Below the pieces are notes generated by a model. That model worked only from the letters and a program-made list of their open reading frames with translations, was not told the DNA's origin and did not search any database. From positions 62,001 to 125,376 of IMG/VR virus record IMGVR_UViG_3300026413_000011: a DNA stretch of 63,376 nucleotides. The stretch is one strand, 5' to 3'. How positions within the stretch are numbered: position 1 is the first letter of the stretch; the number at the start of each line of letters is the position of its first letter. A program made the position numbers and the translations under genes. Shown here in pieces: positions 1 through 63,376 of the stretch. The stretch comes from an uncultured virus (IMG/VR IMGVR_UViG_3300026413_000011) (lineage: Duplodnaviria; Heunggongvirae; Uroviricota; Caudoviricetes).

Positions 1-9
1 GAGAGTAAC

Positions 10-246
10 ATGAGCACTGTCAAACAACCCATGATTGTCATCAACGATCAGGAAGCTTTCTTAGAAGGCTTAGCCAAACACATGTCTGCCCAGTCCGATG
101 GTGAAGCTGGTGCAGATCGCCTAAGGGTTGAAGGGGCTGCACAAGTGATGGATTACATCGACATTGTGCGTGTGCCTAAAGAGCATGAGAACTTTGCACC
201 AATGACCAGCAAGTTTTACGAATACGTTGGGTTGTTTTTCGATTAA
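10..246 (+). CDS. hypothetical protein
   Basis: 78-aa ORF with GAG SD-like element. Confidence 0.65.
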   Translation: MSTVKQPMIVINDQEAFLEGLAKHMSAQSDGEAGADRLRVEGAAQVMDYIDIVRVPKEHENFAPMTSKFYEYVGLFFD

Positions 247-413
247 TAAATACGCACTGCTTTCTGGTATGTACCACAACCAGGAACTTTGCAATGAAAC
301 AAAAACTGCTCTCGTTTGTCTATGCTTATCGTGCACCTATCGGGCTCGCAGCGGTAGGCTTGCTTTACATCTCTTTTGTCCTCTACACCAAAATGACCTA
401 ACAGGAATCCGAA

Positions 414-866
414 ATGTTTACGCTGCCTTCGCCTACCGTCACCGTTACTGCCGTATGTATCGTCATTGTTGCACTTGTGGCATACTACACCTGGGTGTAT
501 CTCATCAACATCCAAGGTGGCGGATTGAAAGAATGGGTTGATAACGATTTCCCTGAAGTCGTACACACGCCCAAAAGAACATGGTTCACCGGGTTCCGTT
601 TCAAACGACATGGTGTTGATGCTATTGCCATGTTGGAACAACCGCTGTTCCTTGAGTATGACGAGTCTGGTCGTCTGGGTGCTTTCGGTGCAGCTGACCA
701 GCACGCTTGGAATATCCGTGATAAAGAACAATGTGCTTATGACTTCGGTGTAGAAATCGAACAACTCGTTGGTGGTCAATTGGCTATTACCGAGAAGTTC
801 AAGAAAATCTCTATCACCGAAATCGAACCAATCATCGAGGACTCCGCTTGTGAGCGACACGATTAA
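414..866 (+). CDS. hypothetical membrane-anchored protein
   Basis: AGGA SD; N-terminal hydrophobic helix. Confidence 0.7.
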   Translation: MFTLPSPTVTVTAVCIVIVALVAYYTWVYLINIQGGGLKEWVDNDFPEVVHTPKRTWFTGFRFKRHGVDAIAMLEQPLFLEYDESGRLGAFGAADQHAWNIRDKEQCAYDFGVEIEQLVGGQLAITEKFKKISITEIEPIIEDSACERHD

Positions 867-1212
867 TGCACCAGCCGTAACACGGCAAGAACTCGAACAC
901 GCGCATGCTGTTCTTAAAGACCTGGAACGGAAGATGGTTGAAAGCTCACGTGTTGCTCGTGTAGCTTTCTTCTCTGAAATCCAAACTCAAGTAAATGACC
1001 GTAACATTCCGGCGTTTGCTAAAGGGGCTACCATGTCCCAAGCTTACCGAATGGGTATGGACGCTGGCGTAGAAGCTACGTTGGTCAGTATCGATAACTG
1101 CTCGGTAGTAATGACCGATGGTCGTGAGCGCATGCTGAACGTTGATCTGTCTGGTGATGAACCAGACATCGTTCCTATTGCCGACATGTGGGCAAGTTAC
1201 ATTAATAGCTGA
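850..1212 (+). CDS. hypothetical protein
   Basis: GTG start after GAGGA, overlaps upstream stop. Confidence 0.65.
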   Translation: MSDTINAPAVTRQELEHAHAVLKDLERKMVESSRVARVAFFSEIQTQVNDRNIPAFAKGATMSQAYRMGMDAGVEATLVSIDNCSVVMTDGRERMLNVDLSGDEPDIVPIADMWASYINS

Positions 1213-1273
1213 GGGTGTGTGATCTTATGTATCTACCTATGTAGATTCCTCTGAGATCACAAAGGAGCCCACT

Positions 1274-1822
1274 ATGGCTATTCTAACTCAAGCTGCTGCT
1301 GTTGCACAACGTATCGAACTGGACAATGCTCCACTCGAAGAAGCGATCAATGCGCACCTGACTACCCAACGTGTTATCGATTACCTCGGCAACGATGAAA
1401 TCGAAACTCACAACCTGAAAGTGATTGTCGATAAGACTGTTCTGACCGTTGCTGCTCAAGCCGCTTTGAAAGAAGCTGTTGAAGCTGCTGGCTGGGAACA
1501 AGTAGTTGTCACCCAAGAAGCTACTCGTGTAGTTGTTTCTTTCGCTGACAAAGCTGCTCCAGTCGTACCTGACGTCTACGTTGCTACTGTAACTCCAGCC
1601 TCGCCTAGCGCTGCTGTTGGCGCTACCGTACAACTGGTTGTAACCGTCACCAAGAACGGCCAGCCATACACCGCATCGCCGACCTTCACTTCTGGTAGCA
1701 CCGCTAAGGCCACCGTTAATTCGACTGGTCTGGTTACTGGTGTTGAAGCCGGTACCTCGGTTATCACCATTGCTGAAGCTGGCAAGTACAGCGTCACCAA
1801 GACTGTTACCGTTACTGCTTAA
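1274..1822 (+). CDS. Ig-like (Big_2) domain protein, probable virion decoration protein
   Basis: C-terminal VTPASPSAAVGATVQL...ATVNSTGLVTGVEAGTSVITI Big_2 pattern; AAGGAG SD; own terminator. Confidence 0.8.
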   Translation: MAILTQAAAVAQRIELDNAPLEEAINAHLTTQRVIDYLGNDEIETHNLKVIVDKTVLTVAAQAALKEAVEAAGWEQVVVTQEATRVVVSFADKAAPVVPDVYVATVTPASPSAAVGATVQLVVTVTKNGQPYTASPTFTSGSTAKATVNSTGLVTGVEAGTSVITIAEAGKYSVTKTVTVTA

Positions 1823-1829
1823 TCATACT

Positions 1830-1857
1830 GCTTCCCTTCGGGGAAGCTTTATGCCGT
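1830..1857 (+). terminator. intrinsic terminator hairpin
   Basis: GCTTCCC-TTCG-GGGAAGC then TTTATGCCG and a T run. Confidence 0.8.
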
Positions 1858-1882
1858 ATTTTTTTTTTGAAGAAAAGACTTG

Positions 1883-1917
1883 ATTTAAACATTTTAAAAG
1901 CCTATATTACTTTCGTG
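1883..1917 (+). promoter_or_regulatory. phiKZ-type early (virion RNAP) promoter
   Basis: TATATTAC core with AT-rich upstream; 35-nt identical copy at 44405-44439. Confidence 0.8.
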
Positions 1918-1930
1918 GATTAAGAAAACT

Positions 1931-2308
1931 ATGGAGCAACACGATATGCCTACTAAAGAACAAATTGCTGCAGCTCTCCCGAAGCACGTTGCAAAACACA
2001 ATGATGCACTGACTGAAACGCTGCGCCAGTACCATGAGCACCTTGGCCCCGAATCTCCACTTTTCGATCTGTTTGTTGTAAATCCAGATCGTAAGGTTAC
2101 CAGCATCCGTATGGATGTTAAAGAAGATCACGTAAAGTTTCTGGTTGTTTGGGTAGGTGTTGGTTTCGAAAACCTCATCTACACCCCGGACACCGAGCTT
2201 AAGCAGTTTGCGCTGCAACGCTTCATCAAAATCATCTTTAAGGCCGATGCCGTTCATCACAAAGCCTCCGTTGGTTTCCGGAAGCTAGTGGTGGACGCCC
2301 AGCCTTAA
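1931..2308 (+). CDS. hypothetical early protein
   Basis: ORF directly after early promoter, followed by hairpin terminator. Confidence 0.75.
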   Translation: MEQHDMPTKEQIAAALPKHVAKHNDALTETLRQYHEHLGPESPLFDLFVVNPDRKVTSIRMDVKEDHVKFLVVWVGVGFENLIYTPDTELKQFALQRFIKIIFKADAVHHKASVGFRKLVVDAQP

Positions 2309-2361
2309 AAGATGGGCCCTTCGGGGCCCATTTTCTTTTTGTGTGAAACTAAGGAAGTACG

Positions 2362-2829
2362 ATGGAAATTGGTATCTATGGTTGGTTTGCTATCGGTGCA
2401 CTGGGACTTTCTGCACTGTTGGGATCGATTGGTATTGTCGGTTACTGGCAAGACTGCCGATATAACAATTCGTCTACTCGTGGGCTGGGTGGCCGTTATG
2501 TTATTCGCTTTCGCTACAAGTACTTCAAAGGACTTGAAGTCCGGTGGAAACATGAGTATCAATGCTTTGCCGATGCCAATGGTAAGGTAGGTATACGTGA
2601 GCCCGGTAGTGTGTGGGGAATGAACGAATATCTACGCTTTGCGGCCAAGTATGATTCATATGCAGATGCGAAGGGGGTCTACAGTTTCTATGAAGATGGT
2701 TCCATCCTAAAGATGGAAACAGTCCATAACTGGAAGAAAGGACCCATCATAGTAGAACTTCTAGAAGAACGTACCTATTTCGGTTTCTTCAAGTCATGGT
2801 ATACACTGCATTCCGTGGAGATGAAATGA
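2362..2829 (+). CDS. hypothetical membrane-anchored protein
   Basis: AAGGA SD, N-terminal TM helix. Confidence 0.7.
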   Translation: MEIGIYGWFAIGALGLSALLGSIGIVGYWQDCRYNNSSTRGLGGRYVIRFRYKYFKGLEVRWKHEYQCFADANGKVGIREPGSVWGMNEYLRFAAKYDSYADAKGVYSFYEDGSILKMETVHNWKKGPIIVELLEERTYFGFFKSWYTLHSVEMK

Positions 2830-3161
2830 TGTCGAAGTATATTTTTGAAGTACGCAAAGGTGATTCCAAGCTTTTCATTACCGCTGAAAAGCAACCTGAG
2901 AGCACGCTGTTTAAACCCGTGGTGAAAGCAGGGCTGTGTTCCCAGGAACGTAATGCGTTGGTTATTGACACGTACAAGGAAGCCCGTGGTTTCCTGGCAA
3001 GCATGATGGAGCTATCGCCAGCTGCAATGCGAAAGCTACTCAAGGTAGACAAAGATTTCGATCAGCCTGTCCGAATATTCATCCGTCGACAGGATGACAA
3101 CAACGGTTTGATTCAAACAGCAACTTCTCAACGCACCTACCTCTTTAAGGAAGCCGCATGA
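2826..3161 (+). CDS. hypothetical protein
   Basis: ATGA overlap with upstream gene. Confidence 0.65.
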   Translation: MMSKYIFEVRKGDSKLFITAEKQPESTLFKPVVKAGLCSQERNALVIDTYKEARGFLASMMELSPAAMRKLLKVDKDFDQPVRIFIRRQDDNNGLIQTATSQRTYLFKEAA

Positions 3162-3337
3162 TCTGGCAAGTTACTGCCTTCAATGGCACTCAGTGGACCG
3201 CTAAGAATTCGATGTCGCTGGAAGCAGCGCTCGACTCGTTCTACCGGGCTACTAATCTCCATGAGCAAGATGTAAAAGAAATCGCTCGTGTAGATCACAA
3301 ACCTCGGGCTAACGAACCACACGTAAGGATTGCGTAA
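3158..3337 (+). CDS. small hypothetical protein (59 aa, not in ORF track)
   Basis: MIWQVTAF...HVRIA; AAGGA SD; coupled to both neighbours. Confidence 0.6.
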   Translation: MIWQVTAFNGTQWTAKNSMSLEAALDSFYRATNLHEQDVKEIARVDHKPRANEPHVRIA

Positions 3338-4035
3338 TGATCAAGATTCCAGTAAAGCCACAACCCGGTAAAGGTCCAGGTATCAACATTTACGGTAAGC
3401 ACGTTACCGAATCTGTGCACCAGATCTTTTCTCGCTTCATGCGTTCCCAGTACTACACCTGCGAATACTACAAGGCACGGCAGAAATGCAATGCCTTCTT
3501 CCAGGGTGGTTTCGATGCACCTGATGGTGAATGGGTGTTCATCGAGTTCTGGGGCTCTGATTGGACTGAGTTCCGTACCCTGTTGAAGCGTCGGCTTAAC
3601 TTGTTGGATAACGACGGTAAGCCACTGGAGATCACAGTCAAGTTTGACCCATTGAGCACTAAGGCTGTGGAAGCTGCTGATGGTATCCACAACTTCATGG
3701 AAGGCTGGTACCAACCAGATCGTCGGGATGAAGGTCTCATGACCTATATTCCTAAAGATGGCGCTGATGCACTGTACGTGATCGAGATGATCGAACACCA
3801 CAAAGATTTGTTGGTGTGGCGTCGTACCGACATCAAACTCGATCCTTATGAGTGGGCTGAGAAAGGTATCCTCGATCTGGTTGAAATGATCGAAGACGAA
3901 ACACAGGTTCCTTACATCTGGTTACCGGGCGATGAGCTGCGTTTCATGCCGACCAATGACGAAGAGAAGTACAAAGTCATGGATCTGCTCCAGTTGTTCA
4001 AAGTTCCATTCGTAAATGAGAAGTTCGGGTACTAA
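3337..4035 (+). CDS. hypothetical protein
   Basis: 232-aa ORF, TAATG coupling. Confidence 0.75.
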   Translation: MIKIPVKPQPGKGPGINIYGKHVTESVHQIFSRFMRSQYYTCEYYKARQKCNAFFQGGFDAPDGEWVFIEFWGSDWTEFRTLLKRRLNLLDNDGKPLEITVKFDPLSTKAVEAADGIHNFMEGWYQPDRRDEGLMTYIPKDGADALYVIEMIEHHKDLLVWRRTDIKLDPYEWAEKGILDLVEMIEDETQVPYIWLPGDELRFMPTNDEEKYKVMDLLQLFKVPFVNEKFGY

Positions 4036-4036
4036 C

Positions 4037-4237
4037 ATGTTCAAAGGCATGATGTGGGCACTTACTTTTCTCATGGGTGGTGTCTTGTGGGTATGGCTTT
4101 CCAGTTCCGTAGCTTTATTGGCAGGGAATGGAAAGATTGATCGTCAGCTCTACAAGTGGTTTACTTGTACGGTCGCCGTGTTGTTTCTGCTGTATCTGTC
4201 CACCCCTATCATTTACACAATAGCGGGGGTAGAATGA
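4037..4237 (+). CDS. small membrane protein
   Basis: two hydrophobic segments. Confidence 0.6.
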   Translation: MFKGMMWALTFLMGGVLWVWLSSSVALLAGNGKIDRQLYKWFTCTVAVLFLLYLSTPIIYTIAGVE

Positions 4238-4240
4238 CGT

Positions 4241-4471
4241 ATGCCTATAACCGAATTACCCGATGGCGAGTATGATACGTGTCCTACTTATGGGCCACAA
4301 GTCTACATGCCTGACCGCCGCATCAAAGTTGTAAATAACTCTGTGCGTTTAATCCATGATGAAGCTAATCCACCAGACCCTAAACCGTTTGGTTGGCCTT
4401 ATCGGTTTAACGTACAGTTCTTCTTCGCTGTTAACCGTCTCTTTGACAAAGAAAACAATAGGTCCATTTAA
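4241..4471 (+). CDS. hypothetical protein
   Basis: fills gap in operon. Confidence 0.6.
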   Translation: MPITELPDGEYDTCPTYGPQVYMPDRRIKVVNNSVRLIHDEANPPDPKPFGWPYRFNVQFFFAVNRLFDKENNRSI

Positions 4472-4472
4472 G

Positions 4473-5207
4473 ATGACTAAATGTGTAGTTTACATTGAAA
4501 CCCAAATTCGTGGTCAGCATTCACAGCGTACCTATCTGAACGAACATGGTTCGCTCGGCATGCATATGCCGTTCTGGGATGAATACGAACACTCCAAGCG
4601 TTTGTTCACGTTGGACTCTCGTTGCGCTATCTTCAAGAATCAAAAAGAAGCTGAAACGTTCGTGCAGAATTTTGTTCAACGTAATGCTGGTATCGCCTTG
4701 ATTGCTGGTCGTGATGTTATAGGTTATCATGGTATCACCGAAGCTGGTAATCCATGTGCTCCATTCCGTAAGCTGGGTCCTAAACAACCCACTAAATCGG
4801 AACTGCATGCTGCACGTACCTTCTTGCAAACCTGGAGCGCCACCATGGCAGCTTATGACCAACTGGGGATGCCAATCTCTGCTGACGTGGGGCATGTGAC
4901 CGTAGGACGTGATGGTGATTTCGACCGTGATGAAGTCCTTGGTGAGATCGACTATCTGTTGGCAAACATGGTTGATGAAGAACTGGAACGCGCACATCGC
5001 GTGCTGTTCTCTTTCCTTAACTTCGACTGGCGCTGTACAGCTATCGACAAATACGAAGGTAGCGCAATTGTTCACTTCACATTGATTGATGGGGATAAAA
5101 CCTACCATCACTCTGTGCAGCTGGTGGCATTCAATCTCATCACTGCTGAAGACATCGCTGCAATGCGTGCCTCTATCAGTCAACAGTTCGAGTGTGAACA
5201 TGCTTGA
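4473..5207 (+). CDS. hypothetical protein
   Basis: long ORF, start chosen just after upstream stop. Confidence 0.7.
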   Translation: MTKCVVYIETQIRGQHSQRTYLNEHGSLGMHMPFWDEYEHSKRLFTLDSRCAIFKNQKEAETFVQNFVQRNAGIALIAGRDVIGYHGITEAGNPCAPFRKLGPKQPTKSELHAARTFLQTWSATMAAYDQLGMPISADVGHVTVGRDGDFDRDEVLGEIDYLLANMVDEELERAHRVLFSFLNFDWRCTAIDKYEGSAIVHFTLIDGDKTYHHSVQLVAFNLITAEDIAAMRASISQQFECEHA

Positions 5208-5634
5208 GTGTACTGATATTCGGCAATGTACTACAAACCAGTCCTACAAATTCTACGACATCTCCAAAGACACCACGATTGAGCAACTCATCCTTTCGGT
5301 TAAATACTGTCACAGTGATCTGTTGGTAGTCAAGCCTGAAGACCTGATCTGGCAGAATTGTCAGTATAATGGTTTTGCTGGGTTCGGTATCTTTGAAGTT
5401 CGGGTTTGCGTGCATGCTAGTCGTTGGCATGATGGGACTTTCAAATACGAGCCAGCCCATGTGTTGTTCTTGGGTGACTCGGTGCAAAAGATTCAAGAGC
5501 AAGCGATTGAATGGTTTCGGATTAACCGTGATCTGCGTAACCAGCCATACGTGCATCATAATTCCAAGCGTAAAGTTACTCCGATGCTTTATGCCATGAA
5601 ACACTACGAAGCATTTGTACCTAAGGAAGTATAA
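5200..5634 (+). CDS. hypothetical protein
   Basis: coupled ORF. Confidence 0.65.
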   Translation: MLECTDIRQCTTNQSYKFYDISKDTTIEQLILSVKYCHSDLLVVKPEDLIWQNCQYNGFAGFGIFEVRVCVHASRWHDGTFKYEPAHVLFLGDSVQKIQEQAIEWFRINRDLRNQPYVHHNSKRKVTPMLYAMKHYEAFVPKEV

Positions 5635-6056
5635 TGGATCTCTCGAATTACGTTGCACCAGCAAAGACCGAAGTTCGGTCTCCGATTGCGTTGTTCCAAT
5701 CCTTCGGGTTTCATGTACCGAAAGAAAAACAAATCGCTGTAAGTGAAGCTTTCGCAGGTATGGAAGTCGGGTTCATGCATATCCGCTTCCGTCCTTACGC
5801 TGGGTTCGATAGCAAACAACTGGCAGAACGTCGCGCCGAGTACATGCAAGCTCATGACATTCTGATCAAGGCCGAGGCTGGACAGTATGCACAGGCCCGA
5901 GTATTGAGCGCTGGTTTGCAGATCGATAAGATCATCGAAAACCTCGATATGATCGAACGATTAGCAAAAGAACACGGTTTCGGTGAACGCATCAAAAAGA
6001 AACCCACCTCGACCATGGGTGATCTTTTGCGGGAAGCCATGGCTAAACAAGGATAA
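5634..6056 (+). CDS. hypothetical protein
   Basis: AAGGA SD, TAATG coupling. Confidence 0.7.
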   Translation: MDLSNYVAPAKTEVRSPIALFQSFGFHVPKEKQIAVSEAFAGMEVGFMHIRFRPYAGFDSKQLAERRAEYMQAHDILIKAEAGQYAQARVLSAGLQIDKIIENLDMIERLAKEHGFGERIKKKPTSTMGDLLREAMAKQG

Positions 6057-6061
6057 CTAAA

Positions 6062-6337
6062 ATGGACGTCAAGCTGATCAAACAAGACAATGTGTGGGTT
6101 ACTGAGTTTTTGGGTAAGTTGCGGCATTTCATTATTGAAACCGATTTGGTCTCTTGGCGTTCATTGGGTATTCATCCTTCCGGGGCCGTCGAGTTCAATG
6201 TTGATCCTGACGGTTCCCTTACCAGTGTGCGTTCTATTTATACGGGGGAAGAGATATCTGAACTAGATATCCCTAAGCGTCATTCCGTGGCTGGCATGAT
6301 AAAAGCAACTAAGCCATTTGTGGGGGCAAGATGTTAG
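6062..6337 (+). CDS. hypothetical protein
   Basis: ORF in operon. Confidence 0.6.
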   Translation: MDVKLIKQDNVWVTEFLGKLRHFIIETDLVSWRSLGIHPSGAVEFNVDPDGSLTSVRSIYTGEEISELDIPKRHSVAGMIKATKPFVGARC

Positions 6338-6744
6338 TAGATGTAAGTGCAGGAAATTTGGCCCTGATTTTTCTGGGCATGGTGGCTGGTGTTTGGTGGT
6401 TGCTCAGTTGGGCACGAAAGCCAGTAATGGAAATGAACTTTGACAGCGTAGACGTTACCACGATGTACGGTAACCAGCGCGTTGTAGAGCGTTCTAAGCT
6501 TGTTTCTCCTGATGGGAGTAAGAAGCTACACGCTGGGCTGAATGACTTCTATATCACGATCACAGGCACTGAGGTACGTTACCACAAGTCTGAGGAAGTG
6601 GCGAAGCTGAGCCCAATCCTACGAAACTCTGAAGACGTTTTGTTCTTCCGGGTACAGATCAAATTGGTAGGTGAACGGATCACTCGATTCGAACAAACCA
6701 ATTTGTCCAAGCCTGTGGCTACGCTCCGTTGGAGCAAAGCTTAG
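6331..6744 (+). CDS. hypothetical membrane-anchored protein
   Basis: N-terminal TM helix. Confidence 0.65.
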   Translation: MLVDVSAGNLALIFLGMVAGVWWLLSWARKPVMEMNFDSVDVTTMYGNQRVVERSKLVSPDGSKKLHAGLNDFYITITGTEVRYHKSEEVAKLSPILRNSEDVLFFRVQIKLVGERITRFEQTNLSKPVATLRWSKA

Positions 6745-6847
6745 TGAGGAAAGTTGGTGAACCGCCCATTAGCGAGATCACGTTCCTCCTAAGTGTTGTA
6801 ATGACACTGGGTATCGTAGTGACGTCAACGTTCGTAAGGAATCTCGC

Positions 6848-7309
6848 ATGTCTGAAAAATTGAATCCTGGGCAATTCCCAGTATTGCAACGTAATAACAA
6901 CGCGCAGCTGTTTGTACAGCACGCGCAATCCATGCCACAGCGGGTAATCCTGCCGAGTGGTGAAGTTGTTGAAACCGGTTTTGTCAAGATCACGGATAAA
7001 GATCCGATTGATCTGTATGCACTGTGTCAGAACGACGGCAAGTCTGTAACGCTGGCGGTTAAGCAGATCGCGTATATCGATGCTGGGGATAACCTGTGTG
7101 TTCATGATATCTCCCGCATGAAGCCTACTGAGTTGGGTGATCCAGCTTATGTAAGTCGTGGTAAGGCTCGTATCGAAATCGGTCATGTAACCAAACTGTG
7201 CGGACTGCGTTGGGGCTTTATCCTTACGCTGGACCCAACAACTGGTTACTGCACCATTCATGTTGATCGGGAATCACCGATCGTTGGCTTGAAGCTGCAG
7301 TTCAACTAA
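6848..7309 (+). CDS. hypothetical protein
   Basis: AAGGA SD, followed by terminator hairpin at about 7312-7340. Confidence 0.7.
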   Translation: MSEKLNPGQFPVLQRNNNAQLFVQHAQSMPQRVILPSGEVVETGFVKITDKDPIDLYALCQNDGKSVTLAVKQIAYIDAGDNLCVHDISRMKPTELGDPAYVSRGKARIEIGHVTKLCGLRWGFILTLDPTTGYCTIHVDRESPIVGLKLQFN

Positions 7310-7458
7310 ACGGAGTCCCTTCGGGGACTCTTTTATGTTGTAAAAAATTACAGCTCTACATTACTCCTTAGTGACAGGAGAGCCAAAATAAATGAACCGT
7401 CCTTGTATTAATTCCATCCTCGACCAAACTTGGCGAGTGAAAGTTAAGGAGCCCACTC

Positions 7459-7743
7459 ATGCTCGCACGTATCCTAACCATGGCAGTCCGCGGAATCGCA
7501 GCGTCGAAAGTCGAACCCGGAATGGTCTTGACCGCCGCGCGTGATATCTTCATTACGGTCCTGGATCGTAATGGCCAGCAACATGATATTCCTTATGCGA
7601 ATGAGGGCGATCAACTCAAAGTCGAGCACGCGGATGATGTGCGCGATGGCGATCTGTTTGTGTGCACTAACGTCGATAACTACGGCGAAGTTGGTTCTGT
7701 AAATCCCCATGATCTCGAAGACGTACTGAAGGAATACACCTAA
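7459..7743 (+). CDS. small beta-rich (SH3-like?) protein, paralog family
   Basis: AAGGAG SD; motif VLTAARDIFIT...YANEGDQLKV shared with 8080, 9721 and 13872 genes. Confidence 0.65.
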   Translation: MLARILTMAVRGIAASKVEPGMVLTAARDIFITVLDRNGQQHDIPYANEGDQLKVEHADDVRDGDLFVCTNVDNYGEVGSVNPHDLEDVLKEYT

Positions 7744-8096
7744 TGCAGTTTGATAACATCCAGGAATACATCGACCAAGTCTACGGCGTTGAGCTGAGCA
7801 CTTCGTTCCTCAACGACAACGTCCACTCGTTGATGTACCTGAAACTGGTACGCCTGCTTTCCAAACTGGGCATCGAAACCACCGGCATGACTGCTGAAGC
7901 GCTCTTTGCTGAGGCAGCTCGTGTCGAGCGTGGTGCGTATGATCACGAAGTCACGAAGCTGGCGCGGATTCAACTGATGTTCCAATTGGCTGATATCCAT
8001 GCCGATATCGAAATGCTTATCCACAAAGCGGGTAAGGCACAAGCACCATCCAAAGGCTTTGACAACAAAGAGTGGGCGAATGACATTAACAGCTAA
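7743..8096 (+). CDS. hypothetical protein
   Basis: TAATG coupling. Confidence 0.7.
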   Translation: MQFDNIQEYIDQVYGVELSTSFLNDNVHSLMYLKLVRLLSKLGIETTGMTAEALFAEAARVERGAYDHEVTKLARIQLMFQLADIHADIEMLIHKAGKAQAPSKGFDNKEWANDINS

Positions 8097-8256
8097 GGAA
8101 GACATCGTGCTCTCGGTAAATGAAACACCTATTACCGTGGCACACAAAGGTGATACCCTCGAACTGGTAATAGATGCTGGTGGGGATATCATCGAAGTAA
8201 AGAACTCCAAAGGCACCTATTTCTACACCAGCAAGGACAAAGTAAATGGCCTCTGA
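8080..8256 (+). CDS. small beta-rich protein, paralog family
   Basis: MTLTAKEDIVLS...AHKGDTLEL. Confidence 0.55.
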   Translation: MTLTAKEDIVLSVNETPITVAHKGDTLELVIDAGGDIIEVKNSKGTYFYTSKDKVNGL

Positions 8257-8665
8257 ATTGAACGAACGTTTCCGTGAACTCTGCAAGCGTAATTTGGTCC
8301 CACACCACCTGATCATCACAAATGCTGATCAGAAGAGCTTGATCAAACTCGCAGCACTGGAAGCTCATCGCACCAGCAATATCCAATCGGGTACTACCTG
8401 GGATAACCTGGCTGCTTTGTATCTGTGGGCTCTGGAGAAACCAGATGCCAAGCGTTCGAAGTATCTGGAGTTGCGTTACGAGTTCTGTGAACAACTCAAG
8501 AACTCTCAACCGAAGCAACCAGAGCGTGCGCCAAACAACGACGTTCGTGCAACTGATGAAGATCGTATCCTCGACTATGTCCAGGTATACCCTCAGCAAA
8601 ATCTGTGGACTCGTTTCCTGGAATGGTTTGGTAGCGGTGGTCGGATTCCTCTGTTTGGCAAATAG
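8246..8665 (+). CDS. hypothetical protein
   Basis: AAGGA SD. Confidence 0.7.
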   Translation: MASELNERFRELCKRNLVPHHLIITNADQKSLIKLAALEAHRTSNIQSGTTWDNLAALYLWALEKPDAKRSKYLELRYEFCEQLKNSQPKQPERAPNNDVRATDEDRILDYVQVYPQQNLWTRFLEWFGSGGRIPLFGK

Positions 8666-8705
8666 TACTTGTCTCCTAAATCTAATGTGAATTTAGGAGT
8701 GCGCG

Positions 8706-9083
8706 ATGTACACCGTTGAAGAAAAAGCATATACCTGGTCATTGACATACCGTGAACTGAAGTCTGGTGCGATTGTGCCGAACAACGGAGCACGCAGTAC
8801 GTTGGTGACCCAAGGCGTTTACATAATCGATCATGTGTCTAGTGGTTGGTTTATCATCGGACAATCTCGTACGGTGAGCGCTGAAGTAGATAAACAACTT
8901 GCCTTGTTGCAGGCTGGACGGCATCCTAATCGGAAACTGCAAGCACAGTATTCGAGCCCTAGCCATTTCTCCAACATGGATCTGAAGTTTATCGAAATAC
9001 CGATTCATTCTGCAAAAGACTGCAAAAGGGTTGAAGCAACGATTAGAGCATCTAACACAACTGACTACTGTCTCTTGAATTGA
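8706..9083 (+). CDS. GIY-YIG-like nuclease-domain protein
   Basis: GVYIIDH...WFIIGQS...H(P)NRKLQ pattern. Confidence 0.6.
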   Translation: MYTVEEKAYTWSLTYRELKSGAIVPNNGARSTLVTQGVYIIDHVSSGWFIIGQSRTVSAEVDKQLALLQAGRHPNRKLQAQYSSPSHFSNMDLKFIEIPIHSAKDCKRVEATIRASNTTDYCLLN

Positions 9084-9092
9084 GGAAATGAA

Positions 9093-9713
9093 ATGCTGGC
9101 GTTTCCATCGCATCACACGAAAGAAGGCATTCAAGAAGCACGCCTGGCCACGGTAGAGATGATTCGTGAAGCTCTGGGTGACTCTGAATGGGAGTTCATC
9201 AGTTCGTCTCCTGATCCAGACGCACCACCTGTGCTTGCTACTATTGGCAACGCTCGTTATGGGCGTCCTGATCTGGTACTGGGTTTCAGTCTTACGGACA
9301 TGGAACTCGGTGCAATGCGCAATCACATCGGTGACATGCTGGCGTATCTGGACTGGGCGAAAGAACCAATCGATGGGGATCTAGTTACTGAAGACTTCTT
9401 CGAGTTCCTCATGAGGCAACGGGGATACGAAGGGATCACGGCACTGCCGACAGATCGTCTTCACCTGCGTCGGATTGACGTTGATCGCTGGTTTGCAGGA
9501 TACGGCTGGCAACACGCTGTGTTCTACAACGAAGACGAGCGCAAGAAAGCTATGGTGTATCAACTGGTAGTGTCGGATGCTGCTGGTCGACTACCATGGG
9601 AACAGGGTTACGATGAAGACTATCAATTGGTTCTGGATAAGGAACCGTTTGGTGCTCACATCGGGTTTGAACGCACACCGTTGCAAACTGCACGTGCTAA
9701 GTATTTGAACTGA
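9093..9713 (+). CDS. DUF4262-like protein
   Basis: TIGN..YGRPDLVL and YQLVVSDAAGRLPWEQGY motifs. Confidence 0.6.
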   Translation: MLAFPSHHTKEGIQEARLATVEMIREALGDSEWEFISSSPDPDAPPVLATIGNARYGRPDLVLGFSLTDMELGAMRNHIGDMLAYLDWAKEPIDGDLVTEDFFEFLMRQRGYEGITALPTDRLHLRRIDVDRWFAGYGWQHAVFYNEDERKKAMVYQLVVSDAAGRLPWEQGYDEDYQLVLDKEPFGAHIGFERTPLQTARAKYLN

Positions 9714-9720
9714 GGTAACA

Positions 9721-9978
9721 ATGTCGCAAAAGAACTTTGAGGTCCGTGAATTCGTCGTCTTGAAAGAAGACGTGTTCATTACCAAACCTGGTGTTGGTCA
9801 AGTGCTGTATGCTGGCAAGGGTACGATTGTTCAGATCATGTCTTACGATCCATCCAAGGCTCCTGAAGTCTGGGGTGTTCGTAAAAGCGATGAGCCTTAT
9901 CGGAATGCTCCGGTAAAGGAAGAAGTTATCGCTAAGCTGTCAGAGGCTACCACCTATGCCCAGCCCGTGGGACTATAG
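9721..9978 (+). CDS. small beta-rich protein, paralog family
   Basis: GAGGT SD; VVLKEDVFIT...YAGKGTIVQI. Confidence 0.65.
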   Translation: MSQKNFEVREFVVLKEDVFITKPGVGQVLYAGKGTIVQIMSYDPSKAPEVWGVRKSDEPYRNAPVKEEVIAKLSEATTYAQPVGL

Positions 9979-10327
9979 AAACGACCAACGGCGCGGTGTT
10001 ATTCCACCAAGGCGGTATTACATCGTCTTGGTGAATGACAAAATGGAAGTTCCCTACGAATACTCTCGTATGGTGGGAAAGTTCTATTCGCGTGTTAAGT
10101 CTACTCGCAAGGCTTTATTTATGCCTACGGAAGTAGAGCATGAACGAATCTATTTCGATCAGTATCAAGCTGCACGGTACGCTATGATCGAGATCGGTTC
10201 AACTGCTGTTAGTAATGTTCCTGTTGGACATTACAACATTCAAATTCGTGAAACCAATTCGGATGAACCTGTTGCTGTTCTTCCGCATTACGTTAAAAAG
10301 GAAATCAAGCATGACCCAAGCTGCTGA
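9956..10327 (+). CDS. hypothetical protein
   Basis: GAGG SD, ORF in operon. Confidence 0.6.
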   Translation: MPSPWDYRNDQRRGVIPPRRYYIVLVNDKMEVPYEYSRMVGKFYSRVKSTRKALFMPTEVEHERIYFDQYQAARYAMIEIGSTAVSNVPVGHYNIQIRETNSDEPVAVLPHYVKKEIKHDPSC

Positions 10328-10712
10328 AGCAAAAACCCTGGACGTGAAACTGTTCAATGGTTCGACCCACCACTATCACCTGAAAGTGCAGGGTAATGAC
10401 GTGACCATCACGTCGAACGAAGAGTCCCAGGACTTCAACGCTTACGTGCCTTTCCGTGCTGAAGAAGTACGTACCATGGAAGGTAACCCGATCACTGGTA
10501 TCGCTTGCCTGGGTAACCAACACCCACAAGCTGTTGTGCGCGATATGATGCGCGTGGCCAAGTGGGATAAGCAAACCCTGAAAGAGTACTCGATGTTCAC
10601 TATCGGGGATCTGTTGATTACCACCAGTGAAGGCATCTACTTCGCCGTCAACGGTGACCTGGTAGAGCGCAAACTGGAAGAAGGTCTGGGACAGCTGCGA
10701 GGCAAAGCCTAA
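10311..10712 (+). CDS. hypothetical protein
   Basis: AAGGA SD before MTQAAE. Confidence 0.7.
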   Translation: MTQAAEAKTLDVKLFNGSTHHYHLKVQGNDVTITSNEESQDFNAYVPFRAEEVRTMEGNPITGIACLGNQHPQAVVRDMMRVAKWDKQTLKEYSMFTIGDLLITTSEGIYFAVNGDLVERKLEEGLGQLRGKA

Positions 10713-11008
10713 TGCACGTAATCCGTGTAGCTCGTGATCGGTTGGGTGCAGATCCAATCGGTCAAGTGTGTGAAGCGTCCCGTGTCAAGAAGTTGATCTG
10801 GTGCCCTAAGAACACCAGCAACACCATTGCTGATACAGCGGACTACCACGTAGGTATGATGATCGCTTCTGGGTTTGTGAATGAACCAGAAGCATTGTCG
10901 AAGTTCCTCGCCAAGCTGAAACAACCGGCAGGTGAATACTACGTGCTGCTGTGGAACGTACAACGCCGTAGCTCTGACGCTGTGTTTGAGTTTGACTTTA
11001 AAGGGTGA
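10712..11008 (+). CDS. hypothetical protein
   Basis: TAATG coupling; terminator follows. Confidence 0.65.
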   Translation: MHVIRVARDRLGADPIGQVCEASRVKKLIWCPKNTSNTIADTADYHVGMMIASGFVNEPEALSKFLAKLKQPAGEYYVLLWNVQRRSSDAVFEFDFKG

Positions 11009-11047
11009 GCCTTCGGGCTCACTTTTATGCCGACATTAGGAATCAAA

Positions 11048-11611
11048 ATGTACAAGTTTCTTAAGAAGTATGGTCAATGGATCGCTTACGCACTTTACTT
11101 CCCTGGTCTTTACTACATGGGTGACGTCGCTCGCTGGATCGTTCCTGACACCAGTAGTAATTGGCACACTGTTGTTTTGATTGGTTTAGCGCTGATGCTG
11201 CTGTGTGCGTGGGTTGCCGTAGCGCTATGGAGTTGGCGTGTAGTACCAAGCTGGCGGATGTTTAAACTCCGCTCAGTTCGTCTGACTCATCGCCAACACT
11301 TCCCAGTCGATAGTTATCGTGAAGACTTTATCTTCGATGACATTGAGTGGCGAGTACCTGCACGCAACACCACGTTCTGGATTGATCTGGAAGACACGGA
11401 TCAGACTGAAAACGAGAAATACGGTTATTCTCAAGTGTGTCGCCCTGTGATGCATCGTTCGCTAGATAACCTGGAACAGTTCGATGAATCGGATATGGTC
11501 CGCGTACATATCGATGCTAACGGTGAAGCACATGTCCGTTACGTCGGTCCTTCCTATGTAATCCCTGACATCAGTTGGGAACTATCAAAGGTACTCGAAG
11601 ATGGTAAATGA
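11048..11611 (+). CDS. hypothetical membrane protein
   Basis: AGGA SD; two TM segments. Confidence 0.7.
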   Translation: MYKFLKKYGQWIAYALYFPGLYYMGDVARWIVPDTSSNWHTVVLIGLALMLLCAWVAVALWSWRVVPSWRMFKLRSVRLTHRQHFPVDSYREDFIFDDIEWRVPARNTTFWIDLEDTDQTENEKYGYSQVCRPVMHRSLDNLEQFDESDMVRVHIDANGEAHVRYVGPSYVIPDISWELSKVLEDGK

Positions 11612-12017
11612 ATCGTTCTACGTCATTGAAGTCGTTCGTAAGGCCGACGGTGTAGCTTTCATGCTGCAAGGGTTCTACTCGGAAGATCCTCAAGACTCCT
11701 GGTACTTCGATATTCGTGGTGCCGGTGGTTTGACCGAGTGGTCTCGTTTGCCTACCACAACTCAGATCGGTAGCCACATCGATCACAACAAGTGGATTGT
11801 GGATTTCGTTGTACCGCAACTCACTAAGCTGAATGAAGTATATCCTGTTGATGGCAACCATCGGAAACTTAAAGGTGAACCACACGTCATGACGATGTAC
11901 AAAGTCGACATGCGTGCCAGTTTAAATTTACGTTTCAAACCAATGGTGTGTCAGACCTTCCATTTGGTGGGTGAACCATTTGTTGGTGCAATCAAACAAG
12001 GATATCACAGTGAGTAA
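11601..12017 (+). CDS. hypothetical protein
   Basis: ORF in operon. Confidence 0.65.
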   Translation: MVNESFYVIEVVRKADGVAFMLQGFYSEDPQDSWYFDIRGAGGLTEWSRLPTTTQIGSHIDHNKWIVDFVVPQLTKLNEVYPVDGNHRKLKGEPHVMTMYKVDMRASLNLRFKPMVCQTFHLVGEPFVGAIKQGYHSE

Positions 12018-12369
12018 TCAAACAGTCCAATCCGTAGTAGTAGAAACCAAAGACGCAAAGCTGGCACGTCTGCGTCGTGAGTACATTCTGGAGCATTGGC
12101 CTAAGTTCCTGGATAAATTCCCTGGCATGGCTGGCTATGCTGGGGAAGGTCCATTCCAACAGAAAGCGTTGGAGATGCTGGAACTGGGTAAAGCCGCACA
12201 AGTATCGGTTACCGGAAGTCCATGGGATCCAAACGATCTCGAGTACCTGGAGCGTCGTCCAGCTAAGGACTTCCTGAACCACCTGAAGTCGAATTACAAC
12301 CGAGTTAATCTTGCAGATCAATGGCGCACTGTTCGCGACCAATATCTGCTGGATACCCAAGCTGCATAA
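12010..12369 (+). CDS. hypothetical protein
   Basis: GTG start after AAGGA; terminator follows. Confidence 0.65.
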   Translation: MSNQTVQSVVVETKDAKLARLRREYILEHWPKFLDKFPGMAGYAGEGPFQQKALEMLELGKAAQVSVTGSPWDPNDLEYLERRPAKDFLNHLKSNYNRVNLADQWRTVRDQYLLDTQAA

Positions 12370-12412
12370 ACGGCGAGCCTTCGGGCTCGCTTATGACGTT
12401 AGGAGTAGTAGC

Positions 12413-12613
12413 ATGTTCATCACAGTAGTAAGTGCATTCTTTATTCTGGTGGGTGCGGGTTGGGTCATGTGGGGATGTGGATTCATCTCCGGTATAGATC
12501 CTACCAGCGATGCCATGACCTACTTAAAGAAAACTCTCGTGACGTGTAACTACATCGTCGTGGTGATCGTTCTTTTGATTGTTGCTTTTGATAATCTAGG
12601 GATCAAGTACTGA
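12413..12613 (+). CDS. small membrane protein
   Basis: AGGAG SD; two TM helices. Confidence 0.6.
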   Translation: MFITVVSAFFILVGAGWVMWGCGFISGIDPTSDAMTYLKKTLVTCNYIVVVIVLLIVAFDNLGIKY

Positions 12614-12918
12614 TGCAAGGTAAAGTTTATATCCCGTGGTATAAAGCTGCGAATAACACGTTCGTGGCTGAAGAAGACATGTTTGATGAAGTAGACGGCT
12701 ACTGCTTCGTTCTTACTGTCTACCGTTCTTTGAACAAGAAGGGTGAACTGGTAGAAGACATCATTCGTGTCAAGCACTTGGGTAAGGTAAATAAGGAACT
12801 GTTGATTGAGTACCTTAGTAACCAACAACTCCCGATCTATCATCGGGAACGCCCTGTTGTAAAGGAATCTGTTGTACGCATTATCGCCGGTCTCTCAGCA
12901 TTTCAAAATAAGGCTTAA
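12613..12918 (+). CDS. hypothetical protein
   Basis: TGATG coupling. Confidence 0.65.
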   Translation: MQGKVYIPWYKAANNTFVAEEDMFDEVDGYCFVLTVYRSLNKKGELVEDIIRVKHLGKVNKELLIEYLSNQQLPIYHRERPVVKESVVRIIAGLSAFQNKA

Positions 12919-12919
12919 C

Positions 12920-13837
12920 ATGACACTCGTATCGTTCCTGACTGTTTCTCAACCAACTTTTCAATCGCACTTCCCAGGTGGTATTAACTACGACCTGACC
13001 AAGCCGATGGAATATCGGATCAAAATGGTTCACGCAGCTGCTTTCGCTCTGTTGTATGAAGCGAAGGAGCTAGATGTAAACCATGTTGGGTTGGCTGGTA
13101 AGAAGCATCGGCGTTATAGCGCGATCAGTTTGCTGCAACGTTATCTTGAACATGGTACCTTCCGCGAAGATCGTAAGTCGTGGAAGAACGTCTGCAAAAT
13201 TCAAAAGGTCTGGTCTGCAGTTGAAGAGTGGGCTGTCCCTGAAACCAAAGAAGATATGCGCTTGTGGGAAGAATTCCGCGTAGCACTTAAAGCTTTCATC
13301 GTAGGTAATTCTATTCACAACAGAGCATCTAACAAGATGAAAACTCTGGCAGATGCACCAGAACCTGAACCAAAAGAAACTAGTGAATGCTTGATCCAAC
13401 ACCTGAATAAGCATAAAGACAATCCGGATTACATGCATTTTGTTAGCGTCCGTTTTCCAGATTGGATGTCAATGACTCCAGGTGGTCAGAACTATCGCAT
13501 GGATGTACACATGACGATTGCTGAACGTGTCGTACGCTGGGAACGTGCAACTGCTGAGTTGGTAGCTGAAGCTATTCGCCTGGGTATCCGTATTGACGGT
13601 GGCCCTGGTATTACAAAAGAATCCGCCAGTAACAACCGTGCCGTACGTTACTCGGTAGCTACTCAGCTTCGTAAGATTCGCAATGGGTGGAAGAAAGTAA
13701 TGCTGACACTCGACCTTAAGCATGACGATACCATGTGGCGTTTGCCAAATGCGCGTACCGGCGTGTGGAATGAAGAGTGGCGCGAGTTCCATGCCATTAC
13801 GAAGAAAATGTTCTGGGACGAAAAATATACCTGGTAA
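12920..13837 (+). CDS. hypothetical protein with internal two-fold repeat
   Basis: PGGINY/PGGQNY, RYSA/RYSV, WEEF/WREF repeated. Confidence 0.75.
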   Translation: MTLVSFLTVSQPTFQSHFPGGINYDLTKPMEYRIKMVHAAAFALLYEAKELDVNHVGLAGKKHRRYSAISLLQRYLEHGTFREDRKSWKNVCKIQKVWSAVEEWAVPETKEDMRLWEEFRVALKAFIVGNSIHNRASNKMKTLADAPEPEPKETSECLIQHLNKHKDNPDYMHFVSVRFPDWMSMTPGGQNYRMDVHMTIAERVVRWERATAELVAEAIRLGIRIDGGPGITKESASNNRAVRYSVATQLRKIRNGWKKVMLTLDLKHDDTMWRLPNARTGVWNEEWREFHAITKKMFWDEKYTW

Positions 13838-13871
13838 CATCATCTGATGTAAACAACATCAGGTATATTCA

Positions 13872-14081
13872 ATGCTAGAAAAGAATCAAGTAGTCACTCT
13901 GCGTGAGCGGTTGGCAGTCAAAGCGCTTAAAGGGCGTTCGCACATCGTTCTCGGTGAAAAGGGTGATTCATTCCGTGTAATCAAACCACACGAAACTTTG
14001 GCTGGGTATTACTACATGCGTGGCAGCAATGACAATTGCCCACCAATGTCTGTGATTCACTTTACTGAAGTCGTGGCATAA
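13872..14081 (+). CDS. small beta-rich protein, paralog family
   Basis: VVTLRERL...LGEKGDSFRV. Confidence 0.6.
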   Translation: MLEKNQVVTLRERLAVKALKGRSHIVLGEKGDSFRVIKPHETLAGYYYMRGSNDNCPPMSVIHFTEVVA

Positions 14082-14124
14082 ATGCAGCCCTACGGGGCTG
14101 CTTTATTTCGTTTAGGGATTTAAC

Positions 14125-14502
14125 ATGCGTGGACATATTCGTTGGGCTGGCTTTGGCGCGTTGGTAATCATCTGCCTGCTGTGTGTAGCAAAGATCGTGA
14201 CCAATCCAAAAGATCTCTTCCAAGCTTCTTCTAATACGGCTCTTGACCAAGACCTGGCCTTGTGGGTAAACTTCGAAGTAACCCCGAGACTCGCGGAGCG
14301 TCATGCGATGCTCAGTAACTGCATGGACAAATGGCTTTACGAACAAAACCGTACTGGTGAAGCTGTTGTTCCGTATGGCGTAATGGAACGTTGCCATCAA
14401 ACCAGTGTGCAACAAGTAAAGTACATGCCGTTTGAAGAATGGCGTAAAGACTTGGCTAAGCGTGTAGAAGAAGCACGCAAAGAAGAATTGAAAAACAATT
14501 AA
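14125..14502 (+). CDS. hypothetical membrane-anchored or secreted protein
   Basis: N-terminal hydrophobic helix. Confidence 0.65.
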   Translation: MRGHIRWAGFGALVIICLLCVAKIVTNPKDLFQASSNTALDQDLALWVNFEVTPRLAERHAMLSNCMDKWLYEQNRTGEAVVPYGVMERCHQTSVQQVKYMPFEEWRKDLAKRVEEARKEELKNN

Positions 14503-14548
14503 CAGCTATATAACAGCTGTAGATACACCACATTAGGAGTAAATAAAA

Positions 14549-15220
14549 GTGGCAGAAGTTAAGACTAACCGTGAAATCAGCCGTGGTATCCTGCGTCGTT
14601 ACATGGCGGATTACACCAAACAACGCACTGCACCGAAATCTGCAAAGGGTGGTTTCTTCGGTATCATCATTGGCGATACCGGTGAAGTGTGGCTGGGTGA
14701 GACCAGCAACTACGCGTCGATCATCAACAACTTCCACAGCAAGTCGGGGGCTGGTGCTGATTGCGTGAAGAAAGCTAAACAACGTGGTGCCGAACTGGAA
14801 CTGTGGTTCCTGACCCAACCGCTGCGCTTCTCTGCACAAGAGCTGGAAAACGAACTGTACGAGGCGGAGCTGCTGGCTTCCCGTAAACAGATCGACAAGA
14901 CTGGCGCTGGTTCGCTGTACGTGGTGCGTCACAATAGCACCCATGCCTATTTCGTGCTGACGAATCGTCAAGTAGGGATTGCTGAATCGACCCTGCTGAA
15001 CAACTTCTACGTCCGGCTGGTAAACATGGCCGGTGGTAGCCGCAATGAAAAGCTGAACGACTTCGTTACGGATCAGGCTTCGGATATCCTGAACCAACGT
15101 GGTTTCGAGATCCACTTCATCTGCAACTTCACTGATCGTGAAGACGAGTGGAAGAAGCGGCAAGAATATATCGACAACTCCAAATACGGAGTTAACCTCA
15201 ACTTCAAGGCAGTAGATTAA
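14549..15220 (+). CDS. protein with two degenerate GIY-YIG-like modules
   Basis: GGFFGII...VWLGETSN and GSLYVVRH...YFV segments; AGGAG SD. Confidence 0.5.
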   Translation: MAEVKTNREISRGILRRYMADYTKQRTAPKSAKGGFFGIIIGDTGEVWLGETSNYASIINNFHSKSGAGADCVKKAKQRGAELELWFLTQPLRFSAQELENELYEAELLASRKQIDKTGAGSLYVVRHNSTHAYFVLTNRQVGIAESTLLNNFYVRLVNMAGGSRNEKLNDFVTDQASDILNQRGFEIHFICNFTDREDEWKKRQEYIDNSKYGVNLNFKAVD

Positions 15221-15296
15221 TCTACTGCCGTTTATTATCTGGTGAGCAAAATGTTTGCTTTAAAGAATTCTCAAGTTTCCAAAAGGTTTTATTATC

Positions 15297-15947
15297 ATGT
15301 CAGCACACATCGTGGAGGTCCCTGATACAATCAGGATACTCCTAAAACGGATTGAACAATATACCGTTAACAGGCAGTATGGTGAGGGGAACATTCCCCA
15401 CCTTTGCATCAAAGTCAAACACAACAACGGCTTCGCTTGGTTTGGTGTCCACATCCTGGAGGCACCTGTTCAACATTGGTCTGTAGAGACCCGTGATGAA
15501 ATCGAAGCCGAGATTCGCAATGGTCTAGATAAGATCTGCGATATCCAAGAACTGGTTACAGATATGCCACGTCTGATGGATTCCATTAGTGACGTGGTAA
15601 GTTCACGTAAACGTCCGACTATCTTCGGTGGCATGGGTAATGACCTGCTGCAATTACATACCGATGGTAATGTGCAACTGGACGTGTACCGTGAGCATCA
15701 CAATGCTGATACGCTTTCTTACGGTGGTTTTGAGGGTGAAGTCCGAATGAACGGACGTTGGTATCACTTCTTCCTTTACCACCGTGGTGTGATCCTGTAT
15801 AACTACATCGACGCTGAAGTTGCAAAGCGTATGATTACGCGAGCGTTGACCCGGCAGTTTCCTGAGATCTTTGATGAAGACGATGCTGACTTCGTCCAAG
15901 TAGATCGGACAGCTGATCGTACACGGAACAAACGCAAGGAGGCATAA
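15297..15947 (+). CDS. hypothetical protein
   Basis: 216-aa ORF. Confidence 0.7.
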   Translation: MSAHIVEVPDTIRILLKRIEQYTVNRQYGEGNIPHLCIKVKHNNGFAWFGVHILEAPVQHWSVETRDEIEAEIRNGLDKICDIQELVTDMPRLMDSISDVVSSRKRPTIFGGMGNDLLQLHTDGNVQLDVYREHHNADTLSYGGFEGEVRMNGRWYHFFLYHRGVILYNYIDAEVAKRMITRALTRQFPEIFDEDDADFVQVDRTADRTRNKRKEA

Positions 15948-16381
15948 TGTCTCACTTGGTGTTGGTTGAAATTACACCTACGCCCAAACCTTTGACGTTC
16001 ACTCAAGTGACGAATGAACCGTTAACGTGTTTGGAGTCCTACGCAGACAAGGTCACCGACCTATACACCATTCGTCAGTACGGTTATCATCCTGAGTATG
16101 GAGCTACAATCTTTGAGATCATCATTGATTGGGGACGAGCTGAGAATTTACCAGAGCGCAGAGAAGCAGCTTTAGGTGAGATCTTAGAACACACAGTACT
16201 CAGCGTTGAACTCTTGCGATTGCAAAGGCAATATGAGGTTGTCTTAGACGCGTCTTGTTCGTTGGTGCGCCACGAGGGACGGATCACCCGGTGTCAATTC
16301 AAACCGAAAGGTGAGCATCGGGAATCCCCAACAAATTTGGACTGGACACTCGAAGACCCTCCCAAGAGAGAACCCGTATAA
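15947..16381 (+). CDS. hypothetical protein
   Basis: GGAGG SD, TAATG coupling. Confidence 0.7.
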   Translation: MSHLVLVEITPTPKPLTFTQVTNEPLTCLESYADKVTDLYTIRQYGYHPEYGATIFEIIIDWGRAENLPERREAALGEILEHTVLSVELLRLQRQYEVVLDASCSLVRHEGRITRCQFKPKGEHRESPTNLDWTLEDPPKREPV

Positions 16382-16603
16382 TGAGAATTGAGTACAACTA
16401 TATATGTGGTGATACTGCATGTGTTGTTTCCTTTCTCTTGATGCTCTTTAACAATTTATTGCTGAACAACTAGTAAGGTTAGATTCCTTACACCCGCTGG
16501 TGTCTTTCATCGACTGATACCTGCGTTCTGGAATGCCAGACGCTATAGACAGCCTACCTTCGGGTAGGCTTTATGTTGTTAACTAGGCCAGAAGAGGATA
16601 TTT

Positions 16604-17059
16604 ATGAACTATACATTCAGTGAGCAAGAACTCCCGTTCCAATTCCAAACGTTCCTTCGCTTTGCTTGCAAAGCTACTGTGATCCGTCGCCAGTATGAAG
16701 AAGGCGAGCACGTTAACTTCGGTGACAACACCGTTGTACGTATGGTCGTACCAGAAAGCGGTGAGGTATCGCCGTTCCTGACGATCAGCTGCCCAGACTC
16801 CGGAAGCATCTTGCGCTTGAATGTGCAAGTAATGCAAGAACGAGCTCTGGAGAACCGTAACGACGCTATCGCTTATCTGCGTCGCACGCTGTGCAATGAA
16901 GCGATCACGGTAACGGAACGCGACATCAAGAACGTGGAACGCTATGGCTCTCGTAAGCACTACACCAAGGAATTCTTCTTGGAGCAGATCGAGAAGTTCC
17001 GCCATCGCATCCAGAACTTCCACACCTTCAACTTCTTCGGTACACCGGTGTATGATTGA
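16604..17059 (+). CDS. hypothetical protein
   Basis: GAGGA SD. Confidence 0.7.
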   Translation: MNYTFSEQELPFQFQTFLRFACKATVIRRQYEEGEHVNFGDNTVVRMVVPESGEVSPFLTISCPDSGSILRLNVQVMQERALENRNDAIAYLRRTLCNEAITVTERDIKNVERYGSRKHYTKEFFLEQIEKFRHRIQNFHTFNFFGTPVYD

Positions 17060-17282
17060 TTTACGGAAAAAGGTGTTACGGGAACTGAAAATGATCGCCA
17101 TCACTTCGGTGGCGATTCTTTCTTCATGGGTAGCCGTATTTTGTTTCTTCTCATTGTTCGCTATCTTCGGGGCTAAAGCTTTGCCGTGGTGGACAGTGTT
17201 CATCAGTGTTCCTATTATGGTCATCACTGCCCGAGTAGCTTACATGGGTATGCGCTGGTCTGCCCATAACTGGAGAAAGTAA
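17052..17282 (+). CDS. small membrane protein
   Basis: two TM helices. Confidence 0.6.
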   Translation: MIDLRKKVLRELKMIAITSVAILSSWVAVFCFFSLFAIFGAKALPWWTVFISVPIMVITARVAYMGMRWSAHNWRK

Positions 17283-17591
17283 ATGCAAATCGAAATCCCA
17301 ACTAAACAAGAACGGATAGCTACCCGCTACAAAGACGAGATCACCGCTGTCACTGACAAGCTAAACAATGGTATTCTCTATAACACGTTGCAGGAAGACA
17401 ATCGTAATCATTCCTATGTCCAGGTTGACTTCGATCCACCAGCACAGATCCATTCAGATGAACTGTGGTTCTGGCTCAAGGAAACCTACCTTAAAGGTGG
17501 CTGGTTCCTGGAACGTGTGTGGGGAGATGAAGGTTCCCGACTCGAAGGTTGCATTGTGGCGATTAAGTGCTTTGTTGCTAAAAGTACTTGA
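17283..17591 (+). CDS. hypothetical protein
   Basis: GGAG SD. Confidence 0.65.
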   Translation: MQIEIPTKQERIATRYKDEITAVTDKLNNGILYNTLQEDNRNHSYVQVDFDPPAQIHSDELWFWLKETYLKGGWFLERVWGDEGSRLEGCIVAIKCFVAKST

Positions 17592-17604
17592 TGCACCATT
17601 ATAT

Positions 17605-17717
17605 GTAAACGAATCGGGATTCCGTGGAACATCTCCCAGCGCTAAACAAGTACCCGTCCTTGTGTTGGTGCCACGACGCATCCCACCTATTTAAAGGCCC
17701 AGCTTAGGCTGGGCTTT
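17605..17717 (+). ncRNA. candidate stand-alone small RNA (long irregular hairpin)
   Basis: TACT-N13-TATG promoter-like motif upstream, nested helices GGGAT/ATCCC, CGTGG/CCACG, CCAGC/GTTGG, ACAAG/CTTGT, then terminator. Confidence 0.5.
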
Positions 17718-17738
17718 ATGCCGCCTTAAGGATTGTAA

Positions 17739-17957
17739 ATGAGAGAGTTCCTGACGATTGCTGCCTTAGAGATTGCCAAGGTAGCACTATTCATTTTCTG
17801 TGTCTGGCTATTCACTCTAGGCATGGAATGGACGTACGGGTTAGAGATCCTACCCATAAATGGTGAAGATGGTTGGAAACCACTTATCGGTAAAGTTATT
17901 CTGGGTTTGTGTTTCCTAGGGTTCTATGAATATTGCAAGTGGACTGATCGCAAATGA
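17739..17957 (+). CDS. small membrane protein
   Basis: two hydrophobic helices. Confidence 0.6.
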   Translation: MREFLTIAALEIAKVALFIFCVWLFTLGMEWTYGLEILPINGEDGWKPLIGKVILGLCFLGFYEYCKWTDRK

Positions 17958-18682
17958 CATACATCGTAGCTGACCGCCATTTCATTATTGCTGACCGTTT
18001 GGTGCAAACCATCGAAGGCAATAACATCGTCGGACGACAGCAACCTAATGACGACGGCTCTATGGATTTCCATAAACGCCATCCGGGTAAGACTACGTGG
18101 CATAATGATTGCCTCAAGCTTTACACGCTGCCTAAGGGTAAGTACAATGGTGAGGCCATCAAGCTAATAGCCTTAGCTGGCGATGCACGTAATGAGCTCG
18201 ACATGTTTGGTGCACTAACCCAGGGAGTTGATCTTTCGGATTACATGAAGGTTGAAGCTAATATCCAACCCAAGTCTGAACGGCGTATCTTCAGTGGGGC
18301 GACAACGGTGTTAGTTCATACTGAAGAGGGTACGCACCATATCCTCAGTGCCGATAACGGTGATCGCATTGAACATGCTCGTTTTAAGAACTTCGCCCAC
18401 ATGGGTTCAGGTGTTCACGCTGTAAATGGTATTCGCTTCAATATACCGAAGACCCAAGAGAAGGGGGCTACCAGACTGACGGCGTTGGAAGCATTCGTTA
18501 TTGCTGCCGCAAAGACAGACACCGTATCGCGCAACTTTGACACTTACGAAATTGCCACAGGCAAACTGACGTATGATCGTCGGTTGTCTGAACGGCAGAT
18601 GGAGTTCATCTTGAAGCGTGTGCAATCACGTATTGACCTTTCTGGGGTAGAGGCTGAATTGAAGTACCTCAACGAGGATTGA
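17954..18682 (+). CDS. HslV/proteasome-beta-like Ntn-hydrolase (putative peptidase)
   Basis: N-terminal M-T-Y-I...IIADR, IALAGD, MGSG and ALEAFVIAAAKTD motifs. Confidence 0.55.
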   Translation: MTYIVADRHFIIADRLVQTIEGNNIVGRQQPNDDGSMDFHKRHPGKTTWHNDCLKLYTLPKGKYNGEAIKLIALAGDARNELDMFGALTQGVDLSDYMKVEANIQPKSERRIFSGATTVLVHTEEGTHHILSADNGDRIEHARFKNFAHMGSGVHAVNGIRFNIPKTQEKGATRLTALEAFVIAAAKTDTVSRNFDTYEIATGKLTYDRRLSERQMEFILKRVQSRIDLSGVEAELKYLNED

Positions 18683-18825
18683 TTTATGTTGAACCCATTA
18701 CAAGACAGGATGAAGCGTCGTCAGAAAGATCGTCGGCTCGACACCGCGCAACGTTACGCAATGATAGCGTTCATAGCCTCTGTAATGGCTGTAGCGCTTT
18801 ATGAATTGATTAAGGGACTCAGTGT

Positions 18826-19179
18826 ATGTTGTTAGATAAAATCGTCTTTTACGGCTTCCTAGGAAGCGTAGTGGCGTTATGTGTTTGGTGGATGTTCATG
18901 TCTTTTTACATTGACTTCACTTTCCGCCCAAGCAAAGAAGTTATGCGCATGTGGAAAAAGGACAGGGACTGGTCGGCGGTTATCGCCTTGGGTCAAGATC
19001 CTAACAATCTTATCCGCAGTGCACTGTACACCAACCACAAGAATCGGTTGCTCTGGGATAACAAAATCAACGCTACCATTCTGGTCGGTGGTTCAGCCAT
19101 TTTACTCGTCTTCTTCTTGGCTGCTACTGTAATGGTTGGGTTGGATATTACAGGGATACACAAAATCAACCTGGCATAA
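18826..19179 (+). CDS. membrane protein
   Basis: two TM helices. Confidence 0.65.
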   Translation: MLLDKIVFYGFLGSVVALCVWWMFMSFYIDFTFRPSKEVMRMWKKDRDWSAVIALGQDPNNLIRSALYTNHKNRLLWDNKINATILVGGSAILLVFFLAATVMVGLDITGIHKINLA

Positions 19180-19186
19180 CCCAAGC

Positions 19187-19206
19187 AATCTCAGATCTAT
19201 ATCACA
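19187..19206 (+). promoter_or_regulatory. early promoter variant (TATATCAC)
   Basis: 20-nt AATCTCAGATCTATATCACA repeated exactly at 60262-60281. Confidence 0.65.
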
Positions 19207-19238
19207 TTAGTGCAATACCCAAATAACGTAAAAAGGAA

Positions 19239-19418
19239 ATGATCGTGGAACTGCAAAACACTTCGATGTATCAGCTCGAAATCAAAGACCTGAACGGCTC
19301 GGAAGTAACCACCGTTACCAAAACTGGTCTGGATCTCAAATGCGAGTATCCATTCCTGACCGTGGGTCAGCAAGTGCGCGACTGGCAAATGTTTGTGGTT
19401 ACCCCATTCGGTGCTTAA
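19239..19418 (+). CDS. small hypothetical early protein (59 aa, not in ORF track)
   Basis: AAGGA SD; MIVELQNTSM...TPFGA. Confidence 0.55.
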   Translation: MIVELQNTSMYQLEIKDLNGSEVTTVTKTGLDLKCEYPFLTVGQQVRDWQMFVVTPFGA

Positions 19419-19419
19419 T

Positions 19420-19944
19420 ATGTCTCAGCTTAAAGCTTTGGTTGCACAATACGCTGAAAAAGATCTGTCAGTACCAGTTGAGTTTTATGCAGCAACTGGT
19501 GCTCTGTTGCGCGGTGCTATCCAACGCCTTGATGACGATGTGGCTATCGTTGTCACGGGTACGATGGAACCGATGCGTGTAAAGATTAACGTGAAGGGTT
19601 TGGCTGGCGCAGCAAACCCACAAGAATGGTGCCTGAGTCGTCATGCACATGTTCATTACAATGAGCTCGTATCACAAGCTAACGTGGATCAAGAAGCATT
19701 GACCCGCGCGAAGCAGCGACAACAGCTCTATGCAGTTTTCGATAAGCTTCAGGAATCGGCTGATGACTGCACGTATCACGTCGTTGAACATTGGCCGAAT
19801 TTGTTGCGTGAAGACATCATCGGTTTCGTGTCATTCAACATTCATGAAGTAGGTCACCCACTTGCAGGGTTCCTGTTCATGACGAATGGCAAATCCAGAT
19901 TCGTCCGTGCTATCCCTCTGGGCGTAGAACTTTCCCCCATGTAA
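19420..19944 (+). CDS. hypothetical protein
   Basis: start MSQLKAL just after upstream stop. Confidence 0.7.
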   Translation: MSQLKALVAQYAEKDLSVPVEFYAATGALLRGAIQRLDDDVAIVVTGTMEPMRVKINVKGLAGAANPQEWCLSRHAHVHYNELVSQANVDQEALTRAKQRQQLYAVFDKLQESADDCTYHVVEHWPNLLREDIIGFVSFNIHEVGHPLAGFLFMTNGKSRFVRAIPLGVELSPM

Positions 19945-19952
19945 CTTTGTTA

Positions 19953-20000
19953 CGGCATAAAGGCTCTCCTTCGGGAGAGCCAATGTGCCTTATTTTTTTT
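19953..20000. terminator. bidirectional terminator between convergent blocks
   Basis: GGCTCTCC-TTCG-GGAGAGCC, CGGCATAAA on the left, T run on the right. Confidence 0.8.
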
Positions 20001-21770
20001 TTATTTCCCGAAGGACTTAATCCAACGATCAATCAACGGGTTCTGAGTTGCCTTGAATTTCAGGAACGTCAGGAACAGTTCTTCCAACCGTGGATGTTCA
20101 CGAACAACCATGCAACCACCACGAGTTACCTCGACGTATTCTTTAGCATCAATGACAATGGATGGATCACCCAATACCTCAGCGAGAGATGGCAGTCGAC
20201 GGACATCTTGGAATGCAGTCCAGGCATCCTCTACGTGAGCGTAGATCTCTTTTGGAATACTGCCCTGGGCAATATGGAACAAGGTGAATGGACCTTCATG
20301 GTGACGGAGTTCAATCTTCTCACCATCACCAAACTTGTTCAGCCAACGTACGTTGTTGCAGTAGATCTCATCAGCGTATTCCAATGCCGACTCGATGCTA
20401 CCGAGAACTTTACGGAAAGCTTCCAAACTACCAGCATGTACAATCAGCCAACCTTCACCCAAGACCTGTTCTACATCGAACTCAGGATCATCGATGTCAA
20501 CGTGCATCAAGGCTACAGTTACACCTTCATCTACGTTACGTTTGAACAGGTAAGCATTGCGACGAGAACTCGGGTCACTCAGCAGGTGAACTGGTTTCTG
20601 CATTACCAGACCCGCCGGTTCATCAGAACCATCATCGGGTTGGTCAACCTGTGCACGAGCTTGTTTGTGGATGCAATCGGTCAGATACTGATCGACCTTG
20701 TATTCCACTTCGAGGTTAGCCTCTGGGTAATGACCACGGAAGTATTCGATGGTGGACACTGGATCCGGATCGTTGTCATCCAGCTTCAGACGCATGGTCA
20801 TCCGTGGACGTTCTTGGACAGCGCAACCGAACGGTTCACGTGGAGAGTCATCGATACCATCGCAGTCTTCACCAAGATCCGGTTGATCAAAGCCGTAATC
20901 AGGTTCGCACTCATCTACGGCTTCTTCGCCATCACCAACCATGTCAGTGTGGTAACGAGATTCAACACCAGTGATAAGCACATGGGTTTTCTTATCAGAT
21001 GGCAGTGGACCGATTTCTGATGGTTCCAGGGTAGTATCGGCAATGTTCATCTCATGGGTGAAACCACCACCGATCAAGAACAGTGGTAGACGCTGTGCCA
21101 ATGCCTCTGCACCAGAGTTTGGTTGGAAACCAGTTACGGTGATATGAATCACATTGTCTGGAATTTCTTCTACTTGTGCAACACTGGTATCTTTGATTCC
21201 CTCGTTAGGAACATACCGTGGCGTTATGTGGCGGAAAGAAATAATGTCTTTGTACTCTTTCATCTGAGTGACATCGACTTTGAATACGTGTTGCATGATA
21301 CGTGCAGCAGCTTTGTTTCCCGCCTGACGACTGACGCCAAGTTCGTCTACGATGGCCATTGCCAGGTTAGATTGCCAGCTCCATGCGTAACTAGGATCAG
21401 CTTGCAAGGCATCTGCCAGCGTAGACATTGCACCTGCGATATCATGCTCTGGCGCAGTAGTAGCTTCACCCATTTCTTCTTCGGTGCACTCAGCGACATC
21501 GCGGGACATCTCATAAGGCCCGTCGATACGGAAACTGAAGTCGTCTTTGATATAGACATCCAAGAACCAGTCTTTGTCCTTGAAGTCACTGATGTAGATC
21601 CGGTGGGTATTAGCAGCTACTACTTGTGTAGCGGCACTGTAGTTCAGTGGAGTAGCTTGCAGGAAGCGTGCAACCAACAGACCGAAGTTGTCGGGCAGTC
21701 GAGCCATACCACACGATACTTCGGTGATGGCGTAAGTAAGCGTTGAAATCAATTCAGCAGAGTTAGACAT
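20001..21770 (-). CDS. large multi-domain hypothetical protein
   Basis: 589-aa ORF, AGGT SD, acidic linkers. Confidence 0.8.
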   Translation of the reverse strand: MSNSAELISTLTYAITEVSCGMARLPDNFGLLVARFLQATPLNYSAATQVVAANTHRIYISDFKDKDWFLDVYIKDDFSFRIDGPYEMSRDVAECTEEEMGEATTAPEHDIAGAMSTLADALQADPSYAWSWQSNLAMAIVDELGVSRQAGNKAAARIMQHVFKVDVTQMKEYKDIISFRHITPRYVPNEGIKDTSVAQVEEIPDNVIHITVTGFQPNSGAEALAQRLPLFLIGGGFTHEMNIADTTLEPSEIGPLPSDKKTHVLITGVESRYHTDMVGDGEEAVDECEPDYGFDQPDLGEDCDGIDDSPREPFGCAVQERPRMTMRLKLDDNDPDPVSTIEYFRGHYPEANLEVEYKVDQYLTDCIHKQARAQVDQPDDGSDEPAGLVMQKPVHLLSDPSSRRNAYLFKRNVDEGVTVALMHVDIDDPEFDVEQVLGEGWLIVHAGSLEAFRKVLGSIESALEYADEIYCNNVRWLNKFGDGEKIELRHHEGPFTLFHIAQGSIPKEIYAHVEDAWTAFQDVRRLPSLAEVLGDPSIVIDAKEYVEVTRGGCMVVREHPRLEELFLTFLKFKATQNPLIDRWIKSFGK

Positions 21771-21779
21771 GTTGTGACC

Positions 21780-22193
21780 TTAGAGAGCTTGATAGGAACC
21801 GTCGGACATCTTCACCACACCCATGGTAGTGTTCGGTTCGATCGGTTGTTCTGTTTGTTTGGAGACCATTACTTTCTCGCCATCTTTCAGACGAGCTAGT
21901 ACCGTGCAGTTGTAGATCTTGTTGCCAGAGGCACCATATGCGGCACCTCCCAGACCACCAGCGATAGCACCTAAGGTACGTCCCTTCTTACCGAAGATAC
22001 TACCTACCAGTGCACCCCCAGCACCACCCAGGGCGCCTCCTACGAGGCCACCCGAGAGGGATTCATTCTTACCCACTTGTACGCAGTTAGCGTTTTCTAC
22101 CCAAGCGGAATGTTGCTCTACTACACTAGCGGCGTAGGCAGGTGAACAGCCAACCATCACGAGGGCTAATGCACCTACGAGAAACTTTTTCAT
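21780..22193 (-). CDS. glycine-zipper 2TM protein, possible lipoprotein
   Basis: signal peptide with VMVGC lipobox-like site; GGLVGGALGGAGGALVG...GAIAGGLGGAAYG. Confidence 0.75.
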   Translation of the reverse strand: MKKFLVGALALVMVGCSPAYAASVVEQHSAWVENANCVQVGKNESLSGGLVGGALGGAGGALVGSIFGKKGRTLGAIAGGLGGAAYGASGNKIYNCTVLARLKDGEKVMVSKQTEQPIEPNTTMGVVKMSDGSYQAL

Positions 22194-23158
22194 TCTTGTG
22201 GTTCCAGTTTACGAGTTGAACGGAGACGAGTTTTGCATCCACTGTACGCTTCTTCGACGTACACAGTAATACGTTCGTCAGTAGTTTCCACACGGACAGT
22301 GAACGTGAACTTTTCCCCAAAGACAGCGCCGAGCCAAGCATGGATGTCTATACGGATCTGCTCAGCAATACCTTCTTCGTCGAGACGATCCTCGAGCTCC
22401 AAATGGATATCACTGAGTTTGTCTTGCGTACGTTTAACGATTTCAACAATCGCTTGTACTTTGGTCAGACGTTCCTGTGCTTCGGTGGTATCTTTGATAT
22501 TCAGTTCGAAACACTCACCGCGTTTTTCACCTTCAACTTCGAGGATGAATGGTGGGAGCGTTACAGGTGCATCTTCTACGTATGGAGTGGATTTGATTTC
22601 CACGGTAACCTCTTGTCCGTCTGCTGGATCTTCGATTTGAATGGTGTAGCTGGTACTCAGTCCGATGTGTGCTGTAATGGACACTTCGAAACCTTCACGA
22701 CTGTAGTAGTCTTCCAGTCGCCCTGCGATCCGTTCTTCCAGTTGGTTAAGGAACTCGGAAGTAGAGAGGGACGAATTCCCACTCAGTTCACGGAATTCAG
22801 TTACAGCGTATTGTTGAGCGCGTTCTTGGAATTGCACGATGAGTGGTGCCTCTCTTTGGATGTGTTTGTATTCGCCATCTTTGTAACGGATCAATGTCTC
22901 GTAATAGAAGGCGCGGCCATTTTGTTGGATTGTAGTTGTGACGTAATGATCCCAAACACCGAGCTCATGTAGATCATAATAAGTTCGGTAATCGGTAGAG
23001 ATCTCTGCGTGTGGGTAAGCCTCACGAATGACCTCATTAGTACGTCCGATGATGTACACTGCGATTTGTTGTTGGGTGAGATAACATAGTCCAGCTACCT
23101 CACTCACGAACCGCAAGGCGGCTGCATCGACAGCCGCACAATACTTGATGTAGTCCAT
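22190..23158 (-). CDS. hypothetical protein
   Basis: 322-aa ORF starting right after the rtcB stop. Confidence 0.75.
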   Translation of the reverse strand: MDYIKYCAAVDAAALRFVSEVAGLCYLTQQQIAVYIIGRTNEVIREAYPHAEISTDYRTYYDLHELGVWDHYVTTTIQQNGRAFYYETLIRYKDGEYKHIQREAPLIVQFQERAQQYAVTEFRELSGNSSLSTSEFLNQLEERIAGRLEDYYSREGFEVSITAHIGLSTSYTIQIEDPADGQEVTVEIKSTPYVEDAPVTLPPFILEVEGEKRGECFELNIKDTTEAQERLTKVQAIVEIVKRTQDKLSDIHLELEDRLDEEGIAEQIRIDIHAWLGAVFGEKFTFTVRVETTDERITVYVEEAYSGCKTRLRSTRKLEPQE

Positions 23159-23159
23159 G

Positions 23160-24422
23160 TCACCCCTTTACACAAAGGAACTGTTTGAGCGTATGAACGA
23201 TTTCTACCAGTTCTTCTTGTGCAGCCATTACGTCTTCGATGTTCTTGTATGCCTTTGGAGTTTCATCGATCACGTCGATATCCTTACGGCATTCTACACC
23301 CGCGGTATCACGGATGTGATCTTCGAGCGTAAAGGTTTTAGCTGCTTGGGTACGAGACATCACTCGACCTGCGCCATGCGAACACGAGCAGAACGAATCA
23401 CGGTTACCCTTACCACGAACGATAAAGGACTTTGCACCCATCGACCCAGGGATAATACCCAACACCCCTTGAGAAGCGTTTACGGCACCCTTACGAGTAA
23501 CGAGTACGTTGTTACCCATGTGTCGTTCTTCCGACACGTAGTTGTGGTGACAGTTGATCGCACCCATATCTGAATCGATCGGCAGACCCAGTACGTTGTG
23601 GATTGCACCCAAGGTGGCATGCATCATCAAAGAACGGTTCAGTGCAGCAAACCGTTGTGCCCACGATACAGCACCAATGTAGTCTTGGTAATACTTCGAG
23701 CCTTCTGGCAAGTAAGCGAGGTCACCATCTGGCAGATGGATGAAGAAACGTTGCATCTCTTCTTTTGCCTTGGCGATGAAGTAAGTGCCGATTGCGTTAC
23801 CAATACCACGCGAACCAGAATGCAGCATTACCCACACTTGATCAGTTTCATCCAGACACAGTTCGATGAAGTGGTTACCAGTACCGAGAGTACCTACGTG
23901 ATTCCATGCACGCTGTGCTGCTTTAGCCAACTTAGGATGTTTCTCACAGATCCAATCCAGTTGCTTACGAAGTTCGAATGCTTCGTCACGAATAGCTTTG
24001 ACTGGGTGATCGAATACCTTTACAGTACCGAAAGCACCACGGTCATTCTTACCGCCGTTATCAGTACGGCCATGTGGAACGGCTGCTTCGATAGCTGCAC
24101 GCAGATGACCCAAGGACTCTGGTAGTGCGGTCGACTTAAAGGTCAAACGTTGTGCCGCCATTCCACAGCCGATGTCAACACCTACAGCTGCTGGAATGAT
24201 TGCACCTTTGGTGGCAACCACAGAACCTACCGTTGCACCTTTACCCAGATGTACATCGGGCATCACAGCAATGTGGGAATAGATGAACGGTAGCGATGCA
24301 ATGTTCTTGAGTTGCTTAACCGCATCGGGTTCAACTGGAACACCAACGGTCCAGCCTTTGATTGGCTTGGAACCTGGAGCTGGTTCACCGCCGATGATTT
24401 CGAATGTACGTGTCTGTTTCAT
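23160..24422 (-). CDS. rtcB: RtcB RNA 3'-phosphate/5'-OH ligase
   Basis: MPDVHLGKGATVG, VGVDIGCG, GTLGTGNHFIE, LHSGSRG, HHNY, IPGSMG, SCSHGAGR, DETPKAYK motifs. Confidence 0.95.
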   Translation of the reverse strand: MKQTRTFEIIGGEPAPGSKPIKGWTVGVPVEPDAVKQLKNIASLPFIYSHIAVMPDVHLGKGATVGSVVATKGAIIPAAVGVDIGCGMAAQRLTFKSTALPESLGHLRAAIEAAVPHGRTDNGGKNDRGAFGTVKVFDHPVKAIRDEAFELRKQLDWICEKHPKLAKAAQRAWNHVGTLGTGNHFIELCLDETDQVWVMLHSGSRGIGNAIGTYFIAKAKEEMQRFFIHLPDGDLAYLPEGSKYYQDYIGAVSWAQRFAALNRSLMMHATLGAIHNVLGLPIDSDMGAINCHHNYVSEERHMGNNVLVTRKGAVNASQGVLGIIPGSMGAKSFIVRGKGNRDSFCSCSHGAGRVMSRTQAAKTFTLEDHIRDTAGVECRKDIDVIDETPKAYKNIEDVMAAQEELVEIVHTLKQFLCVKG

Positions 24423-24447
24423 ATAGCTCTCGCGGATGGAATAGAGT

Positions 24448-24795
24448 TTAAAGGGTATTGCGTTTAGACAAACCAAAACTAAGGACGTAACGAGTACCTT
24501 TAGTTACTTGGCTTACGCTGTGAGTGTGTAGATCAGGACGGAACAATGTGAAGAAGCGATTGCTTATGATCACATCATCGTGTTCTGGTACACCACCTGC
24601 TTGTGCATTCCACAAGTAGATGTTTAATCTGTAGTGACTGTGATCTGGCAATGGATCACGATGCCGTGGTATCCCTGCACCTACCCGATATCGCAATAAG
24701 TAGAGATCCCATTTGAAACGACTGAAGTACCGCCAACGGTTTATCAACTTCAGTTTTTCGTAACCTGTTCCTTGACGCCCAAGTTCCCATTTCAT
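24448..24795 (-). CDS. 2OG-Fe(II) dioxygenase-fold protein
   Basis: HRD...HSV...GTRYVLS: HxD/H/R facial-triad pattern. Confidence 0.75.
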   Translation of the reverse strand: MKWELGRQGTGYEKLKLINRWRYFSRFKWDLYLLRYRVGAGIPRHRDPLPDHSHYRLNIYLWNAQAGGVPEHDDVIISNRFFTLFRPDLHTHSVSQVTKGTRYVLSFGLSKRNTL

Positions 24796-24861
24796 TGCGA
24801 TACCTCGCGTAAGAATTGAGATTGCGAAATAAAGGAGGCCGAAGCCTCCCCTACAACTAGA

Positions 24862-25218
24862 CTAACGGTTGGCCAAGTAAGTTTGTAAGTCTTCATGGTA
24901 ATCACCTCGGTCGTAAGTACTCGCCTGTCCTTTTAACAAGAACTCCAGCGTGACTTCTTCCGGCTCCCACTGATCTTCGAGGCCCATGCATGAACAATGA
25001 GATCCGAAGACTTCGTAGTACTTACCATCTTTGACGAATAGCACGTATGCTTTACCGCAGTAGTTACTATAATCATCGTGGTAATAAGCGTGAACAATGT
25101 CACAGCCAGCGATTACCGACTCGTCGATTCGAAAATCTTCGAGCATTTGTTGAAGACCGTTTTCTTTCCAGGTTTCGTGAAACATGTTACTGATTCCATT
25201 GACAGGCGAAAATGCCAT
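24862..25218 (-). CDS. hypothetical phage protein
   Basis: AAGGA SD; GSHCSCMGLEDQWEPE motif; own promoter-like motif 25252-25280. Confidence 0.7.
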   Translation of the reverse strand: MAFSPVNGISNMFHETWKENGLQQMLEDFRIDESVIAGCDIVHAYYHDDYSNYCGKAYVLFVKDGKYYEVFGSHCSCMGLEDQWEPEEVTLEFLLKGQASTYDRGDYHEDLQTYLANR

Positions 25219-25319
25219 TGCATTTCCTTGTAGTTGTCAACGGTTAGTCCAGTATACTGTATCCTGACGAGTATTCTTTTAACGACATAAAGCCTTCCCC
25301 GCAGGGAAGACCGTATGCC

Positions 25320-25592
25320 ATATAGTAGAACCAGAGATTATCGTCTAACACACAGAGCGTCCTCCGTGTTAATAGATTGATAAGTCCAGTCACCGCATTG
25401 GGGTAGTTCGCAACTCAGTCTGTCCTCCCCATACGGGAGGCTCTGGCGACGGATGCTCACGGATATCCAACACGACTTACCCAGATTAATGAAGTCACTC
25501 TCTAATCCAGGCTGCGGTAAGGAGCTTGACAGACTCCGTTATTAGTGGCCTTCCGCCCGAACTGGTAAACCGCTAAGACCAGTTTATTTCAT
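25320..25592 (-). ncRNA. candidate ~270-nt multi-pseudoknotted non-coding RNA
   Basis: no ORF; promoter-like motif 25591-25618 and terminator at about 25284-25311; four crossing long-range helices plus local hairpins. Confidence 0.6.
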
Positions 25593-25612
25593 AACATTAC
25601 ACTCCTAGTATT

Positions 25613-26515
25613 TTATTTCAGGAATGTACCGCATGAAGCTTTTACATCTGTGCCCACCCGAGGGATCACTTTAACCTTTCCTACGTTAGGGAAGTTTCGA
25701 ATTACATCCGCTAGGAAGTAGATGTATTCTTCTGGTGGTTCTTTTGAGTCATGTCCTTCCGGCGGGTTGTAACGTACGATGTTCCAGTTCACAGTGAGAC
25801 CGTAGGCATAGACCATGTTACAGCAGTCGAGTACATTGTCTACAGAGTCATTTTCTCCATCGATAAAGGCGTAATGAATCTTGGGGATTTTGCCTGTTTG
25901 CTCTTGCCATTGTCGGAGCATACGCAAGGCATTGTTACACGGTATTGCTTTTGGCAACCAACGCTTACGGAACTTCACCTCTGTGGAATACATTGAGTAG
26001 TAAAGTTCAGGATACACGCTGGGGTCTTTGAAGATATCTGTCAGGGCTAAGTCACCCATCTCCTTAGGCATGATCGTAGAGATCAAAAACTTAGGTGTCA
26101 ATGCCCATTTCTTTGCGAGGTCCCGCAGGCGGCCCAAGATCTCATCGGCATTCTCCAAGAAGATCTTATTAGCCAATGGTTCACCACGGGCCATGAAGTT
26201 GAAGTGGACCTTATTAGCAAACTTACCGGTGTAAGACAGCCGTCGTCCGTAGTGTTCCATTACTCGTTCGGCTTGTTGCAGATATTCGTCCACAGTAACG
26301 TCACGAGATTTGTTCTGTCCTGTTTGAGTCAACCAACACATACGACAGGCTTGTTCACATCCAGTCTGAGAAGACAGGTAAACGATGAAGTAATCGTCAG
26401 TCCGTTGGACATACCGCGCTTCCAACATACCTGGTCCATCTTCCAAACGATGTTCGAAGTTTACTGACCGATCAAGTTCAGACCAATGTTCGCGGAAGAT
26501 CAATTTATTTTCCAT
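25613..26515 (-). CDS. RlmN/Cfr-like radical SAM RNA methyltransferase
   Basis: SSQTGCEQACRMC (CxxxCxxC), FMARGEPL, C-terminal ASCG. Confidence 0.85.
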   Translation of the reverse strand: MENKLIFREHWSELDRSVNFEHRLEDGPGMLEARYVQRTDDYFIVYLSSQTGCEQACRMCWLTQTGQNKSRDVTVDEYLQQAERVMEHYGRRLSYTGKFANKVHFNFMARGEPLANKIFLENADEILGRLRDLAKKWALTPKFLISTIMPKEMGDLALTDIFKDPSVYPELYYSMYSTEVKFRKRWLPKAIPCNNALRMLRQWQEQTGKIPKIHYAFIDGENDSVDNVLDCCNMVYAYGLTVNWNIVRYNPPEGHDSKEPPEEYIYFLADVIRNFPNVGKVKVIPRVGTDVKASCGTFLK

Positions 26516-26895
26516 TAGCCAATAGTCCCGATCTCGTAACCATTTAATAGCAGACGGAAATATCGACTGCGGCCAGCATCGCAGATCTCTACTGAAGGTA
26601 CTGGGTCAGCATAACTTTTGTTCGGCCCATGGAATTGCTTACGAACTTCATATAACTTGGATTCGATTACAGCCGCCATTTGGGCGTCAGTCCAAGTACA
26701 ATCTCCCAGCAGTGGTGTAAGCAATGGAGTTAGCCGAGAACCGTAAGCAACCACACATTCTTGGGTTGGAGGTGGCAAGGCTACCTGAACTACTTTAGTC
26801 TTTTGCGCTGCTACTAATCGTTGTGTTATTTCACGATGTTGTTCCGCAGAGAGCAGGCGATTGTTAATACGGCGACGCAGTGTTTCTGGAGTCAT
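26515..26895 (-). CDS. hypothetical protein
   Basis: AGGA SD, TAATG coupling to the radical SAM gene. Confidence 0.65.
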   Translation of the reverse strand: MTPETLRRRINNRLLSAEQHREITQRLVAAQKTKVVQVALPPPTQECVVAYGSRLTPLLTPLLGDCTWTDAQMAAVIESKLYEVRKQFHGPNKSYADPVPSVEICDAGRSRYFRLLLNGYEIGTIG

Positions 26896-26974
26896 TGGAA
26901 ATTCCTATTGGTAATTGAAGGCATAAAAGTCACCCCTAAGGATGACCTAATGCGAAGGGACCCTAAGGTCAATA

Positions 26975-27050
26975 TGGTGCCGCCACACGGATTCGAACCG
27001 GGGACCTGCTGATTACAAGTCAGCTGCTCTACCAACTGAGCTATAGCGGC
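26975..27050 (-). tRNA. tRNA-Thr(UGU)
   Basis: full cloverleaf, loop CT-TGT-AA, encoded CCA. Confidence 0.95.
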
Positions 27051-27051
27051 T

Positions 27052-27137
27052 TGGAGCTGAGAGAGGGATTCGAACCCCCGAGATCTTTCGATGCAGGATT
27101 TGCAATCCCGTGCATTCAACCACTCTGCCATCTCAGC
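27052..27137 (-). tRNA. tRNA-Cys(GCA) with long variable arm
   Basis: loop TT-GCA-AA, U73, CCA; 14-nt variable region with ATC-GAAA-GAT hairpin. Confidence 0.85.
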
Positions 27138-27145
27138 TTTGTAAC

Positions 27146-27235
27146 TGGCGGAAGCATAGAGATTCGAACTCTAGGACCCACTTAAGGGTCGCGGGTTTTC
27201 AAGGCCCGAGCCATTGACCACTCGGCCATACTTCC
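27146..27235 (-). tRNA. tRNA-Ser(UGA)
   Basis: long variable arm, loop CT-TGA-AA, G73, CCA. Confidence 0.93.
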
Positions 27236-27242
27236 TGGTAAT

Positions 27243-27327
<85 letters not shown>

Positions 27328-27330
27328 TCG

Positions 27331-27357
27331 TATATTATTATACTCGTAGTATTTTTT
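27331..27357 (-). promoter_or_regulatory. putative phage (middle-type) promoter for tRNA unit 1
   Basis: AAAATACT-N13-TATA; same motif precedes tRNA units 2 and 3. Confidence 0.65.
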
Positions 27358-27395
27358 CCCGACATCCTATAAGACTTAGCCTTAGGTATATTCTG

Positions 27396-28355
27396 ATGTT
27401 TGAACAATTATTATTTCCTGGGAAGCCCCCTAAGAAATTAGAGACTCGCGTAACGTTGGTTGGTGACCTATTACCCGGCAACTCTGGAGCTATGGCCATT
27501 GGCTGTAACGGTGGTATATACCTTGGAGGTGGTCGACTTCAGGATGGTAGTGGTGGTGCAATATCGACTTTCCGAAGATTTGATCTTACTACACGACAGT
27601 GGGTGAACTTAGCTAACTTACCAAATGGTCGGTCAGGTGGTACACTGTCTTACTGGAATGGAAAGATCTATCTATTCTCCGGTAATACGGTCAACTCATC
27701 GACCTATACCAAAGAGTTGCATGCTTACGACATTGCTACAGACACTTGGACTTCTCTTACCCCTACTCCGAACTTGGGACGTACTTACCATGGTGCAGTT
27801 GTATACCAAGGAGAGATCTATTTCTTTGGTGGCTGGAACGGTACTCAAGCTACACCGCAATTAAGGTTAGCCGATGTCTACACCATTTCAAATAATACTT
27901 GGCGTGTGATTGCACAATTGCCAGAATCCAGACATGGACACGCTATCGCAATTTCTGGTACTGGGGTTTATATTTTCGGTGGGTTGACTAACGGTGGATC
28001 TAAAACGAATAACGACATAATTCGTTATACCATCGGCGATAACGTATACAACGGATTTGTTGCTCCAGCCACACAACCTGCCATTCGATGCTATTCCTGT
28101 TTGCTTCCAGCTTATGGCAAGTTCTATGTGTTCGGCGGTTATACGGATGGTAACGCTACAGATTCCTTAGCTGACTTCTGGGAATACATCCCTGGACTAA
28201 ACAGTTGGCGTAATCTTACCCTTACTGGCGATACGCTAACCAAACGTGGTGGTTTCGCTTCAGCAGTTGAGAATGGAGAGTTCCACTTCTTCAACGGTTT
28301 AGGTAAGGCAGGTGATGCGTCTATGGTTCGTACCGATCACCTTTACATTGAATGA
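27396..28355 (+). CDS. Kelch-repeat beta-propeller protein, probably virion-associated
   Basis: six GG...Y/W kelch repeats; N-terminal MFEQLL tag. Confidence 0.85.
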   Translation: MFEQLLFPGKPPKKLETRVTLVGDLLPGNSGAMAIGCNGGIYLGGGRLQDGSGGAISTFRRFDLTTRQWVNLANLPNGRSGGTLSYWNGKIYLFSGNTVNSSTYTKELHAYDIATDTWTSLTPTPNLGRTYHGAVVYQGEIYFFGGWNGTQATPQLRLADVYTISNNTWRVIAQLPESRHGHAIAISGTGVYIFGGLTNGGSKTNNDIIRYTIGDNVYNGFVAPATQPAIRCYSCLLPAYGKFYVFGGYTDGNATDSLADFWEYIPGLNSWRNLTLTGDTLTKRGGFASAVENGEFHFFNGLGKAGDASMVRTDHLYIE

Positions 28356-28397
28356 TGTCATATTGGCTTCCCCTAGGGGAAGCCTTATGTCGTTCCA

Positions 28398-29015
28398 CTA
28401 GACCAATTCTAGCACTGGACGCCAACCTGTTGTAGCTGTGGCTGAACCAGTGCCGCCAGATGCCCACTCTGTTAATGACGCATATCCGCGATACGTACGG
28501 TTAGTACCGGATGGTATTTCCTGACACCACGACGTACGCCCGTTACCAACCCCTACCACCAGATCGGCGTTTGTGAACGCTTCCCAATTAGACCCTGTAG
28601 GATCACTAGCGTGTACACGGTAGATCAGGTCGTTCCATTCGCTCCCATTACCTGGCGATGCTGCACCACCCAACATCAAACGAACTTTATATAGACGACC
28701 TAAGAACGTAATTGTTTTAGCGCCGTTGATTAGATTCGCTGCTTCTAGTTGCGTTGGTGAGATGAAGTTACGGAATGGTTGCATAGCAACAAAGAGCACC
28801 TTTCCTTTATATGCAAACTTCAACCATGTCTCGTTGTTTGCAAGCGCTGTACCCGCCGTCAAGTTAACTTGGGTGGCTAAGTCAGTACTAGTAATGAATT
28901 CAGACGTTGGTACTTGTCCATAATAACCTAATGTACTGTCCCCATTACGTAGGGTTGCTGGCCCTGGTACATTTGACGGTGTCACCTGAGCACGCATTAA
29001 TAATGTTTCCATCAT
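28398..29015 (-). CDS. putative virion structural protein
   Basis: PGPATL..GDSTLGYYG, WLKFAYKGK.LF, GSEWNDLIY, GWRPVLELV motifs typical of jumbo-phage virion protein paralogs. Confidence 0.7.
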   Translation of the reverse strand: MMETLLMRAQVTPSNVPGPATLRNGDSTLGYYGQVPTSEFITSTDLATQVNLTAGTALANNETWLKFAYKGKVLFVAMQPFRNFISPTQLEAANLINGAKTITFLGRLYKVRLMLGGAASPGNGSEWNDLIYRVHASDPTGSNWEAFTNADLVVGVGNGRTSWCQEIPSGTNRTYRGYASLTEWASGGTGSATATTGWRPVLELV

Positions 29016-29020
29016 TTAAG

Positions 29021-29068
29021 TCACCAATTCCAAACTGTAGTTATACCTGCTAATAGTTGTTTGAACAT
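29021..29068 (-). pseudogene. 15-codon remnant of an MFEQLL-family gene
   Basis: GGAG SD + MFKQLLAGITTVWNW*; the 3' end reads LELVT* in another frame, like the C-terminus of the neighbour. Confidence 0.5.
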
Positions 29069-29132
29069 TCTATTATCTCCTAAACATAACATTGCGGCAT
29101 AAAGCTTCCCCTAGGGGAAGCACTATGTTGTT

Positions 29133-29217
29133 TGGTGCCGGAAGCGAGATTCGAACTCGCGATCCCGATGGGCGACGCATTTTAAGTGCGTTGTGTATTC
29201 CACTCCACCATTCCGGC
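29133..29217 (-). tRNA. tRNA-Leu(UAA)
   Basis: loop CT-TAA-AA, long variable arm, CCA. Confidence 0.93.
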
Positions 29218-29974
29218 TAATTAGTCCCAGCTATACAAACTTGTAGATCGCCACTGGGGAACTTTTCAACCTAACACATCGCTGTTCATGAAGACTAGCA
29301 CGGAAGTTAGGTCTATCTACTACTCACCTCACAAGCAGCTTCAGAATGCGATGGAGGGCAAGTATTCGAGAATATGTGCACACCAAGTAACCACTCAAGA
29401 GGTACACCCGTGTGCGCGGAGGAAACGCCCTTCCTCATTGGGACTATGACCACCCGAAGGCTCACTGTCGTGCAGATGGCCTCACATCTAAAACCCTTAG
29501 GTTCTCAATGTAGACCGGTGACGGAATCTACTAATCCGTTGTAGCCGAGTCATCACGCTTCTTCGGAATGAGCGCCTTAGTAACCAGGACTATCTGGCCT
29601 TTGGGGTATCGAGGGTACGGGCATCGAGTTTCCCTGTTAACTGATTACTCTAGTCTTTTATCAGTCGTCATTGGGTATCATTCATAGAACTCACAAGTGC
29701 AACTCTGCGCCCTAGTCTGAGGATTAATCAGACACCTGTGTAGTCCAGAGCCTAGGACGGATTAAGTCCAAGGTCTTGCATCTCTCAGTGGAGAGACGTA
29801 TTGTAAGAGAGTGATGAAACGATCCTCTACCTTCATCTATTCGGACTCAGGCGACCTTTTCAGCGCAGTGGGGTGGAGTGCACTTACCCAACACCCTGTC
29901 ATGGGCTCTTACAAAATCGATTGCCTAAGGTGTGTTAGACCAGAGGACTTGCAGACCGAAGTCTGTGATGAAAT
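29218..29974 (-). ncRNA. candidate large structured ncRNA (or series of RNAs) between tRNA-Trp and tRNA-Leu
   Basis: ~750 nt with no ORF of 60 aa or more; many hairpins and long-range closing stems. Confidence 0.55.
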
Positions 29975-30050
29975 TGGCGGGCCATGATGGACTCGAACCA
30001 CCAACACCCGGCTTTGGAGGCCGGTGTTCTGCCAATTGAACTAATGACCC
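29975..30050 (-). tRNA. tRNA-Trp(CCA)
   Basis: loop CT-CCA-AA, G73, CCA. Confidence 0.93.
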
Positions 30051-30160
30051 TGAAATTGGCCGGGTTTATTTAAGTGAGGTTCCGGTATCTCACCCCTGAA
30101 CGTGAAGGTTTTAGGCTGCCTTCACTTACGCTCTGATGGAGGTCTAACGGCAACCTCTCG

Positions 30161-30187
30161 TATACTATTACACAATCAGTATTTTAT
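30161..30187 (-). promoter_or_regulatory. putative promoter for tRNA unit 2
   Basis: AAAATACT-N13-TATA. Confidence 0.65.
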
Positions 30188-30189
30188 TA

Positions 30190-30684
30190 TTACGGAAGTG
30201 TAATGGTGTACGTTCGTCTTTCTGCTGCACCCCAACTAGCTTGGGCTGATCGAGAATCCAAGGTTACCCACTCACCTTGTTGGTTCTTCGCTTCCAACCT
30301 AAATGTGTTTGGCATACGTACACCTTCGTTAGAGGGAGAACCTACGTTTACCAATACGTAACTGGTTGGCGTAATGGCTACCGGTAATACAAAGCTAACC
30401 CATGAGTTATTCTGCTGGCCTGCTGAAGAAGTCCATTTTGACTGACCATTACCATCAATCGCTAAATAAGCATCATAGGTGCCACCACTACTGTAGTAAC
30501 TTGATTGGTTAGCTGTCACACCAGCCATTCTTAGCCGGTTAGTATTAGTAGCATCATACAATTCTAATTCAGCTAGCTGTGCGTACGACGCTCCGTTAAC
30601 CGTAAGAATATACAACCGAAACTCTTTATACTGCCCTGGGGGTAACGAGTCATCTGCTTTAGGTTTTAACCATAATTCAAACAT
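30190..30684 (-). CDS. discoidin/F5-8 type C-like carbohydrate-binding protein
   Basis: AYLAIDGNGQSKWTS, PNTFRLEA...WVTLD; N-terminal MFELWL tag. Confidence 0.7.
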   Translation of the reverse strand: MFELWLKPKADDSLPPGQYKEFRLYILTVNGASYAQLAELELYDATNTNRLRMAGVTANQSSYYSSGGTYDAYLAIDGNGQSKWTSSAGQQNNSWVSFVLPVAITPTSYVLVNVGSPSNEGVRMPNTFRLEAKNQQGEWVTLDSRSAQASWGAAERRTYTITLP

Positions 30685-30693
30685 AGCGTCTTC

Positions 30694-31428
30694 CTATATT
30701 GGTACAGGCGTGTAATTACCGCGATACCGCACGTAGTTACTGATCCGCACATTACCTAGGTAACGAGCTACGTTGTTCGCGTTGTTGTTAAGTGCACCCA
30801 TGTACAACGTGGTGAGTGCAGCAAAGTTACCGGCGGGACCCGACTGGAAATAATCTTGTAATGGTGCAGAAGAACTACTGTTATTACCATTACGGATCTG
30901 GACTAGGTTGCCGTTTATATAGAATCTTAGGCGTCGTGCTTCGTCACAAGTAACTGCGTATCGCACTACCATACCAGTGTGCTCGGTTCTTGTAACGTTG
31001 ATCCGACATTCCGAACGGCCATTCGTGTTGTTGTTATCGGAGAACATGAGCAAGTTGTCGTACCCGGTATCACCGAATCGCATTGTAAAGCCTTTGTACA
31101 AAGTCGAGTCACTTAGATAGACTTCGTTTGTCCAAGTAGTGGCGTTAGCTGTTCTATACTCAGACCACTCTACTGTCCAGTTGGTCAACGAGAGATCGAG
31201 AGCTGGGTTCAGGTTCATTAGTAGTCGAGAACCTGAACCACCTGCTGTTGGCATATACAACGTAGGCTTACCATCAATCAGTTGCGCAGTGCTAACTACC
31301 GCACCGTTAGAAATAGTGATCGGACGGTTATTAATCGTTTCTTTCACTGTAGCCATGTCAATATAGAAAATGACATCACCTGTGTCCGGGGGTAATTGTT
31401 TTGTCCCAGATAGTAATTGTTCAAACAT
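30694..31428 (-). CDS. ConA/LamG-like lectin-domain protein
   Basis: WTVEW, RFYING, YLGNVRISNYVRY.GNYT; starts MFEQLL. Confidence 0.7.
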   Translation of the reverse strand: MFEQLLSGTKQLPPDTGDVIFYIDMATVKETINNRPITISNGAVVSTAQLIDGKPTLYMPTAGGSGSRLLMNLNPALDLSLTNWTVEWSEYRTANATTWTNEVYLSDSTLYKGFTMRFGDTGYDNLLMFSDNNNTNGRSECRINVTRTEHTGMVVRYAVTCDEARRLRFYINGNLVQIRNGNNSSSSAPLQDYFQSGPAGNFAALTTLYMGALNNNANNVARYLGNVRISNYVRYRGNYTPVPI

Positions 31429-31485
31429 AGTGAGTCCACCCATTTATATACAGACTATTGGACGGCATAAAGGAGGCAATGCCTC

Positions 31486-31683
31486 CTAACCATGTCGGAT
31501 ACCCCAATCGATCACGCGGTTCAATGCTTCCTGGGTCGGGATACGATTACGCATCCGTTCTTCGCATTCTTTGTCAAACTCAGCTACACGTTTACGTGAC
31601 TCTGCTAAACGGCGTTCGAGTTCTTCTGGTGGGATAGGTGGGTAGTTACCATTAGCGAGGTCGATCAATGCTTTCAAACTCAT
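31486..31683 (-). CDS. small helical protein, tandem paralog 5
   Basis: C-terminal RIPTQEALNRVID. Confidence 0.7.
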   Translation of the reverse strand: MSLKALIDLANGNYPPIPPEELERRLAESRKRVAEFDKECEERMRNRIPTQEALNRVIDWGIRHG

Positions 31684-31847
31684 AACGAAATAACCTTAGC
31701 CAATAATTCTTCCGATACTTCCTGAGCACGGAACTCCCGGCTCAGTCTTTTGTTTGTCTCAGCCATTCGAGCTTGAGCAGCACGTAAGCTTTCGGCATGA
31801 GTACCGTTACGATCACGGGCCTGCTCGATCAAACGTTCTAAGGTCAT
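31680..31847 (-). CDS. small helical protein, tandem paralog 4 (55 aa, not in ORF track)
   Basis: MTLERLIEQA...AQEVSEELLAKVISL; ATGA overlaps on both sides. Confidence 0.7.
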   Translation of the reverse strand: MTLERLIEQARDRNGTHAESLRAAQARMAETNKRLSREFRAQEVSEELLAKVISL

Positions 31848-32071
31848 AGCGTGCATCTCCGTGCTAATAATTCGGGAGTCATTCGCATTGCTTCGAAGTC
31901 CGCTTCTGCCTTAGCATTGAATACACGGGATCGCTCACTGGCATCCCGTAATCGAATAGCTTTAGTTGCTCCCATCCGTTTACGTGCGGCAGCGCATAGG
32001 TCGTCTATCCCCTTCATTTGGCTAGCCACATTGCCCACAGTCCCCGGAACAAACGTTACATGTTTTTCCAT
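31844..32071 (-). CDS. small helical protein, tandem paralog 3 (start may be 32017)
   Basis: C-terminal AMRMTPELLARRCTL. Confidence 0.7.
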   Translation of the reverse strand: MEKHVTFVPGTVGNVASQMKGIDDLCAAARKRMGATKAIRLRDASERSRVFNAKAEADFEAMRMTPELLARRCTL

Positions 32072-32168
32072 TGTTTCTACCTTTAACCAAATAGGGTTTC
32101 CGGTTATCTTTACGGAAGAGCCACAGAAGACCGATAATTAGTCCAACCATGACAACGATTATTTTCAT
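32022..32168 (-). CDS. possible 48-aa TM + Cys-rich micro-protein
   Basis: MKIIVVMVGLIIGLLWLF...CNVCSGDCGQCG; ATGA overlap with upstream stop. Confidence 0.45.
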   Translation of the reverse strand: MKIIVVMVGLIIGLLWLFRKDNRKPYLVKGRNNGKTCNVCSGDCGQCG

Positions 32169-32335
32169 AAGTCGATTACCCGACTAAGCATCTCTGGAGT
32201 AACGCGTTGTGCTTCAGCTTGTCGCTTTAGTATCAGTGTCATTAGACGTGTACGAGCACGTGCCTTTCGTAAGAACTCATCATGATCTTTATAACCCATG
32301 ACTTTCCAGCAAGTGGGTTCTCTTTCTACTGTCAT
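32165..32335 (-). CDS. small helical protein, tandem paralog 2 (56 aa, not in ORF track)
   Basis: MTVEREPT...AQRVTPEMLSRVIDL. Confidence 0.7.
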   Translation of the reverse strand: MTVEREPTCWKVMGYKDHDEFLRKARARTRLMTLILKRQAEAQRVTPEMLSRVIDL

Positions 32336-32514
32336 AACGTACACCTTTTCTCTAGGATCTCAGGAGTCATTCGTTGATTCTCTAGTTGTGTAGATAGTCG
32401 TTGATTGAGTTCTTCCATGTGTTTCTTCTGGTGATCTTGGAACTCGTCTTGGGTCATTCCCATAGCAGATGCTATCCGCTCAGCTATTCGTTCTACTAAA
32501 CCAGGTGTCATCAT
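32332..32514 (-). CDS. small helical protein, tandem paralog 1
   Basis: C-terminal NQRMTPEILEKRCTL. Confidence 0.7.
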   Translation of the reverse strand: MMTPGLVERIAERIASAMGMTQDEFQDHQKKHMEELNQRLSTQLENQRMTPEILEKRCTL

Positions 32515-32720
32515 GACTTAGACTCACTGAATGTACGGAGGAAGATACTTTCTGCAATAGTCCATACTGTACCCATTGGTGCATCTTCAGTAGGACCTAA
32601 GTTAGTATAGACAACCATAGGCCAACTACAGTCCTGTGCATGTCGAGCTAAGTACAGAACACGGAATGGTTTGCCTGTAGGGGAACGATAGACTTTTTGT
32701 TCTTCAATACGTTCTAGCAT
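32511..32720 (-). CDS. DUF1653-like small protein
   Basis: YRSPTGKPFRVL.LARH...MVVY...VWT....FL..F. Confidence 0.65.
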   Translation of the reverse strand: MLERIEEQKVYRSPTGKPFRVLYLARHAQDCSWPMVVYTNLGPTEDAPMGTVWTIAESIFLRTFSESKS

Positions 32721-33004
32721 TAGTCACCTGTATGGTCAATTTCATATTCGGCTAGTTTACGTTTCAGTTCTTCATTCTCCGAACGAAGGGTTTGGTAATC
32801 TGATAGCCGTACATAACTTTTAATATATCGTCTTACCCAGTCCAGCGCTTCAGCCTCACTATTGAGGTGCCCTGAGTTGCCATATGACGAGCACAATACA
32901 TTCCAGTAAGGTCCATCTTTACCGATCGTGTATGTAGGGAATTCTAATATTCGACATCCATCTCGTGTTAGTTTCCCGTGGAACAGTAGATCTTCCGCTG
33001 GCAT
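32720..33004 (-). CDS. hypothetical protein
   Basis: GAGGA SD; C-terminal coiled-coil-like segment. Confidence 0.65.
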   Translation of the reverse strand: MPAEDLLFHGKLTRDGCRILEFPTYTIGKDGPYWNVLCSSYGNSGHLNSEAEALDWVRRYIKSYVRLSDYQTLRSENEELKRKLAEYEIDHTGD

Positions 33005-33063
33005 TTGTTTTCCTCTTTTATGATTGGCGGCATAAAAGGAGTCCTAAGACTCCCCAATGCTAA

Positions 33064-33138
33064 TGGCTCCCACTCCTGGATTCGAACCAGGGACCGCACG
33101 GTTAACAGCCGTGTGCTCTACCGCTGAGCTAAGTGGGA
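33064..33138 (-). tRNA. tRNA-Asn(GUU)
   Basis: loop CT-GTT-AA, G73, CCA. Confidence 0.95.
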
Positions 33139-33143
33139 ATGTT

Positions 33144-33219
33144 TGGCTCCGAGACCAGGGTTCGAACCTGGGACCAACGGATTAACAGTCCGCTGCTCTA
33201 CCTACTGAGCTATCTCGAA
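33144..33219 (-). tRNA. tRNA-Asn(GUU), second divergent copy
   Basis: loop CT-GTT-AA, G73, CCA. Confidence 0.95.
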
Positions 33220-33416
33220 TGAAATTGAATTGCGATACCAGGCTTCCTCTGGATGACCTTTGACCCTAGCTCGCTGTGTGGACTAGGAGGCGCTTGAAAT
33301 CTTTACCCGAACAGTTCCCTAGTAATTGATTACCCTGCGCGTCAGGTCGCGTTTACTAGGTAGGCGCGTAGCGTCGCCTCGTTTTAGTTCTGTACCTAAG
33401 TACCTTCTGTTCGGCA

Positions 33417-33492
33417 CACCGACCTGCGGGGATCGAACCCGCGACATCAACCCTGATACAGGGTGCGCTCTCCCAACTGAGCTAAGGTGGTG
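33417..33492 (-). ncRNA. tRNA-like element / pseudo-tRNA with aberrant anticodon arm
   Basis: canonical D and T arms; anticodon arm ACCCTG-TAT-CAGGGT, bulged acceptor stem, no CCA. Confidence 0.65.
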
Positions 33493-33499
33493 ATGAAAC

Positions 33500-33576
33500 T
33501 GGTCTAAGTGGGAGGACTCGAACCTCCGACCACGTGGTCCCAAACCACGCATTCTATCCAACTGAACTACACTTAG
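33500..33576 (-). tRNA. tRNA-Pro(UGG)
   Basis: loop TT-TGG-GA, C1-G72, A73, CCA. Confidence 0.95.
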
Positions 33577-33777
33577 AGAAAAGGGTGATCACCTTGTTAC
33601 CTGGACTCTACCTACCGTACGAATCGGTAAGTGGTGTTTGTCAGAAGATGATCGACTAGCAGTCGCCGGTCCGCCCGGTCATGGGGTTTTAACCCTTCGA
33701 TGCTAGTAAAGATTACCAAGGCTTGCAACGAGCTAACGGTTACCCGTTTGGTGCAAGAGCTGATCCGGTAATCGAAT

Positions 33778-33853
33778 TGGCGACTCCAAGGGGATTTGAA
33801 CCCCTGACCACCGGCGTGACAGGCCGGTACGCTAACCGCTGCGCTATGGAGCC
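33778..33853 (-). tRNA. tRNA-Asp(GUC)
   Basis: loop CT-GTC-AC, G73, CCA. Confidence 0.95.
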
Positions 33854-33863
33854 GTAAAACATC

Positions 33864-33957
33864 GAATTAGTAGCGCTCTAACCTGTAAGCTAACAGCCCT
33901 GTTGGGTAGGCGGGCCTTCCGAGTCAAGGGTATTGAACCCAAGTCCTCTACTAATTC
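33864..33957 (-). ncRNA. circularly permuted tRNA-like RNA (T arm before D arm; YrlA-like topology)
   Basis: 10-bp terminal stem GAATTAGTAG/CTACTAATTC enclosing a GGG-TTCAATA-CCC T arm, then a TA-GCTT-ACAGGTTA-GAGC D arm. Confidence 0.6.
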
Positions 33958-33961
33958 AAAT

Positions 33962-34044
33962 TGGTGGGTTGGCGTGGATTCGAACCACGGTAGCCTAGGC
34001 GCGGATTTACAGTCCGATGGGTTTGACCGCTCCCCTAACAACCC
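33962..34044 (-). tRNA. tRNA-Tyr(GUA)
   Basis: loop CT-GTA-AA, variable arm, A73, CCA. Confidence 0.93.
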
Positions 34045-34082
34045 TTAAAGCAAACAATGTCGTTTATAACGCCATCGTGAAT

Positions 34083-34159
34083 TGGTGTGAACGGAGAGGA
34101 TTGAACTCTCGACCACTGGAGTCACATTCCAGGGTTCTACCAACTGAACTACGTTCACC
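34083..34159 (-). tRNA. tRNA-His(GUG)
   Basis: loop AT-GTG-AC, encoded G-1, A73, CCA. Confidence 0.9.
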
Positions 34160-34187
34160 ATCAAGCATGAGGCAGCAACTGCTCTCG

Positions 34188-34215
34188 TATACTATTACAC
34201 ACCGAGTATTATTTT
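34188..34215 (-). promoter_or_regulatory. putative promoter for tRNA unit 3
   Basis: AATACT-N13-TATA. Confidence 0.65.
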
Positions 34216-34295
34216 ACTTCGGGGCAAAGACAACTGTGATTGGATTGCACTATTGCGCTGGTCCAATCACATATAGTTGTATATAAAACAACAAC

Positions 34296-34802
34296 TTAGT
34301 TCTCATCGTATTCGAGGACGATATTTGTGATGTATGCCGGTGAATATGATAGTCCTGTTCGACCACCAAACTTAACACTCAATTCACTCTGTGGGATGGG
34401 TGGATCGAAAGTGCGCGTTAAGGTACCATTGAAGTCCGCGGTCACCAGCACTCGATCATGGAGATCGGAAACTAGACGGAATCCAGCTTGACCGTTCCAT
34501 TCGTCATATAAACCAACGCGAGTATCCCATGTAGTTCCTGGTAGCCAATAGAAGTAAGCCGCTGTAAGAGCGGCTGTGTTAGCAGCATAACGGAAATTAG
34601 CTGTTAGCTTCTTAATCAGGCGGCCTTGCGGATCTGGTTTGAAGTCATAGCGTTTACCATCACCTGGCGTAGTTTGCTGGTTGTTTGGTGCATAGACTTC
34701 ACCGTTTCCATTTACCGCTAGTCCAGTGGTATCTGCCAACATTGAAATCAATGTATCGCCTGGCGGATCGTATTTTTTACCTGCTAGTAATTGTTCCCAC
34801 AT
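34296..34802 (-). CDS. MWEQLL-tagged putative virion accessory protein
   Basis: MWEQLLAGKKYDPPGD N-terminus resembles the 30694 and 27396 genes. Confidence 0.7.
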   Translation of the reverse strand: MWEQLLAGKKYDPPGDTLISMLADTTGLAVNGNGEVYAPNNQQTTPGDGKRYDFKPDPQGRLIKKLTANFRYAANTAALTAAYFYWLPGTTWDTRVGLYDEWNGQAGFRLVSDLHDRVLVTADFNGTLTRTFDPPIPQSELSVKFGGRTGLSYSPAYITNIVLEYDEN

Positions 34803-34934
34803 GTTGAGGATCTCGTTTGCCTGACCGGTAATTAGCCGGAGGTCTTCGTTTGTTGCTATCTTCTACAACGAGCGCACCCTCACGCAAGAAAGGTGGGCGA
34901 TTGGCAAAAGCCGTTGGATGCGGGATGTAGGAGA

Positions 34935-35333
34935 TCATCGATTGGCCATCCAATTAATGACGTTAGCCATCTTAGGTAGGTCTTCGAAGATGAACGCTTT
35001 GTACTTCGACAACAACTTCTTGATCTGCTCGTTGGATCGGTGTTGATGTTCGTTCCAGGTGAACCCTTCGACTTCCATGAACATTACGAATAACGGTCTG
35101 TCGGATTGAATAGCGAGTTCTGTGAGCTCTGCTATAGAATACATACCCACAGCAGCAGGAGTAATGACAAACACGTTAATGCTGGCAGACTGCTTCGCTG
35201 CGTCTTCTTTTGCGGCATCTTCTGGCTTCCAATCTTTAACAACTGGGTTGAAGTAAGGAACAGTTAGTAATGGAATCAACTGCTCCCGGTAATCGGGTCC
35301 GGCGCACGTACCACCTAAGAATACTTCTTTCAT
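34935..35333 (-). CDS. nucleoside 2-deoxyribosyltransferase-like protein
   Basis: VFLGGTC...YRE...YFNPVVKDW...FVITP...YSIAEL. Confidence 0.7.
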   Translation of the reverse strand: MKEVFLGGTCAGPDYREQLIPLLTVPYFNPVVKDWKPEDAAKEDAAKQSASINVFVITPAAVGMYSIAELTELAIQSDRPLFVMFMEVEGFTWNEHQHRSNEQIKKLLSKYKAFIFEDLPKMANVINWMANR

Positions 35334-35474
35334 TTCCGTGTTACTCGGTAAGCATCGCGCCACAGATCAACACGAACGAATCCGCGTCCTTTGTTAAACC
35401 CACCACCGATACGAATCATCTCGTTATCGGCTTCCAGTGGGATGTGTGTGATTGCCAGGTGTTTCGTTACGTCT

Positions 35475-35990
35475 TTAACCGGCTGGTAAAGCGGTCGCAG
35501 GGCCAAGCGAATAATTCGTTCCACGTTCGAGCTCCGTCTTTCTTGGGTCAACTTTTGGTTTAGTAGGCCGGGTGACGAATCGGTACGCGTCTACGCCAAC
35601 TTGGATAATGTTCCGTCTCCAAGCAGCAACATTCAAAACACGCATGGCTTCGTAAAGAATACGATCAATTTCTTCACGGTCGATCTTCACCTGGGTAGGC
35701 ACACCATTAACTACTTGCGTAATTTCATAATGTTCACACAACCAGTCGTGTAAGGTACACGCTTGGGAATATTCGCCCAGGGGTGGAATCAACCACTGTA
35801 GGAAGAATGGAACGGAAGCACCGTCAGTTAGAAAGCCGGTAGGGACGTCGACATACTTGTCTGAGTTCTCATGTCCGATGTAATAACGGAAGCCTTCAGT
35901 GACACGGTAATAGTTCTTCCCTAAGATGTTGCTAGCGTTGTCATCCAGGGTTAAGTGGTTTGCAGCGGTAAAGCGGGTAAATGAACTCAT
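35475..35990 (-). CDS. DUF1353 family protein
   Basis: VPTGFLTDGASVP...P.GEY..AC.LHDWL; AAGGAG SD. Confidence 0.8.
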   Translation of the reverse strand: MSSFTRFTAANHLTLDDNASNILGKNYYRVTEGFRYYIGHENSDKYVDVPTGFLTDGASVPFFLQWLIPPLGEYSQACTLHDWLCEHYEITQVVNGVPTQVKIDREEIDRILYEAMRVLNVAAWRRNIIQVGVDAYRFVTRPTKPKVDPRKTELERGTNYSLGPATALPAG

Positions 35991-36050
35991 TGTGGTTCTC
36001 CTTCTGTAACATACGATTGCGGCATAAAGGCCATCCCGAAGGATAGCCCT

Positions 36051-36146
36051 TACAAGTGACAATCACAGAAGGATCTCTTCTAGAAGCGCTCCGTAGGATG
36101 CTCCGGCGAGTGACTGGGTGGTGTTGAGGCACGCAGGTCCTCAACT
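36051..36146 (-). ncRNA. candidate stand-alone ~100-nt small RNA
   Basis: between promoter-like motif 36146-36173 and terminator 36020-36050; hairpins GTTGAGG/CCTCAAC and AGAAG/CTTCT. Confidence 0.45.
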
Positions 36147-36174
36147 ATACTATCTCCCGCCAAGTATTTTATTC

Positions 36175-36918
36175 CTAAGCGATCGAACGTGACATCCACC
36201 GTAGTAACCCATCAGCTGTTGGGACAGTGATTTCCGTGTAAGAAGAATTGAACTTGTAAAGACATGCTTCAAAGTCCTCTCCATACTTGTGCAGCTTCTG
36301 GAACAGCTTGTAAACTTCAGGTGGTGCATTGGTTGCTTCAGCATCGCGATAACGCTTACCACCTTTACCGTAATGAGAACCCTCTACACCAAACGTCTTC
36401 CAGATTCGCATCAGGTGAACATCCCACAGTTCACGCTTCAGTTCCACCAGATCTAAGAACGTCTTAGCCACTGCCTTAATAGACTTCTCATCTAGAGCAG
36501 GGAGTTCGTGTTCTTCGTTGGGCTTAGCGATCTGAATGTGTTCTGGGTTCAGATGAACTTTGAAGTCAACTGTCTTCAAGAACTCTTTTGCTTTGTCTGG
36601 ATCTTGTTCCCATCCGTGCTGGTAAAGGTAATGGATAACTTCATTGACTGGTTTGAAGCCTTCTTTGAGGTATTCACCTGCCTTCTTGGAATGGGGCTGA
36701 GCATCACGACGAATCGTATCGATGATTGAGTTATCGAACTTCGTTAAGTTACCAGGGAACGATACCTTCACAGGTTTACCAGTAAAGGTTTGCTGTGATA
36801 ACCACGAATCGTTAAAGAACGTTTGCTCTACCAACCGCTTTGCTTTCTGATAGTTGTGGTCACCTACGACAGTAGGATCAGTTTCCTTTGCACGGAAGAG
36901 ACCACTTAACGCTTTCCC
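36175..36918 (-). CDS. third repeat domain of the head protein, reached by -1 frameshift (or split by an indel)
   Basis: frame open from GGGAAAG at 36912-36918; NDSWLSQQT and ELPALDEKSIK match the upstream repeat. Confidence 0.7.
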   Translation of the reverse strand, partial: GKALSGLFRAKETDPTVVGDHNYQKAKRLVEQTFFNDSWLSQQTFTGKPVKVSFPGNLTKFDNSIIDTIRRDAQPHSKKAGEYLKEGFKPVNEVIHYLYQHGWEQDPDKAKEFLKTVDFKVHLNPEHIQIAKPNEEHELPALDEKSIKAVAKTFLDLVELKRELWDVHLMRIWKTFGVEGSHYGKGGKRYRDAEATNAPPEVYKLFQKLHKYGEDFEACLYKFNSSYTEITVPTADGLLRWMSRSIA

Positions 36919-38750
36919 ACATCAGCAAATGCCTCATTACCGTACTTGATACCAGTGATCGATTTCTGGATCCAATGCATCAGTGGTTTAGCTAACCCTT
37001 CTACCATGTAGAAGTAGTTATACTGATGTTGGTAGAAGCCCTCTACGAAATACCCCAGGATGTCGTCTACTTCTGAACACAACGTCGTTAAGGCTTCACG
37101 TAGATCATCATCCTCCAGGTTCTCGATCATTTCTTTACGCTTGCTAGGAACGTAAGTAGGCACATTACCGAATGATTTCCTACCGTATTGATTACGCATT
37201 TCAATCAACTGGATGATTGTCTTCGTTGCCTCTTTGATTCCTTTCTCATCAAGAGCTGGCAATTCAACTTCAGCGTCATCTTCAGTAATGTTATCGGGCT
37301 CGATGTCCTGTCGACCGAAATCAATATCATCATAGACAATGAATTCGTTTAGCTTCTGAACTTGTTCTAGGTTGGCATTCTTTAGGTTACCAGAGATAAT
37401 AAGATCCACACCAACCTTGATGTAGTTAAGCCATTTATTGGACGCTGCCGCATTGATCTTAGCCGCCTTGTCCAGTTCTTGCTGGATACGACCTACTAGT
37501 GGTTTGTAGTTACCATCCTGAGCTGCATCTGGGAAACGAACTTCAACAGTACCGGTAGTCAGCGTCTGTTCTTTAAGCCAGTTGTCATTTAACAGGGTGT
37601 CTTCGAGTTGCTTGATCACGTTGTTATCCAGACCTTTGACTTCTACGTCTTTAGGTTTCTGTTTAAACAGGCTCTTGATGGCATCCAGGAAACCTTCGTT
37701 AGCGATGGTGAAGTCTTCTACAGCTACACCCTTACCACCTTTGAAAGAACGTTCCATGTAGATAACCGCTGCAACGCATGCGCCTTCGAATTGACGGAAT
37801 GCCGCCATCATCTCTGGAACAGTATCAATGGAGATCTTACGGTAGACAGCTGCACAAAGATCCATCCACGCTTCTAGGTTGTAGGATTCTGAGTGGCCAT
37901 CATTACGTTCGATTTCATACTCTGCATCCAGGAAACCTTCCAGTTCGCCATAGATCCATTCAGAGTTCGTTTCGATTTGCTGAGAGTCTTCCTTCATCGA
38001 GTTCAGGATGATTGTCGCTACTTCCAGAACTTCTTCTGGAGTCATGGGATCACGCCCTTCAGCAGTAGCTTCGCCTGGCAGCAGATTGGTCTTTAGGCGA
38101 GTTGGCTTCTTAATGACTTCGCTGAGAGGTTTAACTTCCTTCAGCATTGCCTTAGTAGCTTCATACACCTTATCGGTAATCTTGTCAGCTCCCCACTGTT
38201 TCATAACTGGGAGCATTTGCTTCAACACTTGTTGTTGTGCTGTTTGCATGGCATTCTGGAACGAAGCATTAATCGCATAGGTTTCTTTGATCGTGGCAGC
38301 CATCTGATCCAGGTTCAGTCGATCGGTCAGATCACCTACTTTGATTTTGTGCGTGATCGGAGTTTGCTTATCCAACCACTGCTTATTAGCGAAAGTATCA
38401 CCGATGGATTTAAGGATCTTAGCTGCGCCTGCGCGAGCATTACCATCCATCTCTTCGAACTTACTACCGCGGTTGTGCATCTTGAAGAACTTACGAATGT
38501 CTTCAATGATCGATTCGTTAGATGCAGTCAGGTCTTCTAGCATCTCTGGGTCTTGGATGACACGATCTGTTTGGTGTTCGGTTTCAGATTGTACTCGACC
38601 ACCACCGGCTGGCGAACTGTCGCCATGGTGCTGTCTGTTATCGTCATCTTCGTGAGGAACTTGGGGACGATGGGTTGGGTCTTCTCGGGAATCATCTTCA
38701 TGTAGTGGTGGTTCGCTCTCAGTTGCGCCCATCCATTCATATACGTTCAT
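36906..38750 (-). CDS. repeat-containing virion (head) protein, probably processed by the prohead protease
   Basis: acidic N-terminal propeptide; repeats starting after SNE/ANE/GNE sites; located beside RNR as in phiKZ-like phages. Confidence 0.7.
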   Translation of the reverse strand: MNVYEWMGATESEPPLHEDDSREDPTHRPQVPHEDDDNRQHHGDSSPAGGGRVQSETEHQTDRVIQDPEMLEDLTASNESIIEDIRKFFKMHNRGSKFEEMDGNARAGAAKILKSIGDTFANKQWLDKQTPITHKIKVGDLTDRLNLDQMAATIKETYAINASFQNAMQTAQQQVLKQMLPVMKQWGADKITDKVYEATKAMLKEVKPLSEVIKKPTRLKTNLLPGEATAEGRDPMTPEEVLEVATIILNSMKEDSQQIETNSEWIYGELEGFLDAEYEIERNDGHSESYNLEAWMDLCAAVYRKISIDTVPEMMAAFRQFEGACVAAVIYMERSFKGGKGVAVEDFTIANEGFLDAIKSLFKQKPKDVEVKGLDNNVIKQLEDTLLNDNWLKEQTLTTGTVEVRFPDAAQDGNYKPLVGRIQQELDKAAKINAAASNKWLNYIKVGVDLIISGNLKNANLEQVQKLNEFIVYDDIDFGRQDIEPDNITEDDAEVELPALDEKGIKEATKTIIQLIEMRNQYGRKSFGNVPTYVPSKRKEMIENLEDDDLREALTTLCSEVDDILGYFVEGFYQHQYNYFYMVEGLAKPLMHWIQKSITGIKYGNEAFADVGKR

Positions 38751-38830
38751 TGCGGTGTCCTTGCTGTGTGTTTGTTGATATAGGATTAGCAGCGACATAA
38801 GGGCTTCCCCTAGGGGAAGCCAATCTGCCG

Positions 38831-40045
38831 TTATTCAGTACCGAATGCTTCTCTACGCAGTGCCTCTACATCGACACCTTCGATATCGAATTTGAAGATT
38901 TCGTTCTCATCACGACGAGTCAACAGGTTCGTCATGTAATCGCCTTTCTTCTCTTCTTGTGCAGAAGACTGAGTACCCGAAATCTGAATGTACTTCGTCA
39001 TATACGGCAGAGGGTTCTTCTCAGGCCATACGAATTCAAAGCCAGCCATTTGCTCGAAGTCTGCATCGAAGCGGAACCAGATATCATCTTTGACTCCCAG
39101 GAATTCTGCAGCCGCTTTAGCGTTGAACAGAACCCATTGGATCAGAGACTTAGCAGTAACGCCAGTCAGCTCACGACCTTCGGAGAACAGGTACAGTGCC
39201 CATTCAACTTCAGTGCGAATGATTTCCCACAGCAGTTTGATGATCAGTTCACGGCACTGTTCGTAAGCGGTACGACCACGTTCAGTAGCGAGCTCTGCGC
39301 GCAGTACGTGTTGACCGAACTGAGCGTGGATCTCGAATTCGTCAATAGCGATCTTCTGAACAGCTTTGGTGATTTGTTGGAACAGACCAGTACGACCGAT
39401 AGCGAAGGTCACAGCAAACGATGCCATGAACTGAATACGTTCCAGGAAGTACAGAGCTACCAGGAACATGAAGATATCGTTGTAGGTCTCTTGGTTGTTC
39501 TCTACTTGACCCAGACCATATTTCAACGAAGTCTGGTGAGCACGTGCCATGATTTCCGATACGGTCTTCATACGCGAATGTGCTTCTTCTACCTTCAGAA
39601 TTTCCTCACGGATTTCATCAGGGTCATCGAACGAACCACGAACGATTTCCGAATACGTCAGTGCGTGTACACATTCGTTTTCAGAGATACGGTTGTAACC
39701 AGTCCATACACGACCATCGGTAATAACATTACCAAGGATCGTTACGATCGAGCGAGAAGCGATCGAGTCAGCTTCCCATTGCCAGGCAAGCGTTTTGATC
39801 ATCATGTCGTAGATAGAACGATCACATGACTTGAAATCAGCGTTACATGTGGAGAAGTCGAACTCTAGTTCATCCCAGTCCAAGCTACGCAGACGCTTGT
39901 AGACAGCCCAAGCTTCCGGGTGGTTGTGAGTAATGGAGTCGAGCAGACCTGGATCTTCACCAAGGATGATGTTGTAGTTACCGTAATCATTCTTGTCGAT
40001 GTTGAAAATCTTCGCCGACATCTCAGCTACTTTTGGTTCAGACAT
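38831..40045 (-). CDS. nrdB: class I ribonucleotide reductase beta subunit
   Basis: WEADS, ENECVHALTYS, LERIQFMASF, IDEFEIH di-iron motifs. Confidence 0.93.
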   Translation of the reverse strand: MSEPKVAEMSAKIFNIDKNDYGNYNIILGEDPGLLDSITHNHPEAWAVYKRLRSLDWDELEFDFSTCNADFKSCDRSIYDMMIKTLAWQWEADSIASRSIVTILGNVITDGRVWTGYNRISENECVHALTYSEIVRGSFDDPDEIREEILKVEEAHSRMKTVSEIMARAHQTSLKYGLGQVENNQETYNDIFMFLVALYFLERIQFMASFAVTFAIGRTGLFQQITKAVQKIAIDEFEIHAQFGQHVLRAELATERGRTAYEQCRELIIKLLWEIIRTEVEWALYLFSEGRELTGVTAKSLIQWVLFNAKAAAEFLGVKDDIWFRFDADFEQMAGFEFVWPEKNPLPYMTKYIQISGTQSSAQEEKKGDYMTNLLTRRDENEIFKFDIEGVDVEALRREAFGTE

Positions 40046-40096
40046 TTGTTTATTTCCAATTGGGGAGAACAGGGTGACCGAAGCCACCCATTCGAG

Positions 40097-42382
40097 TTAG
40101 AGAGAGCAAGCGCCGCCAGCACAACCAGCTTCTTCTGTGGTGTTCGTGAATGCAGACTGACCACCGTCCAACGAAGCACTTGCTACGATTTCAACGTTGT
40201 GGTAGTAACGAGTCTTCATACCGATCCAGACCATCAACAGCCAGTCACTGATCATTTCGTTCGAGCTGATCGTTTCTTGACCTGGTAGGATTCGACGGAA
40301 CAGGTCAGCCGAGATACCGCCGTCAGTCCACTTCTGGAATACACCGTAACCGTAGATCTGATACTCGGTTGGGATTTCCCAAGCGATCTCATATTCGTAT
40401 TCAGGGTCATCGCTGTAAGGAGCAGCCCACTGAATGGTAACGTTGTTGTCGGTCTTGATGATAGTCAGTGCACGAACAGCGTAGAGCGAGTTGGCACCGC
40501 CCAGAGCTTTCGAAGAAGCTTCGCCTGGCATGTACGCAGCCAAAACGGAGTGAGCCAGACCACCAGCACGGACAATACGAGCACGCAGAGGTTCCCAGTC
40601 TTGTTCGTTAACAAAGCCACCTGGTACAACGGTGTCGATGTTACGGTTGTAGGTATCGATCGGCAACCAGCCTTCAGGCCACTTGGTTTTATGGATCCAT
40701 GGAGCCAGACCACGTTCTTCAACAATACGCAGCGACGCATTGATCAGGCAGTACATGTGACGTTCAGCCACACGATGCATTTCACGCAGACCTTCTTCCG
40801 AAGAATACTTCAGTTTGCGTTTAGCCATGTGGGTAGCCAGACCCATGATGCCAACACCAGCAGAACGACGAGACTTGGCAGTCAGTTCCAGATGCGGGAA
40901 AGCATACTCGGAATTGTCGATGCAGTAGTCGATCATCTTCAGTGCATAGTAAGCAACTTCCTGATACCGTTCTTGGGTATGGATGTTGTTCACGACGATA
41001 GCCGCCAACGAGCAAGTAGCGATCTCACCACGACCATGATCTTCAGTCGAGTGCAGATCTTGCATCGAGTAGTATGGTGCGGTAGGCTGACAGATTTCCA
41101 AGCACAGGTTCGAGGACAGGATTGGATCCAGGAACGGAGTGTGCTTGTTCATCTCGGTAATGTTAGCCCAGTACGCAGTACCAGTTTCAATACCTTCGTT
41201 CAGAGCAGTCAGTACGACCTTACGAGCATCGACGTAAACTTTCTTGAACTTTGGATCAGCTTCGTATTTGAAGTACAGCTTGATGAACTTCGAAGCATCA
41301 CCATCGTAGAATGCTTCGTGCAGATCTGGAGCAGTGAATACGTTCCAGGTCATCATCGGTTTGTTGTTTGCTACCAACCACGCAGTAAAGGTGTTGGTCA
41401 TCATTGCGTAGTGCAGGTCACGGTTCTTCTTGTCGTCCGTGGACTTAGGGTTACGGAGACGGGAGATGACTTCTACTTCTGGATCGTAAGCATTGTAGTA
41501 CAACGAGATTGCACCACCACGACCGTTCTGAGTGTTAGCACGGACAGCTTTACCCTGAGCAGCGATGTAAGGCAGTTTACCTTGGTGTTTGATCAGACCG
41601 TTACGAACTGGATCGTTCAGAGAACGGGTAATCAGGTTAACACCGATGCCTGCAGCCTTCTGAGTCATCACGTTAGCGATGTAGTCACCAACTGCCAGCG
41701 ATACACCGTTGTCACCCGAAGCGAACAAGCAGCACGATGCAAAGCCTTTCAGCACAGTACCCAGGTTGACGTAGTTCGGAGTAGGGGCAGACAGTTCTCG
41801 TTGAGAGAACATCTCGTACCAATTCCGTACGTGTTCCATACGTTTTGCAGCAGGCTCTTTCTCAGCCAGTGCCATTGCCATACGCATGTAGGTGAACTGT
41901 GGTGTCTCGTACTCTTTCTTGGTTACACGGTTCATCAGGGAATACTTCTGACGAATGTGGTGCAGTGCAAAGTGTGGAGAATCCAGATCCAGATCATGGT
42001 CGATCAGTTTCTCAAGTTCGGCATACTCACGAGTCGAGTAATCCAACTTAACCATTACTTTGTCTTTGCGCATGCGGGCATGCAGTGCCTTGATGGTTGG
42101 GATACCATCCATGCCATAGATCTTCTTGCGTACGCTTACTGCGTACAGGCGACCAGCTGCTACATAAGCAGACCAGGTTTCCATATCCAGCAGACGGTTG
42201 ATAAGGGCTTGTTGGAATTCCTGAGAGCTCACTTTCTCTGGCATCTCAGCTACTGTATCCATTACAACAGATGCCCAGTCGATGTTATGCAGATTTTTAG
42301 AGAACCACTCACCCCAGCCATTGGCCTTGCTAGCCATGTAGGGTTCTTCAGTGCCGTCCAACTTGATGATTGTCTTGATCAT
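40097..42382 (-). CDS. nrdA: class I ribonucleotide reductase alpha subunit
   Basis: ETPQF.YMR, PTP, ASCCL, SSNLCLEI, TCSL, GVGIMGLA, C-terminal GCAGGACSL. Confidence 0.95.
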   Translation of the reverse strand: MIKTIIKLDGTEEPYMASKANGWGEWFSKNLHNIDWASVVMDTVAEMPEKVSSQEFQQALINRLLDMETWSAYVAAGRLYAVSVRKKIYGMDGIPTIKALHARMRKDKVMVKLDYSTREYAELEKLIDHDLDLDSPHFALHHIRQKYSLMNRVTKKEYETPQFTYMRMAMALAEKEPAAKRMEHVRNWYEMFSQRELSAPTPNYVNLGTVLKGFASCCLFASGDNGVSLAVGDYIANVMTQKAAGIGVNLITRSLNDPVRNGLIKHQGKLPYIAAQGKAVRANTQNGRGGAISLYYNAYDPEVEVISRLRNPKSTDDKKNRDLHYAMMTNTFTAWLVANNKPMMTWNVFTAPDLHEAFYDGDASKFIKLYFKYEADPKFKKVYVDARKVVLTALNEGIETGTAYWANITEMNKHTPFLDPILSSNLCLEICQPTAPYYSMQDLHSTEDHGRGEIATCSLAAIVVNNIHTQERYQEVAYYALKMIDYCIDNSEYAFPHLELTAKSRRSAGVGIMGLATHMAKRKLKYSSEEGLREMHRVAERHMYCLINASLRIVEERGLAPWIHKTKWPEGWLPIDTYNRNIDTVVPGGFVNEQDWEPLRARIVRAGGLAHSVLAAYMPGEASSKALGGANSLYAVRALTIIKTDNNVTIQWAAPYSDDPEYEYEIAWEIPTEYQIYGYGVFQKWTDGGISADLFRRILPGQETISSNEMISDWLLMVWIGMKTRYYHNVEIVASASLDGGQSAFTNTTEEAGCAGGACSL

Positions 42383-42526
42383 TTGTTTACCATGAATGTC
42401 TGTTTGTGATATCAAAATATCAAATCTTTAAACATAGTTTTAGTGACTTGAGTATTTCTCAACTTACCTCTTCGGGGAAGATTTTACCTCCCCGACGCAT
42501 AGTATGTTGAAGGACTGCTAAGAGCA

Positions 42527-42610
42527 AAGGAGGAAGGCTTTTATTCTGTTTTATAACATCATTAGAGGCTTTTAGAAACAAACCCTAATAGACCCTTAGC
42601 CTTCCTCCTT
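42527..42610. repeat. 13-bp perfect inverted repeat in divergent intergenic region
   Basis: AAGGAGGAAGGCT (42527-42539) and AGCCTTCCTCCTT (42598-42610). Confidence 0.8.
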
Positions 42611-42699
42611 ATCCTTCTTATAACCCCCTTACAGGGGCTAATTGGATTAAATACTGCTTACCCTTAGAGTATGATTCAATATGCCAATAGGACAGTACA

Positions 42700-43083
42700 A
42701 TGGCTATCTACATACCCAAGCCAGAACCAATAGAAGTTTATCAATGGTTGAAGAATGGTGACATACCTGGAGATGGTGTCATCAATAACATCAATAGTGG
42801 AGCTATCGTAGGAAGACATCCTTCTTATGATAACTTCACTGGAGCACAACACTGCCCCAATTGTGGTGTAGCAATTGGTAAGCATGGTATCTTACTCAAG
42901 ATGATCGTGCCTGACCCGTCCATCGTACCAAACCGAGTGATCTGTCCAGGAGACTGGGTAAGGTTCCATCGAGATCACAAGAAAAGAATCCTCAATTACT
43001 CTATCGTATTAGCTAAAGACCTGCATGAGCGATACGTAGATCTAGCCACACTTCCAATGCCACTAACAGAGAAAAGCTTATGA
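42700..43083 (+). CDS. hypothetical protein with CxxC/H/C putative Zn site
   Basis: HCPNCG...HG...ICPGDW. Confidence 0.75.
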   Translation: MAIYIPKPEPIEVYQWLKNGDIPGDGVINNINSGAIVGRHPSYDNFTGAQHCPNCGVAIGKHGILLKMIVPDPSIVPNRVICPGDWVRFHRDHKKRILNYSIVLAKDLHERYVDLATLPMPLTEKSL

Positions 43084-43886
43084 CCAACCCAGTACATGAA
43101 ATGTTCAACGATATCGCTAATCGCATGCGTATGACTGAAGACAACGAAGAGTATATTTCCAATACTGTTCGAATCGAAGGGGCATCAGGCCAACTGCATG
43201 AGTTGTCGTATGACCAAACGAAACTACTGCTGGGTGTACTGTCGGGGGATCATCCATTCCTGACGAATCACAATCCACTCGAGTTCATGTTGTTCTCGTA
43301 TCAGTTCCAAGACAAGATCAAACTGAAGTATCTGGCTGTACAATACCAGATCATCTACGATGCTGAGGACGATTCCATTTTCGTATCGGGTATCACCAAA
43401 CACCCGATGACAGTTAAAGGACATCCGGAGTATATCGAAGGTGCTAACGTTCCAGTAGAGACATTCCAAACCACCATCGAGAACGTAGGTCTGTATGGTT
43501 CGCTGGCTTTGGTGAACTGTATCGCAGCACAACACGAGAGCTTTGCTCCTATTCGTGGTAGCTTCGGTGGTTCCTTCATCTACGAGTTCGAGAACGGTAA
43601 ACAATCCGTTAAGAAATATGAACCTCAGGAATTGGACAAACTCGGTATCGATAATGGTGAAGTCCAAGAAGCCATCAGTGATGCAATTAAGAAACTGCGT
43701 CCTGCTGGTTATGAACCATTACCTATTCCGAAAGCATTGCTCGATAGCCAACAACCTAAAGGCGATGGCAAGATCAACACACAGATGGGCGGACATCTGA
43801 ATATGGATCCTCTACCTAGTAATCCACTGGGTAGCTTTAACGACTACGTAGCATCTGGCTGCGGTAGCATGTCTGGAATCATGTAA
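43080..43886 (+). CDS. hypothetical protein
   Basis: 268-aa ORF coupled to neighbours. Confidence 0.75.
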   Translation: MTNPVHEMFNDIANRMRMTEDNEEYISNTVRIEGASGQLHELSYDQTKLLLGVLSGDHPFLTNHNPLEFMLFSYQFQDKIKLKYLAVQYQIIYDAEDDSIFVSGITKHPMTVKGHPEYIEGANVPVETFQTTIENVGLYGSLALVNCIAAQHESFAPIRGSFGGSFIYEFENGKQSVKKYEPQELDKLGIDNGEVQEAISDAIKKLRPAGYEPLPIPKALLDSQQPKGDGKINTQMGGHLNMDPLPSNPLGSFNDYVASGCGSMSGIM

Positions 43887-44368
43887 TGAAACTAATCCTG
43901 ATTGCTGCAACTGGTACAAAAGGGGAAATCGGTTACGAGAATCGACTCCCTTGGAAATGCTTCAATGACATGCGTTATTTCAAGAAGACAACTGTAGGGG
44001 AAACCCATGGGTGTGTGATGGGTCGTAAGACCTGGGAATCATTGCCACCTAACAAACTACCGGGTCGCGTATGCATTGTGTTGTCATCTATCCCAATTGA
44101 TGATGAACGTTGTGTGGTAGTGTCGAGCTTTGATGAAGCTAAAGCAGCTGCTCGTAAGATCGGACTGACTAAGCTGTTCATTATTGGTGGTAGTTCGTTG
44201 TTCCATGACTACTACGGGTCGTGTGATGAAATGCACATCACGACTATCTTGACACCAGTACACAATGCCGATACTTGGTTCCGTCCTACTATCAGTCCTG
44301 TGCGTTGGCGATTGCTGACACAGGAAGATTACGACGACTGTGTTATCAAGCGTTGGGTAAGACGATAA
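43886..44368 (+). CDS. folA: dihydrofolate reductase
   Basis: IGYENRLPW...DMRYFKKTT, VMGRKTWESLP, LPGR, IIGG, ADTWF. Confidence 0.95.
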   Translation: MKLILIAATGTKGEIGYENRLPWKCFNDMRYFKKTTVGETHGCVMGRKTWESLPPNKLPGRVCIVLSSIPIDDERCVVVSSFDEAKAAARKIGLTKLFIIGGSSLFHDYYGSCDEMHITTILTPVHNADTWFRPTISPVRWRLLTQEDYDDCVIKRWVRR

Positions 44369-44404
44369 AAGAGCCTCCCCTAGTGGGAGGCTTTATACCG
44401 TGAC

Positions 44405-44439
44405 ATTTAAACATTTTAAAAGCCTATATTACTTTCGTG
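44405..44439 (+). promoter_or_regulatory. phiKZ-type early promoter
   Basis: TATATTAC; identical to 1883-1917. Confidence 0.8.
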
Positions 44440-44458
44440 AATCAATAGGAGCAAAGAG

Positions 44459-44848
44459 ATGTCGTTAGTAGAGCTGCGTGAACAATTTGAACAAGACTTG
44501 AAGAAGCGTCATCCTAATGCGAACCTAAATCGAAGGGTTAGTGATGACGGTTATGCTTCATCCAAAACCCAGGGTATGTGGCGAGGCTATGTCCTTTACC
44601 ATAATTCGAGTTGGGGTATTGAAGCTGATGATTGTGGTCGACCTGTTGGCAAGTTCATTGTCGCGCAAGTCAGCCCAACGGGAACGATTCATCCATCACC
44701 TCGTCCATGGATGCATCAAACCAAACGACTGGCTAAAGATGAAGCTAAACGTCTGGCTGGTCAGCTCGATAAGAGCTTCGCGATTCTCCGCTGCATTGAT
44801 GTAAAACATCCGAAAAAAGATGTTGACGTTGAACCTGAAGTAAATTAA
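44459..44848 (+). CDS. hypothetical early protein
   Basis: AGGAG SD after early promoter. Confidence 0.75.
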   Translation: MSLVELREQFEQDLKKRHPNANLNRRVSDDGYASSKTQGMWRGYVLYHNSSWGIEADDCGRPVGKFIVAQVSPTGTIHPSPRPWMHQTKRLAKDEAKRLAGQLDKSFAILRCIDVKHPKKDVDVEPEVN

Positions 44849-44878
44849 GATAGCTGCACAAACCAAGGAGCTGCACCG

Positions 44879-45220
44879 ATGAAAAAGCAAATGAAGAAGC
44901 TGCACTTGTTGATGAAACTGTTCATCGCCTCTGACGAACGTTTCCTGACCGAATATTCTCCGTACGGCACCGCCTTCACTTTCGAAGTGGATGACGATGT
45001 CCTGACGATTACCAAAGACAACGTAACACTGGTGACCTTCGATCAATCGAAAGGTACCATCACCCATGACATCGAGTTCGATGATTTCGAATGCTTGATT
45101 GATTGCTTGGTCTGGGTGAACAAAGAATACCATCCGCATATGGGCGAAGAACTGGAAGCACTGGCTTCTGACTTCTACCATATCGGTCGCACGATTCGCG
45201 CTGCACAAGCTGCACGTTAA
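44879..45220 (+). CDS. hypothetical protein
   Basis: AAGGAG SD; terminator follows. Confidence 0.75.
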   Translation: MKKQMKKLHLLMKLFIASDERFLTEYSPYGTAFTFEVDDDVLTITKDNVTLVTFDQSKGTITHDIEFDDFECLIDCLVWVNKEYHPHMGEELEALASDFYHIGRTIRAAQAAR

Positions 45221-45273
45221 CTCCTTTGGGGGAGCCTTCGGGCTCCTTCCTTTTTACACGCTAGGAAGTTTTT

Positions 45274-45522
45274 ATGTATCGTATCGATGCAACCACTGGT
45301 ATCACTCGGTTGGTTGAGTACATGCCAACCGTTCAACAGCTCTGCGAACGTTATCGCGAGAAGCTGGAAAACGATGTCGAGTTTAATGACAAGCTTGACA
45401 TCGATGGAAACAAATGGCATATTTGGTACTGGGGTGACGAAGTCCTCCATATCGAAATGTTCAACGACGATAGCAAATCACTGTTCCAAATCTCTCTCCG
45501 CTGCAAAGCCTACAACATTTAA
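45274..45522 (+). CDS. hypothetical protein
   Basis: AGGA SD. Confidence 0.65.
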   Translation: MYRIDATTGITRLVEYMPTVQQLCERYREKLENDVEFNDKLDIDGNKWHIWYWGDEVLHIEMFNDDSKSLFQISLRCKAYNI

Positions 45523-45531
45523 GGATTTTCC

Positions 45532-46275
45532 ATGCTGACCAAAGAACTGATCATCGCTCAAGTCAATGCCCTGAGCGTACTGCTGAACGTTACCCCAGAC
45601 AACTTCGTCATCACTGCCGGTTCTGCTGCTGTGATGCATGGCCTGCGCGAAGTCACCGAAGACGTGGATATCGATGTGATGCCACACATGTGGGAATACC
45701 TGCTGCGTCACTACCCAACCCACCCAATCCAGAAGACGCTGTGTGGTGAAGTCATGTGCTTCACGCCGCTGGTATCGATCCATCTGGCCAAACCCGATGG
45801 CGGTCTGCCGATGGAACTGGATGGATTGGAAGTACTGGATCTCCCGAGCCTTCGTTCACAGTACCTGATGTTGTCGGAACATCCAGAGCGTTCTCCAGCT
45901 AAAGTAGAACGCGACAAAGAAACGCTCGTCGCTATTCAACTGAAGATCGACAACGAATGGAATACTCGCCCGATCAATTTCGCCAAGGAAGCTTCAGATG
46001 CCCTGAGCGGGATCGTGAAGCAGAACCTGGAAATGCGCCGCGTTAGCAAGTACTTTAAACAAAGCCCTAACGGGATGGTTCACTTCATGGACGACGATGG
46101 CCGGGTATGGATCGGTAACGCAGACTTCTGTGGTAGTGATGCGCCTATCATCAAACTCCATCGCACCGTTGGTTTGACCGCGCGCGATATGGAACTGTTG
46201 ATCAATCCGAATAGCCTGTCGCTTGCACTGCAGACTGCTGAGAAAGACATGACTCTCCAGTTCCTGGTGAAGTAA
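45532..46275 (+). CDS. nucleotidyltransferase-fold protein
   Basis: ITAGSAAVMHGLREVTEDVDID: GS...DxD pol-beta superfamily motif. Confidence 0.65.
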   Translation: MLTKELIIAQVNALSVLLNVTPDNFVITAGSAAVMHGLREVTEDVDIDVMPHMWEYLLRHYPTHPIQKTLCGEVMCFTPLVSIHLAKPDGGLPMELDGLEVLDLPSLRSQYLMLSEHPERSPAKVERDKETLVAIQLKIDNEWNTRPINFAKEASDALSGIVKQNLEMRRVSKYFKQSPNGMVHFMDDDGRVWIGNADFCGSDAPIIKLHRTVGLTARDMELLINPNSLSLALQTAEKDMTLQFLVK

Positions 46276-46329
46276 CGGCAAATTGGCTCTCCTTCGGGAG
46301 AGCCATTCGCTTTATTTTTTTTTGTTTCG

Positions 46330-48486
46330 TTACATCATCACGGTCGGAGTATACCGATTAGAACGAACCTTACGAGTACGCTCTTCTTTCACTTGGCGAA
46401 TCATTGCATCGATACCAGCACCCGATGCTTCTTCCAAGTTGATGTGCCGAGACAATGCACGGAGTTTCAATTCGATCTTAGCAGAGATCATCGGGTTCTT
46501 CTCCCCTTTCATCTCTTCGATCAATGCATCGAATTCCTGCTTAGCCCGAGAACCTACTTCTTCACGATACACTTCAATCTTCGTAAGTTCACGATCCGAG
46601 ATCTGTGCTTTAGAGAAGATGTTGTTAGAGTTAATACCGTAGTAAGAAAGGTTCTGACCTTGGATACACAGCCAGTGTGCCAGCAACATGGAAATTACCA
46701 AGTCATCGTGGTTACCGCGGTTGTGGTCAATACGACCATTGCGGATAGTCAATGCCAAGATTTCGGTAATTAGCAAGTTACAATGCATACGACGAGAACC
46801 GTAGTCCATCGAACTAGGAAGCGAAACCACGTAAAGTGCATCGCGCGAATACCGACCACTGCCCGCGGTGTTAAAGCCGAAGTGACGTTTGAATCGATCA
46901 TAGAACGTAGGGGATCGAGCAGACATCGGAGTTTGGATATCACGGAACTCAGATTCCATAATGGTAGCATCGTCAACGATACGGTTGAAGATACGTTTGA
47001 ATGGATCGATACCAGCCCTGTGCAATGCAATCACAACGTAGTCAATAATCGCCATACCCATCGACTTACGTTCTGGAACGAATGTGATGTTTGGATAACG
47101 GATCAGAATCGCTGCAATGAATGCCGACAGTTGAGGAACGTTCGTTTCATTGTATCGACCAGTAGCAACGATGTCGTGTGTTTCGATATCGATGATAACC
47201 ATACCCGTGGAGTCAGACTTCTCGCCTAAGAGTTCCGAAGGGTCAAGACCCATTACGTAACGACTATTAGCCATCCGTGATTCAACATGCTCTTTCGACA
47301 CGAACCAACGTACGGTGTAGCCTTCAGGTGTGATCTCTGTCCACACTGGTTCTCGTTCAGAGTCCTTAATCCGTTTCTTCTGTTCTTGGGTAATCGGAGA
47401 ACCCTCACCACCAACGGTCCAGATGTTGAAGTAATCTCGGTCAGCGATCTCGCCATACTGAGCAGAGTCACGCAATGTCTTGAACAGCCATTCGTCAGTA
47501 CGGCCAAGCTGACGGTGGTTGAATGCACCGTAGATGATCGGCTTCTGACCACTGGAAGTTTTCTCTACGACTTTGTGCAGAGTCTTCTGGTCAGCAATGT
47601 CAAACCAAGTTTCAGTCCATGGCGCACCACCAGTCAAGAAACCATGTGCGAATTCACCATCACGGGTAGTAATGTTACCAGCCGTTGTAGTAAAGATGTT
47701 GCCGTATGGCTGACCTTGAGCAGCAGCTTCTTCACGAGCTGCAGAACCAGAAGCCAGTGCAACTGGTAGAGAGTATTCGATTAAGTTGATGTACGCAAGT
47801 TCGTCGAAGTGCATGATAGGTACAGTCAAACCTCGACCGAGTTTATCCGCAGCGATCTTATCGTTACGACCTACCGAAGTCTTGTACTTGTTACCAAGAC
47901 GGATACAAGTCATCATGTCTTGGTTGTCAACGTCAGAGAAGTCTTTCTCATGGATGTACTTAGGCAGCAAGTCCATCATGATCTTCAGACGCTCAACGTT
48001 AGCGTTCTTCAGTTTTGTATCTTTAGTAATCAGGTTGATTACAGTGTTCTCACCCCAGATGTACATCATGCCAGTCATCAGTACGTCAGTCGATACCGAC
48101 TTACCAGTCTGACGTGGTTGCAGCAAACCGAAGTCAACGTGGTTGAAGAAAGACCAGAACAGTGCAATGTTACCACGGTTAGCCCGGAATGGAATCGGGT
48201 TGTTACCAGAGGTAGGTGGGATTCGCGCAATCTCACGGAAGTAATACCAGGGGTTATACTTCGCCTCTAGCATGATCTTCATCTTTGTAGCATCATCTAG
48301 AGTTTCGTCGTAAGGGTCTACGCCCTGCAGTTCTGGCTGGAACAATGCCAGGCAGAAGTCCGAGTTCTTAATCCCCATCTTCTTGTAAAGCGCTACGAGT
48401 TTCAGGAAAGATTCGTTCTTGGTTTTGGTGTCAGCGATTGCCGATGGGAATTTTTTCCAGTCATCAATATAGAGAATTACGTTCAT
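46330..48486 (-). CDS. terL: terminase large subunit
   Basis: Walker A QPRQTGKS, Walker B HFDE, nuclease GLDPS...HDD; phiKZ-like gene order. Confidence 0.9.
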   Translation of the reverse strand: MNVILYIDDWKKFPSAIADTKTKNESFLKLVALYKKMGIKNSDFCLALFQPELQGVDPYDETLDDATKMKIMLEAKYNPWYYFREIARIPPTSGNNPIPFRANRGNIALFWSFFNHVDFGLLQPRQTGKSVSTDVLMTGMMYIWGENTVINLITKDTKLKNANVERLKIMMDLLPKYIHEKDFSDVDNQDMMTCIRLGNKYKTSVGRNDKIAADKLGRGLTVPIMHFDELAYINLIEYSLPVALASGSAAREEAAAQGQPYGNIFTTTAGNITTRDGEFAHGFLTGGAPWTETWFDIADQKTLHKVVEKTSSGQKPIIYGAFNHRQLGRTDEWLFKTLRDSAQYGEIADRDYFNIWTVGGEGSPITQEQKKRIKDSEREPVWTEITPEGYTVRWFVSKEHVESRMANSRYVMGLDPSELLGEKSDSTGMVIIDIETHDIVATGRYNETNVPQLSAFIAAILIRYPNITFVPERKSMGMAIIDYVVIALHRAGIDPFKRIFNRIVDDATIMESEFRDIQTPMSARSPTFYDRFKRHFGFNTAGSGRYSRDALYVVSLPSSMDYGSRRMHCNLLITEILALTIRNGRIDHNRGNHDDLVISMLLAHWLCIQGQNLSYYGINSNNIFSKAQISDRELTKIEVYREEVGSRAKQEFDALIEEMKGEKNPMISAKIELKLRALSRHINLEEASGAGIDAMIRQVKEERTRKVRSNRYTPTVMM

Positions 48487-48616
48487 TAGAAATGTCCTTG
48501 TAGGTATGTATGGCGGTGACGGTATAAAAGATTTCGACCCCGCCCCTGCCAGGAAACGTATATGAGTCATAGAATTACGGCATAAAGGCTACCCAAAGGG
48601 GTAGCCGCTTATGTTG

Positions 48617-50305
48617 TTACACGAGCTGTTTCAGGGGCAATGCGGTGATTGCAAGCTGTAGGTCGGTGCCTACAGTTCGACGAATCCACTGAATGTAAAC
48701 GAGTTCACCGTTGTTAGTGAGGTCGTTGTTTACCTTCAATACTTCGTTCCATTGAGAGATCGCGTACTCGTAAGTGTTGTGCAAGAACTGTACACGGAAG
48801 TGCGTAGGTTCAGGAGCAACTACTTCCGACTCTGGGTTAATCAGAGGTTCAGCATTGTAGTACATCTTCTGCAGCCAAGTTTCCTTAGTCTGCATACCGT
48901 TAGCCAGTCGTAGGTTCCACTGGTTGGTTTCGATATATTCCACGTTTGCTTTCAGGTCTCGACCATAAGCTACTTCTTGGTCAGGACGGAACTTGATTTC
49001 CCAATTCGCGTCAGTGTTCCCACCAGCTGTCAAGAGAGCGAGCTGGAAAGAGCTAACGAAACGAACTGGTTTAAAGACACCATCCACTTCGTTCAAGTTA
49101 ACCGCGTAGGTCAGGTCTTGAATGAAGCCGTAACCTTTCGGATCAAACGGCTTGGAAGTCATACCCAGTTCAACCTGTGGCGTGATGTTCCAGAACCGTT
49201 CCCGATCTTGGTTATACAACCAGAACTCCAACCGGTAACCAACAGCCGCGTTTACCCACACCGGATAAACAAACATACGACACTCGTAAGCGCCTTCTGC
49301 TGGAGTAGTCCGAGCAATGTAAGACATGGTGATCTTACGATCGGTAGTTGGGTTGAGACCATAAGAGATCTCATCCTGAGCCAGTTGATAGGTCAGTGTC
49401 ATACCGAACTCTTGGCCCACTTCAGTAGCCACGTAGTTACGGAGACCCAACAGTTCCATTTGACCGCCATTGACAGCCTTGGCTTCTTTCTTACCATCAC
49501 GGTAATGAACCCGAGCAACCATCGGCAACGATTCGACAGCAACGTTCAGTGGGAACTCAATGACTTTAGGATCAGCAGAACTAATCCACGAAGAATCAAT
49601 CGAGATACCTTTAACGTAACGCTTCGACGTATCCGGTTGGCGAATAGCTTGAGAGTTCACTACTACGAGTTGAGCAATAGAAAGCTGTTTACCGTTAGCG
49701 GAGTAGGCTACGAGAGTAACCCGTTCACCGTCCGGTAGGCTAACCGAAGTATAACCCGCCATTGGTACAGTCACACCGCTTTGGTATTGAGTACCTGGTA
49801 GCATGCCTGGCAACAGAGCAACTTCAACTGGAATCATTGGACCCAGATAGTTACCCGAAGCATCGTAGTATTCCGAAATCACTTTGCCGTAAGTTTCCGA
49901 GATATCACTACCCTGGAAGATCTTGTAGCCTTGGACTTCAGTACCATAGAAATGGCAACGGAGGTCAGGAGAGAACGTGTGTGGCGTAACGGTTTGATCC
50001 AGGAAGATACGGAAGGATTCCGAAGTGTAACCTGGGCCAGTTGCGATCAGTACGTTCTCAGGACCATCCGGATCTGGAGATTCTGGTTCTACCCATTTCT
50101 CCAGTACCGACATGCCTGTAGTCTGATCGACTTCGATAACGCGGAACAACCCTTGGTCCCAGTCGCGGACAGCATCGTTCACGTTTGGAATGAACTTGTT
50201 AGTTTCGCCTGGGAAACTAACGATCTCCGATCGAAGCCAAGTCCAGAACCCACGTTCGGGGTCCAGGAAGGCTGATCGAGTAAAAGGAGTGAATGTTGTT
50301 GCCAT
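48617..50305 (-). CDS. virion structural (baseplate-region) protein
   Basis: 562 aa between terminase and tail sheath block, as in phiKZ-like phages. Confidence 0.7.
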   Translation of the reverse strand: MATTFTPFTRSAFLDPERGFWTWLRSEIVSFPGETNKFIPNVNDAVRDWDQGLFRVIEVDQTTGMSVLEKWVEPESPDPDGPENVLIATGPGYTSESFRIFLDQTVTPHTFSPDLRCHFYGTEVQGYKIFQGSDISETYGKVISEYYDASGNYLGPMIPVEVALLPGMLPGTQYQSGVTVPMAGYTSVSLPDGERVTLVAYSANGKQLSIAQLVVVNSQAIRQPDTSKRYVKGISIDSSWISSADPKVIEFPLNVAVESLPMVARVHYRDGKKEAKAVNGGQMELLGLRNYVATEVGQEFGMTLTYQLAQDEISYGLNPTTDRKITMSYIARTTPAEGAYECRMFVYPVWVNAAVGYRLEFWLYNQDRERFWNITPQVELGMTSKPFDPKGYGFIQDLTYAVNLNEVDGVFKPVRFVSSFQLALLTAGGNTDANWEIKFRPDQEVAYGRDLKANVEYIETNQWNLRLANGMQTKETWLQKMYYNAEPLINPESEVVAPEPTHFRVQFLHNTYEYAISQWNEVLKVNNDLTNNGELVYIQWIRRTVGTDLQLAITALPLKQLV

Positions 50306-50307
50306 TC

Positions 50308-53022
50308 CTAGGTCCTCGTGATGTAGATTGAATGTGAAAGATCGGGAACCTCACGGAGTCCCAACTTGAGAGCTCTCACAAAGAAGTCATACTGTTGGAT
50401 GTCCAGACCCTGGGCGGTTGAATGCCAGTGCGGGTAGATGATGATGTGGTTCTTGTTGTAGTCTTGGTTAGCCATGTCGAAAGGTTTCAGCCAATCGTAC
50501 TTAGCTACTGCTTTAGCCACATCCATATCCGTGTAGAAACCATTAACAATCGGTGGCTTCAACGTACCTGCAATCAGATCGTTTAGGATCTTGTTTGCGT
50601 ATGCACTGTAGACATAGTAGTGTCGTTCGATCTTGTCTGAGTTAGGGCGTGCACGAGCTGGGAAATACTCAGTCATGTAATCACTAACTTGTTTATCCCG
50701 AACGTCATCCAACTCACGAGCAGCATTATCTTCGTCGTAAACATCACGGAAAGTAACTTGTGGAGTTTGGATCTGGTAAGGCGAACCATTACGTTCATCG
50801 GCGATTACCCGATCGGCGTAGTCCTCATCGAACTTAACGTCTTCGAATGCACGGTAGTGACCATCAACAACGATACGTTGCATCTTGTGGGTGTGGACAT
50901 CGTAGACGCCGTTACCCGACAATACACCGTACTCAACAAAGCCTACTTCTGCTGGCGGATACATCTTCAACTCTGGCGAACAGAAGCCATGTGCACGGAT
51001 AATCACCGTGTTGATCTCGTTCAGATATTCCAGGTTGTTCAGTACCACTACAGTTTCTTGGAACGTAGGTCCCTCGATAACAATGTAGTCGATGCCTTGA
51101 ATTAGGGAACGACCATTCAGTCCATTCTCATCCGCCAAGAATACATCGAGCTGACCCAGTGGGATATCCATCAGTTCTTCAGTCTGTTGACCCGACGACA
51201 TCGAAGTGTGACGGAAGCTGAAGTTGATAATGCCCGAAGACTTGTTGAAACGACGAGCATCCAAGAAGAACCGATCAGAACGACGAATCAAACCTTGGTA
51301 AGCATTGCCACCCGTAACCCAACGCCATACTGGTACATCACCTGTTTCATCCAGGAAGCCCCATTCATGCCGGTTCTCCAGATCGGTAATGTCTTGCCAT
51401 TCCCCAGTAGGTGCACCACTCCATGTCCGATTCACGTATACACGGAACTCGTAACCATCAGGTAGTTCTACTGGATCAGTGCCATACACGCCTTGCAGGT
51501 CTGTGCTACCAACGCCCGTGATACATTCCACCCATGCCGTGTTAGGGTTCTGAACATAGTAGCGAGAACCACCGGTATGGTGATGCCACTCTAGCAGAAT
51601 GCCTTGGTTATCGTATTCGAATACCGTAGCGTTTTCCCAATACACGTAAGCCAGATCTGCTACACGTTCAGTTTGAGACATGTAGACTTTAGCTGGGTTG
51701 TTTGCCATCAAGTGTGCAGCTTCATGATAACCAAACACGTCACCTGCAAAGTTCAATGCTTCACGTTTGAACTGAGTCGACTTAGTAGGATCTTGGAATG
51801 CAACCGGATAGATCACATTAGGATCAGCAGACATGAATCGTACGTACGCAGCTTTCTCTAGGTTAGCAGCATGCCACAAAGGCATAGAGTCTGCACCCGT
51901 CATGGCACGGATGATATTCGCATCAGTCAGACGGTAGAGTTCTTGGATACGGGACGAATCAGCAACGATAGGACGCTCGTAACCTGAACGACGGTGATAC
52001 ATGCGAATGTACATCGGATCAGACGTAGCCCACTTATCAGAAGGCCATCTCGGATCAGTACCAGTACGTGGATCTTCTGGGTGGCTAGCAATCATCGACT
52101 GCACACGTCCTACCGGAATAGACCAATCACGGTGCGTGAGTTGACGCATCCACTTACCATCGTTGTGGTGGTAATGCACACCCGAGTAACGAGACAACGC
52201 ATTGTTGTTCTTACACAGGAACACTGCGATATCGTCGTGGAACTCAATCGTTGAAGTCGACTTATCTTTCGGCAAGTGGATAATGTATTTGTTAGCACTG
52301 TCCAATGTCGAAGTAAAGGTTGGGGTACCTTGCAACCGGTATTCAGCAACCCGATAGATCGAGCTATCCAATACCCACTCACAATAGTCACCTACACCTG
52401 CTGTGACCAACGAGATTTCCTGTACCAAACGACCATTCACCCAGCACAGAGGGAAACCTCCTTTCTCGGCTAACAGGTCCTGCATTCGGATTTGGAATTG
52501 TCGCAATTCAGCTGTCGTATTAGGACGGATCGAATAAGCTTCGATGTAGTTCTTGGTCGACTGATCTGAACGTTTGCTTTGGAAGAAAGCATTTTGATAG
52601 AAGTGAAGGTATGGCTGTTGTTCATCCAGATCCGGAAATAAAGGAAGGATCTTTACAGCAACCAGTAAGTTTTGGCTGGAGGTCAGCAATACCCAGGTTT
52701 GAGCCCGAGAGAACTGAATACCACTGTCAACGTAGACTTCACCAAGCATCTTGTGATGAATGGCGAGTTTCTCCAATGACATCCATTGGTTGTAAACCTT
52801 TGGGAGAGCCAGGTGTGATGGAACCACCTGACCGATTTGATACACGTGGAACCAATCCCGTTCAGACTCGTAAGGCAGCACGTACTTCTGTGCGTCAACC
52901 ACGTAGAAACGGCGAGTACCGTAACGTGGTGTTAACTGACGCAGTTGGTATTGAAACTGCCGATCTTGTCCAAGGTTACACCAAACGTTATCAATCGCGT
53001 AGCGCAACAGATAGTCGTTCAT
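50308..53022 (-). CDS. large virion structural (baseplate-region) protein
   Basis: 904 aa, N-terminal YAIDNVWC..QDRQ; syntenic position. Confidence 0.7.
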   Translation of the reverse strand: MNDYLLRYAIDNVWCNLGQDRQFQYQLRQLTPRYGTRRFYVVDAQKYVLPYESERDWFHVYQIGQVVPSHLALPKVYNQWMSLEKLAIHHKMLGEVYVDSGIQFSRAQTWVLLTSSQNLLVAVKILPLFPDLDEQQPYLHFYQNAFFQSKRSDQSTKNYIEAYSIRPNTTAELRQFQIRMQDLLAEKGGFPLCWVNGRLVQEISLVTAGVGDYCEWVLDSSIYRVAEYRLQGTPTFTSTLDSANKYIIHLPKDKSTSTIEFHDDIAVFLCKNNNALSRYSGVHYHHNDGKWMRQLTHRDWSIPVGRVQSMIASHPEDPRTGTDPRWPSDKWATSDPMYIRMYHRRSGYERPIVADSSRIQELYRLTDANIIRAMTGADSMPLWHAANLEKAAYVRFMSADPNVIYPVAFQDPTKSTQFKREALNFAGDVFGYHEAAHLMANNPAKVYMSQTERVADLAYVYWENATVFEYDNQGILLEWHHHTGGSRYYVQNPNTAWVECITGVGSTDLQGVYGTDPVELPDGYEFRVYVNRTWSGAPTGEWQDITDLENRHEWGFLDETGDVPVWRWVTGGNAYQGLIRRSDRFFLDARRFNKSSGIINFSFRHTSMSSGQQTEELMDIPLGQLDVFLADENGLNGRSLIQGIDYIVIEGPTFQETVVVLNNLEYLNEINTVIIRAHGFCSPELKMYPPAEVGFVEYGVLSGNGVYDVHTHKMQRIVVDGHYRAFEDVKFDEDYADRVIADERNGSPYQIQTPQVTFRDVYDEDNAARELDDVRDKQVSDYMTEYFPARARPNSDKIERHYYVYSAYANKILNDLIAGTLKPPIVNGFYTDMDVAKAVAKYDWLKPFDMANQDYNKNHIIIYPHWHSTAQGLDIQQYDFFVRALKLGLREVPDLSHSIYITRT

Positions 53023-53034
53023 TGTTGTCCCCTA

Positions 53035-53970
53035 TTAGACGAATTCTTCTGTAACTGCCCGACCAACCAGGTCAATGAAATTACGGATATCGTTAGCGCG
53101 ACCGATTCTTTCAGCCCGCTCAGTGATTTTAGATTTACGGTATGAGCGATCGGAGACTGCCGTGTAAAGAATGGCAATCCAAGTAGGTAGGTGTTCTAGT
53201 GCCATACCCACGTTATCCGATGCGTTAGTACCATACCACGAAGCTTTCAACAGCACATGCAAGTCAGCGAATTTCAGTTGACCCATGCTGAGTGTACGAG
53301 ACTTCGTACTGAGTTCACGTGCCAAGTCATCCGCGTTGTTCAGAGAACCTACGGTGTTAGGCATATCTGGATCTACCAGATTCAGAATGAAGTCAATCGG
53401 TACCATGGTAATGCGATTAAGGATCGTTGCAAAACGAACACGATCGTGACCAGGTTCACGGAGTTCTGGCGACAACATGGCTTGGTAGTAGAGAGCCGAA
53501 ATCACACGCAGTGCCATTTCAGATTCAGGGCGCAGGGTGTAACGTTGCACGAGAGTACCGGTTACCCAGTCCATGAAAACTTTGGCTGGGAAATCAGTCA
53601 GGCGTGAAAATGCGTGAGGACCTTGTTCCATCAGTTTGTGGGTCAGGGCTACTCGTACGCATTGCAGTTGCCAATCGTTTGCGGCAATCAGTCGTGTTAC
53701 ACCAGTGCGTTCATCGTAACGCATATACTGGCGACCGTCAACTACCAACATTGGGTTACGTTCGTCACCGACATTGATGATGTGAGCAAAGTTCGGAATG
53801 TCATCGTGTTCTTCACGAGGGGTCACGTAACCGGTATCGCTGAGTTGTTCATTATTAACTGTTGCCATTGGTGGCAAGGATAAACTGATCTCAGCTTTGC
53901 GTACTGCACGTACATATTCGTCAGGTTTATTCAGACGACCGAGGGTCGTTTCGTATGGCATGATGACCAT
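53035..53970 (-). CDS. virion structural protein
   Basis: 311 aa, divergent from tail sheath, syntenic position. Confidence 0.65.
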   Translation of the reverse strand: MVIMPYETTLGRLNKPDEYVRAVRKAEISLSLPPMATVNNEQLSDTGYVTPREEHDDIPNFAHIINVGDERNPMLVVDGRQYMRYDERTGVTRLIAANDWQLQCVRVALTHKLMEQGPHAFSRLTDFPAKVFMDWVTGTLVQRYTLRPESEMALRVISALYYQAMLSPELREPGHDRVRFATILNRITMVPIDFILNLVDPDMPNTVGSLNNADDLARELSTKSRTLSMGQLKFADLHVLLKASWYGTNASDNVGMALEHLPTWIAILYTAVSDRSYRKSKITERAERIGRANDIRNFIDLVGRAVTEEFV

Positions 53971-54096
53971 TCCGTATCTCCTTTTAGGGGGTAAAAAATA
54001 ACTTCGTAGGTCAATCTTAATTAATATCTATGATTGACCGTTAGTTTACACTCATAACATCGAGTTCAAAATGCTCCATACTTGGGAGAAATAAAG

Positions 54097-56193
54097 ATGT
54101 CATACACCAACGCTGTCCCTAAGGTTACTTTTAATGGTATCCGGGACTTGAGTCGTCGGGCTTTCCAACGTCCGCCTGTGACGTTTGCTCAGCACACTCC
54201 TTTGCTGCGTCTCTTCTGTGAGACCGGCCCAACTGATACTACTTATGTCGGTAACGACGAAGGTGGTATTGCTACAATCTTCGGTGAAAATACCCTGGCT
54301 CCACGCAGCAAGTATTTTAACCAGCAATCCCTTCTGGCTCTACAGTTCCTCAGCGAAGGTAACGGCTTCTATGTGAAGCGTCTGCAACCAGAAGACGCAG
54401 GTAACCCAGCACGTATTATCGTCGCACTAGAGATGGTGCACGATTATGTCGATCAAACCATTAACCAACTGGGCGGCTTCAACTACCCAGACGCAGTTAA
54501 TGATCTGTCGGCTAACCCAGTCGCTACTGCGGACGCGCAAATCGAAGGTTACCGTGCACGTGTCATTTTGATTCGTGACAACTCTTCGGAAGTTGGTACT
54601 CAGCGTATCCTGCCAGGTGAAATGGTTTCGACCATCGACAACTCGCAGTCTACTGTTTACCCGCTGTTCGAACTGCCTGCTGCTTTCTTCGGTACTCAAG
54701 GTAACAACCTGGGTATGCGAATCTGGTGTACTCATACTGAAGATCCAGATGGCTTCGATGAAGACACCGCAGAGCGTTTCAAAACTCGTATGTACCGCGT
54801 ACAATTCGTGGAACTGCCAGTTGTGGGCAACACTCCAGTTATCGTGAAAACTGCTGCTGATGAAGACTTCGTTAACGTGTCTTTCGATGAAGGCGTTTAT
54901 TCCGATAGCATGAACATGGATTACACTATCGACGAAGTACTGATCGATAAGTATTCCGATGACGGTTTCGAATCTGGCCTGTCGGTTCTGTATTCTCCGT
55001 TCTCGCAGATCTATGTTTACCGCGACAATATCAAGCTGGTTCAGGATCTGATCCAAGCAGCTGAAGAAGTTGTGAACCCTGCTATCGCTGGTACTGTTAC
55101 CAGTTCGTCGCAGATCGACTTCCTGACTATGCTCGGCGAAGACGGTGACCCGTACCAGTCCATTCAGTTGGAAGGTGCAATGGGTGGCGGTGTAACCCTC
55201 GGTAAGAACGCTACGATCTACGCCGCTGGCGGTAGCGATGGTACTACCGATCTGGATGAATACAATAAGCTTGTAGACATCGAGAACACCAACTTCGGTA
55301 AGCTGGGTAATGACCAGTACGAAAACATCGCGCACTACCAGTTCGGTGTTCTGTACGATACCGGTCTGCCGATGGAATCGAAGTTCCGTGCAATCCAAGT
55401 TCTGGCTGCTCGTAAAGACGTACAGTACTTCTTCACTACCTTCGTGGAAGGGGAGACTCGTCTGTTGTCTGCTTCGGAAGAAGCTTCGCGTTGCCAAGCC
55501 CTGATCACTCGTCTGCAAGCCTACCCAGAGTCTACGCTCTATGGTACTGGTGTCTGCCGTGCGATGATTGCCCTGCAAACGGGTAAACTGATCGGTGGGG
55601 GTAATGGCCTGCCGAAGTACGTTCCGCAGTTGCTGGACATCGGTGTCAAGTGGGCACGCTATGCTGGTCAAGGTACTGGTATTCTGCGTGAAGGCTTTGA
55701 GATGGACGTCTCTCCGAATAACCGCGTAACTCTGGTCAAAGATCAGAACGTGAAGTTCTTCAGTGAGCGTACTCGTAGCCAGCTGTGGGCAAACGGTGCA
55801 ACCTGGTCGCAATCGTACGACCAACGTTCCCAGTACTACCCATGCCTGCGTTCGGTTTACAAAGACGATACTTCGGTATTGCTGTCGCCGATCACAGTCA
55901 ACATCTGCTGCGACCTAATCCGTCTGATCCACAAAGTTCATGCGGACTTCTCTGGTAACGCTTACCTGTCGAAAGAACAGCTGATCGAGCGTACCGATGA
56001 ACGAATCCTGGAACTGACCCGTGAGCGCTACGGCGATCGCGTTGATGTCATCCCACGTTCGTACATCTCTGCCATTGACGAAAACAACGGTACCAGCTGG
56101 AGCTGTGAAGTGACTGTTGCGGCTAACAACCCGCACACCACTCTGAACTTCAACCTGACTACTATCCGTCGGGAAGCCAACACCGAGGCGTAA
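54097..56193 (+). CDS. contractile tail sheath protein
   Basis: ~700 aa, GIRDLS, YDTG, YPES.LYGT.VCRA motifs; followed by tube gene. Confidence 0.88.
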
Positions 56194-56230
56194 GCCTCGG
56201 GTTGACCCCAATTAGCAAGAGGTCCACAAA

Positions 56231-57100
56231 ATGGCAAAGCGCTATCCCAATCCGTACGCTCCGCGCTCGGGCTACGGTGCCAACGCTTCTGAGAACATGA
56301 TGAACCTGGCTCAGGCCGGTACTTTCGTCTTGGCTCCAGACCTGGCTAACCTGGCTGCGAACACTCCGTACGTGTCTCGTAACCTGATCGCTATTCTGTT
56401 AGAAGCTCCTCGCTTCTTCCGGTATGCGGCTAACCAAAACCAATTGATCGCTTCTCTGAAAGCATTGATCGAGAAACACTGTCGGACTATCGATGGTCTT
56501 AACCGTACTGTTACTGCTGAGTTCGCTGACGCGCCAGTAGGTGGTGCTGGTGAAGTCATCTCGGCTGTTTCGAACGTTACTCGTGCTACCTCTCGTCCTT
56601 CACTGGGCGCGTGGGAACTACAAGGTCGTACCATCCAGCACTTCCTGGAATGGTGGATTCTGTATGGCCTGGGTGATCCGAACACCAAAGTACCGCTGAT
56701 CGTTTCTGACGGTATGGTTCGTCCTGAACATTACAACCAAACCTTCGCTGGTTGCACTGTACTGTTCATTGAACCAGATCCAACCATGCAGGACGTTGTG
56801 TCTGCTTATCTGTGCACTAACATGCAGCCAACCACTACTGGTGATTGGTCGAACCGTAAAGACGTTTCGCAGATCGGTCAGAACCTGGAACTGACTATCG
56901 AATTCACCGCACTGACCGATACCTCCGCTGGCGTTAAGATGTACGCTCGTGAGATTCTGCAGTCGATGGATCTCAGTGGTCTGAACCCGAACGACATGCA
57001 AATGTGGCAAGAGAAGATTTCTGCCGACGTTCTCGGCCAACGTAACGGTATCACCGATCAGCTTGCTGAAGGTGCTAACAACCGTATCGGCATTGCTTAA
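56231..57100 (+). CDS. tail tube protein
   Basis: 289 aa directly after sheath; PYVSRN, IDGL, FIEPDP motifs. Confidence 0.82.
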
Positions 57101-57111
57101 GGAACATCGCG

Positions 57112-57306
57112 ATGGCTACTAGCTCCGCAGTACCAACGACCCCTACGGGTCAAAAGGCACAAGCTGAAAAGAAAACGTTTGCATCGTTTATCGGTGTTGA
57201 CGAGGCAAATGCTGGATACGGCTTTGCGGATGATCTAGCGGCTGCCGCTGAGATGCGCCGTGAAGCTAAAGGTCAAAGCAGTACAGCTACCACTCCCAAG
57301 GCGTAG
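57112..57306 (+). CDS. small hypothetical protein
   Basis: AAGGA SD, precedes terminator at about 57316-57345. Confidence 0.6.
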   Translation: MATSSAVPTTPTGQKAQAEKKTFASFIGVDEANAGYGFADDLAAAAEMRREAKGQSSTATTPKA

Positions 57307-57360
57307 CATGGTATAGGCCCAGCCTTCGGGTTGGGCTTTATGCCGTGTAATGCAACAAAT

Positions 57361-57377
57361 TACAAATCTATATTACT
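57361..57377 (+). promoter_or_regulatory. early promoter
   Basis: CAAATCTATATTAC; same core near 62985-62998. Confidence 0.7.
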
Positions 57378-57407
57378 ACTGTGATCAACCAACCAAATGG
57401 AAGTTTC

Positions 57408-58589
57408 ATGAGAATCAAGCAATCTGTAATGGTAACCCCAGCAATCTCTCGAGATGAACTGTACATCCTGCGCATGCAGATCTGGCAGTTATACAAGATC
57501 CGCGCTTATGCAAACGCTGAACACCTGACTACCGTTGAAGGACTTCGTGTACGGTTTGTCGAAGAAGACAACTATCGCATGGATCTGGTTCGTGCTGATA
57601 AAGTGATCTTCAGTTTCCACCCAACTACCAAAATGATCGATCTGGACTGGGTAGCATTCACCGAGATCTTCCCTAAAGAAGTTGCTCAAGATAATCCAAT
57701 CGGTTATGCGATCAGTTCGCTTTTCGATAACCTGTACCAAGACGTGTCGGGCCAATCCCAATACGTATTCGACACAATGACGACTCCGTCTACCCGTCGG
57801 AAGGTCACAGACTTCTATGGCTTGTTGGCTTCGGCTTGCAAGCTTTCTGCAGACATGATGCGCATCGGCCCGAAATACAAAATCGGTCACCGCGGTGATG
57901 GTTACGTCATGTACGATGAAAACAACATGATGATCTTCCATGTATCCCAGCGCCGTATGCACTTCGGTATGGGTTACGTGACTGGCACCGACGTGAATGC
58001 CAACGTCAAGTTTATTATCGACAAGTTCCGTCCGTATATCCTGGACATCCGTTCGGGTTATCAGGAAACACCACGGTTCTTCGGTAAGATTCTGGAACGC
58101 CACTACGGGTTTGCTGAAGAAGCAATTCGTTATGGTGCTAACATGCTGACCCAGGCACAACGTTTCGATAGTAGTCGCTTTGAGTTCAATGCGGAAGTTG
58201 TTATCGCTAGTGGTTCCAAAGTAACCTACCGTCGAGAAGGCATCACACTGGGTTATGTATTCAATGGCCAGTTCATCGGTGAGATCACTCATCGCAAAGG
58301 CAATCCGATGGCAACTATGGATGCTTGTGTAATGGACCGTGTCCGTATGAATCCAGTGATGTTGGCAAGCCTGGAATCGGACATGCAGAGTGCCCTGACT
58401 CTTTACCGTGAACATGTACAGTGTCAAGTGAACTTCTTCTTCGAAATGGAACATCTGAAAGGTCTGGGACTCGATATTGAAACTGCCCAACCTTTCCTGG
58501 TAGCTTACAAAGAAGCACAATCATCGGGCTACCGTAAATCCTTCGCCGAATTCGTCAAACTCATCCAACAACTACAGCAAGGAAACTAA
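57408..58589 (+). CDS. hypothetical early protein
   Basis: ~393-aa ORF after early promoter. Confidence 0.75.
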   Translation: MRIKQSVMVTPAISRDELYILRMQIWQLYKIRAYANAEHLTTVEGLRVRFVEEDNYRMDLVRADKVIFSFHPTTKMIDLDWVAFTEIFPKEVAQDNPIGYAISSLFDNLYQDVSGQSQYVFDTMTTPSTRRKVTDFYGLLASACKLSADMMRIGPKYKIGHRGDGYVMYDENNMMIFHVSQRRMHFGMGYVTGTDVNANVKFIIDKFRPYILDIRSGYQETPRFFGKILERHYGFAEEAIRYGANMLTQAQRFDSSRFEFNAEVVIASGSKVTYRREGITLGYVFNGQFIGEITHRKGNPMATMDACVMDRVRMNPVMLASLESDMQSALTLYREHVQCQVNFFFEMEHLKGLGLDIETAQPFLVAYKEAQSSGYRKSFAEFVKLIQQLQQGN

Positions 58590-58592
58590 CCA

Positions 58593-58931
58593 ATGAAACT
58601 CGCTAGCATTGCACTGACAGCTGTATTGGCTTTCGCCACTGTTGCACAAGCTGAAGTAAAACATCCTGACATCAACCCTGATGTCTTGAAAGAACTCTTC
58701 ATGACTGCTACTCTGGTGCAGTGTGACGCTAGCGGGTGCTGGGATGCTGTAACCAAAGCCGAGCATGACAAGATCCTTGATGGCGCTGGTTGGAGCGTGG
58801 TGTTTGATGACCCTACCTTGATGAAGCTCAACCTCACCCTTGAGCAACTCAACGAGTACAAACCTTACGTGATGAGCCTGATGACCGATGTTGCTGCTGA
58901 CCTCGGTGCTCCGGTAATGCGCGACCTGTAA
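58593..58931 (+). CDS. secreted/periplasmic hypothetical protein
   Basis: Sec signal peptide ending AQA. Confidence 0.7.
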   Translation: MKLASIALTAVLAFATVAQAEVKHPDINPDVLKELFMTATLVQCDASGCWDAVTKAEHDKILDGAGWSVVFDDPTLMKLNLTLEQLNEYKPYVMSLMTDVAADLGAPVMRDL

Positions 58932-58980
58932 CGACATAACGGCTCTCCTTCGGGAGAGCCTTATGCTGTATTTTTTTTTT
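58932..58980. terminator. bidirectional terminator
   Basis: GGCTCTCC-TTCG-GGAGAGCC flanked by CGACATAA and TTATGCTG plus T run. Confidence 0.8.
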
Positions 58981-60226
58981 ATCGAGCGTAGTGGTTCTTG
59001 GTCAGTACACGCAAAGTGATGTACAACATGATACCCGTACGGGTTGCAGCTAGTACAGCTTTGTTACGAACACCTGTAGCATCGGCCACAATCTTCTCAC
59101 CGACTTCACGCAGATACAACACACGTGGGTCACTGGAACGAGAAGCCATTAACTTAGAACGAACCTTCAGGATCAATCCCTCTAAGTCATTCGCACGTTG
59201 GATCTGTGTACGCTCAGATTGCATCTGATCAAACACGTACAGCAAACATTCTTCAAACATCTTATCGATGTGACCCATACGAGCTTGGGCTACGTTTCGG
59301 CAAATGTATTTCAGGGTATCTTCGAAAGGTTGTGATGGCATGGAGTCAACCATAGCTCTTTCAACAATACCTAACAGTTCAGGACGAATGAAGTTAGCTT
59401 CGTTGGTTACAACTTCTTTGCCGTATCGCAGGTAAGTAGCAAACCCAGAAGTCTTGTCTTTGAGGAATGCATCGCCATCTGTGGATAATCCCATCTCGGA
59501 AGTAGTGATGACTCGCCCACCTTCTTTGAGTACTTGGATATACACAGCGTAGATCTTGTTGATCACTTCTCGAATACGTGACTGGGTGTCAGTTACAATA
59601 CGGGTAGACCAATAATCCGTTAGGGAGTTGTTGGAACCGAAGATGTGGTCGGTGTAGTTCGTGTCAGGTCCGATGATAGACAAACACCGATCTCGAATCA
59701 ATGCGTGCCATGAACCCAGTCGACGAATGTCCCACTTGTAGTTCAACGACATGAACGTTGCTTCCGCTACTTCACGCTTAGCTGGGTATTGGAAACGACG
59801 ACTCAGCAAAGAAGTCAGGTATTTGATGTGCAGTAATGTAAACAATGCAATCATTGTTTCGTCCCGCAAGTTACCTGGGAGCTGTGTATTCATCATCAGC
59901 TTACGGCAAAGGAAAGCAGGGATGTGGTTGAATGAATCCGAGTTAACGTTGTGTGATGGATCAATCACATCTAGCTTTAGGAAATCATACTGGAGTAAGT
60001 CATCGTTTACACCGAGGACTTCATCGTACCACTGTTCGCGGTCAGTAGGATGCCAACGGATTGGGTTAACCCCTAACAGAGCCCCACCGAAAAAAGCCGA
60101 GTGGTCTGCGTTCTTGTTCATGAATCGGGTAACGAAGTTAATGACCCGCATACAAAAAGCGCGATCGAGTTTAACGTCAGCAAAATGCTTTTCTAGCAGA
60201 TCGACGATAGTGGTAGTTTCGTGCAT
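58979..60226 (-). CDS. conserved phiKZ-like core protein (probably structural)
   Basis: AAGGAG SD; FFGGALLGV motif; position downstream of tail tube. Confidence 0.7.
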   Translation of the reverse strand: MHETTTIVDLLEKHFADVKLDRAFCMRVINFVTRFMNKNADHSAFFGGALLGVNPIRWHPTDREQWYDEVLGVNDDLLQYDFLKLDVIDPSHNVNSDSFNHIPAFLCRKLMMNTQLPGNLRDETMIALFTLLHIKYLTSLLSRRFQYPAKREVAEATFMSLNYKWDIRRLGSWHALIRDRCLSIIGPDTNYTDHIFGSNNSLTDYWSTRIVTDTQSRIREVINKIYAVYIQVLKEGGRVITTSEMGLSTDGDAFLKDKTSGFATYLRYGKEVVTNEANFIRPELLGIVERAMVDSMPSQPFEDTLKYICRNVAQARMGHIDKMFEECLLYVFDQMQSERTQIQRANDLEGLILKVRSKLMASRSSDPRVLYLREVGEKIVADATGVRNKAVLAATRTGIMLYITLRVLTKNHYAR

Positions 60227-60305
60227 GGTAGTCTCCTTATACAAACCATTGGACTGCATCTAATCTCAGATCTATATCACAACTGTGTCTAATCGGGAGA
60301 ACAAA

Positions 60306-60716
60306 ATGAATAACCCTTCAGCTGAAGAATGGATCGAAGCGTGCGAGTCTGCATTGAAACAATTGGATACACCGGCTATGAAACAACGTGACGTCATCCT
60401 GGTTGGTGATCAGCCACCTGAGCTGATTGAAAATTTTACCAAGCGGCTTGAGGATCAAGGTCGTGTGATTGTGTTGGGTGGTGGTCGCATGGGTGGTCTT
60501 GGGCTGGGACTAGCTATGGAGCGATTAGCTAAAGAAGCACAATTGCTTCGTCCAATGGATCTCAATCTGCTTAACGAGTACACACGCCCTTCACTTGTAA
60601 TGAAAGAAGCAGATGAAGACCGGGTGAATGTATCTGGTAAAATGCTGGCACTGCTGCAACGAGGCGTACCCGCGCTGCGAGAAACAAAGCTGACTACGGA
60701 AGATCAACAGGGATAA
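60306..60716 (+). CDS. hypothetical early protein
   Basis: GGAG SD after TATATCAC promoter. Confidence 0.65.
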   Translation: MNNPSAEEWIEACESALKQLDTPAMKQRDVILVGDQPPELIENFTKRLEDQGRVIVLGGGRMGGLGLGLAMERLAKEAQLLRPMDLNLLNEYTRPSLVMKEADEDRVNVSGKMLALLQRGVPALRETKLTTEDQQG

Positions 60717-60774
60717 AGTACTCCCATCCATCTAGTATGTAATGCATTACACCCTTAACGAGGAACGTTTTCTG

Positions 60775-61674
60775 ATGTGCAATAACACTGATGCTCTGAA
60801 AAAACTGATTGACGAATCTCTGGTTCTGGACGGCGACACGGGTCTGACCCTGACCGGCTGGAATGAAACTGATGATACTTATGGCCGTGGTAGCATGGTT
60901 AACCGTATCACTACCTCGCATGGCATTGTGCGTGGTAAAGTAGCAATTCAACCAGGTGGCGGTAACTCTGGCCGTGACTTTGGTTTCGATCGTTACGGTA
61001 AAGAAGAATCCACTCCGCTGACCATCGATCGTGTCCGTGGTGTTCTGGTAACAGCTCTGGCTGTATCTCAAACTGAACCAGGTCGTAAGCTGGCTAGCTC
61101 GTTTGCTGGTATCATTGAAGTCCTGACTGCAAACTGTTTCCACCCTACGTCTTTCGATATCGGTATCGAAGCTGTAGAAGATCCATCGATCAACATCGTC
61201 ATGACCAACGGCATGGTAACTGTTCGTCTGGAAGGTCGTGCTATCGATGAACTGGAGCAGGAGATCCAACTGGAACTCCCAGTCAAGTATATCCTGGGTT
61301 CTGGTTTCTGCAAAGTCCTGACCGATCCCAATGGTAACAGCCGTGGTTATTCTTCCACTGGTCTTACCGTACTGGAAGATGGGAAGTGGAATCAATTGAC
61401 GGGTATCAACTCGCGTCCTTACGATAATGGCGAAACCATCGTTGTTGACCGTATCGAACCTGAGTCGGTAGTTCAACACATTGAAGAAGCTCGTCGTCCT
61501 CTGGTCCTGGCTGCTCTGAAAGAAGTCATTCGTCACCTGGAGAAACTGGGCGGTAGTGTGAACATCTACAGTGTGCACCTCTCCCATGGCGATTATCGTC
61601 GTCAACCAGCGTTGCACGTTAGCATGGCTAACGCCTCGAAACGCATTCACTACACCTTGGACTTCAAGGCGTAA
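60775..61674 (+). CDS. hypothetical protein
   Basis: GAGGA SD; promoter-like TACT-N13-TATG upstream; terminator follows. Confidence 0.75.
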   Translation: MCNNTDALKKLIDESLVLDGDTGLTLTGWNETDDTYGRGSMVNRITTSHGIVRGKVAIQPGGGNSGRDFGFDRYGKEESTPLTIDRVRGVLVTALAVSQTEPGRKLASSFAGIIEVLTANCFHPTSFDIGIEAVEDPSINIVMTNGMVTVRLEGRAIDELEQEIQLELPVKYILGSGFCKVLTDPNGNSRGYSSTGLTVLEDGKWNQLTGINSRPYDNGETIVVDRIEPESVVQHIEEARRPLVLAALKEVIRHLEKLGGSVNIYSVHLSHGDYRRQPALHVSMANASKRIHYTLDFKA

Positions 61675-61750
61675 TAAGTCGGGGGCCTTCGGGTCCCCGT
61701 CTATGCCGTTTTTCTTTTATCCTCTGTAGTTAACGAAACGGAGTGACGCA

Positions 61751-62518
61751 ATGTACAAGCGTTGTGAGAAGCCAGCACCTAATACGACAATCGATTTGAG
61801 TGTATTTGGCAATCCATGTGACATCTATCAAAATATGCTGAACCGAATCGATGCACTGCGTCGGTTACGGTCACAGTGGCCCCGTTGTGACATTGGTCGC
61901 TTCGATGTGCAATTCCAGCTTTCCGATGCAATGACTTATTACTTCACCATTTTCGACAAAGCGAATGGTGAACGGTACGAATGGTCTGTCCGTAAGGAAT
62001 ATACCAAGGAAAGCGCTGAGCACGCATTTGAGCGTGATTACAATGAATCGTCCCTACGGTACAACGCAGGTGTTCGACGTGCCTTAGACGATCATCTAGA
62101 GGCCTTGGAAGAAGAATATCCGAATGCTCATTACCGGTTGGAAGAAACTGACAACGGTTATCGAGTTTGGAGACCTATTGTTGGAGACGTTGGGGTGGTT
62201 CCATTCCAATTAGACTTCATCGGTTATCCAGGAGCAGGCATTTTCCCAGGGGAACCCCGCACCGATATTTGGGATTACATTGGTAACATCCCAGGGGAAG
62301 CTGGTCGAGCTGTAGCACGATTGGTTCGTCGGTTGATTAAACTCGGTGTTGTGTTCGATCATGTTGAACGTAATATCGTTAAGGACTATCGAGCTATTGT
62401 TTTGGAAGGTTATGCTTACCGGAACAGTGACACCCACACTAAGGTTAAGCTAACTCTCCAGGAAGTTGCATTGCTGGATCGTGAACTTGATCAATACCAC
62501 GAAATTTTCACGAGGTAA
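61751..62518 (+). CDS. hypothetical protein
   Basis: GGAG SD. Confidence 0.7.
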   Translation: MYKRCEKPAPNTTIDLSVFGNPCDIYQNMLNRIDALRRLRSQWPRCDIGRFDVQFQLSDAMTYYFTIFDKANGERYEWSVRKEYTKESAEHAFERDYNESSLRYNAGVRRALDDHLEALEEEYPNAHYRLEETDNGYRVWRPIVGDVGVVPFQLDFIGYPGAGIFPGEPRTDIWDYIGNIPGEAGRAVARLVRRLIKLGVVFDHVERNIVKDYRAIVLEGYAYRNSDTHTKVKLTLQEVALLDRELDQYHEIFTR

Positions 62519-62520
62519 TC

Positions 62521-62940
62521 ATGATTAAAATTGAAACTACCAAAGCTGCTGTAGCTACTGCTTTGGGTTTGCCACAGAATTACGCCGATGAAGTTATTCG
62601 TCGGATGTTCCTGACCAGCACTGGATTCGCTCTACCGCCAGGACTGCGTGTTAACGTAGCTGAAACAGAAGCGGAATACTCGGGCCAGATCACTTGCTCT
62701 AGTTTATTCCTAACCGTTCAGAAACGCGGCTGGGGCGATACTAAGCTCACAGACGTAGCTTCACTCCTGGAGTACATCAAAACGTCTGCAAAGGCCCTCC
62801 TAGACAGTTCTGTGTGGGATAACTACACTGGACCGAAAGCACCTGAGGCAACGGGCACTAGTTTTGATCCAGTATGGGTTCCACATTACCCACCTCAAGG
62901 CAAGTACGCTGTTTACCCACCGTCTGGTCCAGCGGAATAA
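62521..62940 (+). CDS. hypothetical protein
   Basis: GAGGT SD; terminator follows. Confidence 0.7.
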   Translation: MIKIETTKAAVATALGLPQNYADEVIRRMFLTSTGFALPPGLRVNVAETEAEYSGQITCSSLFLTVQKRGWGDTKLTDVASLLEYIKTSAKALLDSSVWDNYTGPKAPEATGTSFDPVWVPHYPPQGKYAVYPPSGPAE

Positions 62941-63036
62941 AACGCCTCCCTTCGGGGAGGCTTTATGCCGTTTCCATTAAATTTCAAATCTATATTACTA
63001 TTTCGATAATCCACCCGTAAAAAAGGACAGCACTAG

Positions 63037-63376
63037 ATGGATGCAGTAGAGAGAATTAATTTTCAAGATTTAATCTCGCGGGGTGCAACCGAAGAGATGA
63101 TCGATCTGGCAGGGCAACAGTATTACGATGATCCCACTATCGTTAATGATCAAGTAATGGTTCCATGGACTTACCGTCTTGACACACGGAAGATCTTTGG
63201 TGGCCGTATGCTGCATGTTAGTGCACGCGGTAAGAACATCGTAAACTTCATGCACCGTAAAGATGAACCAATGTCTTCAGCCGATGTGCATGCTGAACTG
63301 GCGAAGTGGTTGGTGACACAAGCACACAAACATCATCCTGCATTGAGCGGGGCTAATCACATGCTGATGGATGCAT
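63037..63376 (+). CDS. hypothetical early protein, truncated by window end
   Basis: AAGGA SD after TATATTAC promoter; frame open to the end. Confidence 0.65.
   Translation, partial: MDAVERINFQDLISRGATEEMIDLAGQQYYDDPTIVNDQVMVPWTYRLDTRKIFGGRMLHVSARGKNIVNFMHRKDEPMSSADVHAELAKWLVTQAHKHHPALSGANHMLMDA

Follow-up and report, generated by a model that had tools for sequence, protein, structure and literature searches.

The window analysed here is a stretch of 63,376 nucleotides from an uncultured virus (IMG/VR record IMGVR_UViG_3300026413_000011, positions 62,001 to 125,376) and is DNA of a phiKZ-like jumbo phage of the 201phi2-1/Psa21/D6 group. A non-coding RNA of about 305 nt is located on the minus strand, upstream of three linked genes. 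The features of the locus are:

25588..25612, minus strand: phage promoter AATACT-N-GTAAT-N-TATG (AATACT at 25612-25607, TATG at 25593-25590)
25284..25590, minus strand: non-coding RNA of about 305 nt, its extent taken from the promoter and terminator motifs and from contig ends
25284..25319, minus strand: terminator, GGCAUA with a 9-bp GC hairpin and UAUGUC, containing CUUUAUG
25250..25275, minus strand: second promoter of the same class, for the downstream gene p118 (the contig of run X20 begins at 25253)
24862-25218, minus strand: p118 (probable ATG at 25185)
24448-24795, minus strand: p115, small 2OG-Fe(II)-oxygenase-like (many p115 relatives carry PF13640)
23160-24476, minus strand: RtcB (Pfam match, E = 4e-128)
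23160..25218, minus strand: the linked cassette p118-p115-RtcB

The AATACT element was found, by reading the sequence and by scripts, directly 3' of the TAA stop (25615-25613) of the upstream radical-SAM gene. The RNA probably starts near 25592-25588. The same extended promoter motif is present at 27353, 30183, and 34210, directly upstream of tRNA-Leu, tRNA-Trp, and tRNA-His, with further copies at 36168 and 25275. The transcriptome paper on 201phi2-1 places the tRNA-Leu of that phage under a middle-class promoter (PMC11512511). The promoter motif of the RNA is kept in all ten homologues and the terminator stem covaries across all ten. By eye, a hairpin of the terminator type precedes 11 of the 18 C[TA]TTATG sites of the window. 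A generic scan of 25150-25700 predicted no sigma-70 promoters and no U-tract terminators, so the promoter and terminator calls rest on phage-specific motifs.

Twenty-two of the 24 public runs listed with this stretch were metatranscriptomes. In soil metatranscriptomes the RNA assembled as separate contigs. A contig confined to the RNA was present in three of the four runs examined, and run X22 had no contig over the RNA. The contigs spanned 25284-25557 in X23, 25284-25436 in X20, and 25327-25575 in X24. Their depths, which are those of assembled contigs and not of raw reads, were 220, 227, and 54, respectively, compared to 11-58 for p118 and 3-6 for the radical-SAM gene. Both the X23 and X20 contigs end exactly at 25284, the end of the terminator. 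All RNA-covering contigs were linear pieces and no joints were seen. The RNA looks to be a discrete and abundant transcript species.

The window copy of the RNA contains ORFs of 27-40 aa, and the D6 deposit has a CDS overlapping the RNA 3' end. Both could suggest that the stretch encodes a small protein, or is a neutral spacer, and is not a functional RNA. Against this, the ten homologues share no conserved ORF, their ORFs of at least 25 aa differing in place and frame. Substitutions between the window and D6 are not 3-periodic (18/26/27), indels are mostly 1-2 nt, and compensatory change is strong. The CDS of the D6 depositor is p118 with an over-long start. The probability of a protein gene or spacer is considered negligible. 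A discrete, independently transcribed non-coding RNA of about 305 nt is strongly supported, with the phage promoter motif upstream and the hairpin with CUUUAUG downstream, both conserved, and with contig ends that agree.

The original prediction had proposed a self-standing structured RNA without an ORF, transcribed as a discrete species between a promoter-like stretch at 25591-25618 and a terminator at 25284-25311. This was confirmed: the RNA is ORF-free, about 300 nt long, and bounded by a promoter and a terminator of its own. The AATACT, GTAAT, and TATG elements match the promoter-like stretch and belong to the class shared with the phage tRNA genes, and the GC-rich hairpin with CTTTATG (about 25319-25284) matches the terminator. 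The first ATG opens the short frame ATG AAA TAA, and the contigs are confined to the RNA, two of them stopping at its terminator. The prediction had also placed the RNA in an unrecognised class, and no Rfam family matched it.

Scanning the window with the 4227 models of Rfam 15 at gathering thresholds gave 13 hits, all of which were tRNAs elsewhere and none on the element. A focused Rfam scan of 25150-25700 at E<=10 also gave no match on the element, its two chance-level edge hits being NBR2 (22.8 bits, cut-off 40) and IS009 (9.6 bits, cut-off 117). ARAGORN predicted 13 tRNAs in the window, none of them at 25284-25590, and no tmRNA on the element. The tRNA clan models did not match the element at E<=10 and the tmRNA model was silent. 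No match to the element was obtained with the GOLLD and ROOL covariance models, the Y-RNA covariance models, the T-box or riboswitch models of Rfam, or the models of group I introns and known self-cleaving ribozymes. An intron would lie inside a gene; the element is located between a stop codon and a promoter and has its own promoter. PMC10690425 catalogues 10,006 candidate structured RNAs of viruses. A 17-nt stretch of the RNA was absent from six of its supplementary files, a comparison made outside the alignment files and leaving overlap with a short motif (29-151 nt) possible. No large structured RNA assigned to nucleus-forming jumbo phages was found in the papers located on the subject, and none in Rfam. 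The RNA appears to be a new RNA family from a subgroup of phiKZ-like (201phi2-1/Psa21/D6-type) jumbo phages.

Ten distinct homologues were found in related giant Pseudomonas-type phages, the cultured carriers being Psa21, D6, and RVTF4. A metagenome scan based on the radical-SAM gene returned 80 loci, only two of which had a new RNA (L035 and L036). A viral scan based on RtcB returned 54 loci; 52 were searched and contained no new RNA, the two left out being copies of the window's own phage. A model of the 5' domain (R1) found nothing new in 55 RtcB loci (the 52 and three others) and matched only the ten seed RNAs in 98 sources (563 kb). In whole genomes R1 found one strong copy in each of five RNA-bearing phages and none in five RNA-less relatives. 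Phage 201phi2-1 itself has no copy of the RNA.

The single-sequence fold of the RNA was more stable than its shuffles (z = -3.3), none of 100 reaching its stability. The conserved fold is a row of five stems, namely H1, H2, H3, the P4 domain, and the P5 domain, with one short pseudoknot and possibly a loop-loop contact in addition. Its elements are:

25561..25583, minus strand: H1 hairpin, RNA 8-13/25-30, with the 11-nt loop CUUAGCGGUUU
25547..25557, minus strand: optional small hairpin GGC-GGAAG-GCC, read from alignments
25521..25537, minus strand: H2, 5 bp and the 7-nt loop CUGUCAA (25532-25526)
25514..25518, minus strand: pseudoknot strand ACCGC (RNA 73-77), with its partner GCGGU in the H1 loop
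25481..25510, minus strand: H3 long hairpin, RNA 81-92/99-110, stem CUGGAUUA/UAAUCUGG, loop GUGACU
25392..25476, minus strand: P4 long-range helix, RNA 115-124/190-199, enclosing a variable central domain
25329..25391, minus strand: 3' domain, a long irregular hairpin closed by P5, with the tip ACACGGAG-GACG-CUCUGUGU

The H1, H2, H3, P4, P5, and terminator helices are kept through many two-sided changes in the homologues. Of the 35 pairs predicted by RNAalifold, 26 had two-sided changes. Pairing within the 5' domain was seen in 76.9% of cells compared to 61.4% in shuffles (0/500), and the covariation score was 0.475 compared to 0.188 in shuffles (0/500) and 0.08-0.20 when slid. The ten homologues come from one phage clade and their relatedness therefore inflates the covariation counts. 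The structure of the RNA is under selection, with compensatory changes beyond controls within this clade.

H1 was canonical in 56 of 60 cells with hand-set coordinates and showed two-sided changes at all six positions. The covariance-model alignment A7 has H1 out of register for the window, D6, RVTF4, and L035, and H1 was therefore counted there as 73.5% paired. The small hairpin after H1 is missing in RVTF4. Its loop is GGAAGA-like in most relatives, and its GGC/GCC stem carries UCGC in D6 and GAAAA in L036. H2 was paired in 50 of 50 cells with two-sided changes at all five positions. It has exactly 5 bp and 7 nt in all ten RNAs, and GUCAA in its loop is invariant; the second loop base is U in seven RNAs, C in two, and A in one. 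H3 showed two-sided changes at 10 of 12 pairs, and the per-sequence folds agree with it.

The partner of the pseudoknot strand, GCGGU, is at RNA 18-22 (window 25573-25569). Alignment columns 23/84 are C-G in seven RNAs and U-A in three, and are unpaired in none. The two neighbouring G-C pairs are present in all ten. In L021, L025, and Psa21 this contact is weak. In single-sequence shuffles the pseudoknot was not significant, an equal or longer complement occurring in 13-99%; only the exchange of C-G to U-A argues for it. The H3 loop carries UGAC in all ten RNAs, complementary to the GUCA of the H2 loop. This complementarity is invariant and so the loop-loop pairing is only putative.

In P4, 8-10 of the ten pairs were canonical in nine RNAs, and six in RVTF4 with a register chosen by hand; the RVTF4 register is ambiguous, as the best-scoring partner differs from that taken by homology. 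The core of P4 occurs as GUCGU/GCGGC, GUCAU/GUGGC, and AUCGU/GCGGU, and its extension as UUGG/CCAA, UAAUAA/UUAUUA, and AGUU/AACU. A hairpin of the central domain, CCUCCC/GGGAGG at 25440-25424, is CCAUCC/GGAUGG in D6. P5 (RNA 200-206/256-262) was canonical in 63 of 63 cells with eight different strand pairs among the ten RNAs, and GGAG/CUCU at the tip of the 3' domain is GGUG/CACU in L036. The 5' and 3' ends of the RNA did not pair with each other in any fold.

All four local hairpins named in the original prediction are present. H1 (ACUGGU/ACCAGU), H3, and CCUCCC/GGGAGG show compensatory changes in relatives, and UAACAC/GUGUUA belongs to a longer 3' hairpin. The covariation on which that prediction had made its structure depend was found across the ten RNAs, both by RNAalifold and by hand counts. 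The prediction went further and proposed a compact RNA held by four mutually crossing long-range helices. In the window all four can pair without a mismatch (8/8, 6/6, 8/8, 6/6) but they are not kept as a conserved fold. D6 and L036 carry the two closest relatives of the window RNA. Pair 1 (25528-25535/25417-25424; RNA 56-63/167-174) decays to 5/8 in D6 and 6/8 in L036 and overlaps H2. Pair 2 (25513-25518/25392-25397; RNA 73-78/194-199) decays to 3/6 and 5/6, respectively, and overlaps the strand of the H1-loop pseudoknot and P4. Pair 3 (25474-25481/25379-25386; RNA 110-117/205-212) persists at 7/8 in both relatives and shares bases with P6 and the outer pairs of P4. Pair 4 (25441-25446/25331-25336; RNA 145-150/255-260) persists at 5/6 in both and overlaps P5. 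Each pair overlaps a helix that is kept compensatorily in all ten RNAs, and the other seven RNAs show no equivalent of any of the four. Pairs 3 and 4 may represent alternative pairing restricted to a subgroup. A fold built on the four crossing helices is considered very improbable.

The geometry of H2 is that of an anticodon stem-loop with GUC (Asp). The phage's own tRNA-Asp has the anticodon loop CUGUCAC and the D-loop AGCGGUUA. When the H2 loop was compared with an anticodon arm (Y32, U33, R37), the first base was C in all ten RNAs, the base after GUC was A in all ten, and the U33 position was U in seven. The H1 loop CUUAGCGGUUU resembles the D-loop AGCGGUUA of tRNA-Asp in sequence, which is treated as a lead only. 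The motif AGYGGTT occurs 24 times in the window and YNGTCAA is also common. Like the phage tRNA genes the RNA has a promoter of the class described above, and like a tRNA it has the 5-bp and 7-nt geometry of an anticodon arm in H2 and a D-loop-like H1 loop. It differs from tRNA and tmRNA in having no cloverleaf, acceptor stem, T arm, or CCA end. The window encodes tRNA-Asp, two tRNA-Asn, tRNA-Tyr, and tRNA-His, which together cover all GUN anticodons. Pairing in trans of the H2 loop with a hairpin of the p118 5'-UTR (UUGACA) was rejected as the p118 UTR changes in group B and the H2 loop does not.

RtcB is downstream of the RNA in all ten RNA loci, 0.5-2 kb away. RtcB without the RNA was found in Viktualia, G001, G002, and L122. 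The RtcB of L122 is of the same lineage (83% identity) and those of Viktualia, G001, and G002 are of a 62-65% lineage. The RlmN-like gene is present in eight related loci without the RNA, and its link to the RNA therefore looks positional only. It had been suggested that the RNA is a partner of the neighbouring RNA enzymes. The co-occurrence with RtcB at all ten loci agrees with this for RtcB, while the RlmN-like gene in the eight RNA-less loci argues against it for RlmN. It is strongly supported that the RNA arrived with an accessory cassette of the order RNA-p118-(p115)-RtcB, whose insertion point follows the RlmN-like gene.

The adjacent RtcB, together with a compact pseudoknotted fold and invariant loop and junction bases, could fit a catalytic or self-processing RNA, for example one cleaving to 2',3'-cyclic phosphate and 5'-OH ends that RtcB would join by circularisation or trans-ligation. 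This corresponds to the ribozyme-like RNA put forward in the original prediction. As given above, no known self-cleaving ribozyme family matches and the RNA contigs are linear without joints. No cleavage-site signature was seen either, and catalysis is judged quite improbable.

The RNA always lies directly upstream of the cassette in the same direction, ends in a terminator hairpin, and carries the Asp codon GAC in the H3 loop of all ten RNAs. It could therefore be read as a cis-acting leader, similar to a riboswitch or T-box, whose terminator controls read-through into p118-p115-RtcB, with the GAC in its H3 loop as a possible sensor of tRNA-Asp. Like a T-box, the RNA has a hairpin loop with a codon able to read a tRNA anticodon and has a 3' terminator. 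Unlike a T-box, its codon is in a terminal loop and not a specifier bulge, it has no conserved antiterminator, and it is followed by a further promoter. This second promoter, complete and of the same class as that of the RNA, separates the terminator from p118 in relatives as well as in the window. The contigs on the RNA end at the terminator, and the one on p118 begins at the second promoter. No T-box or riboswitch model of Rfam matched and no conserved alternative to the terminator stem was seen. L021 and L025 are without the UGG-containing strand needed for a T-box-like 3'-end contact. A leader function is thought unlikely.

p118 is encoded right after the RNA in nine of ten loci, Psa21 having the RNA without p118. 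Only nine relatives of p118 were found in a search of 5.8 billion proteins, and the family is found almost only with the RNA. The p118 model (pLDDT 71) had no Foldseek match at E<=0.001, the best being E = 0.6. The best VIA match had Z = 5.2 (a designed protein) and Whirly/PUR-like rows had Z of 3.3-4.4, all within noise. The RNA may be the partner or scaffold of a small ribonucleoprotein with p118, RtcB, or both, recruiting or organising damaged RNAs, for instance by pairing of the UGAC loop with GUC-A of tRNA-Asp anticodon loops. The position and restricted distribution of p118, the elaborate conserved tertiary contacts, and the invariant UGAC loop suit a scaffold. The Psa21 locus and the p118 model without a clear fold match count against it. 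A scaffold or partner role is a tentative reading, graded about as likely as the decoy mechanism set out below.

The RNA is also comparable to known phage and bacterial RNAs. The bacterial Y RNAs YrlA and YrlB are non-coding RNAs with partial tRNA mimicry (PMC4201824). Their genes stand beside RtcB in rsr-yrlBA-rtcBA operons. The phage RNA is likewise encoded beside RtcB and may mimic a tRNA in part. It differs in being about 300 nt compared to about 100 nt and in having no long terminal Ro-binding stem. The Ro60/TROVE gene (PF05731) was absent from all five RNA-bearing phage genomes, the control being positive in two of 14 reference genomes, including Deinococcus. GOLLD and ROOL are large, intricately folded, phage-carried RNAs of unknown function that are often near tRNA genes. 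The RNA described here is also large, intricate, and phage-borne, and self-assembly through complementary or palindromic loops is conceivable. It is half their size or less, has another architecture, and occurs in Pseudomonas-type chimalliviruses. The sRNAs reported for 201phi2-1 and phiKZ by ONT-cappable-seq (PMC11512511) are from the same phage family with the same promoter and terminator types as the RNA; as reported there, they are <250 nt and most are 5'-UTR derived.

We infer that the RNA is the RNA component of a tRNA-damage/repair module. The best explanation overall combines this role with an abundant RNA of a new family, and confidence in it is evenly balanced. Within it the likeliest single mechanism, itself only tentative, is a decoy in which the anticodon-arm-like H2 would soak up a host factor and RtcB would reseal the breaks. 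H2 would display a tRNA-Asp-like anticodon arm, and the abundant RNA would titrate, or offer itself to, a host factor attacking or binding anticodon loops of the GUN type. Any breaks could be resealed by the co-encoded RtcB. Several findings speak against a decoy. The RNA is not tRNA-like overall, with no tRNA model match at E<=10 and no ARAGORN call, and 300 nt far exceeds the needs of a decoy. If the H2 loop is paired to the H3 loop within the molecule, H2 is not free to act as one. The U33 position is U in only seven of ten RNAs, and short motifs such as AGYGGTT and YNGTCAA are common in the window. RtcB of the same lineage (L122) and of the 62-65% lineage (Viktualia, G001, G002) also occurs with no such RNA. 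A more speculative and rather doubtful extension of the decoy mechanism is that an RNA with an anticodon arm, a complementary 'codon' loop, and RtcB would form a self-healing decoy or capture platform against host nucleases or other host factors targeting GUN-type tRNA anticodon loops.

Nucleus-forming jumbo phages are intensively studied, and the RNA is a concrete new object for RNA structural biology because of its tertiary-looking conserved fold, its apparent high abundance, and its strict link to the RtcB cassette. It is directly testable as it is carried by the cultured phages Psa21, D6, and RVTF4. It may also open a way to study how phages withstand attacks by the host on tRNAs. The self-healing decoy or capture platform, if true, would represent a type of RNA-based counter-defence without a described precedent.

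The window comes from a virus record of 125 kb, and IMG/VR also has a near-identical 305-kb contig. The source is a phiKZ-like jumbo phage, represented here by a tRNA-rich region. The RNA studied is a non-coding RNA of about 305 nt (25284-25590, minus strand) upstream of RtcB. The following features were located:

25613-26515, minus strand, distant RlmN/Cfr-like radical-SAM gene (NCBIfam RlmN E = 4e-17, far under its cut-off)
between the radical-SAM gene and p118, minus strand, 390-nt gap holding the RNA
24862-25218, minus strand, p118, the next gene after the gap
24448-24795, minus strand, p115, a small 2OG-Fe(II)-oxygenase-like protein
23160-24476, minus strand, RtcB (Pfam E = 4e-128)
33064-34158, 26975-27327 and 29133-30050, tRNA genes (n = 13)

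The radical-SAM protein has 62-67% identity with those of Pseudomonas phages Viktualia, 201phi2-1, D6, RVTF4, Psa21 and Phabio. One cluster in the window encodes the full set of four GUN-anticodon tRNAs (Asp, Asn x2, Tyr, His). A Kelch-repeat beta-propeller protein (27396-28355, plus strand; Pfam E = 1e-38), annotated in phage D6 as 'galactose oxidase', lies amid the tRNA genes. The 3' end of p115 and the start of RtcB share 29 nt. The p115 family is widespread and very small (~115 aa), has PF13640 (2OG-Fe(II) oxygenase) in many members, and extends to phages that lack the RNA (Phabio and Lu11 among them). The arrangement amounts to a putative dioxygenase coupled in translation to RtcB.

The promoter, terminator, four local hairpins and short 'ATG AAA TAA' frame named in the original prediction were all present on reading the sequence, and no ORF was conserved. 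The promoter is better supported than the first reading could know. Copies of its motif, AATACT-N-GTAAT-N-TAT(G/A), also stand on this strand at 27353, 30183 and 34210, right before tRNA-Leu, tRNA-Trp and tRNA-His, so that at least three tRNA clusters have it in front. Further copies are at 36168 and 25275. A GC-rich hairpin precedes 11 of the 18 C[TA]TTATG sites of the window (judged by eye), and the terminator of the RNA is the standard type of this phage. The RNA folds more stably than shuffles (z = -3.3). A generic sigma-70/U-tract scan found no promoter or terminator at the RNA, which we attribute to phages of this kind using their own polymerases for transcription, as described in PMC11512511.

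A second short unit of similar build was seen at 36022-36168 (minus strand). Its promoter motif at 36168 stands right behind a stop codon and is followed by ~125 nt with a GUUGAGG...CCUCAAC hairpin, then by a hairpin and CTTTATG terminator at 36029, before the RBS of the next gene. This is possibly another small phage RNA. The p118 5' UTR (25196-25243, minus strand) has a long hairpin, CCGUUGACA...UGUCAAUGG, just 5' of the probable start of p118 (ATG 25185). Its arms are GUUCAAGC...GCUUGAA in group-B relatives; they changed jointly, and compensatory change has thus preserved the pairing. The hairpin may control p118 translation.

The stretch was found in 24 public sequencing runs, 22 of them soil metatranscriptomes, one coded study each. 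Contigs were examined for four runs holding it in part (X20, X22, X23 and X24). A contig confined to the RNA was found in three of the four, and X22 had no contig over the RNA:

25284-25557, contig of X23, depth 220
25284-25436, contig of X20, depth 227
25327-25575, contig of X24, depth 54

These were unjoined to their neighbours, whose contig depth was 11-58 (p118) and 3-6 (radical-SAM gene); contigs give neither strand nor true ends, and ranking genes by their depth is advised against. Two RNA contigs break off at precisely 25284, where the terminator motif finishes. The 10- to 60-fold depth step between adjoining stretches of one genome makes uniform DNA carry-over an unlikely source. There is moderate evidence that the RNA is a discrete, abundant transcript. 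A cis-regulatory leader is quite improbable because a second promoter is present and the contig boundaries speak against it. Two RNA-library contigs of the p118 transcript region (24826-25253) look circular or head-to-tail. The junctions are unlike, 24826 being joined to 25253 via one extra letter in X20 and 24882 to 25162 in X23. Assembly artefact, template switching or ligated RNA could account for them.

By blastn the region was found in phage D6 (78% identity). The radical-SAM protein served to retrieve homologous loci from GenBank phages, IMG/VR and metagenomes. Ten distinct copies of the RNA were recovered: the window, D6, RVTF4, Psa21 and related-phage loci L036, L035, L018, L026, L021 and L025. 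The RNA was absent from eight loci of the same group (Viktualia, 201phi2-1, Phabio, L017, L020, L023, L027 and L034), where protein genes lie directly 3' of the radical-SAM gene. R1, a covariance model built on the 5' domain, matched the ten seed RNAs and nothing else in 98 sources. Five RNA-less relatives, searched over their whole genomes, gave no match at all, and each of five RNA-bearing genomes gave a single strong one. A weak extra match (G003:C1:303070-303154, locus L175; 19.5 bits, E = 0.036) in G003, a complete genome nearly identical to the window's phage, is probably chance.

RtcB (79-89% identity) lies 0.5-2 kb downstream of the RNA in 10/10 loci, and p118 is downstream in all except Psa21 (9/10). 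Viktualia and genomes G001 and G002 carry a 62-65% RtcB at another site and no RNA, and the 83% RtcB of L122 lies in a different context, also with no RNA. In L037, p115 directly follows the radical-SAM gene. Neither RNA nor RtcB was found in 201phi2-1 and Phabio. Since RtcB accompanies every RNA but also occurs without it, the RNA appears to be the optional leading element of an RtcB cassette that was inserted behind the radical-SAM gene. For the proposed tie to the neighbouring enzymes, co-occurrence gives support on the RtcB side; the RlmN-like gene seems to be a neighbour by position only.

MAFFT and RNAalifold gave 35 pairs, with two-sided changes in 26. Helix coordinates were then set per sequence and pairs counted by script, because MAFFT puts several helices out of register. 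Covariation was present among the homologues. Stem H1 was canonical in 56/60 cells with compensatory change at 6/6 positions, H2 in 50/50 cells with change at 5/5, and P5 in 63/63 cells with eight different strand pairs. In the long-range helix P4, nine RNAs keep 8-10 canonical pairs out of 10 (core variants GUCGU/GCGGC, GUCAU/GUGGC and AUCGU/GCGGU), and the extensions of P4 covary, as do the terminator stems. In the 5' domain, paired cells (76.9% vs 61.4% in shuffles) and covariation score (0.475 vs 0.188) were higher than in any of the 500 shuffles or any slid control, in a model-fitted alignment biased to structure with all sequences from one clade. The H1 loop (GCGGU) probably forms a pseudoknot with the strand 3' of H2 (ACCGC). 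One clean exchange (C-G in 7 RNAs, U-A in 3) is flanked by two invariant G-C pairs; three RNAs pair weakly here, and the pairing does not stand out against single-sequence shuffles. The H2 loop (GUCA) is complementary to the loop of stem H3 (UGAC) in 10/10. As these bases are invariant, the contact is inferred, and it could be intra- or intermolecular.

The central and 3' domains vary by subgroup. The 3' domain of the window, D6 and L036 is one long hairpin with a GACG loop at the tip. The other seven RNAs have P5-P6-P7 and an unpaired near-palindrome centred on GGCC (GGCCGGCC in four, GCUGGCCAGC in Psa21, UUGGCCGA in RVTF4 and L035). The four crossing long-range helices of the original prediction are perfectly complementary in the window, but each clashes with a covarying helix. 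Two (25528-25535/25417-25424 and 25513-25518/25392-25397) have decayed already in D6 and L036. The others (25474-25481/25379-25386 and 25441-25446/25331-25336) persist there (7/8 and 7/8; 5/6 and 5/6) without an equivalent in the other seven RNAs, and may be alternative pairings of this subgroup.

H2 always has 5 bp and 7 nt, with loop C-N-G-U-C-A-A. The anticodon loop of the phage tRNA-Asp is CUGUCAC, and its D-loop, AGCGGUUA, is close to the H1 loop, UAGCGGUUUA. RtcB seals 2',3'-cyclic-phosphate/5'-OH breaks, such as anticodon nucleases leave. Some colicin E5-type nucleases cleave GUN-anticodon tRNAs, and tRNA-Asp is one of the tRNAs in which RlmN makes m2A37. Together with the GUN tRNAs of the window, this suggests that H2 would mimic the tRNA-Asp arm and act with RtcB, the mimic serving as a decoy or capture platform. 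Against this, U33 is kept in only 7/10 RNAs, the RNA overall is not tRNA-like, and the short motifs concerned are frequent in the window. The decoy or repair-partner reading is a tentative favourite at well below even odds, with a p118/RtcB scaffold close behind. A ribozyme is very improbable.

The predicted novelty was borne out against Rfam, where no family matched. GOLLD and ROOL were ruled out by this search, and tRNA, tmRNA, T-box, group I intron and other Rfam families by Rfam and tRNA searches. Y RNA was ruled out with Ro60 in 0/5 genomes and no model match. No description of the RNA was found in the literature searched, which covered a catalogue of ~10,000 short viral RNA motifs in part. 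PMC11512511 gives 11 sRNAs <250 nt in the 201phi2-1 transcriptome, from a phage without a copy of the RNA. The RNA family is real, expressed and structurally conserved, and has no known relative. All copies found to date belong to a single clade of Pseudomonas-type chimalliviruses, where the family is tied to an RtcB cassette.

What the first reader, a model, noticed from the sequence alone, without database searches (positions are those of the whole stretch)
29218..29974. ~750-nt ORF-free, hairpin-dense RNA punctuated by tRNA-Trp and tRNA-Leu
Seen: the longest non-coding stretch in the window, inside a tRNA transcription unit. It has a 225-nt domain closed by TAGTCCCA/TGGGACTA (29222-29229/29439-29446), a 114-nt domain closed by TTGTAAGAG/CTCTTACAA (29801-29809/29906-29914), a cUUCGg hairpin (29952-29965), two neighbouring hairpins with the same UUAAUCC loop (29715-29733, 29755-29769) and about ten more stems. 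Established: large ncRNAs such as GOLLD and ROOL often lie next to tRNAs in phages. Inference: a large structured ncRNA, or several, released by tRNA processing.
Basis: partly seen in the sequence, partly recalled or inferred. Interest (0 to 1): 0.8.

Follow-up and report, generated by a model that had tools for sequence, protein, structure and literature searches.

The report
Modular large RNA, Pseudomonas jumbo phages
A group of giant Pseudomonas phages carries, just before a leucine tRNA gene, a conserved and intricately folded non-coding RNA that matches no catalogued family; most relatives, though not this copy, include a look-alike of the piece of ribosomal RNA on which the large ribosomal subunit starts to assemble.

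Summary
The 757-nt gap (minus strand) is a real, conserved structured RNA of jumbo phages related to D6, RVTF4, Psa21 and Phabio. Eight other phages carry it at full or near-full length; four more records hold parts. No ORF is shared. Three domains covary strongly (40 of 113 pairs change on both sides), including a double pseudoknot, a kissing loop re-paired in a remote relative, and a 3' pseudoknot ending 7-18 nt before tRNA-Leu(UAA) or a tRNA half in 10 of 10. No Rfam family matches; it is not GOLLD or ROOL. In 7 of 10 homologs the variable middle holds a close copy of 23S rRNA helices 18-20, the uL4/uL24 binding site (up to 34 bits; controls at most 14); the window's copy lacks it. No helix joining the domains was found, and domains are duplicated or lost separately, so one RNA versus several is open. 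Soil RNA libraries hold the stretch, which hints at expression but does not show it. Most likely it is a stable scaffold or decoy RNA cut out by tRNA processing (inferred).

The parts
30161..30172 (-). Promoter-like motif TGTAATAGTATA heading the transcription unit
   Evidence: Exact copies lie before this cluster and the tRNA-His cluster (34188-34199), a 2-mismatch copy before tRNA-Leu(UAG) (27331-27342); the total of 4 matches at 2 mismatches is at chance level, the evidence is position and invariance in 8 of 8 aligned leaders. Promoter activity is inferred.
30051..30160 (-). Structured leader of about 110 nt before tRNA-Trp; present in 7 of 8 aligned relatives, deleted in RVTF4
   Evidence: Alignment A5; covariation not counted.
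29975..30050 (-). tRNA-Trp(CCA)
29218..29974 (-). The non-coding RNA as a whole (757 nt here; about 660-850 nt in homologs); ends not mapped
29922..29965 (-). Optional 5' hairpins including the cUUCGg hairpin; present in 5 of 9 aligned sequences
29801..29914 (-). Domain B: outer stem plus three-way junction (P1 29902-29899/29817-29814, P2 29898-29861, P3 29856-29821); duplicated in tandem in L162
   Evidence: 11 of 30 pairs change on both sides, 86.8% of cells paired, 0 of 500 shuffles as high; two copies in G158
29751..29800 (-). Two hairpins of variable sequence (the second holds the window-specific UUAAUCC loop)
   Evidence: single-sequence folds of 9 homologs
29521..29746 (-). Domain DE (core): stem-loop 29740-29692 whose loop forms a double pseudoknot (29712-29709/29622-29619 and 29705-29701/29630-29626); kissing loop 29655-29651/29592-29588; two terminal hairpins
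   Evidence: 20 of 54 pairs change on both sides, 94.5% of cells paired, 0 of 500 shuffles as high; found in Viktualia at 38 bits with all three crossing helices re-paired
29365..29520 (-). Variable middle (49-251 nt in homologs). Here plain hairpins; in 7 of 10 homologs it holds a 23S rRNA H18-H20-like module, which the window lacks
29321..29364 (-). Hairpin G1 with invariant unpaired CUCCAUC and a CUGAAGC-containing loop; occurs at a separate site before a terminator in Viktualia and 201phi2-1
   Evidence: weak CM scores there: 15 and 9 bits
29226..29320 (-). Domain G2: three-way junction whose P3 loop (29258-29253) pairs with the 3'-terminal strand (29231-29226), 8 nt before tRNA-Leu
   Evidence: 9 of 29 pairs of domain G change on both sides, 97.1% paired; pseudoknot 6 of 6 pairs in 9 homologs and 5 of 6 in Phabio, 7-18 nt before the tRNA or tRNA half
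29133..29217 (-). tRNA-Leu(UAA), the constant 3' neighbour
29104..29121 (-). G+C-rich hairpin followed by TTTAT on the minus strand; likely terminator
   Evidence: sequence; the scan listed this palindrome on the + strand only

Best explanation
A previously undescribed family of large, modular, non-coding RNA of one clade of Pseudomonas jumbo phages. Shown by comparison: it is conserved as RNA structure, not as protein code, and is built of self-contained folded domains (B, DE, optional 23S-like F, G) in fixed order directly upstream of tRNA-Leu(UAA). Inferred: it is transcribed from the phage promoter motif with its tRNAs, cut out by host tRNA-processing nucleases (RNase P at the tRNA-Leu 5' end), and protected at its new 3' end by the terminal pseudoknot, so that it accumulates. 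Most likely mode of action (inferred): a non-catalytic scaffold or decoy in the infected cytoplasm, in the manner proposed for ROOL and GOLLD, which may self-associate through its kissing loop and presents protein-binding surfaces to the host translation machinery; the 23S H18-H20 copy of most relatives is the one surface whose partner (uL4/uL24) can be named.
For: Homologs in D6, RVTF4, Psa21, Phabio and five metagenomic records. Covariation in three domains, each 0 of 500 shuffles and far above slid controls. The kissing loop has three further letter states that all pair: GAUCA/UGAUC in RVTF4+L022 and in L039, which sit apart on the domain tree, CAUCG/CGAUG in Viktualia and AGCUA/UAGCU in Phabio. 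No shared ORF; 32 of 141 indels are multiples of 3. Constant 3' context. 23S module: 19-34 bits in 7 homologs against at most 14.1 in 10 sets of shuffles and 7.5 in reverse/complement controls; 18-22 of 23 highly conserved 23S positions kept, H19 re-paired with other letters; Rfam's LSU model flags it independently in RVTF4 (E 0.0013). H18-H20 is the uL4/uL24 site (PMC6426284, passages). 21 RNA runs hold the stretch; in two of four laid, its contig had depth 117 and 15 against 2-10 for other listed contigs.
Against: No helix linking the domains was found. Domains vary separately: B is doubled in L162, DE stands alone in Viktualia, 201phi2-1 keeps only two hairpins, Phabio lacks B. The window, Psa21 and L039 lack the 23S module, so it is not the core function. 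The RNA is not found in 14 other records searched (13 jumbo phages including KTN4, PA1C, EL, Goslar, PCH45; strict filters), so it is dispensable for the lifestyle. Few independent lineages: many pairs never vary, and the structures were derived from these same alignments. Expression evidence is contigs only, from runs chosen for holding this stretch; two of four runs cover the whole region evenly and may contain DNA; no strand, ends or level. In X20 the deep contig stops at 29522, short of domain G. Oligomer formation and protein binding were not tested.
Confidence: 0.5

Rival explanations
1. The gap is a cassette of several separate small RNAs (B about 110 nt, DE about 230 nt, F about 50 nt, G about 140-190 nt), co-transcribed and cut apart, each with its own target (protein sponge, aptamer or nuclease decoy).
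For: B is duplicated in L162; DE stands alone before tRNA-Leu in Viktualia and G1 lies 3 kb away; domain trees disagree, as after recombination; no inter-domain helix; the X20 contig ends at the last DE hairpin.
Against: Order B-DE-(F)-G is fixed in all 8 sequences that show all three domains, with short linkers and no tRNA, promoter motif or terminator seen between domains; an X22 contig bridges DE and G (weak).
Confidence: 0.25
2. A cis-acting leader for tRNA-Leu(UAA): the structure controls folding, processing, modification or nuclease protection of the tRNA precursor and has no role once released.
For: Every homolog with a visible 3' side abuts tRNA-Leu(UAA), even the 70-nt remnant in 201phi2-1 and the DE-only form in Viktualia; a tRNA ligase RtcB and an RlmN-like radical SAM gene lie within 6 kb.
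Against: The domain next to the tRNA differs (G in 10 sequences, DE plus a hairpin in Viktualia and 201phi2-1); 700 nt of ornate structure and an rRNA module are not needed for tRNA maturation; no T-box match in Rfam.
Confidence: 0.12
3. A ribozyme or the relic of a self-splicing or mobile intron (group I, group II, RNase P-like).
For: DE has a nested double pseudoknot whose strand order recalls the group I P3/P7 core (recalled); weak Rfam match to group-II-D1D4-4 over module F in L162 and L164 (E 0.5-0.75); HNH genes follow the tRNA in D6 and Psa21.
Against: No ribozyme or intron family at E <= 10 in the window; the P7-like GACUA/UAGUC helix is a loop-loop pair whose G-C is swapped in Viktualia; 0 of 18 group II-matching loci hit the element profile at 8 bits while 52 of 60 23S sequences do; no domain V match; no joint within the element in four RNA assemblies (contigs drop rare forms).
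Confidence: 0.08
4. A functionless spacer of decayed tRNA-region DNA that folds by chance and is degraded.
For: Folding energy of the window copy is unremarkable; large parts are lost in some relatives.
Against: Compensatory changes in crossing helices out to Viktualia, whose structural protein is only 48% identical to the window's.
Confidence: 0.04

Closest known systems
ROOL RNA (mean 581 nt) and GOLLD RNA (often over 800 nt); PMC5737381, PMC12286853
   Same: Size, multi-junction fold with several pseudoknots, a covarying kissing loop, a variable internal linker, phage origin, position in a tRNA island, unknown function.
   Different: No sequence or structure match to either model; no long-range closing helix found; confined to one clade of Pseudomonas jumbo phages rather than several phyla; domains are shuffled separately; carries an optional 23S rRNA module. 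Cage formation untested.
23S rRNA helices H18-H20 (E. coli about 293-342), the uL4/uL24 binding three-way junction
   Same: In 7 of 10 homologs: 18-22 of 23 highly conserved positions, paired H19 and H20, and the 317-334, 318-333 and 319-323 pairs (pair numbers recalled, pairing checked).
   Different: About 50 nt only; absent from the window's copy; no other part of the RNA resembles 23S above chance; closer to other bacterial 23S (35-39 of 51 positions) than to the Pseudomonas 23S sampled (29-33 of 51), so not a recent capture from the host.
Group II intron domain I (Rfam RF02003 group-II-D1D4-4)
   Same: Shares the GGUGAnAGUCC T-loop hairpin followed by a GGUAAC-type loop in L162 and L164.
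   Different: Scores 15-16 bits against a cut-off of 49; no domains V/VI, no reverse transcriptase gene, no profile hit to 18 loci fetched with that family.
Exoribonuclease-resistant RNA (xrRNA) fold of flaviviruses (recalled, no call)
   Same: Domain G2 has the same wiring: three-way junction with the P3 loop paired to a downstream strand.
   Different: Sits at the predicted 3' end, has 12-51 nt with optional hairpins before the downstream strand, and matches no Rfam xrRNA model; resemblance is topological only.

Membership tests
GOLLD | Match to the Rfam covariance model (conserved 3' region) | tested here: not met
   No match at E <= 10 in window, L162, L164 or E <= 1 in eight further loci.
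ROOL | Match to the Rfam covariance model (P1-P19, three pseudoknots) | tested here: not met
   Same calls.
GOLLD/ROOL-like large ornate phage RNAs (as a kind) | Over 500 nt, non-coding, several junctions and pseudoknots supported by covariation | tested here: met
GOLLD/ROOL-like large ornate phage RNAs (as a kind) | Located in a phage tRNA island | tested here: met
GOLLD/ROOL-like large ornate phage RNAs (as a kind) | Accumulates as one abundant transcript | tested here: inconclusive
   Contigs only; depth peak in 2 of 4 runs, no ends or strand.
GOLLD/ROOL-like large ornate phage RNAs (as a kind) | Forms RNA-only homo-oligomeric cages | not testable with these tools
   Needs mass photometry or cryo-EM.
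23S rRNA H18-H20 module | Sequence and pairing of the three-way junction (in relatives) | tested here: met
   7 of 10 homologs.
23S rRNA H18-H20 module | Presence in the window's own copy or genome | tested here: not met
   No profile hit; exact pattern absent from G156, the 305-kb record identical to the window here.
23S rRNA H18-H20 module | Binds uL4 and uL24 | not testable with these tools
   Needs a binding assay.
Group II intron | Catalytic domain V and domain VI; homology to domain I | tested here: not met
   No Rfam match for domains V/VI; 0 of 18 loci hit.
Group I intron | P4-P6 domain and invariant G-C pair of the P7 guanosine site; splicing | tested here: not met
   No Rfam match; the P7 look-alike is a kissing loop with C-G in Viktualia; no room for P4-P6; no joint.
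RNase P RNA, tmRNA, small self-cleaving ribozymes, T-box | Match to their models | tested here: not met
   ARAGORN finds no tmRNA; Rfam none at E <= 10; an RNase P P4-like pairing seen in window and D6 is broken in RVTF4 and Psa21.
Protein-coding region | Conserved ORF, frame-keeping indels | tested here: not met

The most novel reading that the evidence does not exclude
These phages make a ribosomal-RNA mimic: a large RNA that in most members displays a working copy of the 23S H18-H20 junction, binds the 50S assembly proteins uL4 and uL24, and so sequesters them, rewires ribosome biogenesis or stands in for rRNA as a decoy during infection, while its other domains assemble it into a multivalent particle.
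Probability: 0.25. Interest if true: 0.9.

Novelty: new variant of a known kind. Interest (0 to 1): 0.72.

Why it matters
GOLLD and ROOL form cages but have no known function or partner. This family offers the same setting in phages that are already isolated and grow on laboratory Pseudomonas strains (Phabio, 201phi2-1), with natural deletion variants from 70 to 850 nt, and one module with a nameable ligand (uL4/uL24). That makes the open question of what large tRNA-island RNAs do directly testable. A phage-encoded copy of an rRNA assembly site was not found in the eight literature searches run here.

Tried and rejected
1. Mosaic mimic of many 23S regions (GTPase centre 1046-1068, 1279-1335, 1535-1675 seen by local alignment to E. 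coli 23S): rejected. Against a 60-sequence 23S profile only H18-H20 exceeds controls, and in profile-profile alignment the next peak is 14.5 with shuffled maxima up to 19.2. 2. Long-range helix GGGUAAG (29889-29883) with CUUGCCC (29362-29356): rejected; both strands have better-supported local partners and L039/L022 lack the 5' strand. 3. An 11-nt tetraloop-receptor-like pairing near the 5' end, seen by eye: dropped, it competes with P1 of domain B; not counted. 4. RVTF4, the only relative with the same segment, could form a shorter version, so an alternative fold in those two is not excluded. 5. Homolog searches with little yield: one search gave 33 loci, 7 true (3 new sequences); one search gave 4, 2 true (1 new); one search gave 113 (80 fetched), none true; one search gave 6 (2 new); two searches gave none; one search gave 2 already held. 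The DE model found nothing in 151 bacterial genomes of one phylum (no positive control in that set). 6. Chimallin check: the Pfam accession used was recalled wrongly and is uninformative; nucleus formation is inferred from relatives (PMC10643120 passages name ChmA in Phabio and 201phi2-1). 7. Y-RNA/Ro60 idea for a nearby spacer: no TROVE gene in 5 of 5 records, no credible YrlA match. 8. MAFFT Q-INS-i was unavailable; alignments are sequence-only. 9. Fremin 2023 candidate RNAs: six terms gave no hit in 6 supplementary files; 3 files, probably including the alignments, could not be searched, so a 30-150 nt piece may be listed there.

Full report
Setting. The window is part of a Pseudomonas jumbo phage: a 904-aa structural protein is 92% identical to that of phage D6 and 48-57% to those of Viktualia, KTN4 and PA1C. 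It has 13 tRNA genes in three minus-strand clusters, an RtcB ligase, a radical SAM protein, ribonucleotide reductase and terminase genes. Three fetched records (L013, L021, L046) are identical to the window over the element and are not counted as homologs. Relatives Phabio and 201phi2-1 encode the nuclear shell protein ChmA (PMC10643120, passages); it was not tested for this genome.

Observation. The stretch 29218-29974 lies between tRNA-Trp and tRNA-Leu(UAA) on the minus strand, in the longest part of the window without an ORF of 60 aa. Its folding energy is not remarkable (z -1.94; -0.71 for local folds). Rfam gives nothing but the tRNAs at gathering score and only chance-level matches at E <= 10. 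A promoter-like motif precedes each of the three tRNA clusters and is invariant in 8 of 8 aligned leaders; a terminator-like hairpin follows tRNA-Leu. The inferred transcript is leader, tRNA-Trp, RNA, tRNA-Leu, about 1,050 nt.

Homologs. BLAST of 50,697 phage records gave 8 records of 6 names at E <= 10: D6, RVTF4, Psa21, Phabio, Viktualia and one chance hit. Motif scans added L039, L022 (cut at its 3' end), L012 (3' part only), L043, L162 and L164 (yields listed under Tried and rejected). Nine sequences cover most of the element. No ORF is shared, and 32 of 141 indels are multiples of three. In five of the nine a protein gene (annotated polysaccharide lyase family 7 in Psa21) sits between the upstream tRNA and the RNA, so only the 3' neighbour is constant.

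Structure. Three domains were aligned separately and their pairs counted. Domain B (10 copies): 11 of 30 pairs change on both sides, 86.8% of cells pair. Domain DE (9): 20 of 54, 94.5%. Domain G (10): 9 of 29, 97.1%. Each beats 500 of 500 shuffles on cells paired, both-side changes and covariation score; the count of further pair types does so only for B (272 and 104 of 500 shuffles reach it for DE and G). Slid partners pair in 26-51% of cells. The structures were drawn from these alignments, which inflates the contrast, so remote homologs matter more. A model of DE found a copy in Viktualia (38 bits, E 1e-9) directly before its tRNA-Leu(UAA), and a two-hairpin remnant before tRNA-Leu(UAA) of 201phi2-1. 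In Viktualia, which was not in the training set, the kissing loop reads CAUCG/CGAUG instead of GACUA/UAGUC (4 of 5 pairs swapped), and the two pseudoknot helices read GGGUC/GACCC and GAUU/AAUC. Phabio has a weaker copy (21 bits) with AGCUA/UAGCU. The 3' pseudoknot pairs 6 of 6 in nine homologs and 5 of 6 in Phabio, and ends 7-18 nt before the tRNA or tRNA half.

Distribution and modularity. Over 26 whole records the models matched 8 (B), 10 (G; one at E 0.07, probably chance) and 10 (DE) records, all within the D6/Psa21/Phabio/Viktualia/201phi2-1 group; none in KTN4, PA1C, HHBS36_1, ten more distant jumbo phages or G162 (strict filters). B is doubled in L162; Phabio lacks B; Viktualia and 201phi2-1 keep the G1 hairpin at another site. 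Trees of the three domains place RVTF4 differently each time (few starred branches). A scan for helices between any columns found none that links domains convincingly. The element is therefore best described as a fixed-order string of autonomous domains.

The rRNA-like module. Local alignment to E. coli 23S suggested several look-alikes. A profile was built from 60 23S sequences (E. coli plus 59 of 80 loci; the rest were too short). Only E. coli 293-342 (H18-H20) holds up: 34.2, 34.0, 29.7, 24.2, 22.4, 21.5 and 19.5 bits in L164, L162, RVTF4, Phabio, L022, L043 and D6, against maxima of 14.1 (10 shuffled sets), 7.5 (reverse complement) and 6.5 (reversed). Profile-profile alignment gives 30.8 against shuffled maxima up to 19.2, all other peaks within the null. 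In reverse, the element's sub-profile hits 52 of 60 23S sequences and 0 of 18 loci fetched with the group II family that had matched weakly. Rfam's archaeal LSU model reports the RVTF4 copy (25.4 bits, E 0.0013). The copies keep 18-22 of 23 positions that are at least 90% conserved in 23S and re-pair H19 with different letters. H18-H20 is the fragment that binds only uL4 and uL24 at the start of 50S assembly (PMC6426284, passages). The window, Psa21 and L039 lack the module; its pattern is in 6 of 26 records, once each, always inside this RNA (L043's record was not among them). Whether it binds the proteins or is a reused folding motif is open: the T-loop hairpin also occurs in group II introns.

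Expression. All 24 runs listed hold at least half of the sampled words; 21 are soil RNA libraries, possibly of one campaign. Four were laid, all contigs. In X3 and X10 the whole 9 kb is covered evenly, which may be DNA. In X20 a contig over 29522-30246 has depth 117, the other seven listed 3-10; in X22 a contig over 29271-29834 has depth 15, the other seven listed 3-6. The runs were chosen for holding this stretch and contig depth cannot rank genes, so this is a hint only. No joint falls inside the element.

Mechanism. Shown: conserved tertiary-type structure, no coding, fixed position before tRNA-Leu(UAA), optional rRNA module. Inferred from general knowledge of tRNA processing: release by RNase P and 3'-end maturation, with the terminal pseudoknot shielding the 3' end. 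Inferred by analogy: a stable scaffold or decoy. In ROOL a kissing loop first seen by covariation proved to be an intermolecular bridge, and a poorly conserved linker lies inside the cage (PMC12286853, section 6 and passages); this RNA has both features. phiKZ-type phages are known to target the 50S subunit with proteins (PMC10914614, passages), which makes an RNA route plausible but is no evidence for it. Odds: single scaffold/decoy RNA 0.5, cassette of small RNAs 0.25, cis-acting tRNA leader 0.12, ribozyme or intron relic 0.08, inert spacer 0.04.

Novelty. Eight literature searches (terms covering jumbo phage non-coding RNA, GOLLD/ROOL, 23S mimicry, Psa21/Phabio, candidate structured RNAs, H19/H20, uL24, rRNA fragments as decoys) returned no description of this RNA in the listings. 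Passages read: the D6 genome paper mentions no non-coding RNA besides tRNAs (PMC11139720); the phiKZ dRNA-seq paper predicts one 75-nt sRNA (PMC8244752); the viral candidate-RNA survey lists motifs of 29-151 nt, and 3 of its supplementary files could not be searched (PMC10690425); ROOL's definition is from PMC5737381; PMC1747187 was not useful. The library lacks most subscription papers. The scan's own index has no look-alike by sequence or place; other large tRNA-island RNAs of jumbo phages are noted there by words, as unverified leads. Verdict: a new family within the known kind of large ornate phage RNAs, with an unusual rRNA-derived or rRNA-convergent module in most members. Interest 0.72.

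Noticed in passing
L001:4975-5104 (D6) and L003:4600-4731 (Psa21): A 5' tRNA half, broken off at the anticodon loop, lies between the RNA and the complete tRNA-Leu(UAA), and an HNH endonuclease gene follows the tRNA: looks like the scar of intronless homing into the tRNA gene.
   Followed up: no
window 30051-30160 (-): Conserved structured leader between the promoter motif and tRNA-Trp in 7 of 8 relatives, in two sequence types; possible pseudoknot at its 3' end. No Rfam match.
   Followed up: partly
window 33220-33417, 33577-33777, 33854-33961 (-): Three more ORF-poor spacers of 110-200 nt between tRNAs; hairpin-rich, no credible Rfam match. Conservation not examined.
   Followed up: partly
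window 33418-33491 (-): Degenerate tRNA called Ile(UAU) by ARAGORN; 33.5 bits, mismatched acceptor stem, no CCA.
   Followed up: no
L006:2681-3060 (Viktualia) and L047:3000-3214 (201phi2-1): A different conserved non-coding block of about 130 nt followed by the G1 hairpin and a terminator (90% identical pieces); annotated in Viktualia as tiny hypothetical ORFs.
   Followed up: partly
L022, L162, L164 (after tRNA-Trp or before it): Decayed tRNA fragments (isolated T-arms and D-arms) around an inserted gene annotated polysaccharide lyase family 7 in Psa21.
   Followed up: no
window 23160-24476 and 25613-26515 (-): RtcB tRNA ligase and an RlmN-like radical SAM gene downstream of the tRNA clusters; close homologs of the latter (62-67%) occur in the same six named phages that hold the RNA or its remnants.
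   Followed up: partly
window 28368-28385 and 29104-29121: The same G+C-rich palindromic hairpin closes the convergent Kelch-repeat-like gene unit and the tRNA unit; in run X10 a contig changes strand at 28384, possibly an inversion or assembly artefact.
   Followed up: no
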